Positions 1-64,000 of a stretch of 64,000 nucleotides of DNA are shown one piece after another. Position 1 is the stretch's first letter, and the number at the start of each line of letters is the position of its first letter. The stretch comes from Terriglobia bacterium (GTDB lineage: Bacteria; Acidobacteriota; Terriglobia; 20CM-2-55-15): contig CBDCLE010000025.1 of assembly GCA_965218585.1 (NCBI GenBank), positions 96,001 to 160,000 of the forward strand, read 5' to 3'. The notes under the pieces were generated by a model that saw only the letters and a program-made list of their open reading frames with translations, searched no databases and had not been told where the DNA came from. The position numbers were made by a program, and so were the translations under genes.

Positions 1-972
1 CACCCGAAACTTGTGGTCCAACACAGAGCAGCGCGACACGGGACCTACGACCACAGTCATACCTTCACCCCGGTCACGATCCAGTCGCGGTTGCGGCCGA
101 TCGTTGGCCTTTTCGACCACCATGAGGGGCCGCGGTGCCGACGGCAAATCCAGATCGTCGATACTGGATCTGTAGTCCTGGAAGGCCGCTTCCAGCTGCT
201 CGGGTTGGGCCACCTGCTTCAGCTTGACCGAGCAGGCCTCCAGATGGCCATCCCGCACATTGACCCGATGCGTCATCGCGCTGATGCGAAACTGATTGTC
301 TTCAAACCTGTCGCCTGACCACGTTCCGAGAATCTTCAGCGGCTCGGTCTCCATCTTCTCGGCTTCCTCACCGCCTGCGATATCGGGAACGACGTTGTCG
401 ACTGCATCCAAAGAAGCGACGCCCGGGTATCCTGCTCCCGACAAAGCCTGCATGGTCACCACATGTACGGCTTCCAGTCCGAACGTACGGTCGAGGGCCG
501 CCAGGGGAATGACCAGTCCGATCGTTGAACAGTTCGGGTTCGTTACGATGAAACCCTTGCCTCCGAAACGCGGCCGTTGCTTATCAAGAGCCTCTATGTG
601 ATCCGCATTGATCTCGGGGACCAGAAGCGGGATATCCGCACCCATGCGATGAGGCGCCGCGTTGCTGATAACGGCGTATCCAGCTTCGGCAAACTCGATT
701 TCGGTCTCACGCGCAATCGAAGATGGAAGTCCCGACAAAACGAAGTCGCAGTCCAGTCCTGGACGGCAGGCCTCGACCGTCATCGACCGAATCGCGTCCG
801 GAATCGGTGACTCGAGTTGCCAATGGGCCGCTTCACTGTACTGTTTCCCGGCCGAGTTGCCCGAAGCGGCCACGGCTCCGATCTCAAACCACGGGTGGTC
901 CTCAAGCATCTGAATCATCCGCTGGCCCACCGTCCCTGTCGCACCTAATATGGCAGTCTTGATCTTCTTCAT
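1..972 (-). CDS. asd: Aspartate-semialdehyde dehydrogenase (archaeal/fungal-like type), runs off the left edge
   Basis: Not in the ORF track. Hand translation from the ATG at 972 gives MKKIKTAILGATGTVGQRMIQMLEDHPWFEIGAVAAS; the same frame reads MTVVVGPVSRCSVLDHKFRV at the window edge. Follows thrB. Confidence 0.93.
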   Translation of the reverse strand, partial: MKKIKTAILGATGTVGQRMIQMLEDHPWFEIGAVAASGNSAGKQYSEAAHWQLESPIPDAIRSMTVEACRPGLDCDFVLSGLPSSIARETEIEFAEAGYAVISNAAPHRMGADIPLLVPEINADHIEALDKQRPRFGGKGFIVTNPNCSTIGLVIPLAALDRTFGLEAVHVVTMQALSGAGYPGVASLDAVDNVVPDIAGGEEAEKMETEPLKILGTWSGDRFEDNQFRISAMTHRVNVRDGHLEACSVKLKQVAQPEQLEAAFQDYRSSIDDLDLPSAPRPLMVVEKANDRPQPRLDRDRGEGMTVVVGPVSRCSVLDHKFRV

Positions 973-1001
973 GGCTTCAAACTCTTCAACACGGTTCCCA
1001 C

Positions 1002-1916
1002 TCATTCGGTGAGAAAACGCCGTCCTTCAGTATCGATCCCGGAAACTCTTAAAGACGCCTCCACACCACTCTGTCCGAACAACTTGACAATCTCCCTGCC
1101 GACGGTCTCAGCCGACTGGGGCACGGTGAAACCGAGAACTGTCGGCCCTGCTCCACTCAAGGCGATGCCGGCGAGTCCGTCGATCTTCATCTCCAGGATT
1201 TTCTCAAATCCTGGAATCAACGGTGCCCTGTACGGCTGATGGACCCGATCTCTCATGGCTTCTGAAAGCATCGTCCAATCTCCGCTCGTCAACGCAGCGA
1301 CAATCAGCGCCGACCGCTGGATGTTGAAAACAGCATCCCCTCGTGAGTAACGCTCCGGCAGCACCTCACGAGCCTTCTGGGTCGAGAGTTCGAACTCCGG
1401 AATCACCAGAACCGGTGTTATTCCATCGGAAACACTCATCGTGGACGACATGGCCTGCCCGTTCTCGCCAACAGCGGAGACCGTGAGCCCTCCGAGGAGC
1501 CCGGCAGCCAGATTGTCCGGATGGGGTTCGAACTCCATCGCACAATCGAAAATCTCTCGCTCCGACAAAGACTCCCCTGCAACTATCTCGTAACAGGAGA
1601 TCCCGGCAAGAATCGCCGTCGCACTGCTTCCCAATCCTCGCGCCAACGGTATTTCATTCTCGACTTTCAGGAGTACCGGTGCTAATTGCCGGCCACGCCG
1701 TTCGGCCACAGCCTCCATCACCTGGACAATCAGGTTTTCCCTACCTTCGGGCATCTTCTCGTTGTCAACGCCCCTGGCAACGACACCGGTCGAACTCGCT
1801 GCTTCGACTTCTACCCTCAGGTAGATTCGAAGCGCCAGGCTCAATGCGTCGAAGCCGGGGCCCAGGTTCGACGTGCTCGCTGGCACCCGGACACCGATCG
1901 GTCTACTCACAGTCAT
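1002..1916 (-). CDS. thrB: Homoserine kinase
   Basis: VPASTSNLGPGFD, GHMP motif IPLARGLGSSA, HPDN and LSGAGP. Confidence 0.96.
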   Translation of the reverse strand: MTVSRPIGVRVPASTSNLGPGFDALSLALRIYLRVEVEAASSTGVVARGVDNEKMPEGRENLIVQVMEAVAERRGRQLAPVLLKVENEIPLARGLGSSATAILAGISCYEIVAGESLSEREIFDCAMEFEPHPDNLAAGLLGGLTVSAVGENGQAMSSTMSVSDGITPVLVIPEFELSTQKAREVLPERYSRGDAVFNIQRSALIVAALTSGDWTMLSEAMRDRVHQPYRAPLIPGFEKILEMKIDGLAGIALSGAGPTVLGFTVPQSAETVGREIVKLFGQSGVEASLRVSGIDTEGRRFLTE

Positions 1917-3331
1917 TCCAATAAGGCCGCCCTCGCTCCGAAAACATGCTCCGGAGCCGGCTGCCCTGTCCAGATTTCAAACTGACGCGCGGCCTGGGAA
2001 ACAAACATTTCTGTGCCCGCCACCACCTGTTTCCCTTGCCTTTCGGCCTCGCTTAACAAGCGGGTAAGCGGTGGGCTGTAGACCATGTCGAAAACAAGGT
2101 CGGCATGGATCGTGCCTCGGATCGGCATCGCGTCAACGTCGGGAGTCATGCCCACAGGTGTCGCATTCACTAGAAGGTCCTCTTCATGTCTGGAGTAATT
2201 CTCGAGACGATCCACCTTCACGGGGCGAGACCAGTCCAGAGTTCCAGCCTCCATGCTTCGCGATAGCACAGTCACCGATTCCGCAGACTCCAGCGCCGCA
2301 ACGGCTGCCCGGGCCGCACCACCGGTGCCCAGGACGATCACCTTCTTGCCACGAACGTCGAATCCTTTGAGTGCTTCGCGTATTCCGTACACGTCCGTGT
2401 TGTCGCCTTTCCATCTGCCTTCGTCGCGAAACACGGTGTTCACTGCGCCTACGGCCGAAGCTTCCGGTGTTACATCGTCCAGGTACCGCATGACCTCCAC
2501 CTTGTGCGGAATCGTGACTGAGAAACCTTCGATCCCGATACGTTCCGCATTCTCAAAAAAGTCGTCCACACTCTCCACGGAAAACTTCATGTAAACATAA
2601 TCAAGTCCCGCGGCGCCGAACGCCTTGTTGTGCAACGACGGCGATCTTGAATGGTCCACCGGATTTCCCACGATTCCAATAAGACGCGTCGAAGACGCGA
2701 TCTCACGGAATCGATAGGTGCCAAGCAATTCCCCCAGGCCAAGTTGACCTGGGGCGGAGGGCTGTCCGGCCGACGTGTACGTCAAAGCGCTGCCTCGACA
2801 TGGTCCGACGATCCTCGTGATCTGCCCGAGAACCCCCATCCCGATGACAATCACCGGCTTCGGCCACGGTTCGTCGAGCAGATCAAGGAGCCTTCGGTTG
2901 TCTGACCATGTCCGGACCGACGTCGCGATCTTGGCCACAGACGCTGGACTCTGACAGACTGCGTCCAGCAGTTCCCGAAGATCCTCCGGGGTCGAATCGA
3001 AGTCGTGATACGAGCTGATTATGCCGGCCGAGGAAAACTGCTTCGCAAACCGGTAATCCAGATCCACCCAGCGGGCTCCGTTCCGAACAGCCTGCTCAAG
3101 TATTTTCAGCTGGTCGTCCCTCGACCCAGCAAACAGACCGCCTTCGGCGCGGCCCCGGCACGTGGCGATCGCGGGAACCGGCAGGTCGCCCCATCTGATC
3201 TCTCCAGATGCCTCTGGATCGTCAAGGTAGTCCAGGCGTACCTCGACGCAGTCCGCCCCATCCGTGGCCGAGGCAACGACTTCGGCTACGTCCTTAGGTG
3301 TCAGGGAAACACAGACAGATCCCGGGAACAT
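1913..3331 (-). CDS. aroE: Bifunctional type I 3-dehydroquinate dehydratase / shikimate dehydrogenase (AroD-AroE fusion)
   Basis: EVRLDYL, SYHDF and SAPGQL (DHQase I); HSRSP, SVTIPHK, GAVNT, DNTD, GTGGAA and NATPVGM (SDH). Start moved to ATG 3331 just after the cysK stop. Confidence 0.93.
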   Translation of the reverse strand: MFPGSVCVSLTPKDVAEVVASATDGADCVEVRLDYLDDPEASGEIRWGDLPVPAIATCRGRAEGGLFAGSRDDQLKILEQAVRNGARWVDLDYRFAKQFSSAGIISSYHDFDSTPEDLRELLDAVCQSPASVAKIATSVRTWSDNRRLLDLLDEPWPKPVIVIGMGVLGQITRIVGPCRGSALTYTSAGQPSAPGQLGLGELLGTYRFREIASSTRLIGIVGNPVDHSRSPSLHNKAFGAAGLDYVYMKFSVESVDDFFENAERIGIEGFSVTIPHKVEVMRYLDDVTPEASAVGAVNTVFRDEGRWKGDNTDVYGIREALKGFDVRGKKVIVLGTGGAARAAVAALESAESVTVLSRSMEAGTLDWSRPVKVDRLENYSRHEEDLLVNATPVGMTPDVDAMPIRGTIHADLVFDMVYSPPLTRLLSEAERQGKQVVAGTEMFVSQAARQFEIWTGQPAPEHVFGARAALLE

Positions 3332-3332
3332 T

Positions 3333-4256
3333 TCAAGCAAACAACTCCGTGCTGAGGTAGCGCTCCCCGGTATCACACATGATTGCGAGGACTCTCTTTC
3401 CGGATCCGAATTCACGAGACACTTCCATCGCAACGTGGAGGATTGCACCTGAAGAAATCCCGACCAGGATGCCTTCCTTTTCTGCCAGAAGGCGTGCCTG
3501 CCGACGGGCATCCATGTAACGGACCGGTACGATGTGATCGACGACGTCAAGATTGAGAACTTCAGGTACAAAACCAGCGCCAATACCCTGAATCGGGTGA
3601 GGTGCCGGAGCACCTCCGGAAAGTACCGGAGAGTCGCTGGGTTCGATCGCATAGAGCTGCAGTTGCGGGAGTTCTGCTTTGAGCGCTTCACCCGTGCCGG
3701 TGGCCGTTCCTCCGGTTCCGATACCAACAACCAGCGCGTCCAGCTCCCCGCTTACAGCATCAAGGATTTCGCGTGCCGTCGTTCGCCGGTGGGCGTCAGG
3801 ATTCGCTTCGTTACGAAACTGATGGGGCATAAAATAGCCCGGGTTTTCCCGAACGAGATCCTCAGCCTTGTCTATAGCTCCCTGCATGACATCGTTTCTC
3901 GGCGTCACGACAATTTCTGCTCCAAAAGCTCTCAGAAGGTTCAACCGTTCGATGCTCATGTCTTCGGGCATGGTCAGGATCACCTTGTAGCCCTTTGAGG
4001 CAGCGACCATGGCAAGACCCACACCTGTGTTGCCGCTGGTCGGCTCTACGATGGTGCCACCGGGCTTCAGTCGCCCGTCCCGCTCGGCCGCTTCGATCAT
4101 GCTGAGCCCAATCCGGTCCTTCACGCTGCCGCCGGGATTGAAAAATTCCAGTTTGACCAGAAGGTCTGCCCATCCCGGCTCCGAAAGCCGGTTGAGCCGC
4201 ACAACCGGCGTATTCCCGACCAACTCGCAAATGCTGTCGTAAATCCGGTTCGACAT
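3333..4256 (-). CDS. cysK: Cysteine synthase A
   Basis: NPGGSVKDRI (PLP lysine), EPTSGNTG, GTGGT and IQGIGAG. ATG 4256 is preceded by AAGAGG. Confidence 0.96.
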   Translation of the reverse strand: MSNRIYDSICELVGNTPVVRLNRLSEPGWADLLVKLEFFNPGGSVKDRIGLSMIEAAERDGRLKPGGTIVEPTSGNTGVGLAMVAASKGYKVILTMPEDMSIERLNLLRAFGAEIVVTPRNDVMQGAIDKAEDLVRENPGYFMPHQFRNEANPDAHRRTTAREILDAVSGELDALVVGIGTGGTATGTGEALKAELPQLQLYAIEPSDSPVLSGGAPAPHPIQGIGAGFVPEVLNLDVVDHIVPVRYMDARRQARLLAEKEGILVGISSGAILHVAMEVSREFGSGKRVLAIMCDTGERYLSTELFA

Positions 4257-4616
4257 GGTTCCTCTTCTTATGATTATGTTCTCCAGCAGGTTTTCGGGCA
4301 CTCACCCACTGCGACGCCCAATCACGAGTGCGGAAACTTCTCACGATATCACAAATCGGGCTCAAACGGTTCAATTCATTAGTAGATAGCCGTCGCCAGA
4401 CCACCTCCGCCCGGGGATCTTGATCCAGACAGCTCTGCGGAACAGAATGTGCGCAATATTTGCGCGCATTCAACTATCGCCATTCTCCTCCAGGGTGAAA
4501 TCGTCCAAGCTGAATTCCCTCGGACCCTCCCGACCCCTTTCGGGGGAAACAGCTATGGGTTCGGGAGTCACACCTATCCCACCACAGGATCTTGAGTTCC
4601 CAAATCAACCAAGTGT

Positions 4617-4629
4617 TATCAATATGTTG
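4617..4629 (+). promoter_or_regulatory. Candidate IHF site upstream of the LysM gene
   Basis: TATCAATATGTTG matches WATCAANNNNTTR exactly. Confidence 0.35.
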
Positions 4630-4664
4630 ACTCCCACCCGGCCTTCTGTTAGAAAGGGGGCCTT

Positions 4665-5758
4665 ATGAAGAAATTCCTCACGTTGACGGCCTTGATAATG
4701 CTCGTGTCTGCAACGGGAAGCGGGCAACAGGGGCCCCTTCCTGAGCAGGGAGCACCTCCGAGCGAATTGACCGAGCGGGACGGATTCGTGAGCGCAAACA
4801 ATGCGCCCATCACTACAGAGAACTTCGAAGTACATGTCGTCGAAGAGGGTGACACTCTCTGGGACATTGCCAGGCGCTATCTGAACAACTCCTTCCTGTG
4901 GCCGCAGCTTTGGGAATCCAACGAACACATTATCAATCCGCATTGGATCTATCCGCAGGACCAGATCTTAATCCGGGCTATCACCCAGATAACCCAAGCA
5001 GTTGAGCCACAAGCTCCGGAACCGGTAGTGGATGCCGAGCCAGAGCCGGAACCGGTAGCTCAGGTTCGATTGCCGGCGACACCTCAGCTGACACCAGAGT
5101 CAGCTCCCGCCCCGCCTCCGGTCATCTTTGAACTACCGGATCTCCGCGAGAGATCAGCAGTACACGTGAGAGCGTGGGAGACCTGGGAATGCACTACCTG
5201 AAAATCGGCCAGATGCGTGCCGTAATGGTGCAACCGGAGTTTTCGATGGCGCGTGTGGTCCATGCCTGTGATGGGATTGAAATCGGCGACACGATCATTG
5301 CCTTTGAGGAAATAGATTTTCCGGAACTCCCTGCGGACCGTCCCTTTAATTCGATGATGCCGAGCACGGGGAAGACTACTGGAGCAATAGTGATGTCGCG
5401 CGACACGTTGTTGAATTCAGGGTCACCGCTGTTTGGGGGGACAACCGTGGTACCCGGTGTTAGCGGCGGGCGACTTGGAGGGATCTCAAGTGGAGTCGTA
5501 GCCGAGGGGCAGGTCGTCTACATCGACCTCGGTGATCGAGACGGAATCCAGACGGGAAATCTCTTCTTGATTTACCGCCCACTGAACGCGGACTCACCGC
5601 TCCACCCACTCTCAGGAGAAGCAGCCAGGCTGCTGGCTGGGCAGAGGGAAGTCATCGGGGAGCTCGTTGTACTCAAGGTTCGAGAACGATCCGCAACTGC
5701 TCTGATTACTTTTACTTCGGGTGCCGTTTTCGCGGGTTCTTCGATCGAGCTCCGTTAG
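4665..5758 (+). pseudogene. Exported LysM-domain protein with C-terminal FlgT-C-like beta domain(s), split into ORFs 4665..5201 and 5174..5758
   Basis: Signal peptide; LysM HVVEEGDTLWDIA...WPQLW...NPHWIYP; Pro-rich linker; frame change near 5140-5175; C-terminal VYIDLGDRDGIQTGNLFLIYRP. Confidence 0.7.
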
Positions 5759-6554
5759 ACGGCACCCTGCCTGCCTGCACGACGCGAATAAAGAAAAACG
5801 CCCCGATGAGCAGCATGGGAAGACTGAGAAGCTGACCCCGGGTCAGCGGTCCCATATCCAAGCCGATGTGTGCATCGGGGGAGCGCAGGAACTCGACCAT
5901 AAACCGGACCAGCCCGTATCCGGAGATCAACCCCCATAAGGCCGCTCCCGGATGGAAAGACCGGTTGTAGATCCACCGCACAAACAGAAATAGAACAAGT
6001 CCTTCCAGCAAAGCTTCATACAATTGCGACGGGTGACGCCCCACGTTCCCGCCCCCGGGGAAGACCATCGCCCATGGCAGGGAAGTTTCGCGGCCATAAA
6101 GCTCACCGTTAATGAAGTTTCCGATGCGTCCCAACCCCAATCCGATGGGAACGGCAAGCGCAATCATGTCGCCAACTTGCCAGAAATCCCAGCGCCTGCG
6201 CCTCACGACCAGCACGGCTGCCAGCGTCGTACCGAGCAGGCCGCCATGAAAGGACATCCCCCCCTCCCAGATCGCGACAATAGACAAGGGATCCTGAATG
6301 TATGCCCCCAGGTCATAGATCAATACGTACCCGAATCGCCCACCCAGCATGACACCCAGGATGAGATAAAACAGCAGATCGTAAAGATCGTCTCTGGACA
6401 AGGACAGTCGTCCCTGCCTTACCACACTTTTCATGACGAAATAGGCAGCGACAAACCCCAACATGTACATCAGTCCGTACCAGCGGAGTTGGAGTGGCCC
6501 GATTTCAAAAAAGACAGGATCAATTCCGTGAAAGGGAAGCTGAAGTAGCATCAT
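5712..6554 (-). CDS. lgt: Prolipoprotein diacylglyceryl transferase
   Basis: RWYGLMY, GGMSFHGG, GRIGNFINGELYGR and RHPSQLYE. Start overlaps the upstream stop (ATGA). Confidence 0.96.
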   Translation of the reverse strand: MMLLQLPFHGIDPVFFEIGPLQLRWYGLMYMLGFVAAYFVMKSVVRQGRLSLSRDDLYDLLFYLILGVMLGGRFGYVLIYDLGAYIQDPLSIVAIWEGGMSFHGGLLGTTLAAVLVVRRRRWDFWQVGDMIALAVPIGLGLGRIGNFINGELYGRETSLPWAMVFPGGGNVGRHPSQLYEALLEGLVLFLFVRWIYNRSFHPGAALWGLISGYGLVRFMVEFLRSPDAHIGLDMGPLTRGQLLSLPMLLIGAFFFIRVVQAGRVPSNGARSKNPRKRHPK

Positions 6555-7108
6555 TCGGCCCGGACACTTTCTCCAAACACCAGGGCCTCGAAAGAAAAAA
6601 TCTGAGCTCCCTCCTGCCAGGCCTCTCGGGAAAGCCCTGCCTTCACGCACGTCTCGGAGAGAAATTCTGCTCGATCCCAACCGTACTCGGTCGCGACTTG
6701 GGGCAGCAGGAGACCCCTCCGTCCATCCTTTTCGACCAACAACCCGTGTCGACCAACCTCGAGTTTGTCCGGTGCCTCAACCTTTTGCAGAACAGACAAA
6801 ACGGAGATCTCGAACCTCAGCCCCTCAAGCTCTTCGATCCTGACCGGGGGGAACCGGGGGTCAGACACAGCGGCCGAAACGGCGCATTCGGCGGTCACCT
6901 CATAAAGAGGCCCTTCCGACTCGATACGTCCGATACAACCACGGAGTTGGGCCTCGCGATGAATAGATACAAAGACTCCGCACTCGGTGCTTAACGAAGG
7001 ACTAAGAGCTCCCGATTTTTCGGCGGGGGTGTCTGTCAGATAAGAACGAACGGCTGTGCGGGCGATGCCGAGAAGTAGTCGTCTTTCCTGATTACTGAGT
7101 GGGAGCAT
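6551..7108 (-). CDS. amrA: AMMECR1-domain protein (AmmeMemoRadiSam system protein A)
   Basis: GVFVS, LRGCIG, DPRFPP, EISVLS and GLLLPQVA. Confidence 0.9.
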   Translation of the reverse strand: MLPLSNQERRLLLGIARTAVRSYLTDTPAEKSGALSPSLSTECGVFVSIHREAQLRGCIGRIESEGPLYEVTAECAVSAAVSDPRFPPVRIEELEGLRFEISVLSVLQKVEAPDKLEVGRHGLLVEKDGRRGLLLPQVATEYGWDRAEFLSETCVKAGLSREAWQEGAQIFSFEALVFGESVRAE

Positions 7109-7694
7109 GCCGACCCTGCCTCTTCTTCACGAGAACGTGGCGGCGGCGCTCCTGCTGGGCTTTGAAACGGTGGTCAATCTTAGACCAGAAGGTACGGAAG
7201 TATCCGACAGCGGACCAAAGCGCAAAAAGGACAACCATCCAGAGCGCGATGTTTCCGGCGGCGCTGAAGAAAAATGTGTATTCGCTCCCCAGGATCAACA
7301 GTGTGATTGCAGCAACTTGCGCACCCATCTTCAACTTGCCGAGCTCGGATGCCTCAATCGTAAAGCCCTGAGAGGCAGCAATGCTGCGAAGGCCACTGAC
7401 AGCAAACTCCCGACCGATGATGACAACGACCATCCAGGCTTGGACGATCTGAAGCTCAACGAGCGAAATGAAGGCTGCCGACACCAAGAGCTTGTCGGCG
7501 ACCGGATCCAGGAGCATTCCCAGAGTGGTTACTTCGTTCCTCGACCGGGCAAGATAGCCGTCGAGAAAGTCGGTCATGGACGCCGCGAGAAACACCGCGG
7601 CTGCGATCGACACACTGTACTTCGTCAACAGCAGCGTCACCAGCACCGGTACGAGGAAAATCCTCGATAGCGTCACTGCATTAGGCAGATTCAT
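7092..7694 (-). CDS. pgsA: CDP-diacylglycerol--glycerol-3-phosphate 3-phosphatidyltransferase
   Basis: MNLPNAVTLSRI start and CDP-alcohol motif DFLDGYLAR...GMLLDPVADK. Confidence 0.93.
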   Translation of the reverse strand: MNLPNAVTLSRIFLVPVLVTLLLTKYSVSIAAAVFLAASMTDFLDGYLARSRNEVTTLGMLLDPVADKLLVSAAFISLVELQIVQAWMVVVIIGREFAVSGLRSIAASQGFTIEASELGKLKMGAQVAAITLLILGSEYTFFFSAAGNIALWMVVLFALWSAVGYFRTFWSKIDHRFKAQQERRRHVLVKKRQGRHAPTQ

Positions 7695-7791
7695 AAGGGT
7701 GGCCAGTCTATCAGATTTAAGGACTAATGGACCACGATTCAAGCACCCAATCGGGGCCACGGACCCGTCTGCTGTATTATAAGTGACGGTC

Positions 7792-8826
7792 ATGAAAGGA
7801 CTCATCCTCGCAGGCGGCAAAGGGACGCGGCTCAGGCCGCTTACCTTGAATCTTCCCAAACCGATCGTGCCTGTAGCCAACCGGCCGTTTCTTCTCTACC
7901 AGATCGATCTCATGAAGAGTGCGGGAATTAGCGAAATCATATTGAGCCTGTCCTACCAACCTCGAAAGATTGAAGACCTGCTCAAGGACGGCGCGGATTT
8001 CGACGTTCTTATTCGTTACGCCGTGGAGAGCGCGCCTCTGGGAACGGCTGGGGCGTTTAAAAACGCAGAAGAGTGGATAGAAGGCCCTACGGTAGTCTTC
8101 AATGGAGACGTCCTGACGTCGATCAACCTTCCTGCGGTCATCGAAACCCACCGCCAGAAGAAGTCGGTAGCGACCCTGGTCCTGGCACCCGTTGAGGATC
8201 CGACCGCCTATGGCCTGGTAGAGTCGGACGACTCCGGGCAGATCCATCGGTTTCTCGAAAAGCCGGGGATGGACGAAATTACCTCCAACACGATTAACGC
8301 TGGGATTTACGTCCTCGAACCCTCCGTCCTCGAGGACATGCCAAAGGGAAAACCCTTTTCCTTCGAACGCGAACTGTTTCCGTCTTTATTAGAAAAGGGC
8401 AAACCTATGTATGCGGTCGTTTCGAACGAGTATTGGATCGACATAGGAACGCCCGGGAAATACCTCGAAGTACATCGCGATATCCTCGGCGGAAAGTTCG
8501 CCTCACCCGAGATTCCTCTGACGAAGTTGACGGCTGACACTATTCCCGGCAGCGCCTTTGTCGATAGTGCGTCTCGAGTGGCCGAAGGAGTCACAATCCG
8601 TGAAGGTGTCCGCATCGAGTCATCGGTCATTGGGCCCAACTGCAAAATCGATTCCGGAGCACACATCGTGGACTCGGTGATTTGGTCGGGAAATACGATC
8701 GACGCTGATGCGCGTATTTCAGGCAGCATATTGGCGCGCGGCTGTTACATAGGCCGGTCGGCAATGCTCCAGCCGGGTACTCTGCTCGGCGGCAAGTCCG
8801 TTGTGACGGATTACTCAATCTTGTAG
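7792..8826 (+). CDS. NDP-sugar pyrophosphorylase (mannose-1-phosphate guanylyltransferase family)
   Basis: ILAGGKGTRLRPLT...PKP, FLEKP, INAGIY, WIDIGTP and C-terminal hexapeptide repeats. Confidence 0.9.
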   Translation: MKGLILAGGKGTRLRPLTLNLPKPIVPVANRPFLLYQIDLMKSAGISEIILSLSYQPRKIEDLLKDGADFDVLIRYAVESAPLGTAGAFKNAEEWIEGPTVVFNGDVLTSINLPAVIETHRQKKSVATLVLAPVEDPTAYGLVESDDSGQIHRFLEKPGMDEITSNTINAGIYVLEPSVLEDMPKGKPFSFERELFPSLLEKGKPMYAVVSNEYWIDIGTPGKYLEVHRDILGGKFASPEIPLTKLTADTIPGSAFVDSASRVAEGVTIREGVRIESSVIGPNCKIDSGAHIVDSVIWSGNTIDADARISGSILARGCYIGRSAMLQPGTLLGGKSVVTDYSIL

Positions 8827-8851
8827 GTACTCTTAGATTCCTTCTTCGTCA

Positions 8852-10261
8852 ATGACGATCCGCTTCGGAACCGATGGATGGCGAGCCGTCATAGCCGACG
8901 AGTTCACCTTCGACAACCTGCTTCTCGCATCCCAGGCCACGGCGGACTATTTCCAGACTGTAAACGGGCGCGAACGAACTGTCGTCGTGGGTTACGACGT
9001 TCGTTTTCTGTCTGGGAGGTTCGCCGCCGCCGCTGCCGAGGTCTTCGCCGGTAACGGATTTCGCGTACAGTTGATAGACCGTCCCTACACCACCCCTTAC
9101 GTTTCATTCGAAGTTCGACGCCAGGGCCTCGTGGGTGGCGTTGTTATTACGGCCAGCCATAACCCAGCCACCTTCAACGGCTTCAAGGTAAAGGCGGAAT
9201 ACGGCGGGAGCGCAACTCCCGAAATCACTCGAACCATAGAGGGGCATCTGGGAAAGCATGAGATTCGGACGTCGACAACCGGGATCGATTTGGTCGCGCC
9301 GTCCACGGAGTACTTCGAACATTTGAGATCACTGGTCGACTGGGAGCGAATCGCCGACTCCAATCTCAATGTCGTCGTGGATTCGATGCACGGGAGCGGA
9401 GGGCGGTTACTGGAAGAGATGCTGGCAGCGACGACGGTTAGCGTCGAAACAATTAGAGCTGAACCCGATCCGCTGTTTGGCGGCATCAGCCCTGAGCCTA
9501 TGATGCCTCAGCTAGAGCCCCTCGCGAAGATGGTTCGACAATCGGGCGCAGCAATCGGCCTGGCCACCGACGGAGATGCCGACCGCCTGGGCGTGGTCTC
9601 GAATGACGGGCGCTTTGTCAGCACGCTACAGGTATTGCCCCTTCTCCTACTCCACACCTACCGTACGCTCGGATGGCGGGGCTCGGTCGCCCATACCTTT
9701 TCCCAGAGCCAACTGATCAAACGCATTGCAAGCCGACTCGGCCTGGATGTCATCGAAACGCCGATCGGCTTTAAGAACATCGCCGAGTTGATGCTCAAAG
9801 GTCCGATCCTCATCGGAGGAGAAGAAAGTGGCGGGATCGGTCTGTCTAATCACTTACCTGAGCGAGATGGACTCTTCCTGCACCTGCTCCTGCTCGATCT
9901 GCTCGCTACGTCCGGAAAATCGCTCACTGCATTGATCGGCGATATGTGGGCGGAATTCGGCGAATTCCACTACAATCGTCTCGATTTGCAGATCGACTCG
10001 GAAGCAAGCGAACGGCTCATAAGTACCTTAAAAGAAAAGCCTCCGTCGAATTTAGCCGACCGATCGATCACCGAGATCCGGACGTTGGACGGCCTCAAGC
10101 TGGTACTGGAGGGTGACGGCTGGATCCTGTTCCGCAGATCGGGAACCGAGCCGGTTCTTCGGGTCTACTCTGAAGCGCCGGAGGAAACGGCGGTCACTGA
10201 AATTCTGGAAGCCGGCGTCAAATTGGTGGAACAATTCGCTCCCCCCGGTGTCTCACAATAG
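8852..10261 (+). CDS. Phosphoglucomutase/phosphomannomutase
   Basis: FGTDGWR, TASHNP, DGDADR, GEESGG and RSGTEP. Confidence 0.94.
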   Translation: MTIRFGTDGWRAVIADEFTFDNLLLASQATADYFQTVNGRERTVVVGYDVRFLSGRFAAAAAEVFAGNGFRVQLIDRPYTTPYVSFEVRRQGLVGGVVITASHNPATFNGFKVKAEYGGSATPEITRTIEGHLGKHEIRTSTTGIDLVAPSTEYFEHLRSLVDWERIADSNLNVVVDSMHGSGGRLLEEMLAATTVSVETIRAEPDPLFGGISPEPMMPQLEPLAKMVRQSGAAIGLATDGDADRLGVVSNDGRFVSTLQVLPLLLLHTYRTLGWRGSVAHTFSQSQLIKRIASRLGLDVIETPIGFKNIAELMLKGPILIGGEESGGIGLSNHLPERDGLFLHLLLLDLLATSGKSLTALIGDMWAEFGEFHYNRLDLQIDSEASERLISTLKEKPPSNLADRSITEIRTLDGLKLVLEGDGWILFRRSGTEPVLRVYSEAPEETAVTEILEAGVKLVEQFAPPGVSQ

Positions 10262-10321
10262 AGCACAAGAACTTACAATCCGTGGCAGAAGCTTTCCGGG
10301 CCGCGGGACGAGCATTGCCCC

Positions 10322-10330
10322 TGATATAAT
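10322..10330 (+). promoter_or_regulatory. Extended -10 promoter for the ECF sigma operon
   Basis: TGATATAAT (TGnTATAAT), followed by AAAGGAG and ATG 10365. Confidence 0.5.
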
Positions 10331-10364
10331 TGTGGAACGGCAGAAAGGAGACTCGTATCTCGTA

Positions 10365-11012
10365 ATGCTTCGTCCAGAGATATCTTATTCGGATCTTGCC
10401 TCGACAGAGGCCATATCGACTGAAGAAGCACTGTTTGTGCTCCGGCTTCGCGCTAACGAGGACGCGGCCTACGACGAATTGGTCCGAACGTATCACGCGC
10501 CGCTCTATCACGTTGCGTGCCGAATGCTTCAGGACCCCGGCGAGGCTGCCGATGTGACTCAGGACATCTTCGTCAAAGTGTTTCGTAACATCGGAAGATT
10601 CAAGGGTCAGGCCAGTCTCAAAACATGGATATTCAAGATCGGCTTTCGAGAGATCCTGAACCGTATTCGTTGGTCCAGGCGGCGTCACCGCCAATCAACG
10701 GTACCGTTGGAACAAGATTCCTTAGGCGCAGACGAGCGAAGCGCGCCGATTCAGATCGCAGACGAAGGCCCGACGCCCGACGCCGCACTGGAGAGAAGAG
10801 AACGCGAGGAAGCGATTCAGGAAGCTCTCTGGAAGCTTTCATCGGAACATCGATCGATCGTTGTCCTGCGCGATATCCAGGGATTTTCCTACAGCGAGAT
10901 TTCCGAGATCCTTGGCGTCTCCATGGGCACAGTAAAATCCCGACTCGCGCGGGCTCGGATGGAACTTAAGAAACGCCTGATGCGTTATCTGTCAGTGCAA
11001 CGCATCGGCTAA
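10365..11012 (+). CDS. ECF RNA polymerase sigma factor
   Basis: Region 2 AADVTQDIF...FKGQASLKTWIFKI; region 4 SYSEISEILGVSMGTVKSRLARAR. Confidence 0.93.
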   Translation: MLRPEISYSDLASTEAISTEEALFVLRLRANEDAAYDELVRTYHAPLYHVACRMLQDPGEAADVTQDIFVKVFRNIGRFKGQASLKTWIFKIGFREILNRIRWSRRRHRQSTVPLEQDSLGADERSAPIQIADEGPTPDAALERREREEAIQEALWKLSSEHRSIVVLRDIQGFSYSEISEILGVSMGTVKSRLARARMELKKRLMRYLSVQRIG

Positions 11013-11073
11013 TTCTGTGAGAAAAACGATGAAGAATCTCAAATCGATTCTGCGGAAAAGACAGCCTGGGGAA

Positions 11074-11736
11074 ATGCACTGTGAGCAAGCTCAAGAACTC
11101 ATGAGCGCATTCATTGACTCAATGGCGACGCCGGACGAAGCGATCCAGATCGAAACACACGTTTCTGGATGTGAACCGTGTCAGAGACAACTCCAGTCGT
11201 ATGTGTCGGTGAGAAACCTGATGCGCGGCGTCGAAGAACCGGTGCTTCCTGCCGATCTGGTGCTGGAAACGCGCGTTCGACTCTCTCACGAAAGGACCTT
11301 CGATCCCCTGGCATGGGTAGAAACGTGGCTCGCGAATTCTCTGAGGCCGGTCGCACTGCCCGCTCTATTGGGCACGTGCTTTACCTTTCTCTTCTTTGGA
11401 ATGCTGTTGGGCGACCTCGTAGCACCTCCCGTCATCGCATCGGACAACGTGTCGACAGTACCGATCGCGCTATACCAGCGTGTACGCACGACCGATCCGA
11501 CCTTGACTCGTTTCGCAGATAACGGATCAACCCTGTCGGCACCGTTGACGGTAGATATTCTGGTAAGTGGAACTGGCCGAATGATCGACTACACGGTTCT
11601 CGCAGGATCGAGCGACCCGGACATCGACCGCTGGTTGCAGGAATTGCTCTACTATGCGGAGTTCACCCCAGCCAGTCTGTTTGGTCAGCCGGTAAACTCA
11701 AGGATCATCGTCTCGTTCATCGGCGTGAGGAGTTGA
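11074..11736 (+). CDS. Zinc-binding anti-sigma factor (zf-HC2 + one TM helix + TonB-C-like periplasmic domain)
   Basis: MHCEQ...HVSGCEPC (HxxxCxxC), hydrophobic segment PALLGTCFTFLFFGMLL, directly downstream of the ECF gene. Confidence 0.82.
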   Translation: MHCEQAQELMSAFIDSMATPDEAIQIETHVSGCEPCQRQLQSYVSVRNLMRGVEEPVLPADLVLETRVRLSHERTFDPLAWVETWLANSLRPVALPALLGTCFTFLFFGMLLGDLVAPPVIASDNVSTVPIALYQRVRTTDPTLTRFADNGSTLSAPLTVDILVSGTGRMIDYTVLAGSSDPDIDRWLQELLYYAEFTPASLFGQPVNSRIIVSFIGVRS

Positions 11737-12859
11737 CCACGCCGGCAACTGCATCCGCAACTTTTCCGGCTACGTTCCCTGCCCCGAGCTTCCGTCTCAG
11801 TTTCTCGTAGTTGCCACGAATCTCCGACTGTATCCAGACATCATCCATCAGCTTCAGAGTTACTTCTGCAACGTTCGCCTCAGTCATACGGTCCTGATAG
11901 AGTTCAGGTACAACCTTCTCACCAAGAATGATATTGACCAGGCCGAACATCCGAACCTTCAACAGGAACTTCCCCAGTAACCAGGTGGCCCGACCGATCC
12001 GGTAAACAATAACCTCGGGGGTACCCAGCAAAGCAGTTTCCAGTGTAGCCGTGCCGCTGGCAACGATTGCTGCCCTGGAATAACGAATGGCGTCGTAGGT
12101 ATCCCCCTTCACCAATCGGATCGGGCGAGAGCCCAAGAATCCCCGGACAAAATCCTCCGGCAGACCCGTCGCAACAGGAAGAACAAACTGCGTATCTGGC
12201 TTCTCCGCCAGTATCCGATCCACTGCAAGACAAACGGTGGGAAGGATGTAGCGCAACTCCTTGCGCCGGCTTCCTGGAAGTAGCGCAACCAGCGGTTTGT
12301 TGTTGTCCAGACGATACTTTGCAAGGAATGCACCGCGAGCCATTCGGGGGTGCACATTGTCCAGAAGAGGGTGTCCGACAAACTCGACGTCGATGCCGGC
12401 GCGGCGATAGATCTCCTCCTCAAACGGAAGGATCACGAGCATCTTGTCCACAACCTCCCGAATCTGGTTGACCCGTCCCGGACGCCAGGCCCAGATCTGA
12501 GGGCTGATGTAGTACACGACCGGAATCCCCAGCGCCTTCAACCGGCCGGCCAGACGCATATTGAAATCGGGGAAATCAATTAGGACTGCTGCAGAAGGAG
12601 GTTGATCTTCGACAAGGCGGCTCAGATTGCGGAAGACCCGATAAAGGGATCCGAAATGACTGATCGCTTCAAACGGACCCACTACTGCGGTGTGACTGAT
12701 GTCGGCGACCGATTCCACACCGGCGTCGCGCATCCGCTCTCCTCCAAGGCCGAAAATTCGTGAACCTCTGAATTTCCGTTTCAGCGCCCGAGCCACTTCG
12801 GCCCCATACATGTCTCCGGAAGCTTCACCTGCAACGAGGAGGAACTGCTGGGATGTCAC
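11717..12859 (-). CDS. lpxB: Lipid-A-disaccharide synthase
   Basis: AGEASGD, IDFPDFN, SPQIWAWR, VGHPL, LLPGSR and SGTATLE. Confidence 0.96.
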   Translation of the reverse strand: MTSQQFLLVAGEASGDMYGAEVARALKRKFRGSRIFGLGGERMRDAGVESVADISHTAVVGPFEAISHFGSLYRVFRNLSRLVEDQPPSAAVLIDFPDFNMRLAGRLKALGIPVVYYISPQIWAWRPGRVNQIREVVDKMLVILPFEEEIYRRAGIDVEFVGHPLLDNVHPRMARGAFLAKYRLDNNKPLVALLPGSRRKELRYILPTVCLAVDRILAEKPDTQFVLPVATGLPEDFVRGFLGSRPIRLVKGDTYDAIRYSRAAIVASGTATLETALLGTPEVIVYRIGRATWLLGKFLLKVRMFGLVNIILGEKVVPELYQDRMTEANVAEVTLKLMDDVWIQSEIRGNYEKLRRKLGAGNVAGKVADAVAGVVNSSRR

Positions 12860-12869
12860 GAGTGGCCTG

Positions 12870-13442
12870 TCACTGGATAACGTTCTGAACTTCGATAAAC
12901 TGCGGGATGGGGCCCGACACGCTCAACGCTTCAGTCCAGATGAGCGTCCTTCCTTCGACAACAGCCAGGACTATCACCCTGTAGTCGCCCAAGGGAACGC
13001 CGGTGAATTCGAAGCGGCCGTCACGGGACACTTCCCTAAACCACTTCGGGAACTCTTCCCCTAAAGACCTCTGCATCTCCGTAATAACGGATCTCGTTGC
13101 GTCACGATAAGCCCAACCCGCTATTTCGGTGTAGGCGTCCCTGTTTCTGGCAACCACATCGCGATAGCGATTGAAATACAGGTCCAAACCCTGCTGCACA
13201 TCTCTGTTCCAGAACAAGGCCCAATCAGGGGTCATGAGGACGGCGCGTGGCAGATCCGAACCTTCCATGTCGTCGTCGATCGCCACACGCCCAATGATCG
13301 TTCCAACCCTCGAGTCCTGCCCAGAATCTTGCTCGGCCAAAGCTGCACGCGGACCAGCCCCCAGCAAGGCTGCGATCAGAAAGGACAGACCGATTGCCGA
13401 TAATTCCCTCTGTCTCATTAAACGTGTGGTTTCGCCAAACAT
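12870..13442 (-). CDS. Hypothetical exported protein with a carboxypeptidase-regulatory-like C-terminal segment
   Basis: Signal-peptide-like N-terminus; DGRFEFTGVPLGDYRV; co-oriented between murA and lpxB. Confidence 0.6.
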   Translation of the reverse strand: MFGETTRLMRQRELSAIGLSFLIAALLGAGPRAALAEQDSGQDSRVGTIIGRVAIDDDMEGSDLPRAVLMTPDWALFWNRDVQQGLDLYFNRYRDVVARNRDAYTEIAGWAYRDATRSVITEMQRSLGEEFPKWFREVSRDGRFEFTGVPLGDYRVIVLAVVEGRTLIWTEALSVSGPIPQFIEVQNVIQ

Positions 13443-13448
13443 ACCGGA

Positions 13449-14703
13449 CTACTTCAGGCGTTCAATCGAGGCACCAACTGCGGACAACCGCTCGTCGAGC
13501 CGCTCGTAACCACGATCCAGATGATAGACACGGTCGATGACGGTCTCTCCCTCAGCCACCAGGCCGGCCAAGACAAGAGAAGCACTGGCCCGCAGGTCGG
13601 AGGCAATAACATTGGCGCCGCTCAAACGAGTCGGACCTTTGACTATTGCGCGCGCCCCCTCGATTTTGACGTCAGCACCCATCCGAACCAACTCGCTTGC
13701 GTGCATGAAGCGATTCTCAAAGATTCGCTCCGTAATGACTGATGTTCCCGAAGCCTGCGTCATGAGGGCCATGTACTGCGCCTGCATGTCGGTCGCAAAT
13801 CCAGGGTATTCCTTCGTCATCACATCCGCGGCCTTCGGAGCGGAACCGCCGCAGACATGGATGGCATGCCCATCCGTCCTGATCTCGGCTCCAGCTTCGC
13901 TCAGTTTTTCGATGGTGCTGGAAAGCGAAATTGGATCGGCTCCCTGCAGCCTCGAGGTTGCCCTCGGTGATGACTCCAGCGATGAGGAAGGTTCCCGCCT
14001 CGATACGGTCTGGGATCACCCGGTGGCTGGTTCCATTCAACCTGGATACACCTTGAATCGTAATCGTTGATGTGCCGGCACCCTCGACTCGCGCGCCCAT
14101 TCGGTTGAGCAGTAGTGCGAGATCCGAGACCTCCGGCTCACACGCCGCGTTGCGTAGAGTTGTCGTGCCATCGGCGAGCGTCGCGGCCATCATCAGGTTC
14201 TCGGTTCCTGTAACGGTAATCCTATCGAACAAGATATCCGCGCCTCTGAGTCGATCTGCAACGGCCTCGACGTATCCATGGTCGGTTCGAACCTCAGCCC
14301 CGAGTTTCCGGAAACCCCGGATGTGGAGATCGATCGGTCGGGCTCCGATGGCACAGCCACCCGGAAGCGAAACGCGCGCTCGACCGAACCGGGCCAGCAG
14401 TGGCCCTAGCACCAATACAGAGGCTCGCATCGTTTTAACCAATTCGTAGCGCGCTTCACAGGAATCCAGAGCAGCAGCCGATAACGTCGCGCTACGGTCG
14501 CTGGAAACTTCAACGTCGACCCCTAACTCCTCAAGCAGTTTCCGGGTTGTTTGGATGTCGTTTACAAGTGGAAGATTTTGAAGCTCAACGGGTTCCCCCG
14601 TCAGCAGGGTGGCAGCCATCGCAGGCAAGGCCGCATTCTTTGCACCTTGGATGGGCACAATTCCCTCCAAACGTGTACCACCCTGTATCTTCAGTTTGTC
14701 CAT
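13449..14703 (-). CDS. murA: UDP-N-acetylglucosamine 1-carboxyvinyltransferase, with a one-base frameshift near 13950
   Basis: [26 protein letters not shown], then [14 protein letters not shown] and HLDRGY in another frame. Removing one base gives a 417-aa protein. Confidence 0.95.
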
Positions 14704-14750
14704 CTATCCCGATGTCCTCGAGCAAACTATCCTATATTCTAGTCTTCGCT

Positions 14751-15581
14751 ATGAGCCAAGTCGACGACGTTCGGATTCGAAGAGCAGGGGGACTCGAAGA
14801 CTATGAGGCGTGTGTCACTTTGCAGCAAGCCGTCCCTCAGGCTGCCCCGTCGGAGGACATTGTCGGCCTGACTTTTCTGGTAGCTGGGAACAGCTACGGA
14901 GGCAGCCTTCTGCTCGCAGAGGAGGCTGACGGGCAGCTTGCCGGTTTCTCTTTCGCCCTGTTGTGCCGTACTCCCGAGGATGGCGGGTTGTTCTGGTGGT
15001 CTCAGCTAACGCTGGTCGCACGTGAAGCTCAAGGGAAAGATGTCCACTTTCAGCTGAAGCTGGCCCAGCGGAAAGATGCGCTCGAAAATGGTATTCATGA
15101 AATTCGCTGGACTGTCGATCCCTTGCGGGCAACGAGCGCTCACCTCAACCTCCGGAAGCTCGGAGCGGTCTCGCACGTACTGGAAGAGAACGCCTACGGT
15201 TTCCCTCCCAACCCTCTCGAACGGGCTCTTCCCACGGATCGCCTTCATGTCGAATGGCATCTGAATTCAAACAGGGTCACGAACCGGCTAAGCGGCTCCG
15301 CGGGACTCATCTTCCGCGACTTAGACGGCTTGATACGCGTTTTTGAGGTCCACGAGGGAAGCCCGGGACCTCCGGATCTCACATTCGAAGAAAGTCTTCT
15401 ATTGTTGGAAATTCCGACAGATTTCGAGGCCGTGAAAGAAGCGAACCTGGCCTCAGCATGGCAGGACATCCTCCGCAAGACGTTCCACCACTATTTCGAA
15501 CAGGGCTATGCCGTCACAGATTTCATGATGGTAGATAAACCTCGTCCCAAGGCGTTCTATGTACTGGAAAAGACCGAGTGA
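14751..15581 (+). CDS. GNAT-superfamily acetyltransferase (COG3375-like)
   Basis: LKLAQR...WTVDPL...NLRKLGA...ENAYG...PTDRL. Confidence 0.75.
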   Translation: MSQVDDVRIRRAGGLEDYEACVTLQQAVPQAAPSEDIVGLTFLVAGNSYGGSLLLAEEADGQLAGFSFALLCRTPEDGGLFWWSQLTLVAREAQGKDVHFQLKLAQRKDALENGIHEIRWTVDPLRATSAHLNLRKLGAVSHVLEENAYGFPPNPLERALPTDRLHVEWHLNSNRVTNRLSGSAGLIFRDLDGLIRVFEVHEGSPGPPDLTFEESLLLLEIPTDFEAVKEANLASAWQDILRKTFHHYFEQGYAVTDFMMVDKPRPKAFYVLEKTE

Positions 15582-15595
15582 TTAGTTTCGCCAGT

Positions 15596-16972
15596 TTATC
15601 GCGAGAAAATGACTTGAGCGTTTCCGAAATCGATGGTGACCCGGTACTCCTTCAGAAAATCGTACCCGACAATTCCTGCAACCTCGATGCCCAGGATTTT
15701 TGAGATTTCATCCATATCGATCGCTACCATCAACGGAAACGACGCCTGAAACTCTTCGGTCGAGAGCGCTACTCCGGGCACGGGCAGGGCAACCCCGCCA
15801 ACACCGGCAATGCCTGCCAGTCCGAGATTGATTCCGCCTCCGGAGTTGTCTTCGGTGACGCCGAGCGCTGCAGCGGTACTATGGGAAAGCACAGAAGTGA
15901 CGGCGCCCGTATCAACTAGAAACAATCCTTCATAATCACCGTTAACCCGAAGCGGCACGAATACCAGATTGCTGAAAAACCAACCGGGCACACTTTCGCC
16001 GAGGCTCTCTTCCGCTACATTGGATACATTTAATTCAATCACCGAGTTCGGATAGTCGATGGAAACAATTTCGTTGCTGAAAGTGGCCGTGCTGAAGATC
16101 CCGTCCGTCAGCTCCCCCAACAGAGGATCCGATAGGGTCCCAACCGGCAGATTCTGAACCTCGATACCGCCGATGGTTAATTCGTCGACCCGATAAATAC
16201 CGCTTTCCACGCGCCCGTCCCCACCGATTCCGTATATCAGCGTGGAAGTGATTGGCGTCAATCCCAGTTCCCCAAGCAATCGTTCGGTAAAAACCGTTTG
16301 AGAGGCACCCGAATCGACTATGAATTCGAACGGCCCCTCGGCCCCAACCGTGACTTCCGCAAATATCAGGTTCAAACCCTGCGAGACAGTGATCCGGCCG
16401 GTCTCACCAGACAGTTCGTAAGCCCCCATCTGGACAGACCCGAAGTCCTTGATGACTTCCAACACAGCTTCCACCTGTCCGAGCTTCTCCGGGTCATACG
16501 TCGGGTTGAGATCCACATAGGCCTCCAGCTCTCGAACCTGCTCTTGGACGTCCCCCTCATAGGCGTACGCATCCGCGAGAGCAAGCCGGTAAATCGCCAC
16601 ATCAGGCGCCAGCCGGACGGCTCTGGACAGAGAATCGATTGCCTCGCCGAGCCTCACTTTTCCCATGAAGAGCTTCCCAAGACCAAAATGGGCACGGGCA
16701 GTGTCGGGATCCAGATCCAGAGCACGCGAATAGTAATCGCGGGAGGTGTCGAACCGAGCCTTCCTGAATTCAATTTCCCCTTTAAACGCAAGGACATCCG
16801 CGCCTTCCGGCAATGAATCGAGGATGGTTTCCGCTTCGCCGATGGCATCGGCCAACAGAAGACTCGAGACTTCCTCGATCGGAGCCTCGGTCCCCTGTTG
16901 GCTGAAACCCAGAAAAGGAAGCGTCAGGAGGAGAAAAACAGCGCTCAGTGTGCCACGGGGGCTGCTTGACAT
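15596..16972 (-). CDS. Exported TPR protein with two retropepsin-like aspartyl protease domains
   Basis: Signal peptide, TPR repeats, catalytic motifs FIVDSGAS and FLVDTGAV, closing motif GIVGYDFL. Confidence 0.85.
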   Translation of the reverse strand: MSSSPRGTLSAVFLLLTLPFLGFSQQGTEAPIEEVSSLLLADAIGEAETILDSLPEGADVLAFKGEIEFRKARFDTSRDYYSRALDLDPDTARAHFGLGKLFMGKVRLGEAIDSLSRAVRLAPDVAIYRLALADAYAYEGDVQEQVRELEAYVDLNPTYDPEKLGQVEAVLEVIKDFGSVQMGAYELSGETGRITVSQGLNLIFAEVTVGAEGPFEFIVDSGASQTVFTERLLGELGLTPITSTLIYGIGGDGRVESGIYRVDELTIGGIEVQNLPVGTLSDPLLGELTDGIFSTATFSNEIVSIDYPNSVIELNVSNVAEESLGESVPGWFFSNLVFVPLRVNGDYEGLFLVDTGAVTSVLSHSTAAALGVTEDNSGGGINLGLAGIAGVGGVALPVPGVALSTEEFQASFPLMVAIDMDEISKILGIEVAGIVGYDFLKEYRVTIDFGNAQVIFSR

Positions 16973-16995
16973 GATGTTCAGTCTCCGTTTATTAT
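16966..16995 (+). promoter_or_regulatory. Sigma70 promoter of the rplM operon
   Basis: TTGACA-N18-TATTAT, ending 36 bp before the rplM ATG. Confidence 0.6.
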
Positions 16996-17031
16996 CAGAA
17001 CTTTGCGTACACGTTAGGGGAGAGTCCAAGT

Positions 17032-17463
17032 ATGCCCACGCGTTTCTTAACTAAGGCTGAAGCCGCCGCCGATGATCAGTGGTTCGTCATCGATGCAGCT
17101 GATCAGGTACTCGGCCGTCTTGCCACCAAAGTCGCAACTCTTCTGAGCGGCAAGCACAAGGCGGGCTATGCCCCGTTCTTAATAACAGGCGATCACGTCA
17201 TTATTATCAACGCCAATAAGATTAGACTGACTGGACGAAAATTGGACCAGAAAATCTACTATCGACACACGGGATACCTCGGCGGACTGAAAGAGGTATC
17301 TGCACGTCGCATGTTCGAGGGCCGGCCCGAGCGCCTCGTCGAGGAGGCCGTGCTCGGCATGCTGCCCAAGAACAAATTGCGCAAAAGGATGGCTAAACGG
17401 CTTCGCGTATATGCGGGAGCGGAACATCCACATGCGGCGCAGAAACCCGAGGTCATCTCATAA
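17032..17463 (+). CDS. rplM: 50S ribosomal protein L13
   Basis: WFVIDA...LGRLA...GKHK...GDHVIIINA...GMLPKN. Confidence 0.98.
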
Positions 17464-17479
17464 TCCCTGTGGAGGTTGA

Positions 17480-17872
17480 TTGAGCTTAGTTCAGTATTAC
17501 GGTACGGGCCGGAGGAAGACGTCCACGGCCCGAGTTTTTCTGAGACCCGGAACCGGAAACATTAAGGTAAACGGTCGGCCTTTCGAGACGCATTTCTTCG
17601 ATGAAGTCCATCGGATGATCATCCGGCAGCCTCTCCAACTCTGCGACTCCCTGGACAAATTCGACATCCTGATCACCGTCAAGGGCGGCGGTGTCACCGG
17701 TCAGGCAGGAGCGGTCCGGCACGGATTGTCGAGAGCTCTGGTTGAAGCCAACACCGAGTTCAGGCCGGGATTGAAGAAGGCAGGGTTTCTCACTCGCGAT
17801 CCGCGGATGGTGGAGCGTAAAAAATACGGTCAGCCAGGAGCCCGAAAGCGGTTCCAGTTCTCGAAACGGTAA
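17480..17872 (+). CDS. rpsI: 30S ribosomal protein S9 (TTG start)
   Basis: GTGRRK...[10 protein letters not shown]...ERKKYG...QFSKR; GGAGG upstream. Confidence 0.98.
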
Positions 17873-17882
17873 TTAACCAGGA

Positions 17883-17912
17883 GCCCGGGACCGATCTCCC
17901 GGGCAATTTTTT
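17883..17912 (+). terminator. Intrinsic terminator/attenuator between rpsI and rpsB
   Basis: GCCCGGGA-ccgatc-TCCCGGGC followed by AATTTTTT. Confidence 0.65.
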
Positions 17913-17963
17913 GTTCTCTTCTGGAGACAGAGAACGAACAAATCTTTTGTTACGGAGGTCTAT

Positions 17964-18878
17964 TTGGTATCTATCACAATGAAGGAGCTTCTGGAGGCAG
18001 GCGTACACTTTGGCCACCAGACCAAACGCTGGAACCCGAAAATGAAATCGTACATTTTCGGAGAACGTAACGGCATCTACATCATCGACCTGCAGAAGAC
18101 CCTCCACCTTTTCAAGGAAGCAACTCAGTTCGTTACAGAGCTTGCCGCTCAGGGAAAGACATTCCTTTTCGTTGGGACCAAACGCCAGGCACAGGATGCA
18201 ATCGCCGAAGAGTCGCAGCGGTGCGGCATGTTTTATGTAAACCAACGCTGGCTCGGTGGCCTGCTCACCAACTTCACAACCATCCAGAAATCTGTACGAC
18301 GACTCAAAGATTTGGAGGCAATGAAAGAAGACGGGCGCTATGAACTGCTACCGAAAAAGGAAGTCCTAAGGCTAGAGCGACTCCGAAAAGCTCTCGACAA
18401 GAACCTCTCAGGCGTCAAGAACATGTCCAGTCTGCCGGATGCTATCTTTATCATCGATTCCCGACGGGAAGAGATTGCCGTAGCTGAGGCGCGAAGACTG
18501 AAAATTCCTGTAATGGCGATAGTCGACACCAATTGCGATCCCGAACTGATCGACCACGTGATTCCCGGTAACGACGACGCATTGCGAGCAATCCGCCTCT
18601 TTACTTCAAGGATCGCAGATTCAATCCTCGAAGGGCAGGCTCTCGCTTCGAAGGCGAAAGCGGACGCGGAAGAGGAACAGGCTGAACAGACCGGAGAAGA
18701 AGCTGCCCCGCCAGAAACGGCGACTGCGAAGGCAAGCACAGCCGATCCCCAGCCAGCGAATACTCCGGAGGTAACCGAGGCAGCGGCTGAAACAACGACG
18801 GCCTCATCTGCGGCGCCGGAAGAATCGGGTGCAGAGGATTCGGTGAAGACGACAGACGAGACGCCCGCGACAACGTGA
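17964..18878 (+). CDS. rpsB: 30S ribosomal protein S2 (TTG start; long acidic Ala/Thr/Glu-rich tail)
   Basis: [27 protein letters not shown] and IPGNDDA. Confidence 0.98.
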
Positions 18879-18924
18879 CCTGCCCGCAGCGCGATTGTTC
18901 AGGTTCAGCGAGTTAAATATACGA

Positions 18925-18957
18925 AGGCGGAAATTGAAGATTTTCGCCTATTTTTTT
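18925..18957 (+). terminator. Intrinsic terminator/attenuator between rpsB and tsf
   Basis: AGGCGGAAAT-tgaag-ATTTTCGCCT followed by ATTTTTTT. Confidence 0.6.
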
Positions 18958-18975
18958 GTAAGGAGTTGAGACTCG

Positions 18976-19626
18976 ATGGCGATCAATGCCCAGCAAGTTA
19001 AGGAACTGCGCGAAAAGACGGGCGCCGGGATGATGGACTGTAAGAACGCTCTGACGGAAAGCGAAGGCGATATCGAAAAGGCGATCGTCCTGCTCCGCAA
19101 GAAGGGCCTTGCGGCCGCTCAAAAGAAAGCGACTCGTGTGGCGGCCGAAGGAATGATCGGACACTATATCCACGGCGGTGGCACTCTAGGTGTCCTGATC
19201 GAAGTGAACTGTGAGACAGATTTCGCAGCCCGAAACGATGACTTTCAGGCTCTCGTCAAAGATCTCGCTATGCATGTCGCGGCACAGAACCCGGCCTATG
19301 TTCGCCGGGAAGAGGTACCGGAAGACATCGTTAACCGGGAAAAAGAGATTTACAGGGATCAGGCACGTAGTTCTGGAAAGCCGGAGCAGATTATCGATAA
19401 AATCGCGGAAGGCAAGCTGGGAGCTTTTTTTAAAGCCTCGTGCTTGTACGAACAGGAGTTTGTCAAGGACACCTCGTTAACCGTTGAGGAACTCATCAAT
19501 AATCTGACCGGTAAGATCGGCGAAAAGATCCAGGTCAGAAGGTTCGTGCGACTTAAGACGGGCGAAGGACTGGAGAAACGAGTGACAGACCTGGCTGCGG
19601 AAGTTCAAGAACAGTTGGGTGGCTAA
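18976..19626 (+). CDS. tsf: Elongation factor Ts (short form)
   Basis: VKELREKTGAGMMDCK and EVNCETDF. Confidence 0.98.
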   Translation: MAINAQQVKELREKTGAGMMDCKNALTESEGDIEKAIVLLRKKGLAAAQKKATRVAAEGMIGHYIHGGGTLGVLIEVNCETDFAARNDDFQALVKDLAMHVAAQNPAYVRREEVPEDIVNREKEIYRDQARSSGKPEQIIDKIAEGKLGAFFKASCLYEQEFVKDTSLTVEELINNLTGKIGEKIQVRRFVRLKTGEGLEKRVTDLAAEVQEQLGG

Positions 19627-19641
19627 TCGCAGGATCTTTCT

Positions 19642-20352
19642 ATGAAGACTCGGTACCAGCGCGTTCTGCTGAAGTTGAGCGGTGAATCGCTCATGGGTTC
19701 ACAACCGTTCGGTATCGACCCTGAGATCGTCGCGGGCATCGCCCGCCAGGTGAAAGATGTTCACAGCCTCGGCGTTGAAATCGGGATCGTCATCGGTGGT
19801 GGCAACATTTTTCGCGGACTCGCAGCAAGCGAACGAGGCTTCGACCGGGTCTCTGCTGACCATATGGGAATGCTAGCGACCGTGATGAACGCGTTAGCCA
19901 TGCAGGATGCCCTGGAAAACGCCGAAGTCCATACGCGAGTCCTCTCCGCAATCGAAATGCGGCAGGTAGCCGAGCCCTATATCCGACGTCGAGCGGTCCG
20001 GCACCTCGAAAAAGGGCGCGTCGTCGTCTTTGCTGCAGGAACGGGAAACCCATATTTCTCAACCGACACTACCGCCGCCTTACGCGCCATGGAAATAAAG
20101 GCGGAAGTCATCATGAAAGCCACTCGGGTCAACGGCATCTACGATGCCGACCCTGAAACCGTGCCAGATGCCAAGATGTTCCCCGAAATCTCCTATCTCG
20201 ATGTCCTTACCCAGGGCCTCCGTGTTATGGACACGACAGCAATATCCTTGTGTATGGATAACAATCTTCCGATCATCGTCTTCAACATCAAGGAAGAGGG
20301 AAACATCAAGCGCGTCGTGCTCGGGGAAAAGATAGGATCGCTCGTTCAGTAG
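19642..20352 (+). CDS. pyrH: UMP kinase
   Basis: [15 protein letters not shown] and GNPYFSTDT. Confidence 0.98.
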
Positions 20353-20386
20353 CCAGCTCGTCCGTGCAGTCCTGGAGGTTATTGCC

Positions 20387-20947
20387 ATGCCGACGAAAGC
20401 GGAAATCGCGCAGGTAAAAGAAAGAATGGGAAAGGCGGTAGAGGACCTCAGGCGCGAGCTTGCGTCCATTCGAACCGGGCGCGCTTCGCTCTCTCTGTTT
20501 GACAACATCGTGGTCGATTACTATGGCGTGCCGACACCCATCAATCAGGTCGCAACGTTATCGATCCCGGAACCGAGCCTGATTACCCTACAGGCCTACG
20601 ATGTCTCTCTTATCGGCGCTATTGAAAAAGCGATTCTCGCATCCGACCTGGGTCTGAATCCGGCCAATGACGGGCGCCTGATCCGGATCCCCATTCCTCC
20701 ACTAAACGAAGAAAGACGGCAACAGTTAGCCAAACACGTCCACAAGGTCCTTGAAGATCACCGGACAGCTGTTCGGAATATTCGTCGGGACGGAAACGAG
20801 ACCATGAAAAAACATCTCAAGAACAAGGAGATGTCTGAGGACGACGAGCATCGCGCGCTGGATGAAATCCAGAAACTCACCGACGAGTACATCGGTAAAC
20901 TGGAAGAGATCGCCAAGACCAAGGAAGAAGAAATCCTCACCGTCTGA
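20387..20947 (+). CDS. frr: Ribosome recycling factor
   Basis: IRTGRA, VDYYG, LGLNP and AVRNIRR. Confidence 0.98.
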   Translation: MPTKAEIAQVKERMGKAVEDLRRELASIRTGRASLSLFDNIVVDYYGVPTPINQVATLSIPEPSLITLQAYDVSLIGAIEKAILASDLGLNPANDGRLIRIPIPPLNEERRQQLAKHVHKVLEDHRTAVRNIRRDGNETMKKHLKNKEMSEDDEHRALDEIQKLTDEYIGKLEEIAKTKEEEILTV

Positions 20948-20966
20948 CTTCCCGTACCAAATCTGT

Positions 20967-21015
20967 AACGCAGAGAGCGCAGAGGCCGCAGTAAGACCGT
21001 CTTTATCTCTGCGTT
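20967..21015. repeat. REP-like palindrome between convergent frr and tsaD
   Basis: AACGCAGAGA ... TCTCTGCGTT arms, with three CGCAG units at 9-bp period. Confidence 0.5.
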
Positions 21016-21021
21016 TAGGAT

Positions 21022-22104
21022 TCAGACTTTCCAGCGGCCCTTTTTCGAAGGGGCAGGAGTCGGGGCGAGTCTGAGGGAAGGGTCGGCGTCAAGGTCGTAC
21101 CGGGAAGTCTCTCCGCGCTCAAGTTTGAAACTTCCTGCTGCCGCGATCATGACTGCATTGTCGGTCGTAAGGACCGGTTTCGGACAGAAGAAACCCAAAC
21201 TGCGTTCGAGGGTCGCTTCACCCAGTGCCTCCCGCAAGCGAGAATTCGCTGCGACCCCTCCAGAAAGCAGTATGGACTTGGGTTTCAAGTCACCGGAGGC
21301 CTCCATGGTCCTCGAAACGAGAGCATCGACGACTCCCTCTTGAAATCCGGCCAGTAGATCCAGACGCTGCTGGTCAGCCCGCGTTGCGGCTTCGTCCATG
21401 GGCTCGAGACCTTCTTCCTTTACGATCCGTAATACCGCAGTCTTGATGCCGCTGAAGCTAAAATCCAGTGTCTGATCGGAAATCTTGGCAACTGGGAATC
21501 GCCAGACATTCCGCTTCCCGAGTGCGGCAAGACGATCGATAACCGGTCCGCCCGGGTAGGACAATCCAAGGAGCTTGGCCACTTTGTCGTAGGCTTCACC
21601 GGCAGCATCGTCACGGGTCTTCCCGACCAATCGATAGTTCAGGCACGACCAATCCCCGGATTCCGACTCAACCCAGAACAGGTTCGTATGCCCGCCCGAC
21701 ACGACAAGCGCCAGAGCGGGAAATTCCGCGTCGGGATGTTCAATAGAAACCGAATAAATGTGACCTTCAATGTGGTCCACGCCAACCATCGGCTTACCGG
21801 CAGCGAACGCTATGGCCTTAGCGTATGTCAGACCAACCAAGAGAGAGCCGATCAGTCCCGGTCCATGCGTCACCGCGATCCCGTCCACCTCGTCCAGGGT
21901 CGTACCCGCTAGGGAGAAAGCTTCCTCCACGATAGGTCTGATCTTCTTGATATGCTCTCGCGAAGCGAGCTCGGGGACGATCCCGCCATACAGACGGTGT
22001 GTGTCCACCTGGGAATGAATCACGCTCGATAAAACTACACGATGGTCTGCCACCACAGCCGCAGCAGTTTCATCGCAGGAAGTCTCAATACCCAGTACCA
22101 ACAC
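21022..22104 (-). CDS. tsaD: tRNA threonylcarbamoyladenosine transferase TsaD
   Basis: GIETSCDETA, HIEGH, SGGHT, DDAAGEAYDK and DNAVMIA. Confidence 0.97.
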   Translation of the reverse strand: MLVLGIETSCDETAAAVVADHRVVLSSVIHSQVDTHRLYGGIVPELASREHIKKIRPIVEEAFSLAGTTLDEVDGIAVTHGPGLIGSLLVGLTYAKAIAFAAGKPMVGVDHIEGHIYSVSIEHPDAEFPALALVVSGGHTNLFWVESESGDWSCLNYRLVGKTRDDAAGEAYDKVAKLLGLSYPGGPVIDRLAALGKRNVWRFPVAKISDQTLDFSFSGIKTAVLRIVKEEGLEPMDEAATRADQQRLDLLAGFQEGVVDALVSRTMEASGDLKPKSILLSGGVAANSRLREALGEATLERSLGFFCPKPVLTTDNAVMIAAAGSFKLERGETSRYDLDADPSLRLAPTPAPSKKGRWKV

Positions 22105-22119
22105 TACAGAAGCGTGCCT

Positions 22120-23172
22120 CTATGTGGCCGACGCAAGACGTGGCAGGGAATCCTCATACGGGGGGTGTGCAACGCCATGATCGGTAATGATCGCCGTCAC
22201 GAACTCAGAGGGAGTCACGTCGAAGGCAGGATTGAAAGCCGTCACCTCTTCTGGCACGACCCGTACTCCACCGAACGTGGTGACCTCTGAAGGATCTCGC
22301 TGTTCTATCGGTATGTCTGAACCATGCGCTATCGACAGGTCGAGCGTAGACAACGGGGCAGCGACATAAAAGGGAATATCGTGTTGCTTCGCCAGCACCG
22401 CGACTGTATATGTTCCAATCTTGTTGGCGACGTCACCGTTGCGCGCGATGCGATCCGCTCCCACGATGACCGCGTCAATCAATCCCTGGTGCATGAAGGC
22501 GCCCGACATATTATCGGAGATCACGCGTACATCTATCTCGTCCTTCCACAATTCCCAAGCGGTCAGCCGTGCACCCTGCAAGAAGGGGCGTGTCTCATCG
22601 GCCAAAACATGCAGGCGTTTACCACTCTCTACCGCCGCCCGAATGACACCCAAGGCTGTGCCGTAACCGGCGGTCGCCAGGGCACCGGCGTTGCAGTGCG
22701 TCAACACGGTCCCCCCCGATGGCATAAACTCCATGCCGAACTGTCCCATCCTCTTGTTGCTGGCGATATCTTCGTCCTGTATCGCAAGCGCTTCGGCGAC
22801 CAATTCCCGGCGCACGACATCGAGGTCCTGTCCGTCGTCCATCAAGGACTCGAATTTCCGCGTCATCCTGTCGGCCGCCCAGAACAGATTTACAGCTGTC
22901 GGACGTGTTTCTGAAATTGTTTGAACGATTTCTCGAAAATCCGAGCGGATACGTTCAGAGTCCTCGGCTTCAGAATCCTTTATCCCCAAAGCAATCCCCA
23001 TTGCTGCTGCGACTCCGATTGCAGGCGCTCCTCGAATTACCATCGACCGAATCGCTTCGGCCACGTCCTCATAGGTCTCAAATACCGGATACTCTTCAAC
23101 AGTCGGCAACTTGCGCTGGTCAATCATGCGCACGCCCCGATCGGTCCATTCAATCGTCTTGATCATCGACAC
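22120..23172 (-). CDS. mtnA: S-methyl-5-thioribose-1-phosphate isomerase
   Basis: [25 protein letters not shown] and ETRPFLQG. Confidence 0.96.
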
Positions 23173-23388
23173 TCGTTGTTCGTTGGTTGACCGCTATTTC
23201 AAACCAATCATTTTAGCAGCCCCTCCGGACCACGATTCAAGGAGTGTGCTAAATTTGGCAGTGGGATCTTGAGATCCTCCTCTATAGGTGCGCTCTGGGA
23301 CCGCACAAGAAGCACGCTTGTGCATCGTGTGGTCACATAGACTGCATCTACAGCTGACAAGACCCACTACCACCAACGCTGGGCACAC

Positions 23389-24843
23389 ATGAGCCATAAG
23401 TACATGACAGTTATCGGGCTTGAGTGCCACGCGCAACTACTGACCGAATCGAAGCTGTTCTGCTCGTGCTCGACCCGCTTTGGTCAGGATCCGAATTTCA
23501 ATACGTGTCCGGTTTGTCTGGGTCTGCCCGGAGCGCTACCGGTGCTCAACCAGGGGGCCCTGGCGATGGCTGTTCGAGCGGCGCTGGCGCTCGACTGTAC
23601 GGTGAACCCGGTGTCGCAATGGTCTCGGAAGAACTATTTCTATCCGGATCTACCTAAGGGATATCAGATTTCGCAATTTGACAGACCTATCGCTGAACAT
23701 GGACATCTGGATGTCAGTCTCAACGGAAACGTCCGGGCCGTCCGAATCCAACGCATCCACATGGAAGAGGACGCAGGGAAATCCTTGCATGAAGGTTTCC
23801 CTGATTCCGATTCGACGACCTACGTCGACCTGAATCGGAGCGGCGTCCCGCTCGTCGAGATTGTTACTCATCCCGACATTCGGTCATCCGAAGAAGCCCA
23901 GGAATACCTGGCCCGATTGAAGCAAATTCTTGAGTATCTGGAAGTCTGCGACGGCAACATGGAGGAAGGAAGTCTTCGATGTGACGCCAATGTCTCGATC
24001 TGCCCTAAAGGATCGGCTGAGTACGGAACCCGAACCGAACTCAAAAACATCAACTCCTTTCGCTTTCTCGGCAAAGCTATCGACTACGAGGTAAAGCGCC
24101 AGATTGATCTTGTAGAAGGCGGCGAACGAGTTGTCCAGGAAACACGCCTGTGGAACAGTACTGAAGAACGAACCGTTTCCATGCGCAGCAAAGAAGAAGC
24201 ACATGATTATCGATACTTTCCTGAACCCGATCTTCCTCTTCTGAAACTCGATACGGCTTGGATAGAGGGAATCCAAAGTTCTCAACCTGAGCTCCCCGCC
24301 GCCCGTTCCAGGAGATTCGTAGAAACCTACTCGCTATCTACCTACGATGCAGAAATTCTTACTTCGACTCGATCACTTGCAGATTATTTCGAGTCCGCGG
24401 TTGAATTTTGTGACAAACCGAAAGGCGTTGCCAACTGGATGATGGGGGATCTGCTGCGCTTGTTGAAAGAAGACGGAATTGACCTGAAGCATATGAATTC
24501 AGTTACGGTAAAACCTCAGATGTTGGCCGAAATGATTCAACTTATTGAAAAGGGCACGATATCCGGAAAGATCGCCAAGTCCGTCCTTGAAGAAATGTAC
24601 CGCTCGGGCCGATCACCTGCGGCTATCGTCGAGGAGAAGGGCCTGGAACAGATATCGGATTCGGGTGAAATCGAAAAAATTGTCGATGAAATTGTTTCCG
24701 CAAACCCCGGTCCAGCAGAACAATACCGATCCGGAAAGACAGGAACAATCGGATGGTTTGTTGGTCAGGTGATGAAGGCTACTCAGGGTCGCGCAAATCC
24801 GAAAAGCGTGAATGAGCTTCTTCGGAAGAAACTTGCGAGTTAG
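23389..24843 (+). CDS. gatB: Asp/Glu-tRNA amidotransferase subunit B
   Basis: GLECHAQL, RKNYFYPDLPKGYQISQ, EEDAGK, RCDANVS and YRYFPEPDL. Confidence 0.98.
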   Translation: MSHKYMTVIGLECHAQLLTESKLFCSCSTRFGQDPNFNTCPVCLGLPGALPVLNQGALAMAVRAALALDCTVNPVSQWSRKNYFYPDLPKGYQISQFDRPIAEHGHLDVSLNGNVRAVRIQRIHMEEDAGKSLHEGFPDSDSTTYVDLNRSGVPLVEIVTHPDIRSSEEAQEYLARLKQILEYLEVCDGNMEEGSLRCDANVSICPKGSAEYGTRTELKNINSFRFLGKAIDYEVKRQIDLVEGGERVVQETRLWNSTEERTVSMRSKEEAHDYRYFPEPDLPLLKLDTAWIEGIQSSQPELPAARSRRFVETYSLSTYDAEILTSTRSLADYFESAVEFCDKPKGVANWMMGDLLRLLKEDGIDLKHMNSVTVKPQMLAEMIQLIEKGTISGKIAKSVLEEMYRSGRSPAAIVEEKGLEQISDSGEIEKIVDEIVSANPGPAEQYRSGKTGTIGWFVGQVMKATQGRANPKSVNELLRKKLAS

Positions 24844-24872
24844 AAACTTTAAAGGTATAGTCCCCCGAATAT

Positions 24873-25145
24873 ATGAGCGTTCACGACCCACGAAAGAAGC
24901 AGATCTCTGAGTTTTATCGTCAGGAGTTCATTCGACACAAGTCCCGATTGGAAACTCAGCGCTCTTTTTTCGCTGAACAGACTTATGGAGAGATCGAGTC
25001 TGTCCTGGACAAAATCATTGAAGAAATGGACAAGATCTCTCAGGTTGACAACTTTGAAGAGCTTGCCAGCCATCTATTGCACCGCATCGACATCGTCACA
25101 AGCCTGTCGGCTTCAAAAGTCGACCCTTCCTACAAAGTTCACTAA
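24873..25145 (+). CDS. Small hypothetical helical protein
   Basis: 90-aa ORF filling the gap after gatB; no recognised motif. Confidence 0.65.
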   Translation: MSVHDPRKKQISEFYRQEFIRHKSRLETQRSFFAEQTYGEIESVLDKIIEEMDKISQVDNFEELASHLLHRIDIVTSLSASKVDPSYKVH

Positions 25146-25225
25146 CAGCCATCCGCTGTCGGCTTTCAGTTATCGGCTATGAAGCGGGAAGGCAAGTCGG
25201 ACACGTTCGTTTGATAGCTGATCGA
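25146..25225. repeat. Degenerate heptamer tandem repeat with partial inverted copy
   Basis: CAGCCAT CCGCTGT CGGCTTT CAGTTAT CGGCTAT (25146-25180) and TGATAGC TGATCGA (25212-25225). Confidence 0.45.
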
Positions 25226-25233
25226 GGAAGAGC

Positions 25234-25623
25234 TTACTCGGCAACGGCGATACAGTCCACCTCGACGCCAACCCCCAACGGAAGAGCTGCGACCTCAACT
25301 GCGGCACGGGCTGGCGGTGCGCTCTTAAAGAATTCCGCATACACCTCATTCATGTCCCCAAAGTTTTTCATGTCGTCGAGGTAAACCGTAGCCTTGACGA
25401 CGTCACCTGTGGACAGTCCCGCCGCACTCAGAATTCCCTGTACGTTTAGGAGGGCGCGCCGAGTCTGAGCTTTAATCGAAAGGTCCCCGATTAGTTTACC
25501 TGTAGCCGGGTCAAGCCGAATCTGCCCGGAAATGAAAACGAGATTCCCGGAACGGACGGCCTGAGAATAGGGACCAATAGCTTGCGGCCCCAAGGGCGTA
25601 GAGATCACTTTCTTTGTTGTCAT
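25234..25623 (-). CDS. ridA: RidA/YjgF family reactive intermediate deaminase
   Basis: AIGPYSQA, ISGQI, MNEVY and PARAAVEVAALP. Confidence 0.92.
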   Translation of the reverse strand: MTTKKVISTPLGPQAIGPYSQAVRSGNLVFISGQIRLDPATGKLIGDLSIKAQTRRALLNVQGILSAAGLSTGDVVKATVYLDDMKNFGDMNEVYAEFFKSAPPARAAVEVAALPLGVGVEVDCIAVAE

Positions 25624-25662
25624 AAGAAACTCTAACTTTCAGTAATGAATGATGGCAGAACT

Positions 25663-27840
25663 CTACGGTGTCACGCTCTTCACGGGCTTGGGTGACCTCA
25701 TGACGTCGTAAATGCCTTCAAGTTGGCGGATGGAACCGATAACTTTCTCGAGGTGTTTCATGTCCGGAATCTCGACCGTCATGTCGATAACTCCGCGTTC
25801 TTCGTCGGTGCGGGCGGACAGGTCCAGAATATTCGCATGGATGTCAGAAACCGCTGACGAAATTTCCGCAAGAATTCCCGGCCGGTCCCTGCTAACAACA
25901 GCTAAATGGACCGCATAGGATTCCTGGCTCTCCGGACGGCCAGCCCACTCCACGTCAATTCTCCGTTCCGGCTCATACATGAGATTCTGGACATTCGGAC
26001 AGTCCTTCGAGTGGACCGAAACACCCTTGCCTCGCGTTATAAAACCGACGATATTTTCTCCGCGAATGGGATTGCAGCACTTGGCTCTGTAGACCAACAG
26101 GTCGTCCATGCCCTTGACCTGGATCTTTACGTTTTCACCGAGCCCCAGAACCCGCTTCACAACAGAGCCAATCTTCGATTCTGGCGTTGCGGTTGATTTC
26201 AGCAATTCGGGCTCTGCCTTTTCCAGAACGGCGCGGACCGAGATCTTGCCATAACCAATCCCGGAAAATAAATCTTCCAGCTTACTGCATCCGTATTCCG
26301 GGGCCACTTCCAGCAAGCGGTCGTTCTGGATCAATTCCTTTATGTTGACTTTGTACTTACGCGCTTCCTTTTCCAGCAGTTTCCGCCCGAGCTCGACCGA
26401 CTTCTTCCGCTCTTGTACGGTAAGCCAATGTCGAATCTTGTTTCGAGCGCGGGAGGTCTTGACGAAGTTCAGCCAGTCACGGCTCGGCGTGTGACCTGTC
26501 TGAGTGACGATCTCGACGATGTCTCCATTCGTAAGGCGCGTTTTCAGTGGCAGAAGACGGCCATTGATCTTAGATCCTACGCACGTGTTGCCGACTTCCG
26601 TGTGGATTGCGTAAGCGAAATCAACGGGTGTTGCATCGCTCGGAAGCGTAACGACTTTACCCCGGGGAGTAAACGTGTAGACTTCCTCCGGATAGAGATC
26701 CACCTTGAGTGTGCTCAGGAAGTCCGTCGGATCCTTCATCTCCTGTTGCCACTCCACCAGGTGACGTAGCCAGGAGACACGTTGGTCTTCCCTGTTGTCG
26801 GCAACGAGCTTTCCATCCTTATACTTCCAGTGCGCAGCAATACCCTCTTCCGCAACTCGGTGCATTTCTTCCGTACGAATCTGGACTTCAAAAGGTTGCC
26901 CCTTGGCGATGACGGAGGTATGGAGAGACTGATACATGTTGGGTCGCGGCATCGCTATGAAATCTTTAATCCTTCCAGGAACGGGCCGCCACGTGTTGTG
27001 GATGATACCCAGGGCTGCGTAGCAGTTCTTAATGTCTTCGGTGACGATTCTGACAGCGAGCAAATCGTAAACCTGGTCGAGCGAGATATGCTGGCGGCGC
27101 AATTTCTGGTCGATCGAATAAATACGCTTGATTCGGGCTTCCGTTCTACACTGAATGTCGTGTTCCTGCATATTTTCTTCAACTACAGAACGCACCTCTT
27201 CAAGAAACGATTCGTTGAGTTTTCGTTTCTCTTCAAGAGTGTTCTTCAAACCTGTATATGATTTCGGATCGAGAAAACTGAACGCGAGATCCTCTAATTC
27301 TCCTCTAACTCTTCCCATTCCCAGCCGGTGGGCAAGGGGTGAGTAAATTTCCAACGTTTCTCTTGCTATGGCTTCACGCCGGGACGCCTTGAGATGACGC
27401 AGTGTGCGCATGTTGTGAAGACGGTCGGCCAACTTCACTATAATTACGCGAATGTCGTCGCTCATCGCGAGCAACATCTTGCGGAAGTTCTCTGCCTGTT
27501 TCTCTTCCGTCGAGGTAAAGTAGATCTGGCTTATCTTCGTGAGCGAATCGACGATGTGCGCGATCTCAGGACCGAACATTTCTTCCAGATGCTCCATCGT
27601 CGTCAGCGTATCTTCGACGACATCGTGAAGCAGCCCGACGCTCACCGTGACGGCATCCATCCTCATCTCAGCCAAAATGTTTGCCACTTCGAGCGGATGG
27701 GTCATATACGGTTCGCCTGAGGCGCGAACCTGTCCCTTGTGTTCTTTTGCCGAGAAGATGTAGGCCCGGCGTACGACGACTATGTCGTCGCCGGGATGGT
27801 TCTTGCTAACCTTCTCCAGAATTTGATCGACTCGGATCAT
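25663..27840 (-). CDS. relA: Bifunctional (p)ppGpp synthetase/hydrolase (long RSH)
   Basis: HD motif LLHDVVEDT, KLADRLHN, YQSLHT, EVQIRT, TGS (DFAYAIHT), AKCCNP and ACT domain. Confidence 0.96.
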   Translation of the reverse strand: MIRVDQILEKVSKNHPGDDIVVVRRAYIFSAKEHKGQVRASGEPYMTHPLEVANILAEMRMDAVTVSVGLLHDVVEDTLTTMEHLEEMFGPEIAHIVDSLTKISQIYFTSTEEKQAENFRKMLLAMSDDIRVIIVKLADRLHNMRTLRHLKASRREAIARETLEIYSPLAHRLGMGRVRGELEDLAFSFLDPKSYTGLKNTLEEKRKLNESFLEEVRSVVEENMQEHDIQCRTEARIKRIYSIDQKLRRQHISLDQVYDLLAVRIVTEDIKNCYAALGIIHNTWRPVPGRIKDFIAMPRPNMYQSLHTSVIAKGQPFEVQIRTEEMHRVAEEGIAAHWKYKDGKLVADNREDQRVSWLRHLVEWQQEMKDPTDFLSTLKVDLYPEEVYTFTPRGKVVTLPSDATPVDFAYAIHTEVGNTCVGSKINGRLLPLKTRLTNGDIVEIVTQTGHTPSRDWLNFVKTSRARNKIRHWLTVQERKKSVELGRKLLEKEARKYKVNIKELIQNDRLLEVAPEYGCSKLEDLFSGIGYGKISVRAVLEKAEPELLKSTATPESKIGSVVKRVLGLGENVKIQVKGMDDLLVYRAKCCNPIRGENIVGFITRGKGVSVHSKDCPNVQNLMYEPERRIDVEWAGRPESQESYAVHLAVVSRDRPGILAEISSAVSDIHANILDLSARTDEERGVIDMTVEIPDMKHLEKVIGSIRQLEGIYDVMRSPKPVKSVTP

Positions 27841-27979
27841 GGCTCAAATTCAATCTCAGACGGATAAGCTTATTGTAGCTCTAAAGCCAAATTAGGGAGA
27901 GTCTTAGATGGAAGGGGGCAGGTGGGACAGCTGAGAGTGACTGGCGTCGAGCGGTTCATTCTCTTTACCCCTCTTAACC

Positions 27980-28008
27980 AAAAAAGAGCCACCCGAAGGT
28001 GGCTCTTT
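27980..28008 (-). terminator. Intrinsic terminator of the tonB-exbBDD-TPR unit
   Basis: Minus strand AAAGAGCCACC-TTCG-GGTGGCTCTTTTTT. Confidence 0.85.
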
Positions 28009-28030
28009 CCAATCTGTGTACGACTCGAGA

Positions 28031-28831
28031 TTACTCTACAGGGAGCCCTGCAGCAGCCAGCTCGGCATTCCGCTGACGCGTTTCCAGAGCCCGGTTGAAC
28101 CAATCATCGGCCATGGCCAGAAGCTCATCTCTCTGGGCCAATGCTTCCTCGTCTTCCGAATCTTCAGAGATCAATTCAGCAGCCTGACGGTAGAGTAGGT
28201 TCTTGTAGCTCATTGCATCTTCGTAATTCCCGCGGATCTCCAGCGCACGGTCGAGGTGCATCTGGCCCTCCTCGATCAGGCTGGCGATGTCTTCAGCTGT
28301 GACTGCATCGGGATCAATTTCTTCAGATTCTTCGCCGTCGTCCGCGACAGCCAATCGTGGCAGCTCGCTAAACACGATCATCCAATTAACACTACCCACG
28401 CTGTAATGCGCGACCGGGTCGTCCGGAGCGATTTCAGCCTGGCGTACATAACTCTCACGGGCTAGATCGAGTCGGTTCGTATTCTGGTAAATGCTGGCCA
28501 GTCCCGCAATGGCTGTCGTATTGGTCGGTTCTTTCTCGAGAACGCTCTCGAAAGTCGCAAGAGCCAGATCCGCGTTCCGCTGGTTCTCTTCACCCACTGC
28601 ACCTGGAACGAACTGCTGCAGGTATGCCATTCCCAGATACAGCTCGGCGTTTGTCAGCTCCGGATCAAGCCGAGTGGATTCCGCGAAAAACTCGACTGCG
28701 CTCTCATACTCGGACGCGCCGAAGGCCTGAACGCCCTTGTTGAGATTGTCCCTCGCCCTGAGCTGGTCACAGCCGACCATGCCCAGCGTCAACAAGCCGA
28801 CGAGAACGAAAAGGAATTTCTTGTCCCGCAT
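28031..28831 (-). CDS. TPR-repeat lipoprotein associated with TonB/ExbBD
   Basis: Lipobox-like MVGC after a hydrophobic signal; TPR helices. Confidence 0.8.
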   Translation of the reverse strand: MRDKKFLFVLVGLLTLGMVGCDQLRARDNLNKGVQAFGASEYESAVEFFAESTRLDPELTNAELYLGMAYLQQFVPGAVGEENQRNADLALATFESVLEKEPTNTTAIAGLASIYQNTNRLDLARESYVRQAEIAPDDPVAHYSVGSVNWMIVFSELPRLAVADDGEESEEIDPDAVTAEDIASLIEEGQMHLDRALEIRGNYEDAMSYKNLLYRQAAELISEDSEDEEALAQRDELLAMADDWFNRALETRQRNAELAAAGLPVE

Positions 28832-28850
28832 CTAATCCTCACCTCCGACT

Positions 28851-29294
28851 CTAATTACCACCAGTGATGTCCGCCGTTATCTGCTCGGTCATCAGGCCGA
28901 CCTTGTCAACACCCGACCCCTTCGCAATATCGATCACCTGGATCACGTCGTTGAAAAGAAGCTCTGGATCCGCGTTGACGAAGATCGTCCGGTCGTTGCG
29001 GGTCTTGAAGATGTCCTGCAACTGCGTGCCCAGGGTTCTGAGGTCCGACTGATCCTGGTTGATCATAATCTGATTGCGATCGTCGATCGTCACCACAACC
29101 GTCCGATTCTCTTCATCCGGCGGTGGTGGCGGTGTGCCCGGCGGCGGCGGCTGCGGCACCGCCGTATCCAACCCACTAGGCGTCAGGGGCGTGATAACCA
29201 TGAAAATAACCAGCAGCACCAACAGCACATCTATCAGCGGGGTGATGTTGATATCGGACTTCGATTCAAGTTTCTTGCCAAGTTTAGCTGCCAT
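28851..29294 (-). CDS. exbD: ExbD/TolR biopolymer transport protein
   Basis: INITPLIDVLLVLLVIFM. Confidence 0.93.
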   Translation of the reverse strand: MAAKLGKKLESKSDINITPLIDVLLVLLVIFMVITPLTPSGLDTAVPQPPPPGTPPPPPDEENRTVVVTIDDRNQIMINQDQSDLRTLGTQLQDIFKTRNDRTIFVNADPELLFNDVIQVIDIAKGSGVDKVGLMTEQITADITGGN

Positions 29295-29308
29295 CGGCTC
29301 CTCCTCCG

Positions 29309-29743
29309 TTACTGACGAATGGCAGAGTCCAGCCGTTCCGTCAACAAACCGATCCGATCGACGCCAGCCGAACGAACAGAATCCACAACCGCCACGACAT
29401 CACCATACCGGGACCGGAAATCGCTCTTGACGTATACCGTCTTGTCGAGCCTTTCCGCCAGCATGTTGACGACAAGCGTCGGCAACTCCGCAAGAGTCAC
29501 AGCGTTCTGCGCCAGGAAGAAATTGCCGTCGCGGGTCACCGACACCAGAACGGCATCTTCCGCATCGGCTTCCTGCATGTCCACGGGGTTGTTCGTCTGA
29601 GCCATCTCAACAGTAACGCCCTTCTGCAGCATGGGCGTAATGACCATGAAAATAATCAACAGGACCAGCATGACATCCGCCATCGGCGTCACGTTGATCT
29701 CAGAGCTTACCTTGCCGCGTTCTCCGCCGCCTGACATAGCCAT
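29309..29743 (-). CDS. exbD: ExbD/TolR biopolymer transport protein
   Basis: INVTPMADVMLVLLIIFM. Confidence 0.93.
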   Translation of the reverse strand: MAMSGGGERGKVSSEINVTPMADVMLVLLIIFMVITPMLQKGVTVEMAQTNNPVDMQEADAEDAVLVSVTRDGNFFLAQNAVTLAELPTLVVNMLAERLDKTVYVKSDFRSRYGDVVAVVDSVRSAGVDRIGLLTERLDSAIRQ

Positions 29744-29749
29744 GGCTGT

Positions 29750-30466
29750 TTATCCTCGCTTCTTTATGAAGTAGTCGATCAACTCGGAAGACGAATTGGT
29801 CATCTCGATCTGGAAGGCTTCCACGCGGTTGGTGAACGCGTTATACGCCCAAACCGCGGGAACCGCAACGAAGAGACCAAACGCGGTCGCGACCAGCGCC
29901 TCGGAAATACCACCAGCAACTGCAGAAAGACCGGCCGTCTGCTCGCTCGACATTCCCTGGAAGGCGTTGATGATACCGACCGTAGTTCCGAAGAGTCCCA
30001 CAAACGGCGCGGTCGCGCCGATCGTCGCCAGACCCGACAGGCCGCGTTTCAACTCGGCGTTGACGATCGCCTCCGCACGTTCACAGGCGCGACGAGAGGA
30101 TTCGATCTGCTCTCCAGACAAATCCGACGAGACCCCTTGCGACCGAAACTCCTGCAGACCGGCTTCAACGACTTTGGCGAGATGGCTGCGTTTACTCTGT
30201 TCGGCGACGCTGATCGCTTCTTCGATCTTGCCTTCCTTGAGGCAACCCGCAACGGCCGGCGCAAATTCCCGGGACTGTTTCCGGGCCTGGCTGAAGGCAA
30301 TGTAACGGTCAACCATCACACCAAAGGACCACATGGACATGAGTGCCAGGAGGACAACCACGGCCTTGGCCGTGAGACCCATCTGCGCCCACATAGAACG
30401 CAGGTCGAAACCAACTGTCTCCTGGAGCAGCAACATACCCATAAAGTTGAGCTTAAAGAGCATCAT
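29750..30466 (-). CDS. exbB: MotA/TolQ/ExbB proton channel protein
   Basis: [16 protein letters not shown] and [13 protein letters not shown]. Confidence 0.93.
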
Positions 30467-30578
30467 AAGATCAGAATCCTCCTACTGAATTCATAACTAA
30501 ATCTTTTCCGTACGCATTACTGCAATCAAAATCTTCTACTGAACTCGACCAACTATTTGACGGGAATCACCCGCAGGT

Positions 30579-31328
30579 CTAATTCAACGTGAACGTCACC
30601 GAAATCGTCGTAACAACCGGCACAGGTTCGCCGTTGAGCAGCGTCGGCTGGTACCGCCACTGACTCACGGCTTCCACGGCTGCAGGAGCTAACAGGGGAT
30701 GACCGGTGATCACCCGGAGATCTTCGATGGTGCCTTCTATGTTGATGTTAGCTTCCAGCAACACGACGCCCTGAATTCGAGCCTGGCGAGCCAACTCCGG
30801 ATAGCGTGGCGGTGTCTGGTTGATAATACTCGCTGCCTGCGCGCCCGCACTGACACGGAGACGTTCCGGCGCCGCTGGGGGAGGTGGTAGTGGCGGAGGT
30901 GGTGGCGGTGGTGGCGCTGCGGCCGCCTGAGCTGAAAGCACGCCGCCTAGGACGCCGCTCAAAACACCAGTGTTCGTGCCCCCTGCCACGCCTACTGCGG
31001 GTGGCGGCCCCTCGTCCACGATCCGGGCAACTTCATCAGGAATTTCAGTCGGTGCGACCATGGCCCCGGGATCGATCTGAACCTCGGTAACAACGGCCGG
31101 CACTTCCGGAATGATCTCCTCAGGTGGCGGTGGTGGCGGTGGCGGCGGTGGTGGTGGCGCGACCAGGAACGTCAGCAGTTGCTGCGCCGGCAATGCTTCA
31201 GTGTAGATCAATGGGATCAAGATCATCACGGTGAGGAGGACGATGTGAATGACGAATGAAAGGATGACCGTCGCCGACTTCTTCCCGCCGCCCTCTTGTG
31301 CGTTCTCCAGTAAGGCATCTTCAAACAT
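30579..31328 (-). CDS. tonB: Energy transducer TonB
   Basis: N-terminal TM with SxxxH, polyproline tracts, YPELARQARIQG and QWRYQP. Confidence 0.92.
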   Translation of the reverse strand: MFEDALLENAQEGGGKKSATVILSFVIHIVLLTVMILIPLIYTEALPAQQLLTFLVAPPPPPPPPPPPPEEIIPEVPAVVTEVQIDPGAMVAPTEIPDEVARIVDEGPPPAVGVAGGTNTGVLSGVLGGVLSAQAAAAPPPPPPPPLPPPPAAPERLRVSAGAQAASIINQTPPRYPELARQARIQGVVLLEANINIEGTIEDLRVITGHPLLAPAAVEAVSQWRYQPTLLNGEPVPVVTTISVTFTLN

Positions 31329-31582
31329 ACCGTTGTCTCACCTCCCTCATGAAATTCTCAACTCCGCTGTCTCCGGCTCTCTACGACGGTCGGGAAAAGC
31401 ACACAAACCTGCATGCCCCACAGCTGATTTTTGTGGCACAACTCTAATGACAGGCCACGCGATTACACGACTGAATCGCAGATTCGGCGGCTAACCAAAG
31501 GAGCGATTCTTATATCAACCCATCCGATGTCCTGTCAACTACTTAATACCCGATATCCGCCCTCTGCGAACAGGCAATTCCG

Positions 31583-32515
31583 TCAGGCCGTCGCCCGCAC
31601 TTTTGCGCGCAATTTGTACTCGTCGTAAATGAGGACCATCGGTGCGGCCACTGCAATCGACGAATACGTTCCAATGAGCACTCCGATGACCAGGGCGAAC
31701 GCGAAATTGTTGATCACTTCTCCGCCGAAAAAGTACATCGCCAGCGCAGCAACCAACGTGAGACCGGACGTCAGAATCGTCCGACTGAGCGTCTGATTGA
31801 TGCTTCGATTCAAGATCGATTCGAAATTCATTCTACGGCTCAGCCTCAAGTTTTCGCGGACGCGGTCAAAGACGACGATCGTGTCGTTAACCGAGTACCC
31901 CACCAGCGTCAACAGTGCCGCGATCACCGTGAGGTTGATCTCCTTGTCGAACACGGAGAAGAAACCCAGCGTGATCAAGGTGTCGTGAAACACGGCAAAC
32001 ACGGCTGCAACACCATAAATCCACTCAAACCGGAAGGCAATGTATATCAGAATTCCGGCCAATGCATAGAGCGTGGCGAAAACCGCCTGTCGACGAAGGT
32101 CGGATCCGACCTTGGGGCCGACCGATTCCGAGTTCAATATCTCAAACTCGCCTTCGAATCCGCTGTTCAAGGCTTCGGTAATCAGCTCTCGCCCGCGCCC
32201 CAGATTTTCCTCTACAACGGCCTGTTCGACCTGGATGAGGAGATCGAATCCGGAGCCGCTGGAGCCGCCCAACTCCTGGATCTGGCTGTCGGGTGCTCCG
32301 CCTTCCCGAAGCAGGTCCCGAATCCGGTCGATCTCAACCGGCGCGTCGAAGCGCACCTGCATGATCGCGCCGCCTTGAAAGTCCACTCCATAGCGCAGTG
32401 ATCCCTTGACCACGACGGAGCCGAATCCCAAAACTAGCAGAAGCGCGGATAAACCGAAGAAAACACGTCGCTTACTTAGCCAATCAAACTGGATGTTGCC
32501 AAAAAATTCGACCAT
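31583..32515 (-). CDS. secF: Protein translocase subunit SecF
   Basis: GVDFQGG, VGPKVG and GYSVNDTIVVFDRVRE. Confidence 0.97.
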   Translation of the reverse strand: MVEFFGNIQFDWLSKRRVFFGLSALLLVLGFGSVVVKGSLRYGVDFQGGAIMQVRFDAPVEIDRIRDLLREGGAPDSQIQELGGSSGSGFDLLIQVEQAVVEENLGRGRELITEALNSGFEGEFEILNSESVGPKVGSDLRRQAVFATLYALAGILIYIAFRFEWIYGVAAVFAVFHDTLITLGFFSVFDKEINLTVIAALLTLVGYSVNDTIVVFDRVRENLRLSRRMNFESILNRSINQTLSRTILTSGLTLVAALAMYFFGGEVINNFAFALVIGVLIGTYSSIAVAAPMVLIYDEYKLRAKVRATA

Positions 32516-32609
32516 TCAACCCTCACCTAAATGTAGACACCGCAAGACGGTGGTTGTTCCCGGAAAACGATCTGGGTTGGCATTCGGCGTGAATCCGACC
32601 CATAACCAA

Positions 32610-34217
32610 TCAAATGCTCAGGGTGGCGACGCGTTCGGACCGTCCCAGCAACCACTCAAAAAGAGTCCGCGACACAAACACCGCGGTAAATACGTTGGCC
32701 GCCAGCCCGATGATTAGAGTTACAGCAAACCCCTTGACCGGACCGGTGCCAAACAAGAACAGGAACATCGCAGAAATCGACGCCGCAAGGTGTGTGTCGA
32801 CAATCGTGATAAAGACGCGATTGAACCCGGTCACGACGGACGACACGGCGGTTTTCCCCGCGCGCAATTCTTCCCGAATCCTCTCGAAGATCAAAATATT
32901 CGAATCGATTCCGACACCAATCGTCAAGATGATACCAGCAATTCCAGGCAGCGTTAGTACCGCCTCAAAATAAGCCAGCGCACCGAACAGGATCAAGATA
33001 TTCAGCACCATCGCGACAGCCGCATTGATTCCCGATACCCGATAGTAGAAAAGCATGAACACAAGAACCACGACAAGAGACACGACTCCAGCAAGAATTC
33101 CCTGGCGGATGGAATCCTGTCCCAGAGAGGGACCCACAACACGCTCTTCCAGGTAGTCCAGGGATGCCGGAAGTGCTCCCGAACGCAGGATCAGCGAAAG
33201 GTCCTGGGATTCCTGAAGCGTAAAGCCGGTGGCACCTCCCGTAATGATTCCCGAATCCGTTATGCGGTCGTCGATCCGCGGCGCTGACTGTATTCGCCCA
33301 TCGAGAATAATCGCCAGCTGGCGGCCAATGTTCTCGCTGGTAGTTTGTCCGAATCTCTGCGACCCATCCGCCGTCAGATTGAATGTCACCGCCGGCCGGC
33401 CATTCTGATCGCGCGACGGAAACGCACCTTTCAGATCCCGGCCTGTGATCGAGGCAAGGCGCTCCACCGTGTACCAGGCTTCTCCTCCGAGATCGGCTAC
33501 GGTTTCGGCCTGGATCGACTCGACCAACTCCAGGTTCGGCGGTAACGCTCCCCCGTAAGTCTGTATCAGTGCCTGTTGCGTGGGGAAGGGACCCGTATCG
33601 ACAATTTTCAACTCCAGCAACGCCGTAGACTGCATGAGACGCTTGACCCGCTCCGGATCATCCACGCCCGGTAACTGCACCAGAATCTCGTATTCGCCCG
33701 GTCCACCGTACTCCTGAATCACCGGTTCGGTCACACCGAACTGGTCGATGCGGTTGCGGATGGTTTGAATCGCCTGATCCACTGATTGATCGCGGTACAG
33801 GTTCTCCGTCACCGAATCCAGCTGCATAACGTACGTATTGGGCAAGGGGCCGGATGTCGACGCCAATAGCCATTCGGGAAACTGGTCATTGAGAATTTGA
33901 CGTACGTCCTGGTCCCTGGCGGGATCTACGCCTACAAACTGAAAACGCCCGTTCTCCAGACGTTCTTCCTGTCGGAAAAGGATGCTGTCCTCTTCCAGAA
34001 GATCACCCATGCGTTCAATTGCGAGATCGGTCTCGGCGCGAATGGCGTCATCGGTTACGACGCCCAACACAAGATGCGTTCCGCCGCGCAAGTCCAGACC
34101 TAAACGAATCCTCTCCTGCATTTTGGCTACGCTCGGCGGGAAGCCTGCAAACAACATGATGGCTGCAAGCGCCACGGCGAGCGTGACGACGACACGGTTA
34201 CGAATTCTCTTCGACAT
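32610..34217 (-). CDS. secD: Protein translocase subunit SecD
   Basis: LGLDLRGG, RIDQFGVTEP, LRSGALP and DSNILIFERIREE. Start moved to ATG 34217. Confidence 0.97.
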   Translation of the reverse strand: MSKRIRNRVVVTLAVALAAIMLFAGFPPSVAKMQERIRLGLDLRGGTHLVLGVVTDDAIRAETDLAIERMGDLLEEDSILFRQEERLENGRFQFVGVDPARDQDVRQILNDQFPEWLLASTSGPLPNTYVMQLDSVTENLYRDQSVDQAIQTIRNRIDQFGVTEPVIQEYGGPGEYEILVQLPGVDDPERVKRLMQSTALLELKIVDTGPFPTQQALIQTYGGALPPNLELVESIQAETVADLGGEAWYTVERLASITGRDLKGAFPSRDQNGRPAVTFNLTADGSQRFGQTTSENIGRQLAIILDGRIQSAPRIDDRITDSGIITGGATGFTLQESQDLSLILRSGALPASLDYLEERVVGPSLGQDSIRQGILAGVVSLVVVLVFMLFYYRVSGINAAVAMVLNILILFGALAYFEAVLTLPGIAGIILTIGVGIDSNILIFERIREELRAGKTAVSSVVTGFNRVFITIVDTHLAASISAMFLFLFGTGPVKGFAVTLIIGLAANVFTAVFVSRTLFEWLLGRSERVATLSI

Positions 34218-34221
34218 ATGT

Positions 34222-34527
34222 TTACTCTTGATCCGGTTGTTGCATTGAAGCCACAGCGTTTCGCGAAATATCGACCTTGACGTTTTCCGCAATCCTCAGC
34301 TGCAGCTTGTCCCCTCGGAGCGCGACAACAGTTCCAAAGATACCTCCGGTCGAAATGACCTTGTCGCCCGTCTTCAGATTATCGATCATCTCCTGCACCT
34401 TCTTCTGCCGACGCCGGGCCGGCAGGAATACTATGAGGTAAAAGATCCCGATAATAAAGATCAGCGGCAAGAACGCAGCCAGACCGCCGGGTTGCGGGGC
34501 CGGTTGCTGCAGAAGCATCAAAAACAC
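34222..34527 (-). CDS. yajC: Preprotein translocase subunit YajC
   Basis: IFYLIVFLP...GDKVISTGGIFG; tgt-yajC-secD-secF order. Confidence 0.96.
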   Translation of the reverse strand: MFLMLLQQPAPQPGGLAAFLPLIFIIGIFYLIVFLPARRRQKKVQEMIDNLKTGDKVISTGGIFGTVVALRGDKLQLRIAENVKVDISRNAVASMQQPDQE

Positions 34528-34561
34528 GCTAGACCTCCGTAACGAAAAACGGGCCCAGATG

Positions 34562-35674
<1,113 letters not shown>

Positions 35675-35678
35675 CTAT

Positions 35679-35786
35679 TTTACGACTCCACAAGTGTCGT
35701 CGACGTTTACGACCCCAACGAGTGTGACCATCTACGGCTCCAACAAGTGTCGCCGTTCTTGTCTGCGGCTCCAACGAGTGTCGCCG
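35679..35786 (-). repeat. Four imperfect 24-25-bp direct repeats in the tgt leader
   Basis: Copies at 35679, 35706, 35731 and 35762; plus-strand consensus TYTACGRCTCCAACRAGTGTCGYCG. Confidence 0.85.
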
Positions 35787-35812
35787 TCTGGGATCAAACA
35801 GCCTCCTTCTCA

Positions 35813-36781
35813 TCAATCTACTAGGTGGCAGGCGCCGAGGCGGCCGTCCAAGAGTTTCTTAAGAGGGGGTTCGTCGGTCCGGCAACGGTCGACGACTATC
35901 GGGCACCGCGTGTGAAACCGACAACCGGATGGAGGGTTGATGGGTGTCGGAACGTCTCCACGGAGGACGATCCGCTCCCGCTTTCTCCCGGGTTCGGGTA
36001 TGGGTACGGCACTCAGTAGCGCTTGGGTATACGGGTGCTTGGGGTCGGTGCAGACTTGCGCACTCGTACCTACTTCGACGAGCTTCCCCAGATACATGAC
36101 GCCGATACGGTTGGAGATGTGTTCAATGACAGGAATACCGTGCGAAATAAACAGGTACGTCAGGCGGAATCGCTTCTGGAGGTCAGCGAGTAAGTTGATG
36201 ATCTGTGCCTGAATCGAGACGTCAAGTGCAGAAACGGGCTCATCGGCCACGATCAGCTTCGGCTTCATGGCCAACGCTCGCGCGATTCCGATCCTCTGGC
36301 GCTGCCCGCCGCTGAATTCGTGCGGGTATCGGCTACCCACGCCCGGGTCCAGGCCAACGGTCTCCAGTAATTCAACGACCCTCTCTTCCCTCTCTTTCGG
36401 AGTCGCGGTGCCGTGGATTGCGAATGGTTCTCCGATTATGGAACCCACTGGCATCCTGGGGTTCAGCGATGCATACGGATCTTGGAAAATGATCTGCATA
36501 TCCCGACGGTGACGACGGAGTTCTCTCGAACCCAGCGCGCGCAGGTCTGTCCCGTCAAATGTAATCTCTCCTTCATCGGGCTCGATCAGACGAAGGACTG
36601 CCCGACCCGTCGTTGTCTTGCCACACCCAGACTCTCCGACCAATCCGAACGTTTCGCCGCGGCCTATCGAAAAGCTCACGTCATCGACAGCTTTAACGTA
36701 GTCAGTGACGCGCGACAGCACACCCCCCTTGATCGGGAAGTACTTACGCAGGTTCCGGACTTCAAGGAGGGTTTCAGACAT
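35813..36781 (-). CDS. oppF: Oligopeptide/dipeptide ABC transporter ATP-binding subunit
   Basis: [28 protein letters not shown] and GCRFHTRC. Confidence 0.92.
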
Positions 36782-37745
36782 GAATACACCGCGCCTGGTG
36801 GTCACCACTGATCCAATCAAATCCAATCGCGGATTCGCTGCACTCGCTGGTCTGCTTGTGGCAGCGCGGCGCAAAGGCACAGCCAGGAGGAAGATCGAGC
36901 AAGTTGGGCACAACTCCTTCGATCACGTCCAGTTGCTCCTTCCGATGGAGGCTTGACCCCAGTTTCGGTATGGAATGGAGGAGTCCCTGGGTGTAGGGAT
37001 GCCTTGGATGATCGAACACCGCCTTCGCTGACCCCGTTTCTACGATCTTGCCTGCATACATAACGGCTACTGTTTCCGCCACTTCGGCAACAACTCCGAG
37101 GTCATGGGAGATGAGCATCAACGAAAGGTCGTATTCATCCCGTAGCTGACCGAGTAGCTCCAGGATCTGCGCCTGGATCGTAACGTCCAGCGCAGTGGTG
37201 GGCTCATCCGCAATCAACAGTGTGGGTCTGCAGACCAGAGCCATCGCGATCATGACCCTCTGCCGCATCCCTCCCGAAAGCTGATGGGGATAGTCCTGGG
37301 CGCGGCGGTCCGGGTCCGGAATAGCGACAGCTCGCATTGACTCGACTGCCCGGTTCCAGGCTTCGGAGCGCGACACATCCTCATGCGCTAAAACCGATTC
37401 CGCTATCTGATATCCAATCTTGAGAACTGGATTCAGCGCTGTCATAGGCTCCTGAAAGATCATTGCAACCTTGGCGCCACGCCACTTTCTCATCTCCGTG
37501 GGATCCAGCTTGAGGACATCCTGACCGTCGAGCAGAATCTCTCCGCCCACAACCCGCCCCGGTCGGTCGATGAGTCGGGCGATCGACAACGCAGTGACGC
37601 TCTTGCCGGAGCCACTCTCACCCACCAGCCCAAGCGTCTTACCGCAGCCGATGGAGAACGACACCTCATCGACCGCCTTGACCACACCATGATCTGTAAA
37701 GAAGTGCGTCTTCAGGTTTCGAACTTCGAGAACGTTGGAACTCAA
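36774..37745 (-). CDS. oppD: Oligopeptide/dipeptide ABC transporter ATP-binding subunit
   Basis: [24 protein letters not shown] and GCAFAPRC. Confidence 0.92.
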
Positions 37746-37909
37746 ACTTTCATCACCTCATGTTTAACCGTCCGATCGTCGGAAATGCTAGCACATACAG
37801 CTAGTGGGCTTTGCAAGGTCATTCTGTGGCAGAGAGCAGTTGAGGCGCCGCGGGAACAAGGAGTTCGAAGCGACGCCGTGCCCGCGGATGGATCGGCTGC
37901 TCGACCGGC

Positions 37910-40744
37910 TTAAGACTTACCCATGAGGATGAAGGGAGCCCAATAATATGGGTGGGGAAACTCGGATTTTACGTCTATCGCTGCCTGGCGTAACGCCTCC
38001 GGTTTGGACAAACCCTCCAGCAGACCTTCGTAGAAGCGTTTCATCAGAAGAGTCGTCGATCGATCGTTCACCCGCCAGAGGCTGACGACCAACGAAGGCG
38101 TTCCCGCATAAAGAAAACCCCGGGTCAGGCCCAACAGTTCATCGCCTTCGTAGAGGGCACTCATGCCTGTTTCGCAGGCACTCAATGTTGTCAGTTCGGC
38201 TCCAAGTTTCAGGTTGAAGATGTCTACCAGATTGAGCCAGTCATCTCCCAGCTTCAACGATGAGAACATTGGGTTGTCGGCGCGGAACACACCGTGTGCA
38301 GCGATGTGGAGCTTGCCCGCATCCCCGCCGAACTCCCTGAGTCGCTCCACGCTGGCCTCCTCCCCGACAAACACACGCGCATTCGGCAATAGTTCGCGTA
38401 GGACCTCGGCTTCATCTCTAATGGCTGGCGTGGCCGCATCGGGGGCGGCCAGAACCAGATCCGCTCCTGCCTTCCCCACTGTCTTCGCACGGCAAATCTT
38501 CAACACAGAGGTGCTCGCGCTGTAGACCAGGTCGTGGCTGTCCACAACGTACCTAGCCCCGTCGTAAAGTGCCTGGAAAGGAACATAGTGCAATACCTGA
38601 TGGGGGATGATGACCAGGGACTGCCCGGAGAGCCATTCCTCCAGCGGTACCAGAAGCATCTGGTACAAGTCCTGCAGATGATGTCGGACGGCACGAAGCA
38701 GAAGTTGACCGTGATCTTTGATGTAGTCGTCGCTCAGATGAAACTTTGAAAGCTGGAAGTTCAAGCCCTTCAGGCACGCGCGCACGGCACCGGGTTCGGC
38801 AAGGTCGTTCACGAAATGGAATCCGTCGCGACCGATCACAAACGCACAGAACCGATCGTGAACCGTGTAGTACTCGATGAGCACTTCGTTTTCCGACAGA
38901 ATTCCCTGGACCTCTTCGACCGAAGGCATGGACATCGTCTCGAGACTCTCCCATCCCTCCCTCTCCGAACCGGCTTCTCGGAGAAGAGAGATCATTTCCT
39001 GCTCACGTTCGGAGATCTCTTTTTGAATCGCCTTGTCTGCGGCCAGAGCACTCACGGTCGTGCCGACCTGGGACAGCCGGCTGTAAAGTCCGTTCAAATC
39101 CTGACGGAGCTTTTTGATCGCCAATTGTTTCGGGTTCGATTCGTCCGACTGCCAGAGCGTATCGGTGTTCCGCTCAAGGAGATCGATCAAAGTCCGGGAC
39201 TTCGACCGTTCCACAAACTCGAAGGCTTCTTCGGGCCGACCCGCCTGGATTTTCAGCCCGACCAGATTTTCGTAAACCTGATACTTGTCCTTACCAAAGG
39301 ACATGCGGAACTCGTCGAGTTGGATGTTCCCACGCAAGGACTCCATCTCTTCGATCGCTTTTCTGTAGAGGCGCTCGGCCTCGAGGGCGTCTCCTTTGGC
39401 CGTATGGAGAGTTCCGAGAAGGTCATAGCATTGATAGGAGACCCACCTGGCGTGGTAGCCCGATAGATTGTCGAGCGCATGATTCGCCTCATCGATCGCC
39501 TCGTTCCCACGCCCCTGCTCGCGCAGGCTGTCTGCCAGCGTTATCCGAGCATAGGCACCACGGACCATCAACTCCTCTGCCTCAAAGGCCTCCGCAGACG
39601 ATGACGCCAGCGTCTGGGCCGCGGGAAAGTCTCCCTTTCGCTGCAGAATCTTGGCCAGTTGCAGATCCACGCCTGCAGCCTCGACCGCTTTACCGAGATC
39701 TTGAAACATTTCGACTGCGCGGCGGAAACTCTCCTCCGCCGCTCGAGTCTCTCCGCGCTCGGATTGTGCTATGCCAACCAGCGCGAGACATTCGGCTGCT
39801 TCGGCGGGACTGGAGTTCTGTTCGAAAAACGCCTGGGCGGTCTCGGCCAAATCTGCGGCCTCTTGTGAGAGATTCAGCTGGAGGTATATTGCGGCACGCT
39901 GGAGATCGCACAGGGCCAGACGGCGGTCGTCTTCCTGATCACGGTAACGCGGACGAACCTTTTCAAGACTGCGAAGGGCCTCGGAATAACTTCCACGTTT
40001 GAAATAGAGGTTTGCGATGTTCTTGTCCAGAATGTCGAACCAAAGGCCAATCTCGTGCCGGACGCAGTACTCGCGAGCGGTCTCGTAGCTTTGGATCGCT
40101 TCGTCGAATCGATTCAATTCGGTCAGCGCTTCGGCCCGGTTCATTTCGACCGCCACAACCACGATGTACTGCTCGTTCACCTCCGCTGCTTCATGCGCGA
40201 GAGCGTATTCCTCTAAGGAATCCTTGAATCGACCGAGTCGATAGGACAAGTTGCCAAGGGCAACGTGAACTCTGGGCAGATACTCCTCGTCCTCGACGGC
40301 CTCGAGCTGATCCCTGGCTTCCTCGGCAAGACCGCGGGCTCGATCAAATTCACCCAGCGACATCAAGTTCTCTGACTGAGAAACAAGGGTTCGTCCCAGC
40401 TCCCGGCCTGCACCGGCTTCAGTGAATAAGGTTCTGGCTTTCTCGTAGAAGGGTTGCGCCTGGGCCGCTTTCCGCATGTTCATGAACACGTGGGCCTGAC
40501 ATTGATGCGCGAAACCGGCAGCCAAAGGCGTGCCCAGTTCGGACGCGAGCAGTAGATTCGTTTCAGCGAGAGCTTCCGCGAGTTGGCGGTCCTTGGGAAG
40601 CCATTCCCGAATCCGCGCAGAGAGCTCTTCGATTAGTTCTTGGGAGAGAGGGAATTCACTGTCGGCGACAAACGCACGCTGCCCCACCACATCACGAACC
40701 TGGACCAATGCATCCAGGAATTCCTGAACCGAGGAGGGTTTCAC
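37910..40744 (-). CDS. TPR-CHAT caspase-like cysteine protease, cytoplasmic
   Basis: Long TPR-like helical array, AFEFVERSKSR linker, CHAT motifs IIPHQVLHYVPF, LHIAAHG (His), LSACETG (Cys), VVSLW and HPYYWAPF; no signal peptide. Confidence 0.92.
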   Translation of the reverse strand: MKPSSVQEFLDALVQVRDVVGQRAFVADSEFPLSQELIEELSARIREWLPKDRQLAEALAETNLLLASELGTPLAAGFAHQCQAHVFMNMRKAAQAQPFYEKARTLFTEAGAGRELGRTLVSQSENLMSLGEFDRARGLAEEARDQLEAVEDEEYLPRVHVALGNLSYRLGRFKDSLEEYALAHEAAEVNEQYIVVVAVEMNRAEALTELNRFDEAIQSYETAREYCVRHEIGLWFDILDKNIANLYFKRGSYSEALRSLEKVRPRYRDQEDDRRLALCDLQRAAIYLQLNLSQEAADLAETAQAFFEQNSSPAEAAECLALVGIAQSERGETRAAEESFRRAVEMFQDLGKAVEAAGVDLQLAKILQRKGDFPAAQTLASSSAEAFEAEELMVRGAYARITLADSLREQGRGNEAIDEANHALDNLSGYHARWVSYQCYDLLGTLHTAKGDALEAERLYRKAIEEMESLRGNIQLDEFRMSFGKDKYQVYENLVGLKIQAGRPEEAFEFVERSKSRTLIDLLERNTDTLWQSDESNPKQLAIKKLRQDLNGLYSRLSQVGTTVSALAADKAIQKEISEREQEMISLLREAGSEREGWESLETMSMPSVEEVQGILSENEVLIEYYTVHDRFCAFVIGRDGFHFVNDLAEPGAVRACLKGLNFQLSKFHLSDDYIKDHGQLLLRAVRHHLQDLYQMLLVPLEEWLSGQSLVIIPHQVLHYVPFQALYDGARYVVDSHDLVYSASTSVLKICRAKTVGKAGADLVLAAPDAATPAIRDEAEVLRELLPNARVFVGEEASVERLREFGGDAGKLHIAAHGVFRADNPMFSSLKLGDDWLNLVDIFNLKLGAELTTLSACETGMSALYEGDELLGLTRGFLYAGTPSLVVSLWRVNDRSTTLLMKRFYEGLLEGLSKPEALRQAAIDVKSEFPHPYYWAPFILMGKS

Positions 40745-40838
40745 GGTAAGTCGCTTCCTGCTTTCTAACTACGCGTTCTTCCTTTACGCGTTATTTCTAC
40801 GTGACTCCGAATTCCCCTCCTGAAAAGGTGTAGGAAAC

Positions 40839-41456
40839 TTAGCCCAGGATCGGATCCCGGCGATGCACGCAGAAGAGTGTCACCTGCCCATCCGGCAGGT
40901 CCATGGACAGATGATAAGTGTCCTGAGGAACTTCGTCGAACGAAAACTCGCCCACAGGGTTCGTCTGAGTCCGGTAGCGGGTCACTCCATGGGACTCCAA
41001 CCTTACGGGTGTGTTTTCAAAGAAACTCTCCGATTCTGACAGTACCTGGCCGGCCAGAGATACGCGTTCGTCTCCCGCTTCGATCCGGACATCGACGTCC
41101 ACTTCGCCAGCCCGGAAAAGAAGCTGCCTCGGCACACTGCCAACGTGGCGGATACCTACCGGTGCCGGCTGTTCGAAGCTGTCAAAGACGAGCTTGGCAA
41201 CACGGAGCACCTTGCTGACCTTGCCCTCAGCGGGACTGAGGACAGGCTGGAACAGTTGAATACCCCACTCTAGGAGTTCTGCCGGGGGCTCGTTGGCTGA
41301 ATCGTTATTCAGAAAACTCAGCAATTCACTGAATTCATCTGCCTTACTCTGGCACTTCTCGCACGTACTCAAGTGCTGATTCACCGCTTCAAGACTGGTG
41401 TCATCTGCTTTGTTTTCAATTTGATCGATGAGGGTTTCAACTGTTAGATGGCGCAT
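40839..41456 (-). CDS. Soluble zinc-finger anti-sigma-like protein with a C-terminal carboxypeptidase-regulatory-like domain
   Basis: MRHL...HLSTCEKC (H..HxxxCxxC); C-terminal LAGQV...TNPVGEFSFDEVPQDTYHL; no TM segment; GGAG upstream. Confidence 0.75.
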   Translation of the reverse strand: MRHLTVETLIDQIENKADDTSLEAVNQHLSTCEKCQSKADEFSELLSFLNNDSANEPPAELLEWGIQLFQPVLSPAEGKVSKVLRVAKLVFDSFEQPAPVGIRHVGSVPRQLLFRAGEVDVDVRIEAGDERVSLAGQVLSESESFFENTPVRLESHGVTRYRTQTNPVGEFSFDEVPQDTYHLSMDLPDGQVTLFCVHRRDPILG

Positions 41457-41608
41457 CGTGATCTCCGTATCCTGGTTTTTAGGTCCCCAATTATGTCTGA
41501 AGACCCATCGGACGTGTCCCTACGTCTTCATAACAGTAGAGTCATCCGCATCTGTGGAAATACACAGAAAGTCCAGAGCCTCCGCGCTTCGCGCCGGACC
41601 AATACCAT

Positions 41609-41651
41609 CTACTGGATGCCCTTTCGACGAAGCATCGTACGGAGTTTCTCC
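41609..41651 (-). pseudogene. Detached 3' end of the ECF sigma gene
   Basis: Reads (EK)LRTMLRRKGIQ*, in frame with 43762..44296 once the IS and one TSD copy are removed. Confidence 0.88.
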
Positions 41652-41702
41652 GGTGATTATACACTTGACGAACCCTCATAAGGTGCGGCATGATTTTAGA
41701 TC

Positions 41703-42626
41703 ATGCAAGGGATTCGTCGGTTTCTGCGAGAAACGGAATGGAGTATCAGCTTGGCCGATTACGCCAGGTCTGCTGTTGGGGGCAGCGTCATGGCTGCACT
41801 GATATCTTGGCTTCGAGAGCTTTCACTGTTTTGGGGCACTGTAGTTACGATAGGCGCAGGGGTAGTGACTGGGCTAGTGATTTTTTCGTTTTCGCTGTGG
41901 AGGCAGTACAGGGGATGGAAGCTGGATCGCCCAGAGGATGTCATGGTAAAGGAAGTTCCGGAATCTAGGGAGTACAGCGAATTCAAAAAGCAGAAGGATG
42001 AACTTGAAAAACGTCTAAGCACCGTCTCTTCCGAATATGATAGCTATAAGAAAGACACTGAGGATCGGAAGAAGAAAGAACTGGATGGGTTGAATACTCT
42101 TCTTGCGACCGTAGAAGAAAGAGCAAGGCTTCTTGAGGATCAATGCGACGGATACAAGCAACTGGCCGACGAAAATAAGCAGCTATCCGAAGACAGGGAG
42201 AAGGAGCTATCCGGTCTTCGTGGCGCATATGAGGCCCTGAGGGAGAGATACGGAAAGGCTATTCTGTGGGTAAGCGGAAGGACGTTTGAGTCCCGTAACC
42301 TATCTGTGGCGGTTCAGCACGTCAACATTGATGACGTTGAGCTTGCAAAGATAATACGGGGGCTTCTCGCATCACAATTACAGGTTGGCTCGATGGCCAA
42401 TGAAAATTACGAAGTCAAGCACATTCTTCTCCCATTTAGCAACCCGAGCAGCGATGCCAGAATTGTGATCTTCTCTGATGATGAAGTTGGCGGTAGCGTC
42501 AAAGATGCGTTCAACGGATACAACTTAATAGACGAGAAAGTAGCACGGTTTGATCGGAGTTTCGCGGATGGAAATGTCCCTAACGTAGATATCGCTGTCA
42601 TTGTGTTCCCGGAACGAACCAAGTGA
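41703..42626 (+). CDS. IS passenger protein: N-terminal TM helices, coiled coil, unknown C-terminal domain
   Basis: Hydrophobic segment FWGTVVTIGAGVVTGLVIFSFSLW, then a K/E-rich heptad region; lies inside the IRs. Confidence 0.8.
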   Translation: MQGIRRFLRETEWSISLADYARSAVGGSVMAALISWLRELSLFWGTVVTIGAGVVTGLVIFSFSLWRQYRGWKLDRPEDVMVKEVPESREYSEFKKQKDELEKRLSTVSSEYDSYKKDTEDRKKKELDGLNTLLATVEERARLLEDQCDGYKQLADENKQLSEDREKELSGLRGAYEALRERYGKAILWVSGRTFESRNLSVAVQHVNIDDVELAKIIRGLLASQLQVGSMANENYEVKHILLPFSNPSSDARIVIFSDDEVGGSVKDAFNGYNLIDEKVARFDRSFADGNVPNVDIAVIVFPERTK

Positions 42627-42640
42627 TGGATGCCCCAATG

Positions 42641-43534
42641 TTACGCGACCAATTCTTTGTAGGTGAGGCTGTCGGTGTTGACGATGCGCTTGAGGGTGTC
42701 CCTGAAAATGTGGCGGTTGTCGCGGTTGTTGAACCTCCACTCCAGTTCTTCGAGGTAACGGTCAAGATGCTTCGCACTGATCTTGTGAAACGATCCGACG
42801 ATGGATCGCTTGAAAAGCGACCATACGCCCTCGATCCCGTTGGTATGAACGGCGCCGACAACCCACTCCTCTGCGGAGTGGTTGACCGTCTCATGGCGCG
42901 TGTCGTGATCCGCGATCCCCAAGTAAGACTTCAGTTCGTCGGTGTAGATCGCTTCGGCCTCGTCCTTTACCGTGCGGCTGATGAAGTCGTGCAGAGTGTG
43001 ACGCCGCACGTCAGGAATGCGCTCAAGCCGAACCTTGCCCCCGCGCTGGATCGCGCCAGCAACCCAAGTTTTGTTTTTGCGGGAACCACGGCCTACACCC
43101 TTCGCCTTGCCGCCCACAAGGGTTTCGTCCACTTCCACGATCCCGAACAGTGTGGGGCCGTCAAAGCTGTCGTTCCCCATTGCTTCCCTGATGCGGTGAC
43201 AGAGATACCATGCCGTGCGGTAGGCCACGCCCAGCGTCCGACTAAGCTGGTTCGCCGACATGCCTTTCTTCGATTCGCACATGAGGTAGATTGCGAAAAA
43301 CCATTTACGGATCGGCAGGTGGGAGTCGTGCATGATCGTTCCCGAAGTCACCGTGAACTGATGCTTGCAGGATCGGCACTTGAACTTATGCTTCACAGGA
43401 AGCTCGAACACGTTCATATCGCCGCAGCGCACACATGCAACTCCTCTCGGCCACCGCAAACCCTCAAGAGCGCGAAGGCACTGTTCGTCGGAGCTGAATT
43501 TGTCCACTAGGGAGAATAGGTTGATGTCAGTCAT
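42641..43534 (-). CDS. IS1595-family transposase
   Basis: Zn ribbon CVRC...CRSC, VEVDETLVGG, IYTDE, VNHS, HTNGIEGVWS and YLEELEWRFN. Confidence 0.96.
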   Translation of the reverse strand: MTDINLFSLVDKFSSDEQCLRALEGLRWPRGVACVRCGDMNVFELPVKHKFKCRSCKHQFTVTSGTIMHDSHLPIRKWFFAIYLMCESKKGMSANQLSRTLGVAYRTAWYLCHRIREAMGNDSFDGPTLFGIVEVDETLVGGKAKGVGRGSRKNKTWVAGAIQRGGKVRLERIPDVRRHTLHDFISRTVKDEAEAIYTDELKSYLGIADHDTRHETVNHSAEEWVVGAVHTNGIEGVWSLFKRSIVGSFHKISAKHLDRYLEELEWRFNNRDNRHIFRDTLKRIVNTDSLTYKELVA

Positions 43535-43685
43535 TGGAAAACCTCAAAAGAAGAAGCGGAAACCATCGCCGCGAAAACGACCGCCAAAGATGCTCGAACT
43601 GGATGACCACGCGCTCATGGAAAAAATCTTCGGCAAGAGGGTGATGCAGAAGGTCGACGAAATAGTAGAGAGCCGAACTAAATGA
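43524..43685 (+). CDS. Small basic IS-encoded protein (53 aa), divergent from the transposase
   Basis: GGAGA then ATG 43524: MSVIGKPQKKKRKPSPRKRPPKMLELDDHALMEKIFGKRVMQKVDEIVESRTK. Confidence 0.5.
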   Translation: MSVIGKPQKKKRKPSPRKRPPKMLELDDHALMEKIFGKRVMQKVDEIVESRTK

Positions 43686-43756
43686 CTGTAACCATGCGTC
43701 TTTCCAACCATGAAAAGAAGTTTAGCATGGCTGATACTGGTTCGTCAAGTGTATAA

Positions 43757-44296
43757 TCACCGTTTCTCCAGACAGCGGGCTCGTGTCGGGCCGATACTTG
43801 CGACGGGCATCTTGAGCTTCTCGCTGATTTCAGCATAGCCAGGTTCTGTCTGGTCCAGATAGAGAAGTTCCAGCAACTTCCGGCAGCGTTCCGCCATCTC
43901 ACCTATCGCCTCTCGGGCTTTCTGCTCCCTGTCTGAACGTATCCTCGTCTCCTCACTCGTCTCAGTGGGGTCGGGGGTTTCCTCCATACCTTCTTCGTCG
44001 GACAGATCCCGGTGCTTCATCGACCGGATGTGAATGCAGTGACGGGTCGTCGTTGTAATCAGCCAGGAGCTGACCTTCGATTCATCCTTCAGATCCTGAA
44101 GATGCTCGATCAGCTTGACACAAACCGTTTGAAAAACGTCGTTACAATCTGAAGGAGGAAAACCGAACTTGTTTGGAATAGAAAATATCAGACGACGATA
44201 TCGGGTAATGAGCGTTTCCCACGCCATCGACTCGCCCTCCAGACACCGCCGGACGAGCTCAGGGTCGGTCAGGTTCTTGTAGGCATCGGGCTTCAT
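43757..44296 (-). pseudogene. ECF sigma factor interrupted 11 codons before its stop by the IS1595 element
   Basis: DPELVRRCLEG..AWETLITRY, DVFQTV, SWLITT, region 4 YAEISEKLKMPVASIGPTRARCLEK; stop supplied by the IR (CGG TGA). Confidence 0.9.
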
Positions 44297-44544
44297 TTCT
44301 GAATCTTCCTGGCCTTCCAAAAGTTATGAAGCCCAAAACCCAGCATGGAAACTGTGAAGATGACGGCTAGGCCAACGCGCCAGACACCACTGTCAGAATC
44401 CGCTGCCCAACGCTGGTACTCTTGAACGACGCTCGTACCCCCAATGATGGCCAGGGCGAGGAAGAACCCGCCGACTACTTCAAGCGCCAGCGTGTGCGCT
44501 ACCCGAAATGCATCCTTGAAAGCGGTTCTGAATCTACCGGCCAT
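44293..44544 (-). CDS. Small two-TM membrane protein, translationally coupled to the ECF sigma
   Basis: Two hydrophobic segments; its TGA overlaps the sigma ATG (ATGA). Confidence 0.7.
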   Translation of the reverse strand: MAGRFRTAFKDAFRVAHTLALEVVGGFFLALAIIGGTSVVQEYQRWAADSDSGVWRVGLAVIFTVSMLGFGLHNFWKARKIQK

Positions 44545-44683
44545 AAGAGTGGATTTCCTACCCTATCACCTCCATCGCGGCGCTGCGACGGTCACCCATG
44601 TGAATATCGGATGGCACTGGGACCTAATTCTACACGGTCGGAAAATCTGAGCTTAACCACTCGACGACAACCTCAAGAAGCTG

Positions 44684-44950
44684 ATGAAGGATTTGGGCGA
44701 GGCGATCAACGACGCCCTATCCGATTCCACGGGAATCAGCGAAGCGATCCAAAATGTCCGGGACTCCGGATACGATGTATATCTGGTTCTGGAAGCCACC
44801 ATCGGATTCAACCGGCAGGCAAAGGAAGGCGACGCGGAAGACGAAGAAGAGGGCGTCATGCGAAGTGAGATTCAACTCCAGGTTAACGCTCAGGATATGA
44901 AGTTTCTCAAGTCCCTGAAAATCAAGGTTGATGACCTGGATAGTCCATAA
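44684..44950 (+). CDS. Small acidic hypothetical protein
   Basis: LGEAINDALSDS...GYDVYLVLEATIGF...DMKFLKSLKI; true start may lie slightly upstream. Confidence 0.7.
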   Translation: MKDLGEAINDALSDSTGISEAIQNVRDSGYDVYLVLEATIGFNRQAKEGDAEDEEEGVMRSEIQLQVNAQDMKFLKSLKIKVDDLDSP

Positions 44951-45941
44951 CCTCCATCTGACCCATCATTTCCAGCACTTCATCGACCTGAACATCCTCT
45001 ACTGAGTCCTTCTTGATGTATCGGTCCTTGCTGCCCCGGGGCCTGTAGTGCTCAGGCAGACTGCTACTGAAAATCCCCAGAGTCGGGACGCCTAACGCGG
45101 AACCCATATGCATAGGACCCGAATCGTTACTGAGGAGAAGGTCGGCTTGGACAATTACCGCAGCCATCTCCTGAATACCGAGACCGATCAGAATCTCGGC
45201 CCGGGCTCCGCTCCCGGCACCTACCTGCCGGGCGATCGAGCGCTCTGCATCCGAAAAGCCCGACAGAATAAGGACCGTAGCATCCCATTTGGCCACGACG
45301 CGTGAAACCAGAGCAGCAAATCTGGAGGCGGGCCAGCGGCGTTGGGAAACGGACGCACCCACATAGACGACAACGACCGGTCGGCCATCGTTCTGGCTCT
45401 GGATCGGCACGCGGACGTCAGGATTCACCTCAATTACGGGAGATTCAACAACCGAATCCGGACCGACGCCGGGGACATGTTCGACGACTTTCTGAAACAT
45501 GTCCGCTACATGGAGATTCTTGTCTTCCAGAGCGGGTGTCAGATTGAAACAGAAGGGAAAGTATGCACGGTCTGCCCGTTTCATGCCCAACCGGTAACGT
45601 GCCCCCGATAGCCTCGTCAGCAGGTTCGTCTCCCGAAAACTGTGGAAGTCCACAACGAGGTCAAATTGGCGGGACCTCAAGTCACCAATGAGTCGCCAGA
45701 TGTCCCGAATGGCCTCGAGCGGAGGACCATCTCGCATCCGAAGCCGGTCTACAGAGATCACTTCGTCTATGTAAGGACAGAGTTCGGCAACCGGGGCCGC
45801 GCGGCTTCCAGTAGCCAGCGTCAATCGGGCTCCGTTAAAACTACCCTTCAAACGCGCAAGAGCGGAAAGAAGAAGGACAACGTCGCCAATCCGGGCGAAA
45901 CGGATAGCCAGGATGTTGGAGATCCCGGAAAGAGGCGTCAC
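44922..45941 (-). CDS. Glycosyltransferase family 9 (LPS heptosyltransferase-like)
   Basis: IRFARIGDVV, RRWP and SNDSGPMH..ALGVPT; GTG start overlaps the upstream TGA. Confidence 0.9.
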   Translation of the reverse strand: MTPLSGISNILAIRFARIGDVVLLLSALARLKGSFNGARLTLATGSRAAPVAELCPYIDEVISVDRLRMRDGPPLEAIRDIWRLIGDLRSRQFDLVVDFHSFRETNLLTRLSGARYRLGMKRADRAYFPFCFNLTPALEDKNLHVADMFQKVVEHVPGVGPDSVVESPVIEVNPDVRVPIQSQNDGRPVVVVYVGASVSQRRWPASRFAALVSRVVAKWDATVLILSGFSDAERSIARQVGAGSGARAEILIGLGIQEMAAVIVQADLLLSNDSGPMHMGSALGVPTLGIFSSSLPEHYRPRGSKDRYIKKDSVEDVQVDEVLEMMGQMEVMDYPGHQP

Positions 45942-46567
45942 GGAACGATGATCTGGCGTGGTTCTTCCTTCGGCGGTTCGGGCGCCACCGAGGCCAGCCA
46001 ATCGAGATATTGTCGGCTTCTCGGGCGACCGCTCGAGCGCGACTCGGCGGTCACCAGCAGAAAATCGATCAATTCAGGAACGTCCGAAACCCGCAGGGCG
46101 TCATGGGTGGGCCCCTGAGGCTGCATCAAGGCTTCCAGGATAGACTTGATCCGCCGATAAAGGCCCGTCGCCACAGTGTTCCCTTCCGGAAGCGTCTCAT
46201 AGTGAATCCCTGTCGCGAGGGTTTTCATCGTGGCTTTAAGGGCTTCGAGCGCTTCGCTCACATCCTTGTCGACCATGCCGGGGGCCCGGACCCGCTCCTC
46301 CAGAATCGACTGGGCAACGCCGTTGACTGCCGCAGCATTCCGATAAAGAAACTGCTGGTTGAACTTCGCCGTGTGATGGTGAGCGTGGTGGTGGTGATGC
46401 CGGTCCGACTCGAAGGAACGCCCCTTCTTGAGGTGGACGCAATCGCCCGGACAGTCGATTTCGACCTCACGCTTGGTCCCGCAGCAGATCGGGCAGATCT
46501 TTACCGCCTTTGCAGGACAATGGCGCTTGGCGGTTCGCTGTGAGCAGAGAGGGCACTTCGTCGCCAT
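45938..46567 (-). CDS. Cys-rich zinc-binding hypothetical protein with a poly-His tract
   Basis: CPLC...CPA...ICPICCG...CPGDC and HHHHHAHHH. Confidence 0.8.
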   Translation of the reverse strand: MATKCPLCSQRTAKRHCPAKAVKICPICCGTKREVEIDCPGDCVHLKKGRSFESDRHHHHHAHHHTAKFNQQFLYRNAAAVNGVAQSILEERVRAPGMVDKDVSEALEALKATMKTLATGIHYETLPEGNTVATGLYRRIKSILEALMQPQGPTHDALRVSDVPELIDFLLVTAESRSSGRPRSRQYLDWLASVAPEPPKEEPRQIIVP

Positions 46568-46644
46568 GACTGGGGCGAAGTATAGCACCTTGCCCCGAGC
46601 TCATGGATTGCTCCAATTCCAGTCTGTCTCGGCGAGCTGCGCAT

Positions 46645-46674
46645 TTGACTTTCCCTACGCCCGAACGCGATAAT
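46645..46674 (+). promoter_or_regulatory. Sigma70 promoter of rpsU
   Basis: TTGACT-N18-GATAAT. Confidence 0.45.
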
Positions 46675-46714
46675 CGTGGACTATGTCTTTGAAGAGATTG
46701 GGGGTGTGTAGCGC

Positions 46715-46918
46715 GTGGCTGAAGTGAGAATACAGGAGGGCGAATCGATTGAGAATGCTCTCCGCCGCTTCAAGCGAAAGGTTCAGCAAGAGGACATCAT
46801 AAAACAGGTCAAGAAGCATTCCTTCTACCTGAAACCGGGCGAAAAGAAGAGAATCAAACAGGCTCTTGCGCGAAAGCGGAGCCGTAAGAAAATACGACGG
46901 CGCCCCGAACGCGAATAG
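46715..46918 (+). CDS. rpsU: 30S ribosomal protein S21
   Basis: EGESIENALRRFKRKV...FYLKPG. Confidence 0.96.
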   Translation: MAEVRIQEGESIENALRRFKRKVQQEDIIKQVKKHSFYLKPGEKKRIKQALARKRSRKKIRRRPERE

Positions 46919-46943
46919 CTTCTTGTAAAAACTTAAAAACAAC

Positions 46944-46968
46944 AGGCCCTCGGGATATCCGGGGGCCT
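46944..46968. terminator. Probable bidirectional terminator between rpsU and the pta-like gene
   Basis: AGGCCCTCGG-gatat-CCGGGGGCCT with A-rich left and T-rich right flanks. Confidence 0.6.
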
Positions 46969-46983
46969 ATTATCTTTCCGGCG

Positions 46984-47946
46984 CTAAGCCAGGACAGTGA
47001 CAGCGCTGACGTCGATTACGTCTTCAACGGTGCATCCCGCGCCTAACTCATTAGCTGGCGTATCCAGGCCCTGAAGAAGTGGCCCAATGACCCGCGACCC
47101 CTTGAATGCTTTCTCGAGATTATATTGAAGGTTGCCTGGTTGGGAATCGGCAAACACATACGTGTTCGACCGGCCATCAGCGAGAACCCGACCGTGCAAC
47201 TGACGATCCACAGCCAGATGGCTATCCCGGGCCTTGAGCGTGGCAACAGCCTCCTCCACTCGGCCCTCAAGGGTATCGCCCGCACTCTCGAATCTGTTCG
47301 GCCGTTCCAGTGACGCAACCACCGATGGCGCTATGAAGCCCACTCGGGGATGGAACCCGAACAACCTGTGTCCGCATCGGGACGCTTCAAGCGCGATTTC
47401 GGCTAGTTCATGTCCAGCGGGCGTCGCCATATTCAACCCGTCTGCAAACAAAAGCGCCTCGCTCTGCCCTCCCGGCGGTCGTATGACCAGAAAACAACGG
47501 CATGCCGACGACATCCCACTCACATTTAGCGCGAGTGTTCGGCCTAGCCCCTGGCCTTCCCTTCCCGATCCCGGACCGGCTATGAAACCGTCCGCATCGC
47601 CGGCACGAACCATCGCGGCCGCATATTCGATCGGGTCGCCAAGCTTTTCTTCCAACTCCAGGGCCCGAAGGCCCTGAGCACGCAAATCCTCCAGGAGGAT
47701 TTCTACATACTTACCTGTAGCGGCTGGGTCCGGCTCCAGGACCTCGATATCCCCTCGCCGAATCCCCTGGCTTCGAAGCTCCCCTTCAATCCGCGCCCTG
47801 TCCCCGAGGAGGATTGGATGGGCGATCTCCAGCTGCGCGATGGTGCTCGCGGCCTCGAGGACCCTGACATCAGCGGGATTCGGATAGACGATCCGCCTGG
47901 AAAGGGATCGGGCGCGCTTGTGAATCTCATCGATTGCTGGAAACAT
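46984..47946 (-). CDS. Phosphate acetyl/butyryltransferase-fold protein with degenerate active-site motifs
   Basis: RRIVYP, AAAMVRAGDADG, LLFAD, LAEIA and IGPLLQGL; NDLSRG is replaced by NELGAG. Confidence 0.8.
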   Translation of the reverse strand: MFPAIDEIHKRARSLSRRIVYPNPADVRVLEAASTIAQLEIAHPILLGDRARIEGELRSQGIRRGDIEVLEPDPAATGKYVEILLEDLRAQGLRALELEEKLGDPIEYAAAMVRAGDADGFIAGPGSGREGQGLGRTLALNVSGMSSACRCFLVIRPPGGQSEALLFADGLNMATPAGHELAEIALEASRCGHRLFGFHPRVGFIAPSVVASLERPNRFESAGDTLEGRVEEAVATLKARDSHLAVDRQLHGRVLADGRSNTYVFADSQPGNLQYNLEKAFKGSRVIGPLLQGLDTPANELGAGCTVEDVIDVSAVTVLA

Positions 47947-47987
47947 AGAAGCAGGATATCAGGATCGGCGGTTCAGAGGAGGGACGC

Positions 47988-49403
47988 TTAGACTGTCGAC
48001 TTTTCTCTTTTTTTCTTACTCTTGATTCCGTGCCGCTTGATCTTCTGGTTCAGCGTTGACAGCGGTACATTGAAGGTCGCAGCGGCCTTGGTCTGACTCC
48101 AACCGGTACGCTCCAGCCGATCGAGAATGGTTCTCTTCTCGAAAGCATCGACGATATCGAAGAGCGAGCTGTCCTCGTCCAGCCCCAGTGAAGCAACGGT
48201 GGAGAATCGCGATGGTGGCCGGGTGACAGACTGGGGTAGCAGATCCTGGCCAATGACATCGGCATAGGCCAACACGACAGCTCGTTCGACAACGTTTTCG
48301 AGTTCCCGTACGTTCCCTGGCCATGAGTAGTCCATCAGCACCTTCAGGGCTTCAGCGCTGAATCGATAGGTTGGCTTGTCATTCTCCTGGCAGTACTTCC
48401 TGATGAAAAAATCAATCAGCGACGGTATGTCGTCGCGGCGGTCTCTCAAGGGTGGAACGTCGAGTGCAATGACGTTCAACCGATAGAAAAGGTCTTCCCT
48501 GAACTCTCCAGCATCGACCAGCGACTGGAGATCGGTGTTGGTCGCCGCAATGATTCGAACATCCACTTTGATGGTTTCAGTTCCACCCAGTCGCATGAAT
48601 TCTCTTTCCTGAATTACCCGGAGCAATTTGGCCTGTGTCTCCGGTCCGATCGTACCGATCTCATCCAGGAAGATCGTTCCCTGATCAGCAATCTCAAACA
48701 GTCCTTTCTTTGCGGCGATAGCACTCGTGAACGCTCCTTTCAGGTGACCGAACAGAGTACTCTCAAGCAAATCCACTGGCATGCTCCCGCTGTTGACCGG
48801 GACAAACGGTTTTTCTGAACGGGCACTCCTGAGGTGAATGGCCTTGGCAACCAGCTCCTTTCCTGTCCCACTCTCCCCTTGTATTAATACGGTGCTCCGG
48901 CTCCCCGCCACCTGAGTCACGAGATCTAGAAGCTCGAGCATGCCCTCGCTCTTCCCAACAATATTGCTGTAACCGAATCGTTCCTTAAGAGCACGCCTGA
49001 GTTGCAGGTTCTCGCTATGGAGCTTTCGCTGCTTGATGGCATTGTTAACACTCACCATCAACTTCTCATTGTCCCAGGGCTTGGTCACGTAATCGTAGGC
49101 TCCCGAACGGATCGCCTCGACAGCAGTTTCCACGACAGCCATTGCAGTGATGATGATGACCGGAAGAGTGGGATCAATGTTCTTGAGTTCCTTTTGCACA
49201 TCCAGGCCTGAACGGCCCGGCAGCATAAGGTCCAGCAGAACCAGATCGTAGGATTCCGTCTCGATTTGTTTTAGGCAGGTTTCGGCGTCGGCAACCGCAT
49301 CGACAACCAATCCCTCGGAACTCATCAGGAGTTCGAGGCTGTCACGGATCTCCTCCTCGTCGTCCACCACCAGGATGCGGGGTTTGGCGCCTGTCTTAGA
49401 CAT
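47988..49403 (-). CDS. Sigma54-dependent response regulator (NtrC/AtoC family)
   Basis: REC (LVVDDE, LLDLMLP), GESGTGKE, GAFTSA, IFLDEI, FREDLFYRL, WPGNVREL and C-terminal HTH. Confidence 0.95.
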   Translation of the reverse strand: MSKTGAKPRILVVDDEEEIRDSLELLMSSEGLVVDAVADAETCLKQIETESYDLVLLDLMLPGRSGLDVQKELKNIDPTLPVIIITAMAVVETAVEAIRSGAYDYVTKPWDNEKLMVSVNNAIKQRKLHSENLQLRRALKERFGYSNIVGKSEGMLELLDLVTQVAGSRSTVLIQGESGTGKELVAKAIHLRSARSEKPFVPVNSGSMPVDLLESTLFGHLKGAFTSAIAAKKGLFEIADQGTIFLDEIGTIGPETQAKLLRVIQEREFMRLGGTETIKVDVRIIAATNTDLQSLVDAGEFREDLFYRLNVIALDVPPLRDRRDDIPSLIDFFIRKYCQENDKPTYRFSAEALKVLMDYSWPGNVRELENVVERAVVLAYADVIGQDLLPQSVTRPPSRFSTVASLGLDEDSSLFDIVDAFEKRTILDRLERTGWSQTKAAATFNVPLSTLNQKIKRHGIKSKKKREKSTV

Positions 49404-52137
49404 TCACGGGCTTTCGGGCAAGTGGCAGCTCTAACCGGAAGGTGGTTCCCTTGCCGGGTTCGCTCTCGACAAAAATATTTCCACCGTGCTCCTGAACAAT
49501 GCCGTAGGAAACGGAGAGGCCGAGTCCGGTTCCCTTGCCGGCAGCCTTCGTTGTAAAGAAGGGGTCGTAGATCTTCTTGATGTTTTCGCCAGTGATGCCG
49601 GATCCGGTGTCTTCGATCCAGATGCGCAACTTGGCATCCGCCGTGTCCGTTCGGATACGAAGAGTGCCACCATCAGCCATCGCGTCTTTTGAATTCAGGA
49701 ACAGATTCAGGAAAACCTGCTGCATCTTGCCGGCATTACCAAAGGCAAGGGGCACTTCGGCAGAGAATTCACGCTCGACCTCGATGCCGGCATTTCTTAA
49801 CTGATGTTCCAACATTGAAACTGTCTCGGCAACAACCTGATGGACATCCAATTCCACGAATTCGGTCGCGTTCGTCCTGGAAAAGCTCAGGAGGTTGTTT
49901 ACGATCTCGGAAGCTCTGAACGTCTGCTTGATAATCTTGTCCATGAGCTTGTTTCTTTCGTCTCCGGAGCTGAGTTGCTTCCGGAGCAGTTGCGAATAGC
50001 TGGAAATCACCGCGAGCGGTGTGTTGACTTCGTGTGCAACCCCTGCGGCCAACAGACCCATAGAAGTCAGCTTGTCGTTCTGAACCAACTGGTCTTCGAG
50101 ACGCACTCTTTCGGTGATGTCATCGACGATTATCAGCCGGCCGGTTGTTCGGCCTTCTTTGTCCAGTAGCGGCGTCGCCGAAAAGTTGACGACGAGATCA
50201 CCCCAGCGGTGCTTATAGAGGTTCCGCTCTTCGCGAAGTCGTTCTAGTGATTGTTCCGGAATCACGGTTGAAGCTTCCTTGCCGATGACCCCCTTGCGCT
50301 CTCTGCCGGTCAGTCCCTCCAGCGCTCGGTTCCAGCCAATGATGCGGCCACCCACCTCAACCATCACGCCCACACTGATCGACTCGATGATGTTCTCATT
50401 GAAATCTTTGAGCGTTTCGTATTCGGTCGCCTTGTCTTCCAGCGACTGATACAGCGTGGCATTTTCGACTGCGATACCGATGTAATCTGAAATGCCTTCC
50501 AGAAGGTCGATGTCTTCGCTGGTTAGATACTCTCCGTCGTGCGTCCGGCCCATACCCAGGAAAGCAATCACCCGTCCCTTGACCCGGCACGGAATGAAGT
50601 AACTTAGATCCGACTCCTCTTCGCCTGAAAACACATAGGGCTGGTCGATGTCCTTCGTCAGGGTCGGGTAGACGGTCCCTTCCGGAATATCGAGCCCGTG
50701 CGCACGGGCCAAAACGAACCGGGAAGGATTGTCCGGGTCCTCCAGAAGGACCGCCATCTTGTCGACCAGTAGCGAGCCGGAAAGACGCTCGACGATCCGG
50801 TCCAGCACCTTGGCGAGGTCCACTTCTGAGCCCAGCTTGCGGCCGAAATCGGTAACGGTCACTCTCAGGTTGTAGCGTTCCTTGTAGAAGAACTTGTCCA
50901 GCCAGACCTGGATGTGGTCCTTTGTCGGCGCAAAGAGAAAAGCGGCAACGATCGTGGCTACAATACTCCCGATTATTCCGAGCTGAGGCAGACCCCCTCC
51001 GAACAGAGCACCCACAACGACGACAACTGTCACATAGAGCCCGACGACCAGTGCCGTGGCAAGCGTGTATGCGGCACCGCGCCGGAAGAGGATGTCCACG
51101 TCCATCAACCGATAACGGTGTATCGCCCACCCAAACGATAACGGGATGAAGATGAGGGACAACAAGGCCACATCGGCGAATTCAGAAGGCACGAAACCGA
51201 GCACGCGCGGCAAGGATTGGAATAGGAAGTAAGGAACGGCCGCCAGCACCGTTCCACGCGTGACCCACTTCAGTTGCTGACGGAGTTCAGGCTCGTGGAC
51301 CGTCCGATAGGTGTACATCAATATGCCGGCGCTCAGGACGAAGAACAGTCCGAAATGAAAGTCCTTCAGGCTGTCAAGTAAATCGCGGAGAACCACTAGC
51401 GAGGGGGAGAGCCCTAAGATCCCGCTTACGAACAGGAGCCATGCAGCCATGAGCAGACCAGCGGGCACGTAAATCATCGGCAAGATGAACCGGAACTGCT
51501 CAGCCAACCGATTCCTGGTCGGGAACTCGAGGCAGAAATGCATGAATAGAGGCGGCAGAAACACTCCCGCCGCCAGGTCCGACCAGTAAATCGTCCAGTC
51601 GAAGTCGTTGAACTTCCCCGTGTTGTGGAAGACGAAGAAGATAAACGAAACCAGGCACACAAAGTAGAAGTGCGTTGCGTGCGGGGCACGCCATCGCTTG
51701 GTCACGACGAAAAGCCCGACCAACAGATACAGAACGCCGATGATTTCCAGGTATGTAAACTGACTCTGAAAGCGCTCCGGTCGAGGCGAAACCACTATGG
51801 TCGCTTCAAAGGGCGCCCCGTTCCGTTCCAGATGGTACGTCGCGCGCGCCCACTCTCCGAGATCGTAAAGGACCTGCGTGACATGGCGATCGTTCTCGAT
51901 CTCGACCTCGTCGATCGCGACCAGAACATCGCCGGGTTCTATCCCTCCCCGGCCGCCGGGACCATCCCCCAGCACGAGCGTCGCCTCCACCTCGCCAGGA
52001 CGCGTCTCGATCCAAGAGATTCCGTCGTCAGGTGCTACCCAGCTGCGTTTCTGCTGAACGTTGAGCCCGCCGAGGATGATCATCCCCAGGCTCAATATGA
52101 CGGTGGCGATCAGCCGGAATGAAAGGATTCGCGTCAT
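49396..52137 (-). CDS. Membrane sensor histidine kinase (PDZ - multi-TM - GAF - PAS - HisKA - HATPase)
   Basis: PDZ-like GPGGRGGIEPGDVLVAID; many TM helices; AHEVNTPL, FLNLFLN, DTGSGI, PFFTTK and GTGLGL. Confidence 0.93.
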   Translation of the reverse strand: MTRILSFRLIATVILSLGMIILGGLNVQQKRSWVAPDDGISWIETRPGEVEATLVLGDGPGGRGGIEPGDVLVAIDEVEIENDRHVTQVLYDLGEWARATYHLERNGAPFEATIVVSPRPERFQSQFTYLEIIGVLYLLVGLFVVTKRWRAPHATHFYFVCLVSFIFFVFHNTGKFNDFDWTIYWSDLAAGVFLPPLFMHFCLEFPTRNRLAEQFRFILPMIYVPAGLLMAAWLLFVSGILGLSPSLVVLRDLLDSLKDFHFGLFFVLSAGILMYTYRTVHEPELRQQLKWVTRGTVLAAVPYFLFQSLPRVLGFVPSEFADVALLSLIFIPLSFGWAIHRYRLMDVDILFRRGAAYTLATALVVGLYVTVVVVVGALFGGGLPQLGIIGSIVATIVAAFLFAPTKDHIQVWLDKFFYKERYNLRVTVTDFGRKLGSEVDLAKVLDRIVERLSGSLLVDKMAVLLEDPDNPSRFVLARAHGLDIPEGTVYPTLTKDIDQPYVFSGEEESDLSYFIPCRVKGRVIAFLGMGRTHDGEYLTSEDIDLLEGISDYIGIAVENATLYQSLEDKATEYETLKDFNENIIESISVGVMVEVGGRIIGWNRALEGLTGRERKGVIGKEASTVIPEQSLERLREERNLYKHRWGDLVVNFSATPLLDKEGRTTGRLIIVDDITERVRLEDQLVQNDKLTSMGLLAAGVAHEVNTPLAVISSYSQLLRKQLSSGDERNKLMDKIIKQTFRASEIVNNLLSFSRTNATEFVELDVHQVVAETVSMLEHQLRNAGIEVEREFSAEVPLAFGNAGKMQQVFLNLFLNSKDAMADGGTLRIRTDTADAKLRIWIEDTGSGITGENIKKIYDPFFTTKAAGKGTGLGLSVSYGIVQEHGGNIFVESEPGKGTTFRLELPLARKPVNV

Positions 52138-52176
52138 GTTGTTCGACTGGACACACGGGTCCGTGCACTAATGTCG

Positions 52177-52193
52177 AGCAATTCGCTCACCAA
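52177..52193 (-). promoter_or_regulatory. Candidate sigma54 (-24/-12) promoter for the kinase-regulator operon
   Basis: Minus strand TTGGTGAGCGAATTGCT (GG-N10-GC), with IHF-like TAAGTGATTG upstream. Confidence 0.5.
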
Positions 52194-52281
52194 AGAAGTA
52201 TATACGTTTGCAATCACTTAGCACCAAAAATCCCAAATAATACTGTTTTTAGGATTCAGGATACAAAAAACCGTATTTAGG

Positions 52282-53919
52282 TCAGAACTTGAAGTGAATA
52301 CCGCCCTTAAGCAATCGCGGATGTCCCGCGTGCATGGTCCGCCGCGAGCCGAACGAGGGCTCGAACAGGTTCCGGGCGTCCACAATCGCTTGGACTTTGG
52401 CAGGAAAGATACTCAGGTTGGGTAAATCTTGCGCAATCGTGACACTCAGGGTGGGGTCATTGTACTCAGCGAACCGTTGGTAAGGGTCGATCGGCGCCAG
52501 GGAAAATCCCGACGTCCACCGATAAACTGCAGTCACAGCGGTCTGCGTCAGCTCGATATCCGTCTTGACCCGGGCGGTCACAACATGAAAGTTCCTCTGA
52601 TTGGCCTGTTCGCGCAGTTCGTCGGGCGAAATAACATTGGGGTCGAACCCGGCCCCGCTGGCATAGGTGTATCCCACTCCGGCTTCGAAATCTCTGAACA
52701 CGCCATCCAGATAGACCCGCAGTCCGGAGGCCGCCGCGTTCGAGCGATCAAAGAACATGATGGCCCGCCGGCCATCATCGGAATCCACCAGAAAAGCCTG
52801 CGTTCCGAGTCGGTCCCGGAAGAGCACAGCAGAAACCTGAAGGCCTTCCGATAAGATCTGGCTGACTCCAAATTCGGCGTGGGCGTAACGCTCCAGTTCC
52901 GGCGGGATATACACGGCCCGCTCAAAATACTCGCGCCCGCGAATGGGATCTGTCGTATCTTCTGGCGCCTGCCGTGAGAAGGAGCCGTGAAGCGTCGTTC
53001 GGGTCGCAAGTCCCCACGTCACGCCAAACTCTGGCCGGATATAGTGATCTCCCTCGATTCCGTCGGCCCGGCCAATCGAGGTGCCGTAGTTGAAAAGCAG
53101 GTCATCGGACCATTGCAGTTGCTCGTCATACTGCACCTGGATCTCACGCGCTTCAGAATTGCCCCCCCCGTTGAGCAACGCCCCCTGGCGCACGTTCACC
53201 GCCAGTGACGATCTCTGGCGACCTACGGGCGAAAACTCATACGTGGCACCGAAACCGCGCGGCTGATCTGCGGCTTCCGTATACTGCCCCGCGAAAGTCA
53301 CCCGGGAATCGAGGGCCAGCGGGACGCTAAACGAAAACTGAGAGCCGACGGAGTCTCTGGCCCCGTCAGAAGTTTCCATGGATGTCGAATAAACCTGGAC
53401 GTATCCTGACGTCCTCATACCGCCGAGCACGTCAGCCACGGCATCTTCCTGGTCGGTCCCCTCGTTTTCTGCGAGACGGAGAACGGGGCGGGTGGACGGC
53501 GAACTCCTGAGCACCCACTTCATGTCTTCCAGGCTTCCGCGCCGTATCCCGCGGCGAACGATATCCATTGCTGTCTGAAGACTGAGCGTGAGGGCGACGT
53601 CGGCGCCGATATCGAGATCTATATCGGAGGCGACGGTCGGCAGGAAGTTGGACTTGGTAACCCGGACAAGATAGCGGCCCGCAACCAGGTCCGGCACGGA
53701 GAAAACTCCGAGATGGTTCGTAAAGACAAACTGGCGGACTGAGGAATCAACCGACGATTGAACAGCCACGAGCGCCCCAATCAGCGGCATTCCCGAACTA
53801 TCCTGGACGCGCCCCTGAATCTTCGCCAGGGTCTGAGCGTTCGCGGTCCTGACCGACAGAGTCCCGCAGACCAGTAAGATCACCAGAATTCTGGGCCAGG
53901 GCCAGGACGTCTTACGCAT
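52282..53919 (-). CDS. Exported protein: carboxypeptidase-regulatory-like N-domain plus probable outer-membrane beta-barrel
   Basis: Signal peptide; IQGRVQDSSGMPL...GRYLVRV; amphipathic beta strands; C-terminal GGIHFKF. Confidence 0.75.
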   Translation of the reverse strand: MRKTSWPWPRILVILLVCGTLSVRTANAQTLAKIQGRVQDSSGMPLIGALVAVQSSVDSSVRQFVFTNHLGVFSVPDLVAGRYLVRVTKSNFLPTVASDIDLDIGADVALTLSLQTAMDIVRRGIRRGSLEDMKWVLRSSPSTRPVLRLAENEGTDQEDAVADVLGGMRTSGYVQVYSTSMETSDGARDSVGSQFSFSVPLALDSRVTFAGQYTEAADQPRGFGATYEFSPVGRQRSSLAVNVRQGALLNGGGNSEAREIQVQYDEQLQWSDDLLFNYGTSIGRADGIEGDHYIRPEFGVTWGLATRTTLHGSFSRQAPEDTTDPIRGREYFERAVYIPPELERYAHAEFGVSQILSEGLQVSAVLFRDRLGTQAFLVDSDDGRRAIMFFDRSNAAASGLRVYLDGVFRDFEAGVGYTYASGAGFDPNVISPDELREQANQRNFHVVTARVKTDIELTQTAVTAVYRWTSGFSLAPIDPYQRFAEYNDPTLSVTIAQDLPNLSIFPAKVQAIVDARNLFEPSFGSRRTMHAGHPRLLKGGIHFKF

Positions 53920-53970
53920 GAGGCTTCCTTCGGGAGTCTGGTCCCACCCGTACGGTGGGACCACATCAAC

Positions 53971-55602
53971 TTAACGGCTTGCGAGGAGAGGCTCTTGAAC
54001 CTCGAAATCACTGGACTGACTGATGACCTCGCCAGACAGGTTGTCGGTAATGCGCACCTGGATCGAGTACTCGCCAGGCTCAAATTCGCTCAGCGCAATC
54101 ATTTTCTGCAAGGTCATCTGCTGTGCAGCCCCCGACAATTCATCGGTCGTCTCAACGATCTTCTGAACTTCCCTGCCGTCTCGGGTGATCAGTGTCTCAA
54201 TCGTGGCAGACGGCTTGAGCTCGTTCTCGTCCAGTTGCAGGTTATAGACCTGGATCCAGTAAAAGAGCTCCTTGTCCCGATAGAACTCCTGCTTCACGCT
54301 CGGGCGCACCCGCAGGCTTCCCAATACGAATGGTGCCGAACCTACCTGCCGTGGCGGCAAGGGTTCGATCAAATCTGCCAGGATCAGGGAACTCGTTGCC
54401 AGCTGTTCGCTGGAAAAGCGCGGGACAGCCAGTCGCTGATTGATAGTTCCCACGTTTTCGCTCTGAACGTCCTTGATGACCAGATCGATCTTGTACAGGC
54501 CGGGGCTCAACGGAAGTACTTTCTGGTAAATAGAGCTTCTGTCCAGAGAATCGCTGAACAAGGCATCGGGTATGGCCTGATTGATCGTATCTTCGAAAGT
54601 CTGTACGATCCGCCCATTGATGCCGGTCACCTGGCCGAAAACGTTGAGTGTCGCTTCATGGATTCCCTGCGTCTCCTGAAAAGCAATATCCCTGTTTCTG
54701 ACAAGAACGGTGACCGGAGCCAGAACCGTTTCGTCAGTCACACGGACAAAGTCCGTCCTCAAGTCAAACGGAAGAAGATTGTAGGAGAGGTTGGTCGTAA
54801 CTATAGCTTCCAGATCGGTGAACTCGATCTCCGGGGGCAGGAAAGCTCGAGTGAAGAGGTCAAGCCGATCGAACTGGTTGTCACCGCCTATGCGCGTGCC
54901 CTGGTAGGCACCCGTCCGGCGGTCAAAGATCGATTGGTTCAGTGCGTTAATGTCGTCTGGGTCCTCGCTGCCAGCAAGCATTTGCTCTCGAAGCGTCAGG
55001 CCCGAGTTCGGAACGTTGGAAAGCGCTTCTTTCTCGTAGGGATTCATCGCCAGCCGGAACTCACCGGTCAGGGTCGGGTCGACGAACTCAAATTCGATGT
55101 TGTTGCCGAGCCCTGGAAGGTACCGGTAGTACCACTTCTCGAACGGGTACACGGTGGTCGAGCCACCACCCTCTTCTATGGTCCTCTGGTAGCGGCCCCC
55201 GGAAATCTGCCCCTCCTTGCTCGTCGGCTCACCATGAATGATATAGATTCGGCCCCGGTCGGTCATCCATCCCGGTTTGCCGGAAGAAAACCGCTCGTTC
55301 GAGTGGGCGATTCTCCGGTAGTGCTCCTCCCGGTATTCGTTCTCGATCGAATCCGGTGTCGGATCGCGTCTCAACCAGAAACTCTCGATGAAACTTGCCC
55401 GTTCATCGTCCGTGGTCAGCGCTTCAAACGCGTCCTCTTCGTTAGACGTGATAATAAAAGCCACATCCTGATCCAACCACCTGGCCAACGCGCGATTCGC
55501 ACGCTCCAGCCGAGCGCTGTCACTGTCTCGTTGCGCCCAAACTGGTGCCTGGCCGGCAAGGAGAAGAACCGCGATGGCGCCTACGACTAACCTACGACTC
55601 AT
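53971..55602 (-). CDS. GWxTD-domain exported protein
   Basis: FWLRRDPTP...NEYREEHYRRI..SNERF...GWMTDRGRIYI; signal peptide; GAGGTGG upstream of ATG 55602. Confidence 0.9.
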   Translation of the reverse strand: MSRRLVVGAIAVLLLAGQAPVWAQRDSDSARLERANRALARWLDQDVAFIITSNEEDAFEALTTDDERASFIESFWLRRDPTPDSIENEYREEHYRRIAHSNERFSSGKPGWMTDRGRIYIIHGEPTSKEGQISGGRYQRTIEEGGGSTTVYPFEKWYYRYLPGLGNNIEFEFVDPTLTGEFRLAMNPYEKEALSNVPNSGLTLREQMLAGSEDPDDINALNQSIFDRRTGAYQGTRIGGDNQFDRLDLFTRAFLPPEIEFTDLEAIVTTNLSYNLLPFDLRTDFVRVTDETVLAPVTVLVRNRDIAFQETQGIHEATLNVFGQVTGINGRIVQTFEDTINQAIPDALFSDSLDRSSIYQKVLPLSPGLYKIDLVIKDVQSENVGTINQRLAVPRFSSEQLATSSLILADLIEPLPPRQVGSAPFVLGSLRVRPSVKQEFYRDKELFYWIQVYNLQLDENELKPSATIETLITRDGREVQKIVETTDELSGAAQQMTLQKMIALSEFEPGEYSIQVRITDNLSGEVISQSSDFEVQEPLLASR

Positions 55603-55652
55603 AATCCACCTCTGAATGACGAATAATACTTCACGTTTTTTTTGGTTCAATT

Positions 55653-55680
55653 ATCATAGCATTAGCGACCTAACAGTCAA
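55653..55680 (-). promoter_or_regulatory. Candidate sigma70 promoter of the GWxTD gene
   Basis: Minus strand TTGACT-N16-TATGAT. Confidence 0.4.
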
Positions 55681-55857
55681 GCAATTCAGTGGTTTGGTCA
55701 CATCCCGATTTTCCGTATCTCTCTGGAGACAACTGCCTTCCCGATTTGGTAAAAACAACGTACCGTTAAGAGTAAGGGACGCTCGGAGACCTTCGACGTG
55801 AGAAACAATCCCAAGCAAACTGTTCGTTCGGCGGGCCACTCCGGCCTCGGGAGAGGC

Positions 55858-56325
55858 ATGTCCCCACCCTCCGAAGACGGGCCCGTCGGGCTGTTGCTGG
55901 GGCTCGCAGCGCTCTGGTTGTCGGCAATTCTGGTCGCTCCGCTCGTCGAGAGCCGAGAAATCTACGCCTTCTTTGCACTAATCTGCCACCAGATACCGGG
56001 CCGCAGCTGGTTTCTAGGCCCAGAGCCGCTGGCTACCTGTATTCGCTGTACTGCCATCTATGCGGGATTTCTGATTGGGCTGGCGCTTCGCCTTCCACCG
56101 GCAACGTGGTTCCTCAGGACGTCGGTAGCTCTCCTGGCACTCGAACTGGGCGTGGCCTATCTGTGGATCGACCTGGAATTCACACGCGCTGTCTCCGGCC
56201 TCTCGCTGGGTCTCGCCGCGGCGGGTTTCGTTTCCGAGGGCGTTCGAGACCTCCGAGCCAGGTTGAGAGGCGCCGGGAATCTATCCGCCATCCACAACGC
56301 AAAGGACATCCTTGACCACGTGTAA
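55858..56325 (+). CDS. DUF2085-like membrane protein
   Basis: ICHQIPGRS...CIRCTAIYAG with TM helices. Confidence 0.75.
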   Translation: MSPPSEDGPVGLLLGLAALWLSAILVAPLVESREIYAFFALICHQIPGRSWFLGPEPLATCIRCTAIYAGFLIGLALRLPPATWFLRTSVALLALELGVAYLWIDLEFTRAVSGLSLGLAAAGFVSEGVRDLRARLRGAGNLSAIHNAKDILDHV

Positions 56326-56911
56326 GCAGTGCGGGGCGACCGTACCCGAAGAAGCCCAGTACTGCATGCAATGTGGTACGGCCATCGAGCCACAGGACCC
56401 GTCCCAACCCATGCCGGTTGGCGACTTCATCCAACCCGCCTTCCTTAGCGGCGCCATACTTGGAGCACTTTCCTCCGTTCCAGTTGTGAGTTTGGGCTGC
56501 TGCATCTGGGTCGTGGGTGGCGGTGCGCTCGGGGCGTGGCTGCTCAGAGGGAAGCATCCTCAGGGACCGAACGCGGTGACTTACGGGGACGGCGCCTTTG
56601 TCGGAGTTCTCAGCGGGGCGTTTGGCGCCGTTGTGGCGACCGCGATCTCTATCCCGATTCGGTTATTGAGCGCCGAAGCCATGCGGAATCAGATGGAGGC
56701 CGTGGAAGAAATGCTCATCGAAATCGAAGGCCCGTTCCGCGAATTGCTTCTCCGCCTGATGTCTCCGGAGCTGTCGCTGGTGACCATCCTGGCAACGTTC
56801 TTTGTAAACCTGATCATCTTTTCGCTGTTCGCGATGGTGGGAGGGATTCTGCTTCTGGCTATCATGGGCCGCAAATCCGGCGCTCCAGCTCCGCCGCCGC
56901 CTGCCAGCTAA
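56312..56911 (+). CDS. Zinc-ribbon membrane protein
   Basis: CKQCG...YCMQCG followed by about four TM helices. Confidence 0.8.
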   Translation: MTTCKQCGATVPEEAQYCMQCGTAIEPQDPSQPMPVGDFIQPAFLSGAILGALSSVPVVSLGCCIWVVGGGALGAWLLRGKHPQGPNAVTYGDGAFVGVLSGAFGAVVATAISIPIRLLSAEAMRNQMEAVEEMLIEIEGPFRELLLRLMSPELSLVTILATFFVNLIIFSLFAMVGGILLLAIMGRKSGAPAPPPPAS

Positions 56912-56952
56912 ACTGTTGGGAAAAGATTTCGGGCGATAAGAAAGAGCGCGGC

Positions 56953-57687
56953 TCACGCCCCGACGAAGTAGCCGACGATCTGGTAGCCCATAAGGACGAA
57001 ACCACCTGCCATCAGGACGGAGTTGGTCAGGAAAGCGTGGGCCAGATACCCCTGACGTGTTCGCCAGTAGCTCAAGGCGATCAGAACCCCTGTCAGGGCG
57101 AGCATCTGCCCGATTTCCACTCCGATATTGAAACTCAGGATGTTTGCGACCAGGCCCGACTCCGACAGCGTGAACTCCTGAAGCTTCGTCGCAAGGCCCA
57201 AACCGTGGAAGAGCCCGAACACCAGAACGGCCGCACGCGTGTCGATCTGAAATCCAAGGAACCGCTTGAAACCATCCACGTTTTCGAAACCTTTGTAGAC
57301 AACGCTCAGCCCGATGATCGCGTCGATCACGTAAGCGTTTGCCTCAAAGCCCCCGAGAACTCCCGCCAGCAACGTCACGCTGTGACCAATCGTGAAGAGG
57401 CTCACGTAAAGCGCGATGTCCTTCACCCTGTACAGAAAGAAAATGACGCCGACCAGGAACAGGAGATGATCATACCCGGTAACCATGTGCTTGGCCCCGA
57501 GGTACATGAACGGACCGACGGCCGCGCCTTCGTTGGACTGAACGAATTCCGCGTCCCGTTCCGACACACCGTGCGCGGCGGCCAGGCCAGGAAGGGTCAA
57601 AACAAGCAATAAAACGGCGAGACCGATAACGAAGATTTGTCTGGCGATTATCACGTTCCGCTTATACCACCCAGCAAAGGAATCCAC
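56953..57687 (-). CDS. HupE/UreJ-family membrane protein; start uncertain
   Basis: AAHGV, HMVTGYDHLLFL, FTIGHSVTL, FGLFHGLG and FNIGVEIGQ. Confidence 0.88.
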   Translation of the reverse strand: MDSFAGWYKRNVIIARQIFVIGLAVLLLVLTLPGLAAAHGVSERDAEFVQSNEGAAVGPFMYLGAKHMVTGYDHLLFLVGVIFFLYRVKDIALYVSLFTIGHSVTLLAGVLGGFEANAYVIDAIIGLSVVYKGFENVDGFKRFLGFQIDTRAAVLVFGLFHGLGLATKLQEFTLSESGLVANILSFNIGVEIGQMLALTGVLIALSYWRTRQGYLAHAFLTNSVLMAGGFVLMGYQIVGYFVGA

Positions 57688-57691
57688 AAAT

Positions 57692-57937
57692 CTAGCGCCG
57701 TCCGACGAGAATGGGGTGCGGCTTATACTCGCCGTCTAAAGCTTCCAGTTCGCTCTCGTCCAGCTTCAATTCAATAGCTCCTACGGAATCCTCGAGATGG
57801 TTCAGTCGGGTCGCTCCAACGATCGGGGCAACAACGCCTGGCTGATGCATCAGCCAGGCCAGCGCAACCTGGGCGTTGCTCACGCCGCGCGCCTGGGCAA
57901 CGCGCGTCACCTGATCCACAACCGCGAAATCGTACGG
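57692..57937 (-). pseudogene. C-terminal fragment of an aldo/keto reductase, cut off by the IS
   Basis: DFAVVDQVTRVAQARGVSNAQVALAWL...PIVGAT..HLED; the upstream part is replaced by the IS end. Confidence 0.88.
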
Positions 57938-59739
57938 CGCATTGACTCATTGAAAATGTTACCGAACTGAGGGTTGTTGCCTCATTAGAAATGTTACCCA
58001 ACTCTATGAGAACGGAGGTGGGAAGTGAGGACACACATGACTGTTGCGGCAAGGCGAGAATTAGCTCTACGAACGGCGGTTCGCTACAAGAATGCGGCGC
58101 GACCGGAGAAGAAGCGAATCCTGGATGAGTTCCTTGAATCGACCGGGTTCCATCGGAAGCACGCGACACGGCTTCTGAACGACATTCTGAGGGGCGAACG
58201 GCCCCGACGGCAACCGCGCGGCCGGGTCCGTCGATACGGCCCCGCGGTGCAGGCCGCCCTGATCGCGGCCTGGCGCACAGTCAATGATGTCTGTGGCAAA
58301 CGGCTCGTTCCGTTTCTGCCGGAGCTGATCCCGACCATGGAGCGTCACGGGCATCTGTCATTGTCTGATAAAACGCGGGCGGATCTGCTTGAGCTGAGCG
58401 CCGCCACGGCTGATCGGATCTTCCGTCAATTCCGATTCGATCATCGACCGCACGGCAAGACCACCACCAAGTCCGGACAGTTACTCAAACACCGCGTTCC
58501 GATTCGCACATTCGCCGACTGGGCGGACACGCGGCCGGGATTCATGGAAGCGGACTTAGTTGCACACTGCGGCGGGAACTCGGAAGGCCCTTTCCTCCAC
58601 ACCCTGGTACTGACCGACGTGGCGACCGGCTGGACCGAATGTCTGGCGTTGCTACGGCGTACGGAGGCGGACATTCTGCAGGCGCTCACGACGGCACGGC
58701 AGATCCTTCCGTTTCAGCTTGTCGGCCTGGACACGGATAACGGTTCCGAGTTCATGAACTACGGACTCCTCGCCTACTGCGAGCGTGAAACGATTCAATT
58801 CACCCGAGGCCGAGCGCGCCGGAAGAACGACCAGTGCTTCGTCGAACAGAAGAACGGCTCGATCGTCCGCCAATTGGTCGGCTACGACCGCTACGAAGGC
58901 TCACTGGCATACAGGCAGCTTGCCGAGCTCTACCGAGTGGTCCGGCTCTACGTGAACTTCTTCCAGCCGTCCATGAAGCTCACGACGAAGACTCGCGATG
59001 GATCCCGGGTGACGAAACGCTACGATATCGCGCAAACACCCTATCAACGGCTCTCGAATTCAGATGCGCTCGACCCGGAGGTTCGCGTTCGCCTTGCTGC
59101 GATTTATGAACGTTCGGATCCGGTCGATCTCCTACGACAGCTTGAGAAACTCCAGGATGCATTCTGGAGACATGCGAAGGAACTGGCCTCTCCCACGCTA
59201 ACGGACGACATCGTGCGCGCCGCCCTTGTGTCCCCGAACTGCGACGCAGATGCAGACCGAGCCCCGATTGAGGCGGAACTCCCCGATCCCGGCTTCGAGC
59301 AACGAATCACGCGTCGGTATCGCAAAACACGGAAACAACCTGTGCCCCACACCTGGCGTACTCGCCCGGACCCGTTCGACGGCGTCTGGGAGGAGATGCG
59401 GTCATGGCTTGAATCCGATCCCGGGCGAACATCAAAGTCGCTGTTGCTTGAGCTTCAGCAGCGGCGCCCGGGACGTTACCCCAACGGTCAGTTACGGACC
59501 CTGCAGCGGCGCGTGCGCGAATGGCGGCGTCAGATTCTGGAGACTTTCGATGGCGAGTGGCTCGAACTGGATCGGGTCCGCCCGGCTTCAGCATCTGCGG
59601 GCGACGGGGGCTGTGGAAAAGGCGGTCGCCCCACAGCCTCGACGGCGGGAAGAACTCTCCCGTTTGACCGGTCGTTCGGTAACATTTCTAATGAGGCAAC
59701 AACCCTCAGTTCGGTAACATTTTTAAATGAGGCAATACG
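57938..59739 (+). mobile_element. ISNCY-type (integrase-core DDE) insertion sequence; exact tips uncertain
   Basis: 65/66-bp inverted arms (57938-58002, 59674-59739), each with two TTGCCTCATTAGAAATGTTACCGAAC-like sub-repeats; no TSD seen. Confidence 0.85.
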
Positions 59740-59740
59740 G
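58037..59740 (+). CDS. Integrase-core DDE transposase, with no stop codon inside the element
   Basis: EKKRILDEF..TGFHRKHA.RLL, EADLVAHCG, DTDNGSEF, KNDQCFVEQKN and C-terminal RTLQRRV HTH-like region. Confidence 0.9.
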
Positions 59741-59767
59741 CCGGGAGTTTTGATTGTCGCTGATCAA

Positions 59768-61318
59768 GGGATGCTTTCAGCCGTTTTTGAAAGATGTCCG
59801 GTCGACGGTGGTCGCGTCATGACCGCAAATCTCGATGAAATCCGGGTCATGCAGGGTGTTCGTAACGCCTTCGTCGTGGAGGGTGGGGAACGGATGACCA
59901 ATAGCCCGGGTGGGGCCCACCGGCTTCTGCCAGGTGTCGCGATTGTCGCCGATAGCTGGTGGCAGGCGCGCGCTGCCCGCACCAACCTTCGGGTGACGTG
60001 GGACGCAGGTGAAAACGCCGACGGCAGCAGCGAAGAGTTTTCCAGGATCGCCGAGGGTCTCGGGGATCAGGCACCAGAGGCGTGGGTAACCGAAAACGGC
60101 GATGTAGACGCCGTTCTGGCGGATGCCGCACAGGTGATCGAGGCTGCCTATTCCTACCCCTTCATTTCGCATGCTCAGCTGGAACCCCAGAATTGTGTGG
60201 CCCGTTTTGAGGACGGGCGGATGGAGATATGGGCACCGACGCAGTTCCCTGCGCCCTCCCAGCAATTGGTGGCGACAACCCTGGGCATCGACCCATCCGA
60301 TATCACGATCCACCTCATGAAGACGGGAGGTGGTTTCGGAAGGCGCCTTGTCGGGGATTTCATGGTTGAGACGGCATGGATTGCCAGGGAGGCCGGGGCT
60401 CCGGTGAAACTCCTCTGGAGCCGCGAAGACGACATGGCCCATGATTTCTACCGACCCGGCGGTTTCCATTTCTTCATGGGCGGGTTGGATGCCGAGGGAG
60501 GGCTCGTTGCGTGGCGCGATCATTTCGTGACCTACGGCGACGGTGAACGCTACGTCACCGGGGCGAATATGAATGGTCAGGAGTTTCCATCCGGACTCGT
60601 GCCCAACTTTGCTCTCAGGGCGACGATGATGCCGACCGGGGTACCCACGGGTTTGCTCCGGGCGCCCGGAAGCAATGCGCTGGGCTACGTCATCGAATCC
60701 TTTGTGGACGAGTTGGCAGCAGCAGGCGCTGACCCTGTGAGTTTCCGGCTCGACATCATGAGCAGGAATCCACGAGGCGGCGGAGGTTATGAAAGCGCAC
60801 GAATGGCCGCCGTTTTGGAGCGCGTCGCCGAGAAGTCAGGCTGGAGTAGACGCGGTAGCCTCGGCCCCAATCGATCCATAGGCGTAGCGACGTATTTTTC
60901 CCACCGTGGCTATTTTGCAGAAGTTGTAGATGTCAGTGTTGATTCGGACAAGAGAGTACGTGTGAACAAGGTCTGGGTGGTGGCTGACGTTGGAAGCCAG
61001 ATCGTCAACCCGAGCATGGCGGTCAATCAATGTCAGGGAGCCGTAATCGAAGGCTTGAGCCAAACGATGGCCTGGGAGATCACTATCGAGGGTGGCCAGG
61101 CCGTCGAAAGCAATTTCAACCGTTACCAGCCGGTTCGCATGGCCCAGGCGCCGCCGGAAATCGACGTCGAGTTCATCCGGACCGACAACATCCCCACCGG
61201 AATGGGTGAGCCGGCTCTGCCACCTGTGCCACCCGCGGTCTGTAACGCCATTTTCCAGATCAATGGCGAGCGCATCCGTTCACTGCCGTTGTCCAGGCAC
61301 GGTTACCGTTGGGCGTAA
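59768..61318 (+). pseudogene. 5'-truncated xanthine dehydrogenase-family molybdopterin-binding subunit (IorB-like)
   Basis: Begins abruptly at GMLSAVFERCPV; HAQLEPQNC, GGGFGRR, LRAPGSN and GMGEPALPP. Confidence 0.88.
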
Positions 61319-61412
61319 GGGAGATTCGGGACTGATCCCTATTTCCTGGACTAAACGTTCTGGACTGGCAATAAGTGTTTCGGGAAATAGGGCTCTGTCC
61401 CTTGAATTTCCC
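61319..61412. repeat. Long imperfect inverted repeat (REP-like) between convergent genes
   Basis: GGAGATTC-GGGACTGAT-CCCTATTTCC ... GGAAATAGGG-CTCTGTCCC-TT-GAATTTCC. Confidence 0.6.
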
Positions 61413-61419
61413 GGACTCG

Positions 61420-62652
61420 TCACTCCTCACCCGTCGCTTTCCCGTAACGGTTCTGCACATAATCTTCGAGTATCTCCGTGAAGTCGCTGGCGATGCTATC
61501 GCCCTGAAGCGTCGTGTGCAGTCTGGAATCAATGTAGACGGGAGCTTTAGGCTCTTCACCGTTTCCCGGAAGCGAAATCCCGATGTCGGCGTGCTTTGAC
61601 TCGCCCGGCCCGTTTACGACACACCCCATGACTGCAACCCGGAGTCCTTCAACTCCTGAGTAGAGCTGTCGCCACATGGGCATCCGGCGTTCCAGGTACG
61701 CTTCGATGTCCTGCGCCATTTCCTGAAAAAGAGTGCTCGTGGTTCGACCACAGCCGGGGCAGGCGGCTACGTGGGGAGAGAAGCGGCGTAGACCAAGGCT
61801 CTGGAGAACATCACGGCACACCCGTACTTCTTCCGTGCGGTCGCCGCCAGGACTGGGGGTCAGGCTTACACGTATCGTGTCTCCTATTCCTTCAAGGAGA
61901 AGGACAGAAAGACCGGCCGCGCTCGCGACGGTACCCCGGCGCCCCATGCCGGCTTCGGTCAATCCTACATGGAGGGGACAATCTGTCTGGGACGCAAGAT
62001 TCCTGTAAACGTCGATCAGGTCGCCCACGCTCGAAACCTTTGCGCTCAGGATGATGCGGTCGGTCCCGAGCCCGCACGATTCGGCAAGCTGGACCGATTC
62101 GAGCGCACTGACTACCATTGCTTCCAGTACAACTTTGCTCGCGTCCCGGGGTTGGCCGCGTTTCGCGTTCTCGTCCATCAACCGGGTTACAAGCGCCTGG
62201 TCCAGTGATCCCCAGTTGACACCAATCCGTATGGATTTCCCGTTGTCCCGGGCGATGCCTATGATGGTTTCAAAGTTTTCATCGTGCTGACGCCCCATGC
62301 CCACATTGCCGGGGTTGATGCGGTACTTGGCCAGGGCACTCGCGCATTCGGGGAACTCGCTGAGCAGGACGTGACCGTTGTAGTGAAAGTCCCCTATGAT
62401 CGGAGTTCCTACGCCCTGATCTCTGAGCCGTTCAAGGATTTTAGGGACAGCCTGTGCCGATTCCCGAGTGTCGACTGTAATTCTCACCAACTCAGATCCG
62501 GCCTCGCTAAGAGCAGCGATCTGTTCAACTGTGGCTTCGACGTCTGCCGTGTCTGTGTTTGTCATCGATTGGATGACGATCGGGTGAGTTCCACCGACGG
62601 GCACACCCCCGACATCGACGGTTTCGGATTGTCTTCTCTGCGGTTCGGGCAT
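61420..62652 (-). CDS. ispG: (E)-4-hydroxy-3-methylbut-2-enyl-diphosphate synthase
   Basis: [36 protein letters not shown] and [10 protein letters not shown]. Confidence 0.97.
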
Positions 62653-62830
62653 ACGCCGAGATTATAGAGACGGGTGCCGGATTCGGCAAAGCGCGTCCGG
62701 GCAGCCAAACCTGTTGCGGGAGCTGTTTTCCCCCGTCCTCGAACTGTACAAAGTTCCTTCTCCAGTGTAAGAGTTAAGGAGTGATCGATCCGTTTTTCCT
62801 TTGAAAAAAGGTTCAGGGACCGAAAAACCG

Positions 62831-63232
62831 ATGTTTGGCATTCCATTTCACGTGCTGGTCGTTCACTTTCCGATCGCCTTGGCAACTGCAGCCCTTTGCT
62901 ACGATTCTTCGGGGTTTTATAACGGAATTTCTAGCTCTTACCGAATTGGGTCCAGGCTTGGCCGATGGGCTGCTTTGACGGCGGTCCTTGCTGCAGCGAC
63001 GGGTTTCAATCTGGCTGGAGTGAGCGGCCTGGGCAGTCGAGGCGGCGTAACCGGACACGCCGGATTCGGGATAGTCACGACCATCGTTCTGGTGGTACTG
63101 ATGTTCGTTCGCTATTCTGCTGAAGCGCGGGAAGAGTCTGTTCAAAAGGCTTTTCCCAGTGTCTGGCTTGCGGTTGAGTTTTTGGCCGTCATACTGGCGG
63201 GTGTGACGGTGATCATCGGACATCGCCTTTAA
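62831..63232 (+). CDS. DUF2231-like membrane protein
   Basis: HVLVVHFPIAL plus conserved His residues in TM helices. Confidence 0.75.
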   Translation: MFGIPFHVLVVHFPIALATAALCYDSSGFYNGISSSYRIGSRLGRWAALTAVLAAATGFNLAGVSGLGSRGGVTGHAGFGIVTTIVLVVLMFVRYSAEAREESVQKAFPSVWLAVEFLAVILAGVTVIIGHRL

Positions 63233-63257
63233 GGCGCCGAACTAGGAGTAAGTCAAC

Positions 63258-63530
63258 GTGGAAGAGCGGGATTTTTTTTCGGAAAAGGACGAGGTTAAGA
63301 CACACCGGCTGGATTGTCCCTCCTGTCGGCAGTCGAATGAATACAAGATCCGGTGGCGGGTCCGCTCGAAAAAGAAATCTCTGCCGCGTCACGCCGGTGA
63401 CGACGATCGGGCCCGATTCAAAGCGGCTAGGGACTACATGGTACGAATCGACGACGTCGTGAGGTGTGTGACGCCCCGGTGCGGGAAGCGGATCGAGATC
63501 AGCAGCCTGCAGTCCGTCATTTTCCTATAG
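63258..63530 (+). CDS. Small zinc-ribbon hypothetical protein
   Basis: AGGAG upstream of GTG; CPSC ... CVTPRC. Confidence 0.75.
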   Translation: MEERDFFSEKDEVKTHRLDCPSCRQSNEYKIRWRVRSKKKSLPRHAGDDDRARFKAARDYMVRIDDVVRCVTPRCGKRIEISSLQSVIFL

Positions 63531-63561
63531 GAGCCTGTTCGGGGGATTCGCACAGAGGCCG

Positions 63562-64000
63562 CTAACCTTCGTATTCCTTAGTAACCAGAGTTCCGGGTTC
63601 AGCCGGATTCTTCAGGAGTTCGAGCGCGTCTCTGAATATCCGAAGCTGGAGCTCGGTGTTGTTCGGCAGCCCGAGCGACTGACCGGGTGCGAAGGGCTTG
63701 GGGTAGAGCGCACGGGAGGGTCCCGCCTCTTCCGACTCGTCGGGCGAGACCGTAATTAAGACCGAAGGAATACCCAGACATTCGATGGCGCGCTGAATCG
63801 TGACGACCGTCCGATGGCAGAGCGGTCAGCCACCGGTCAGAATCACCGCGTCCGGTCTCAGACGGGCAACTTCGTCAGCCACTTCCCAACTGACGTCTTC
63901 TTTGAGCTGCCGCAGCCTTGTCGTCAGGCCCATCGAAACGTGGAAATCTGCGATCTTGCCGATTGAGCCGCCTGAAACGAGTTCCCTTAATCGATCAATC
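63562..64000 (-). CDS. PrdB/GrdB-family reductase selenoprotein B (partial), with an in-frame UGA at 63826-63828
   Basis: Hand translation: IDRLRELV..G.IG...DAVILTGG-U-PLCHRTVVTIQRAIECLGIPSVLIT...GQSLGLPN...KEYEG*; family similarity continues across the UGA. Confidence 0.85.
63797..63815 (-). promoter_or_regulatory. Candidate bacterial SECIS hairpin
   Basis: mRNA AUCG-GAC-(GGUC)-GUC-A-CGAU starting 10 nt after the UGA, with a G-leading apical loop. Confidence 0.55.

Follow-up and report, generated by a model that had tools for sequence, protein, structure and literature searches.

In a soil acidobacterium, a caspase-like protease, a soluble zinc-binding inhibitor and a stress-type sigma factor make up a conserved gene set, which we describe here from a 64,000-nucleotide stretch of Terriglobia DNA (the window). 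The trio of sigma factor, zinc anti-sigma-like protein (ASF) and TPR-CHAT protease is a genuine unit, and it probably constitutes a protease-operated gene switch that resembles those of CRISPR immunity but does without CRISPR. Our best reading, whose chances we regard as evenly balanced, is a CRISPR-free protease-gated anti-sigma switch that would give Acidobacteriota a self-contained signalling module in the cytoplasm, with all mechanistic steps predicted or drawn by analogy.

The locus consists of four minus-strand genes, in the order 2-TM protein, ECF sigma factor, ASF and TPR-CHAT, with an insertion sequence (IS) lodged within the 3' end of the sigma gene. The initial annotation had described four co-oriented genes once this element is removed, the first of them coupled to the sigma gene, and all of these parts were recovered. 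The 2-TM protein (83 aa; 44293..44544, minus strand) has two hydrophobic segments, at residues 15-41 and 54-75, that are predicted to span the membrane, and the TGA stop of its ORF overlaps the ATG start of the sigma gene at 44296 (ATGA). A Pfam search with this protein returned no family above the cut-off. The gene is found in all 21 close loci with room upstream and an HMM based on no more than 10 sequences did not detect it in 35 distant loci; it belongs only to the close clade, an observation absent from the initial annotation, as were the module's own promoter motif and the loss of the conserved C-terminal tail of the sigma factor.

The ECF sigma gene (43757..44296, minus strand) matches TIGR02937 (6.7e-22) and Sigma70_r2 (4.4e-9), the NCBIfam assignment being to the generic ECF superfamily only. 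Its frame ends at 43757 because the IS has inserted there: 178 native codons are followed by one foreign codon, and the stop falls within the IS end. On the far side of the element, an in-frame reading of 41609..41643 (minus strand) supplies the orphaned last 11 codons and stop, which match the basic tail conserved among orthologues and thus restore a sigma factor of 189 aa, the length originally proposed. A basic tail beyond the last native codon retained in this copy is a feature of intact orthologues: inspection of C-termini by eye shows it in 20 of 23 listed ORFs, the remaining ones being broken or split frames.

The inserted element (2,110 bp; 41652..43761) belongs to the IS1595 family, having a DDE transposase with a zinc ribbon, perfect terminal inverted repeats of 23-24 nt (41651-41674 and 43739-43762) and an 8-bp direct target-site duplication, GTTTCTCC, with identical left (41644..41651) and right (43762..43769) copies. 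The transposase (297 aa; 42641..43534, minus strand) matches DDE_Tnp_IS1595 (1.7e-37), Zn_ribbon_IS1595 (1.7e-11) and NF033547 (3.7e-63). A passenger ORF of 307 aa (41703..42626, plus strand) has one TM segment (residues 40-66) and a coiled-coil region; family-model searches assigned it to no family and gave only sub-threshold coiled-coil-type matches. The IS is single-copy in the assembly, its one blastn match in the genome being itself. Both of its junctions are bridged by contigs of public runs from two studies, and none of the contigs from these studies joins across it. The insertion removes the last 11 sigma codons and leaves the promoter, ASF and the protease intact; since the sigma factor thereby loses its conserved C-terminal tail, the copy of the module in this genome is probably impaired, either weakened or dead.

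ASF (205 aa; 40839..41456, minus strand) is a two-domain protein, with a putative zinc anti-sigma domain at residues ~1-70, a linker and a C-terminal beta-sandwich (84-197) that bears a conserved loop (93-109). In agreement with its earlier description as a TM-less HxxxCxxC protein with a C-terminal beta domain, it is without any hydrophobic segment, its model (AF2, pLDDT 86) contains the beta-sandwich, and its ligands H3 and H28-x3-C32-x2-C35 are invariant in 16 close homologues. These residues follow the ZAS pattern H/C-x(23-26)-H-x3-C-x2-C within a helical domain modelled as helices 6-13, 19-31, 33-53 and 59-69. The best fold match is ChrR (E 3e-3), and profile matches include RsiW (6e-7), ChrR (8.5e-5) and the anti-sigma domain of DdvA (8rlz_A, 7.5e-4); Pfam zf-HC2 scores 16.5 bits against a cut-off of 22.2. 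Together, the sequence and the model support the presence of a zinc anti-sigma domain in this small protein. The C-terminal part has a weak CarboxypepD_reg match (3.7e-5), below the Pfam cut-off. The ASF family counts 384 cluster representatives at E<=1e-10. Within ASF, conservation peaks in the domain predicted to contact CHAT and not in the anti-sigma helices. Eight cassettes encode a short ASF that lacks the zinc helices, which calls its anti-sigma function there into question.

The TPR-CHAT protease (944 aa; 37910..40744, minus strand; CHAT 4.8e-63, TPR_12 3.1e-25) comprises ~23 helical pairs extending to about residue 600, followed by a caspase-fold CHAT domain at 690-943. It has no TM segment, in keeping with the cytoplasmic location previously annotated, and its catalytic motifs are intact, the dyad His817 (AHG) and Cys857 (SAC) being invariant in 40 of 40 aligned relatives. 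A Foldseek search with its model (AF2, pLDDT 86, pTM 0.80) returned Csx29 as the top match (8eey_B, 2.4e-16), with separase at ~1e-14 and DdvA at ~1e-12, so that a Csx29/separase fold with an intact dyad is supported by the modelled structure.

Structure prediction also supports direct binding of ASF to CHAT, in line with the multimer check proposed in the initial annotation. The complex of ASF with CHAT residues 151-944 scored 0.71 (runs 0.71, 0.73 and 0.71), compared to 0.00 for the best of 3 controls; the runs had at least 88% of contacts in common and a partner pLDDT of at least 70. Among solved complexes 58 of 80 attained a score of 0.71, as did 2 of 110 mismatched pairs, a calibration that is only rough because our own alignments were used. 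The predicted interface joins CHAT 562-565, 659-688, His817 and 823 to ASF 90-99, 106-113, 120-145 and 167-172. Arg103, an invariant residue of the ASF contact loop, is kept in all 7 distant loci that have no CHAT within 7 kb, indicating that this loop is maintained whether or not a CHAT gene adjoins.

The neighbourhood survey bore out the expectation that the three genes co-occur elsewhere. Of 22 loci in related Terriglobia/Solibacteraceae genomes, 21 show the arrangement 2TM-sigma-ASF-CHAT, the sole exception (L024) having no CHAT and a frame-broken ASF. In these close-clade genomes the locus is vertically inherited and surrounded by housekeeping genes (secDF, tgt, ABC ATPases and a glycosyltransferase). 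A distant set of 35 loci, picked via ASF paralogues ~25-35% identical, covers 24 Acidobacteriota genomes from 9 other families; here 28 loci have sigma, ASF and CHAT together within 7 kb, 24 of them in the order sigma-ASF-CHAT, and no CHAT lies within 7 kb of ASF at the other 7. An ECF sigma gene adjoins ASF in 22/22 close and 33/35 distant loci. Genomes carry up to 7 copies of ASF, and in the 7-copy genome all three genes occur together at 4 of those loci. Protein distances correlate among sigma, ASF and CHAT (for CHAT-ASF, r=0.82, a value matched by 0 of 2000 permutations), and nearest neighbours are concordant for sigma, ASF and CHAT in 15 of 27 loci; congruent trees also arise without interaction when adjacent genes are co-inherited. 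These observations support a co-occurrence of the trio that extends far beyond shared synteny.

Aligned sigma-ASF gaps revealed a family-specific motif, TGTATTTT, followed after ~16 nt by a short -10-like box, upstream of ASF in all 23 close loci. Of the 35 distant loci, 18 have a related motif ahead of ASF, compared to 0.36 expected; the -35-like half of the motif is constant and its -10-like half differs by clade. In the window the motif is intact (TGTATTT, 16 nt, CTCT; 41538..41564, minus strand), making it the candidate cognate ECF promoter of an ASF-CHAT unit. This site has the top score in a whole-genome motif scan, its -35 half having belonged to the training set, and nowhere else in this genome did a convincing promoter site emerge. 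Distant cassettes also have the motif upstream of S8 subtilase genes, which are present in 8 distant loci; in the genome studied here, the search for a linked subtilase was negative.

According to the protease-gated switch that we favour, the zinc anti-sigma domain of ASF would hold the ECF sigma factor, as homology and adjacency suggest, and its C-terminal beta-sandwich is predicted to dock on the helices preceding the CHAT domain, placing the conserved loop at the catalytic His. The long TPR array would read a signal and then switch the protease on, and active CHAT would cut or destabilise ASF and so free the sigma factor, by analogy with Csx29/Csx30/CASP-sigma. Once freed, the sigma factor would read the family-specific promoter, with its short clade-specific -10 box, upstream of ASF-CHAT, and would thus feed back on inhibitor and protease alike. 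In many paralogous cassettes the same motif precedes secreted S8 subtilases and other exported proteins.

The same interface would be predicted for an ASF acting as a securin-like inhibitor of the protease and not as its substrate. In this unlikely alternative, the N-terminal domain of ASF holds the sigma factor, and the beta-sandwich and its 93-109 loop act as a pseudosubstrate that blocks the CHAT active site; the input would be either the zinc/thiol centre of ASF, on the pattern of RsrA or ChrR, or ASF turnover, and loss of ASF would free both the sigma factor and an effector protease acting on other cell proteins. The position of catalytic His817 within the predicted interface, the separase-securin complexes among the best fold matches of CHAT and the resemblance of ASF to the soluble two-domain sensor ChrR all fit such a double inhibitor, as does the finding that ASF-CHAT is the only detectable motif target in this genome, which is expected if the protease is the output. 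However, short ASF forms without zinc ligands still lie between sigma and CHAT, the length and conservation of the TPR array suggest a sensor role for CHAT, and Csx30, the TPR-CHAT partner that has been characterised, is a substrate (PMC10028731). It is also rather improbable that sigma and ASF form an ordinary sigma/anti-sigma pair whose regulon happens to take in CHAT (and subtilases elsewhere), CHAT being just a regulated product with substrates of its own and having no part in sigma release. While this explanation agrees with the placement of ASF and CHAT downstream of a candidate sigma-dependent promoter, with the lack of CHAT at 7 of 35 ASF loci and with a warning in the ECF literature that neighbours may be targets and not regulators (PMC7826278), it sits less well with the strong, controlled prediction of ASF-CHAT binding, with the retention of the trio through repeated duplication and ~70% sequence divergence, and with the location of the most conserved part of ASF in the domain predicted to touch CHAT.

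A separate question is what the module is for. The initial annotation had called the locus CRISPR-independent, and this is supported by the lack of CRISPR-like direct repeats in the window and of Cas1 in the 95.5%-complete assembly. It had also raised anti-phage signalling. In such a role the TPR array would sense a phage product and the protease would trigger a defence or abortive-infection programme. The nearest characterised relatives do act in CRISPR and CBASS defence (PMC10028731, PMC11506125), but no PADLOC defence family matches at the locus, repeat array and Cas1 are missing as above, and the close-clade locus is inherited vertically amid its housekeeping genes, so that we consider this role very improbable. 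It concerns biological function and is compatible with each of the protease-switch, double-inhibitor and regulated-product mechanisms.

On the favoured switch reading, the module is a CRISPR-free variant of a kind already known from Csx29/Csx30/CASP-sigma and DdvA/DdvS. Like the craspase arm of type III-E systems (PMC10028731), it combines a cytoplasmic TPR-CHAT protease with an ECF-type sigma factor encoded alongside. According to the same paper, the N-terminal domain of Csx30 binds its sigma factor and a loop of its C-terminal domain is recognised and cut; by analogy and in our model, ASF would similarly devote its N-terminal part to the sigma factor and its C-terminal domain to the protease. 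Unlike the craspase arm, the module comes with neither array nor Cas1, its TPR array is much longer than that of Csx29, and target RNA bound to Cas7-11 cannot serve as its activating signal. The Csx29 family model NF041237 gives 41 bits on TPR-CHAT against a cut-off of 300. ASF, in contrast to Csx30, is a classical zinc anti-sigma domain joined to a beta-sandwich. A solved Csx29-Csx30 complex exists, and by sequence comparison Csx30 is not among the 22 PDB matches of the ASF profile at E<=1. The DdvA/DdvS pair of Myxococcus xanthus likewise has an ECF sigma factor, a zinc anti-sigma domain (7.5e-4) and a TPR-CHAT module (~1e-12), but DdvA, a dimer, is a single transmembrane polypeptide with its TPR-CHAT in the periplasm and an incomplete active site (PMC11506125), whereas here the protease is separate and cytoplasmic and the anti-sigma has no TM segment. 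A weak search among longer proteins found no fused ASF-CHAT form.

The actinobacterial ECF54 context reportedly goes back to Huang et al. 2015. According to a review (PMC8999054), ECF54 sigma factors have conserved neighbours with carboxypeptidase, subtilase and CHAT domains and proteolytic control is proposed for them, making the earlier designation of our module as undescribed an overstatement; PMC7826278 describes ECF54 as actinobacterial and without an anti-sigma. The likeness, which is one of gene neighbourhood, extends to CHAT, to the weak CarboxypepD_reg-type domain in ASF and to the S8 subtilases that follow the module motif in the 8 distant loci, but here the hosts belong to the Acidobacteriota and the carboxypeptidase-like protein carries a putative zinc anti-sigma domain. 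ASF also resembles ChrR of the ChrR-sigmaE pair of Rhodobacter sphaeroides in being soluble and in pairing a helical zinc-binding domain at the N-terminus with a beta domain at the C-terminus. In ChrR the latter is a cupin responsive to singlet oxygen, whereas in ASF it is a sandwich of Ig-like/CarboxypepD_reg type for which docking on the protease is predicted. In the type III CRISPR system CalpL-CalpT-CalpS, composed of a Lon-SAVED protease, an anti-sigma and an ECF sigma factor, the cytoplasmic protease cuts the soluble anti-sigma and frees the sigma factor. The scheme proposed here would use the same three kinds of component, although CalpL-CalpT-CalpS differs in its Lon-type protease, its activation by cyclic oligoadenylate, its link to CRISPR and its unrelated protein families. 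PMC10028731 alludes to that system.

The initial annotation described four co-oriented genes interrupted by an insertion sequence, and its account of the locus was borne out on every point checked. On the minus strand, a gene for an 83-aa protein with two hydrophobic segments (the 2-TM gene, 44293-44544, from ORF and hydrophobicity analysis) is coupled to an ECF sigma gene (TIGR02937, 6.7e-22; Sigma70_r2, 4.4e-9), the sigma start ATG at 44296 overlapping the TGA stop of the 2-TM gene as ATGA. These are followed by genes for a 205-aa soluble, zinc anti-sigma-like protein (ASF, 40839-41456, minus strand) and a 944-aa TPR-CHAT protein (CHAT, 37910-40744, minus strand; Pfam CHAT, 4.8e-63). The sigma gene is interrupted by an IS1595-family element (41652-43761) with perfect 23-24-nt terminal inverted repeats, an 8-bp target duplication and a 297-aa transposase (NF033547, 3.7e-63). 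On the strand opposite to the transposase the element also carries a 307-aa passenger ORF (41703-42626, plus strand) with one TM segment and a long coiled coil, to which Pfam and NCBIfam models assigned no family. In public contigs the passenger is covered to the same depth as the flanks and the transposase part far more deeply, which would fit related transposases lacking the passenger being common in the same samples.

The insertion point lies 11 codons short of the sigma stop, and the severed codons and stop remain at 41609-41643. A basic tail (pattern KLRxxLRRRGI) is present at this end in 20 of 23 orthologue ORFs, with C-termini judged by eye, and the other three are broken or split frames. 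Since the element cuts before a tail that is conserved in intact orthologues, the sigma in the window is missing the final part of its last helix, the one that reads the -35 element. The element occurs once in the assembly. In public runs from two studies, contigs span each of its junctions and none joins across it, indicating that the insertion is real; at contig resolution, which rare alleles would escape, it is not seen as polymorphic. The window copy of the module is thus IS-damaged, and under every reading considered below the loss of the tail probably cripples the switch in this genome.

In agreement with its description as a TM-less HxxxCxxC protein with a C-terminal beta domain, ASF contains no hydrophobic segment, and its residues H3, H28, C32 and C35 are invariant in 16 close homologues, with the spacing of zinc anti-sigma factors. 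The Pfam models zf-HC2 and CarboxypepD_reg match it solely below their cut-offs, while a 40-member ASF profile matches the anti-sigma domains of RsiW (6e-7), ChrR (8.5e-5) and DdvA (7.5e-4). Its AlphaFold2 model (pLDDT 86) contains four helices, the last ending at residue 69, which a low-confidence linker joins to a beta-sandwich (84-197) that includes a long loop (93-109); the best Foldseek match of this model is the soluble two-domain anti-sigma ChrR at E 3e-3, with nothing at E<=0.001. CHAT is read as cytoplasmic because it has no TM segment, and the catalytic His817 (AHG) and Cys857 (SAC), noted as intact from the start, are conserved without exception in 40 aligned relatives. In its model (pLDDT 86, pTM 0.80) a caspase-fold domain comes after a long TPR superhelix; the best solved Foldseek match of this model is to Csx29 from the Cas7-11/Csx29/Csx30 complex (2.4e-16), ahead of separase (~1e-14) and DdvA (~1e-12).

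To survey the neighbourhood of ASF, one genome per species was scanned with a close ASF alignment, yielding 22 loci, all Acidobacteriota by record title (Terriglobia, Solibacteraceae and Candidatus Sulfopaludibacter). Using tblastn, the sigma gene was found upstream in all 22, the 2-TM gene in 21 of the 21 loci with room for it, and CHAT downstream in 21 of 22; among these CHATs, four end at a contig edge and four were matched in two pieces (L007, L012, L014 and L022). The sole close locus without CHAT (L024) has an ASF frame broken near residue 67, perhaps through an assembly error. Because synteny extends to the surroundings of these loci, the close set alone could reflect vertical inheritance.

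More distant relatives provided the stronger test. An exhaustive profile-free search returned 384 ASF cluster representatives (E<=1e-10), most of them spanning the full length with ~30-35% identity, and full-length or beta-domain matches to an alignment of these representatives were listed in 24 of 400 other genomes (9 other families) in a phylum-wide search. All 35 distant loci, which carry divergent ASF paralogues, were taken with 7-kb flanks and scanned with HMMs from the close clade. Sigma, ASF and CHAT occur together in 28 of them, in the order sigma-ASF-CHAT (24 loci), sigma-CHAT...ASF (two) or with CHAT a few kb away (two); five of the incomplete loci have only sigma and ASF, and two have ASF alone. 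A sigma-CHAT-ASF-subtilase arrangement is seen in L067 and L069. The close-clade HMM did not find the 2-TM gene within the 7-kb flanks of any of the 35 loci. As the flanks differ and the 2-TM gene was not found while the trio is kept, it is the trio that is conserved, not the neighbourhood. Some genomes are multi-copy, with seven ASF loci in one and three in another. Pairwise distances of CHAT and ASF correlate with r=0.82, a value reached by 0 of 2000 permutations, the distances of all three proteins are correlated, and in 15 of 27 cases sigma, ASF and CHAT all have their nearest neighbour at one and the same locus. These observations indicate that the cassettes are inherited and duplicated as units, as linked genes would be anyway. 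The trio singled out in the initial annotation thus recurs across genomes, and we conclude that the sigma/ASF/CHAT module is real, conserved and uncharacterised. A search for ASF-CHAT fusions found none among 360-2000-aa proteins (weak evidence), and look-alike clusters in a protein atlas, with few labelled members that are mostly Chloroflexota or Acidobacteriota, are a lead only.

A direct contact between the protease and the anti-sigma, as initially suggested, is supported by complex prediction using CHAT 151-944 and ASF, each as a 40-row alignment. The pair scored 0.71 (runs of 0.71, 0.73 and 0.71) against 0.00 for the best of three controls; among solved complexes 58 of 80 reached that mark, as did 2 of 110 pairs that were mismatched, in a calibration that is rough because of self-made alignments. 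At least 88% of the contacts are common to the runs, with a partner pLDDT of at least 70. One face of the ASF sandwich (120-145 and 167-172) is predicted to pack on CHAT helices 659-688, and the conserved loop with its flanks (90-99 and 106-113) is listed at the predicted interface with CHAT His817 and 823. Eight cassettes (L078, L079, L083, L084 and L086-L089) encode a short ASF of 160-175 aa from which the zinc helices (HxxxCxxC) are gone, and the last helix, linker and sandwich are retained; the most constant part of ASF is the part predicted to face CHAT in the complex model. This predicted arrangement recalls that of Csx30, whose N-terminal domain holds CASP-sigma and whose C-terminal domain contains the loop at which it is recognised and cleaved (PMC10028731).

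The gap between sigma and ASF contains a promoter-like motif, TGTATTT(T), ~16 nt and CTC(T/A), in 23 of 23 close-clade sequences, and the copy in the window (41564-41538, minus strand), between the end of the IS and the start of ASF, is intact. Among the distant loci, 18 of 35 have the -35-like box TGT[A/C]TTTT on the coding strand within 150 nt upstream of ASF, compared with 0.36 expected from the overall box frequency, a figure that is no independent-sample test since the loci are kin. A control window inside the gene gave 0 matches, and several further distant loci have one-off variants of the box. The -10-like box differs by cassette lineage (CTCT, CACTGT, GACTTAA or TCTGTT), the variant of the short-ASF subfamily being TGTCTTTTT-N15-CACTGT. 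An ECF sigma family would be expected to give this combination of an unchanging -35 and a lineage-specific -10. Upstream of the 2TM-sigma operon the TGTATTTT motif is absent, and part of the close clade has a sigma-70-like pattern there. Two sigma-ASF pairs without CHAT (L074 and L075), with MscL and an S9 prolyl-oligopeptidase-family gene downstream, still have the motif before ASF.

Additional copies of the motif, with each locus's own -10 box, precede neighbouring genes. Of 17 ORFs downstream of these copies that were compared with Pfam, 6 encode S8 subtilases, 4 of which have a fervidolysin-type prodomain, 2 encode Calx-beta/DUF4214 proteins and 2 Rieske proteins, leaving 7 with other or unnamed products; an S8 gene also lies beside ASF in two CHAT-less loci. 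In the window's genome, ASF-CHAT is the only visible target: a two-block weight matrix gave no convincing second promoter site, a loose pattern gave 9 matches, about chance level, and the sole subtilase-like ORF (C10, 1.2e-6) does not adjoin any match.

Starting from the observed anatomy, linkage and motif, we infer a mechanism in which ASF would sequester sigma, the TPR array of CHAT would sense a cytoplasmic signal, and CHAT, predicted to be pre-docked on the ASF sandwich, would cut or destabilise ASF. The freed sigma would then drive ASF-CHAT, closing a feedback loop, and many cassettes would add secreted proteases and surface proteins to its targets. Taken as a whole, we regard this scheme as the most likely of the readings, though evenly poised between right and wrong. 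The invariant Arg103 was considered as a CHAT-specific scissile residue and rejected, as it is retained in seven of seven ASFs without CHAT nearby, which counts against a simple reading of a cut at the loop. ASF could instead be a securin-like double inhibitor of both partners, with the protease as the output, which we judge unlikely, and slightly less probable still is that CHAT is a mere member of the regulon. A role in defence, which would be compatible with any of these readings, appears very improbable, given that PADLOC returned nothing meaningful, that the module is set among housekeeping genes and that, in keeping with the CRISPR independence claimed for it, there is no repeat array in the window and Cas1 was not found in the 95.5%-complete assembly.

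Returning to sigma release by CHAT, a bolder version is possible but doubtful as a joint proposition. Acidobacteria would have a CRISPR-free "caspase-sigma" sensor family, with up to seven members per genome. In each member a cytoplasmic ligand or peptide would be sensed directly by TPR-CHAT, which would then cleave its dedicated zinc anti-sigma inside the beta-sandwich, allowing sigma to read a private TGTATTTT-type promoter and activate genes for secreted subtilases and surface proteins. On this view the housekeeping signalling design would be the older one, and the signalling arm of the type III-E craspase a relative of it that CRISPR has captured. To our knowledge, the cases of ECF sigma release gated by a caspase-fold protease are so far CRISPR-linked systems and a single membrane protein from a myxobacterium. 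A widespread, multi-copy, stand-alone cytoplasmic version in a dominant soil phylum would make such logic a general signalling device, and raises the question of how a TPR-CHAT protease is activated when no Cas effector is present. For experiments it supplies a protease, a substrate-like partner, a sigma, a promoter motif and candidate output genes.

Although the module would work like the craspase arm, it is not a member of it: it lacks CRISPR context, its CHAT scores 41 bits against a cut-off of 300 for the Csx29 model, and ASF is not Csx30 by sequence profile comparison. A zinc anti-sigma and TPR-CHAT are common to the module and the DdvA/DdvS system of Myxococcus xanthus. The claim of an undescribed system is supported to the extent that full-text literature searches turned up no account of a stand-alone cytoplasmic module of the ECF/ZAS/TPR-CHAT kind, the matches being CRISPR-linked systems, DdvA and a remark on ECF54, although such an account may exist in the supplementary ECF group descriptions of PMC7826278 or in table S7 of PMC11506125. 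It is weakened by that remark, since the same three domain types (CHAT, subtilase and carboxypeptidase-type) that surround the ASF family are reported around actinobacterial ECF54 sigmas, for which control by proteolysis was proposed (PMC8999054). The context of the module has thus probably been glimpsed before, with the "carboxypeptidase-like" protein not recognised as an anti-sigma; a stand-alone version of the switch would recast this neighbour as an overlooked anti-sigma factor.

Several other features of the locus and genome were observed. In the related genomes of L004-L023 a methylmalonyl-CoA mutase-like gene (~530 aa, named by eye from translations) lies between the CHAT and ABC ATPase genes; in the window (37746-37909) this gene is missing and the ABC ATPase gene directly follows the CHAT stop. 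The genome also encodes a second, unrelated CHAT protein (850 aa, HMM 7.9e-30, G000:C2:39019-41571, locus L003), flanked by two equal-length 471-aa ORFs, with no ASF close by and an ECF sigma ~5 kb off on the opposite strand. Divergent from the 2TM-sigma operon is an 88-aa acidic ORF (44684-44950, plus strand) that matches no Pfam or PADLOC family; it has 51-78% identity across 18 related loci, and in other genomes its frame begins ~8 codons further upstream.
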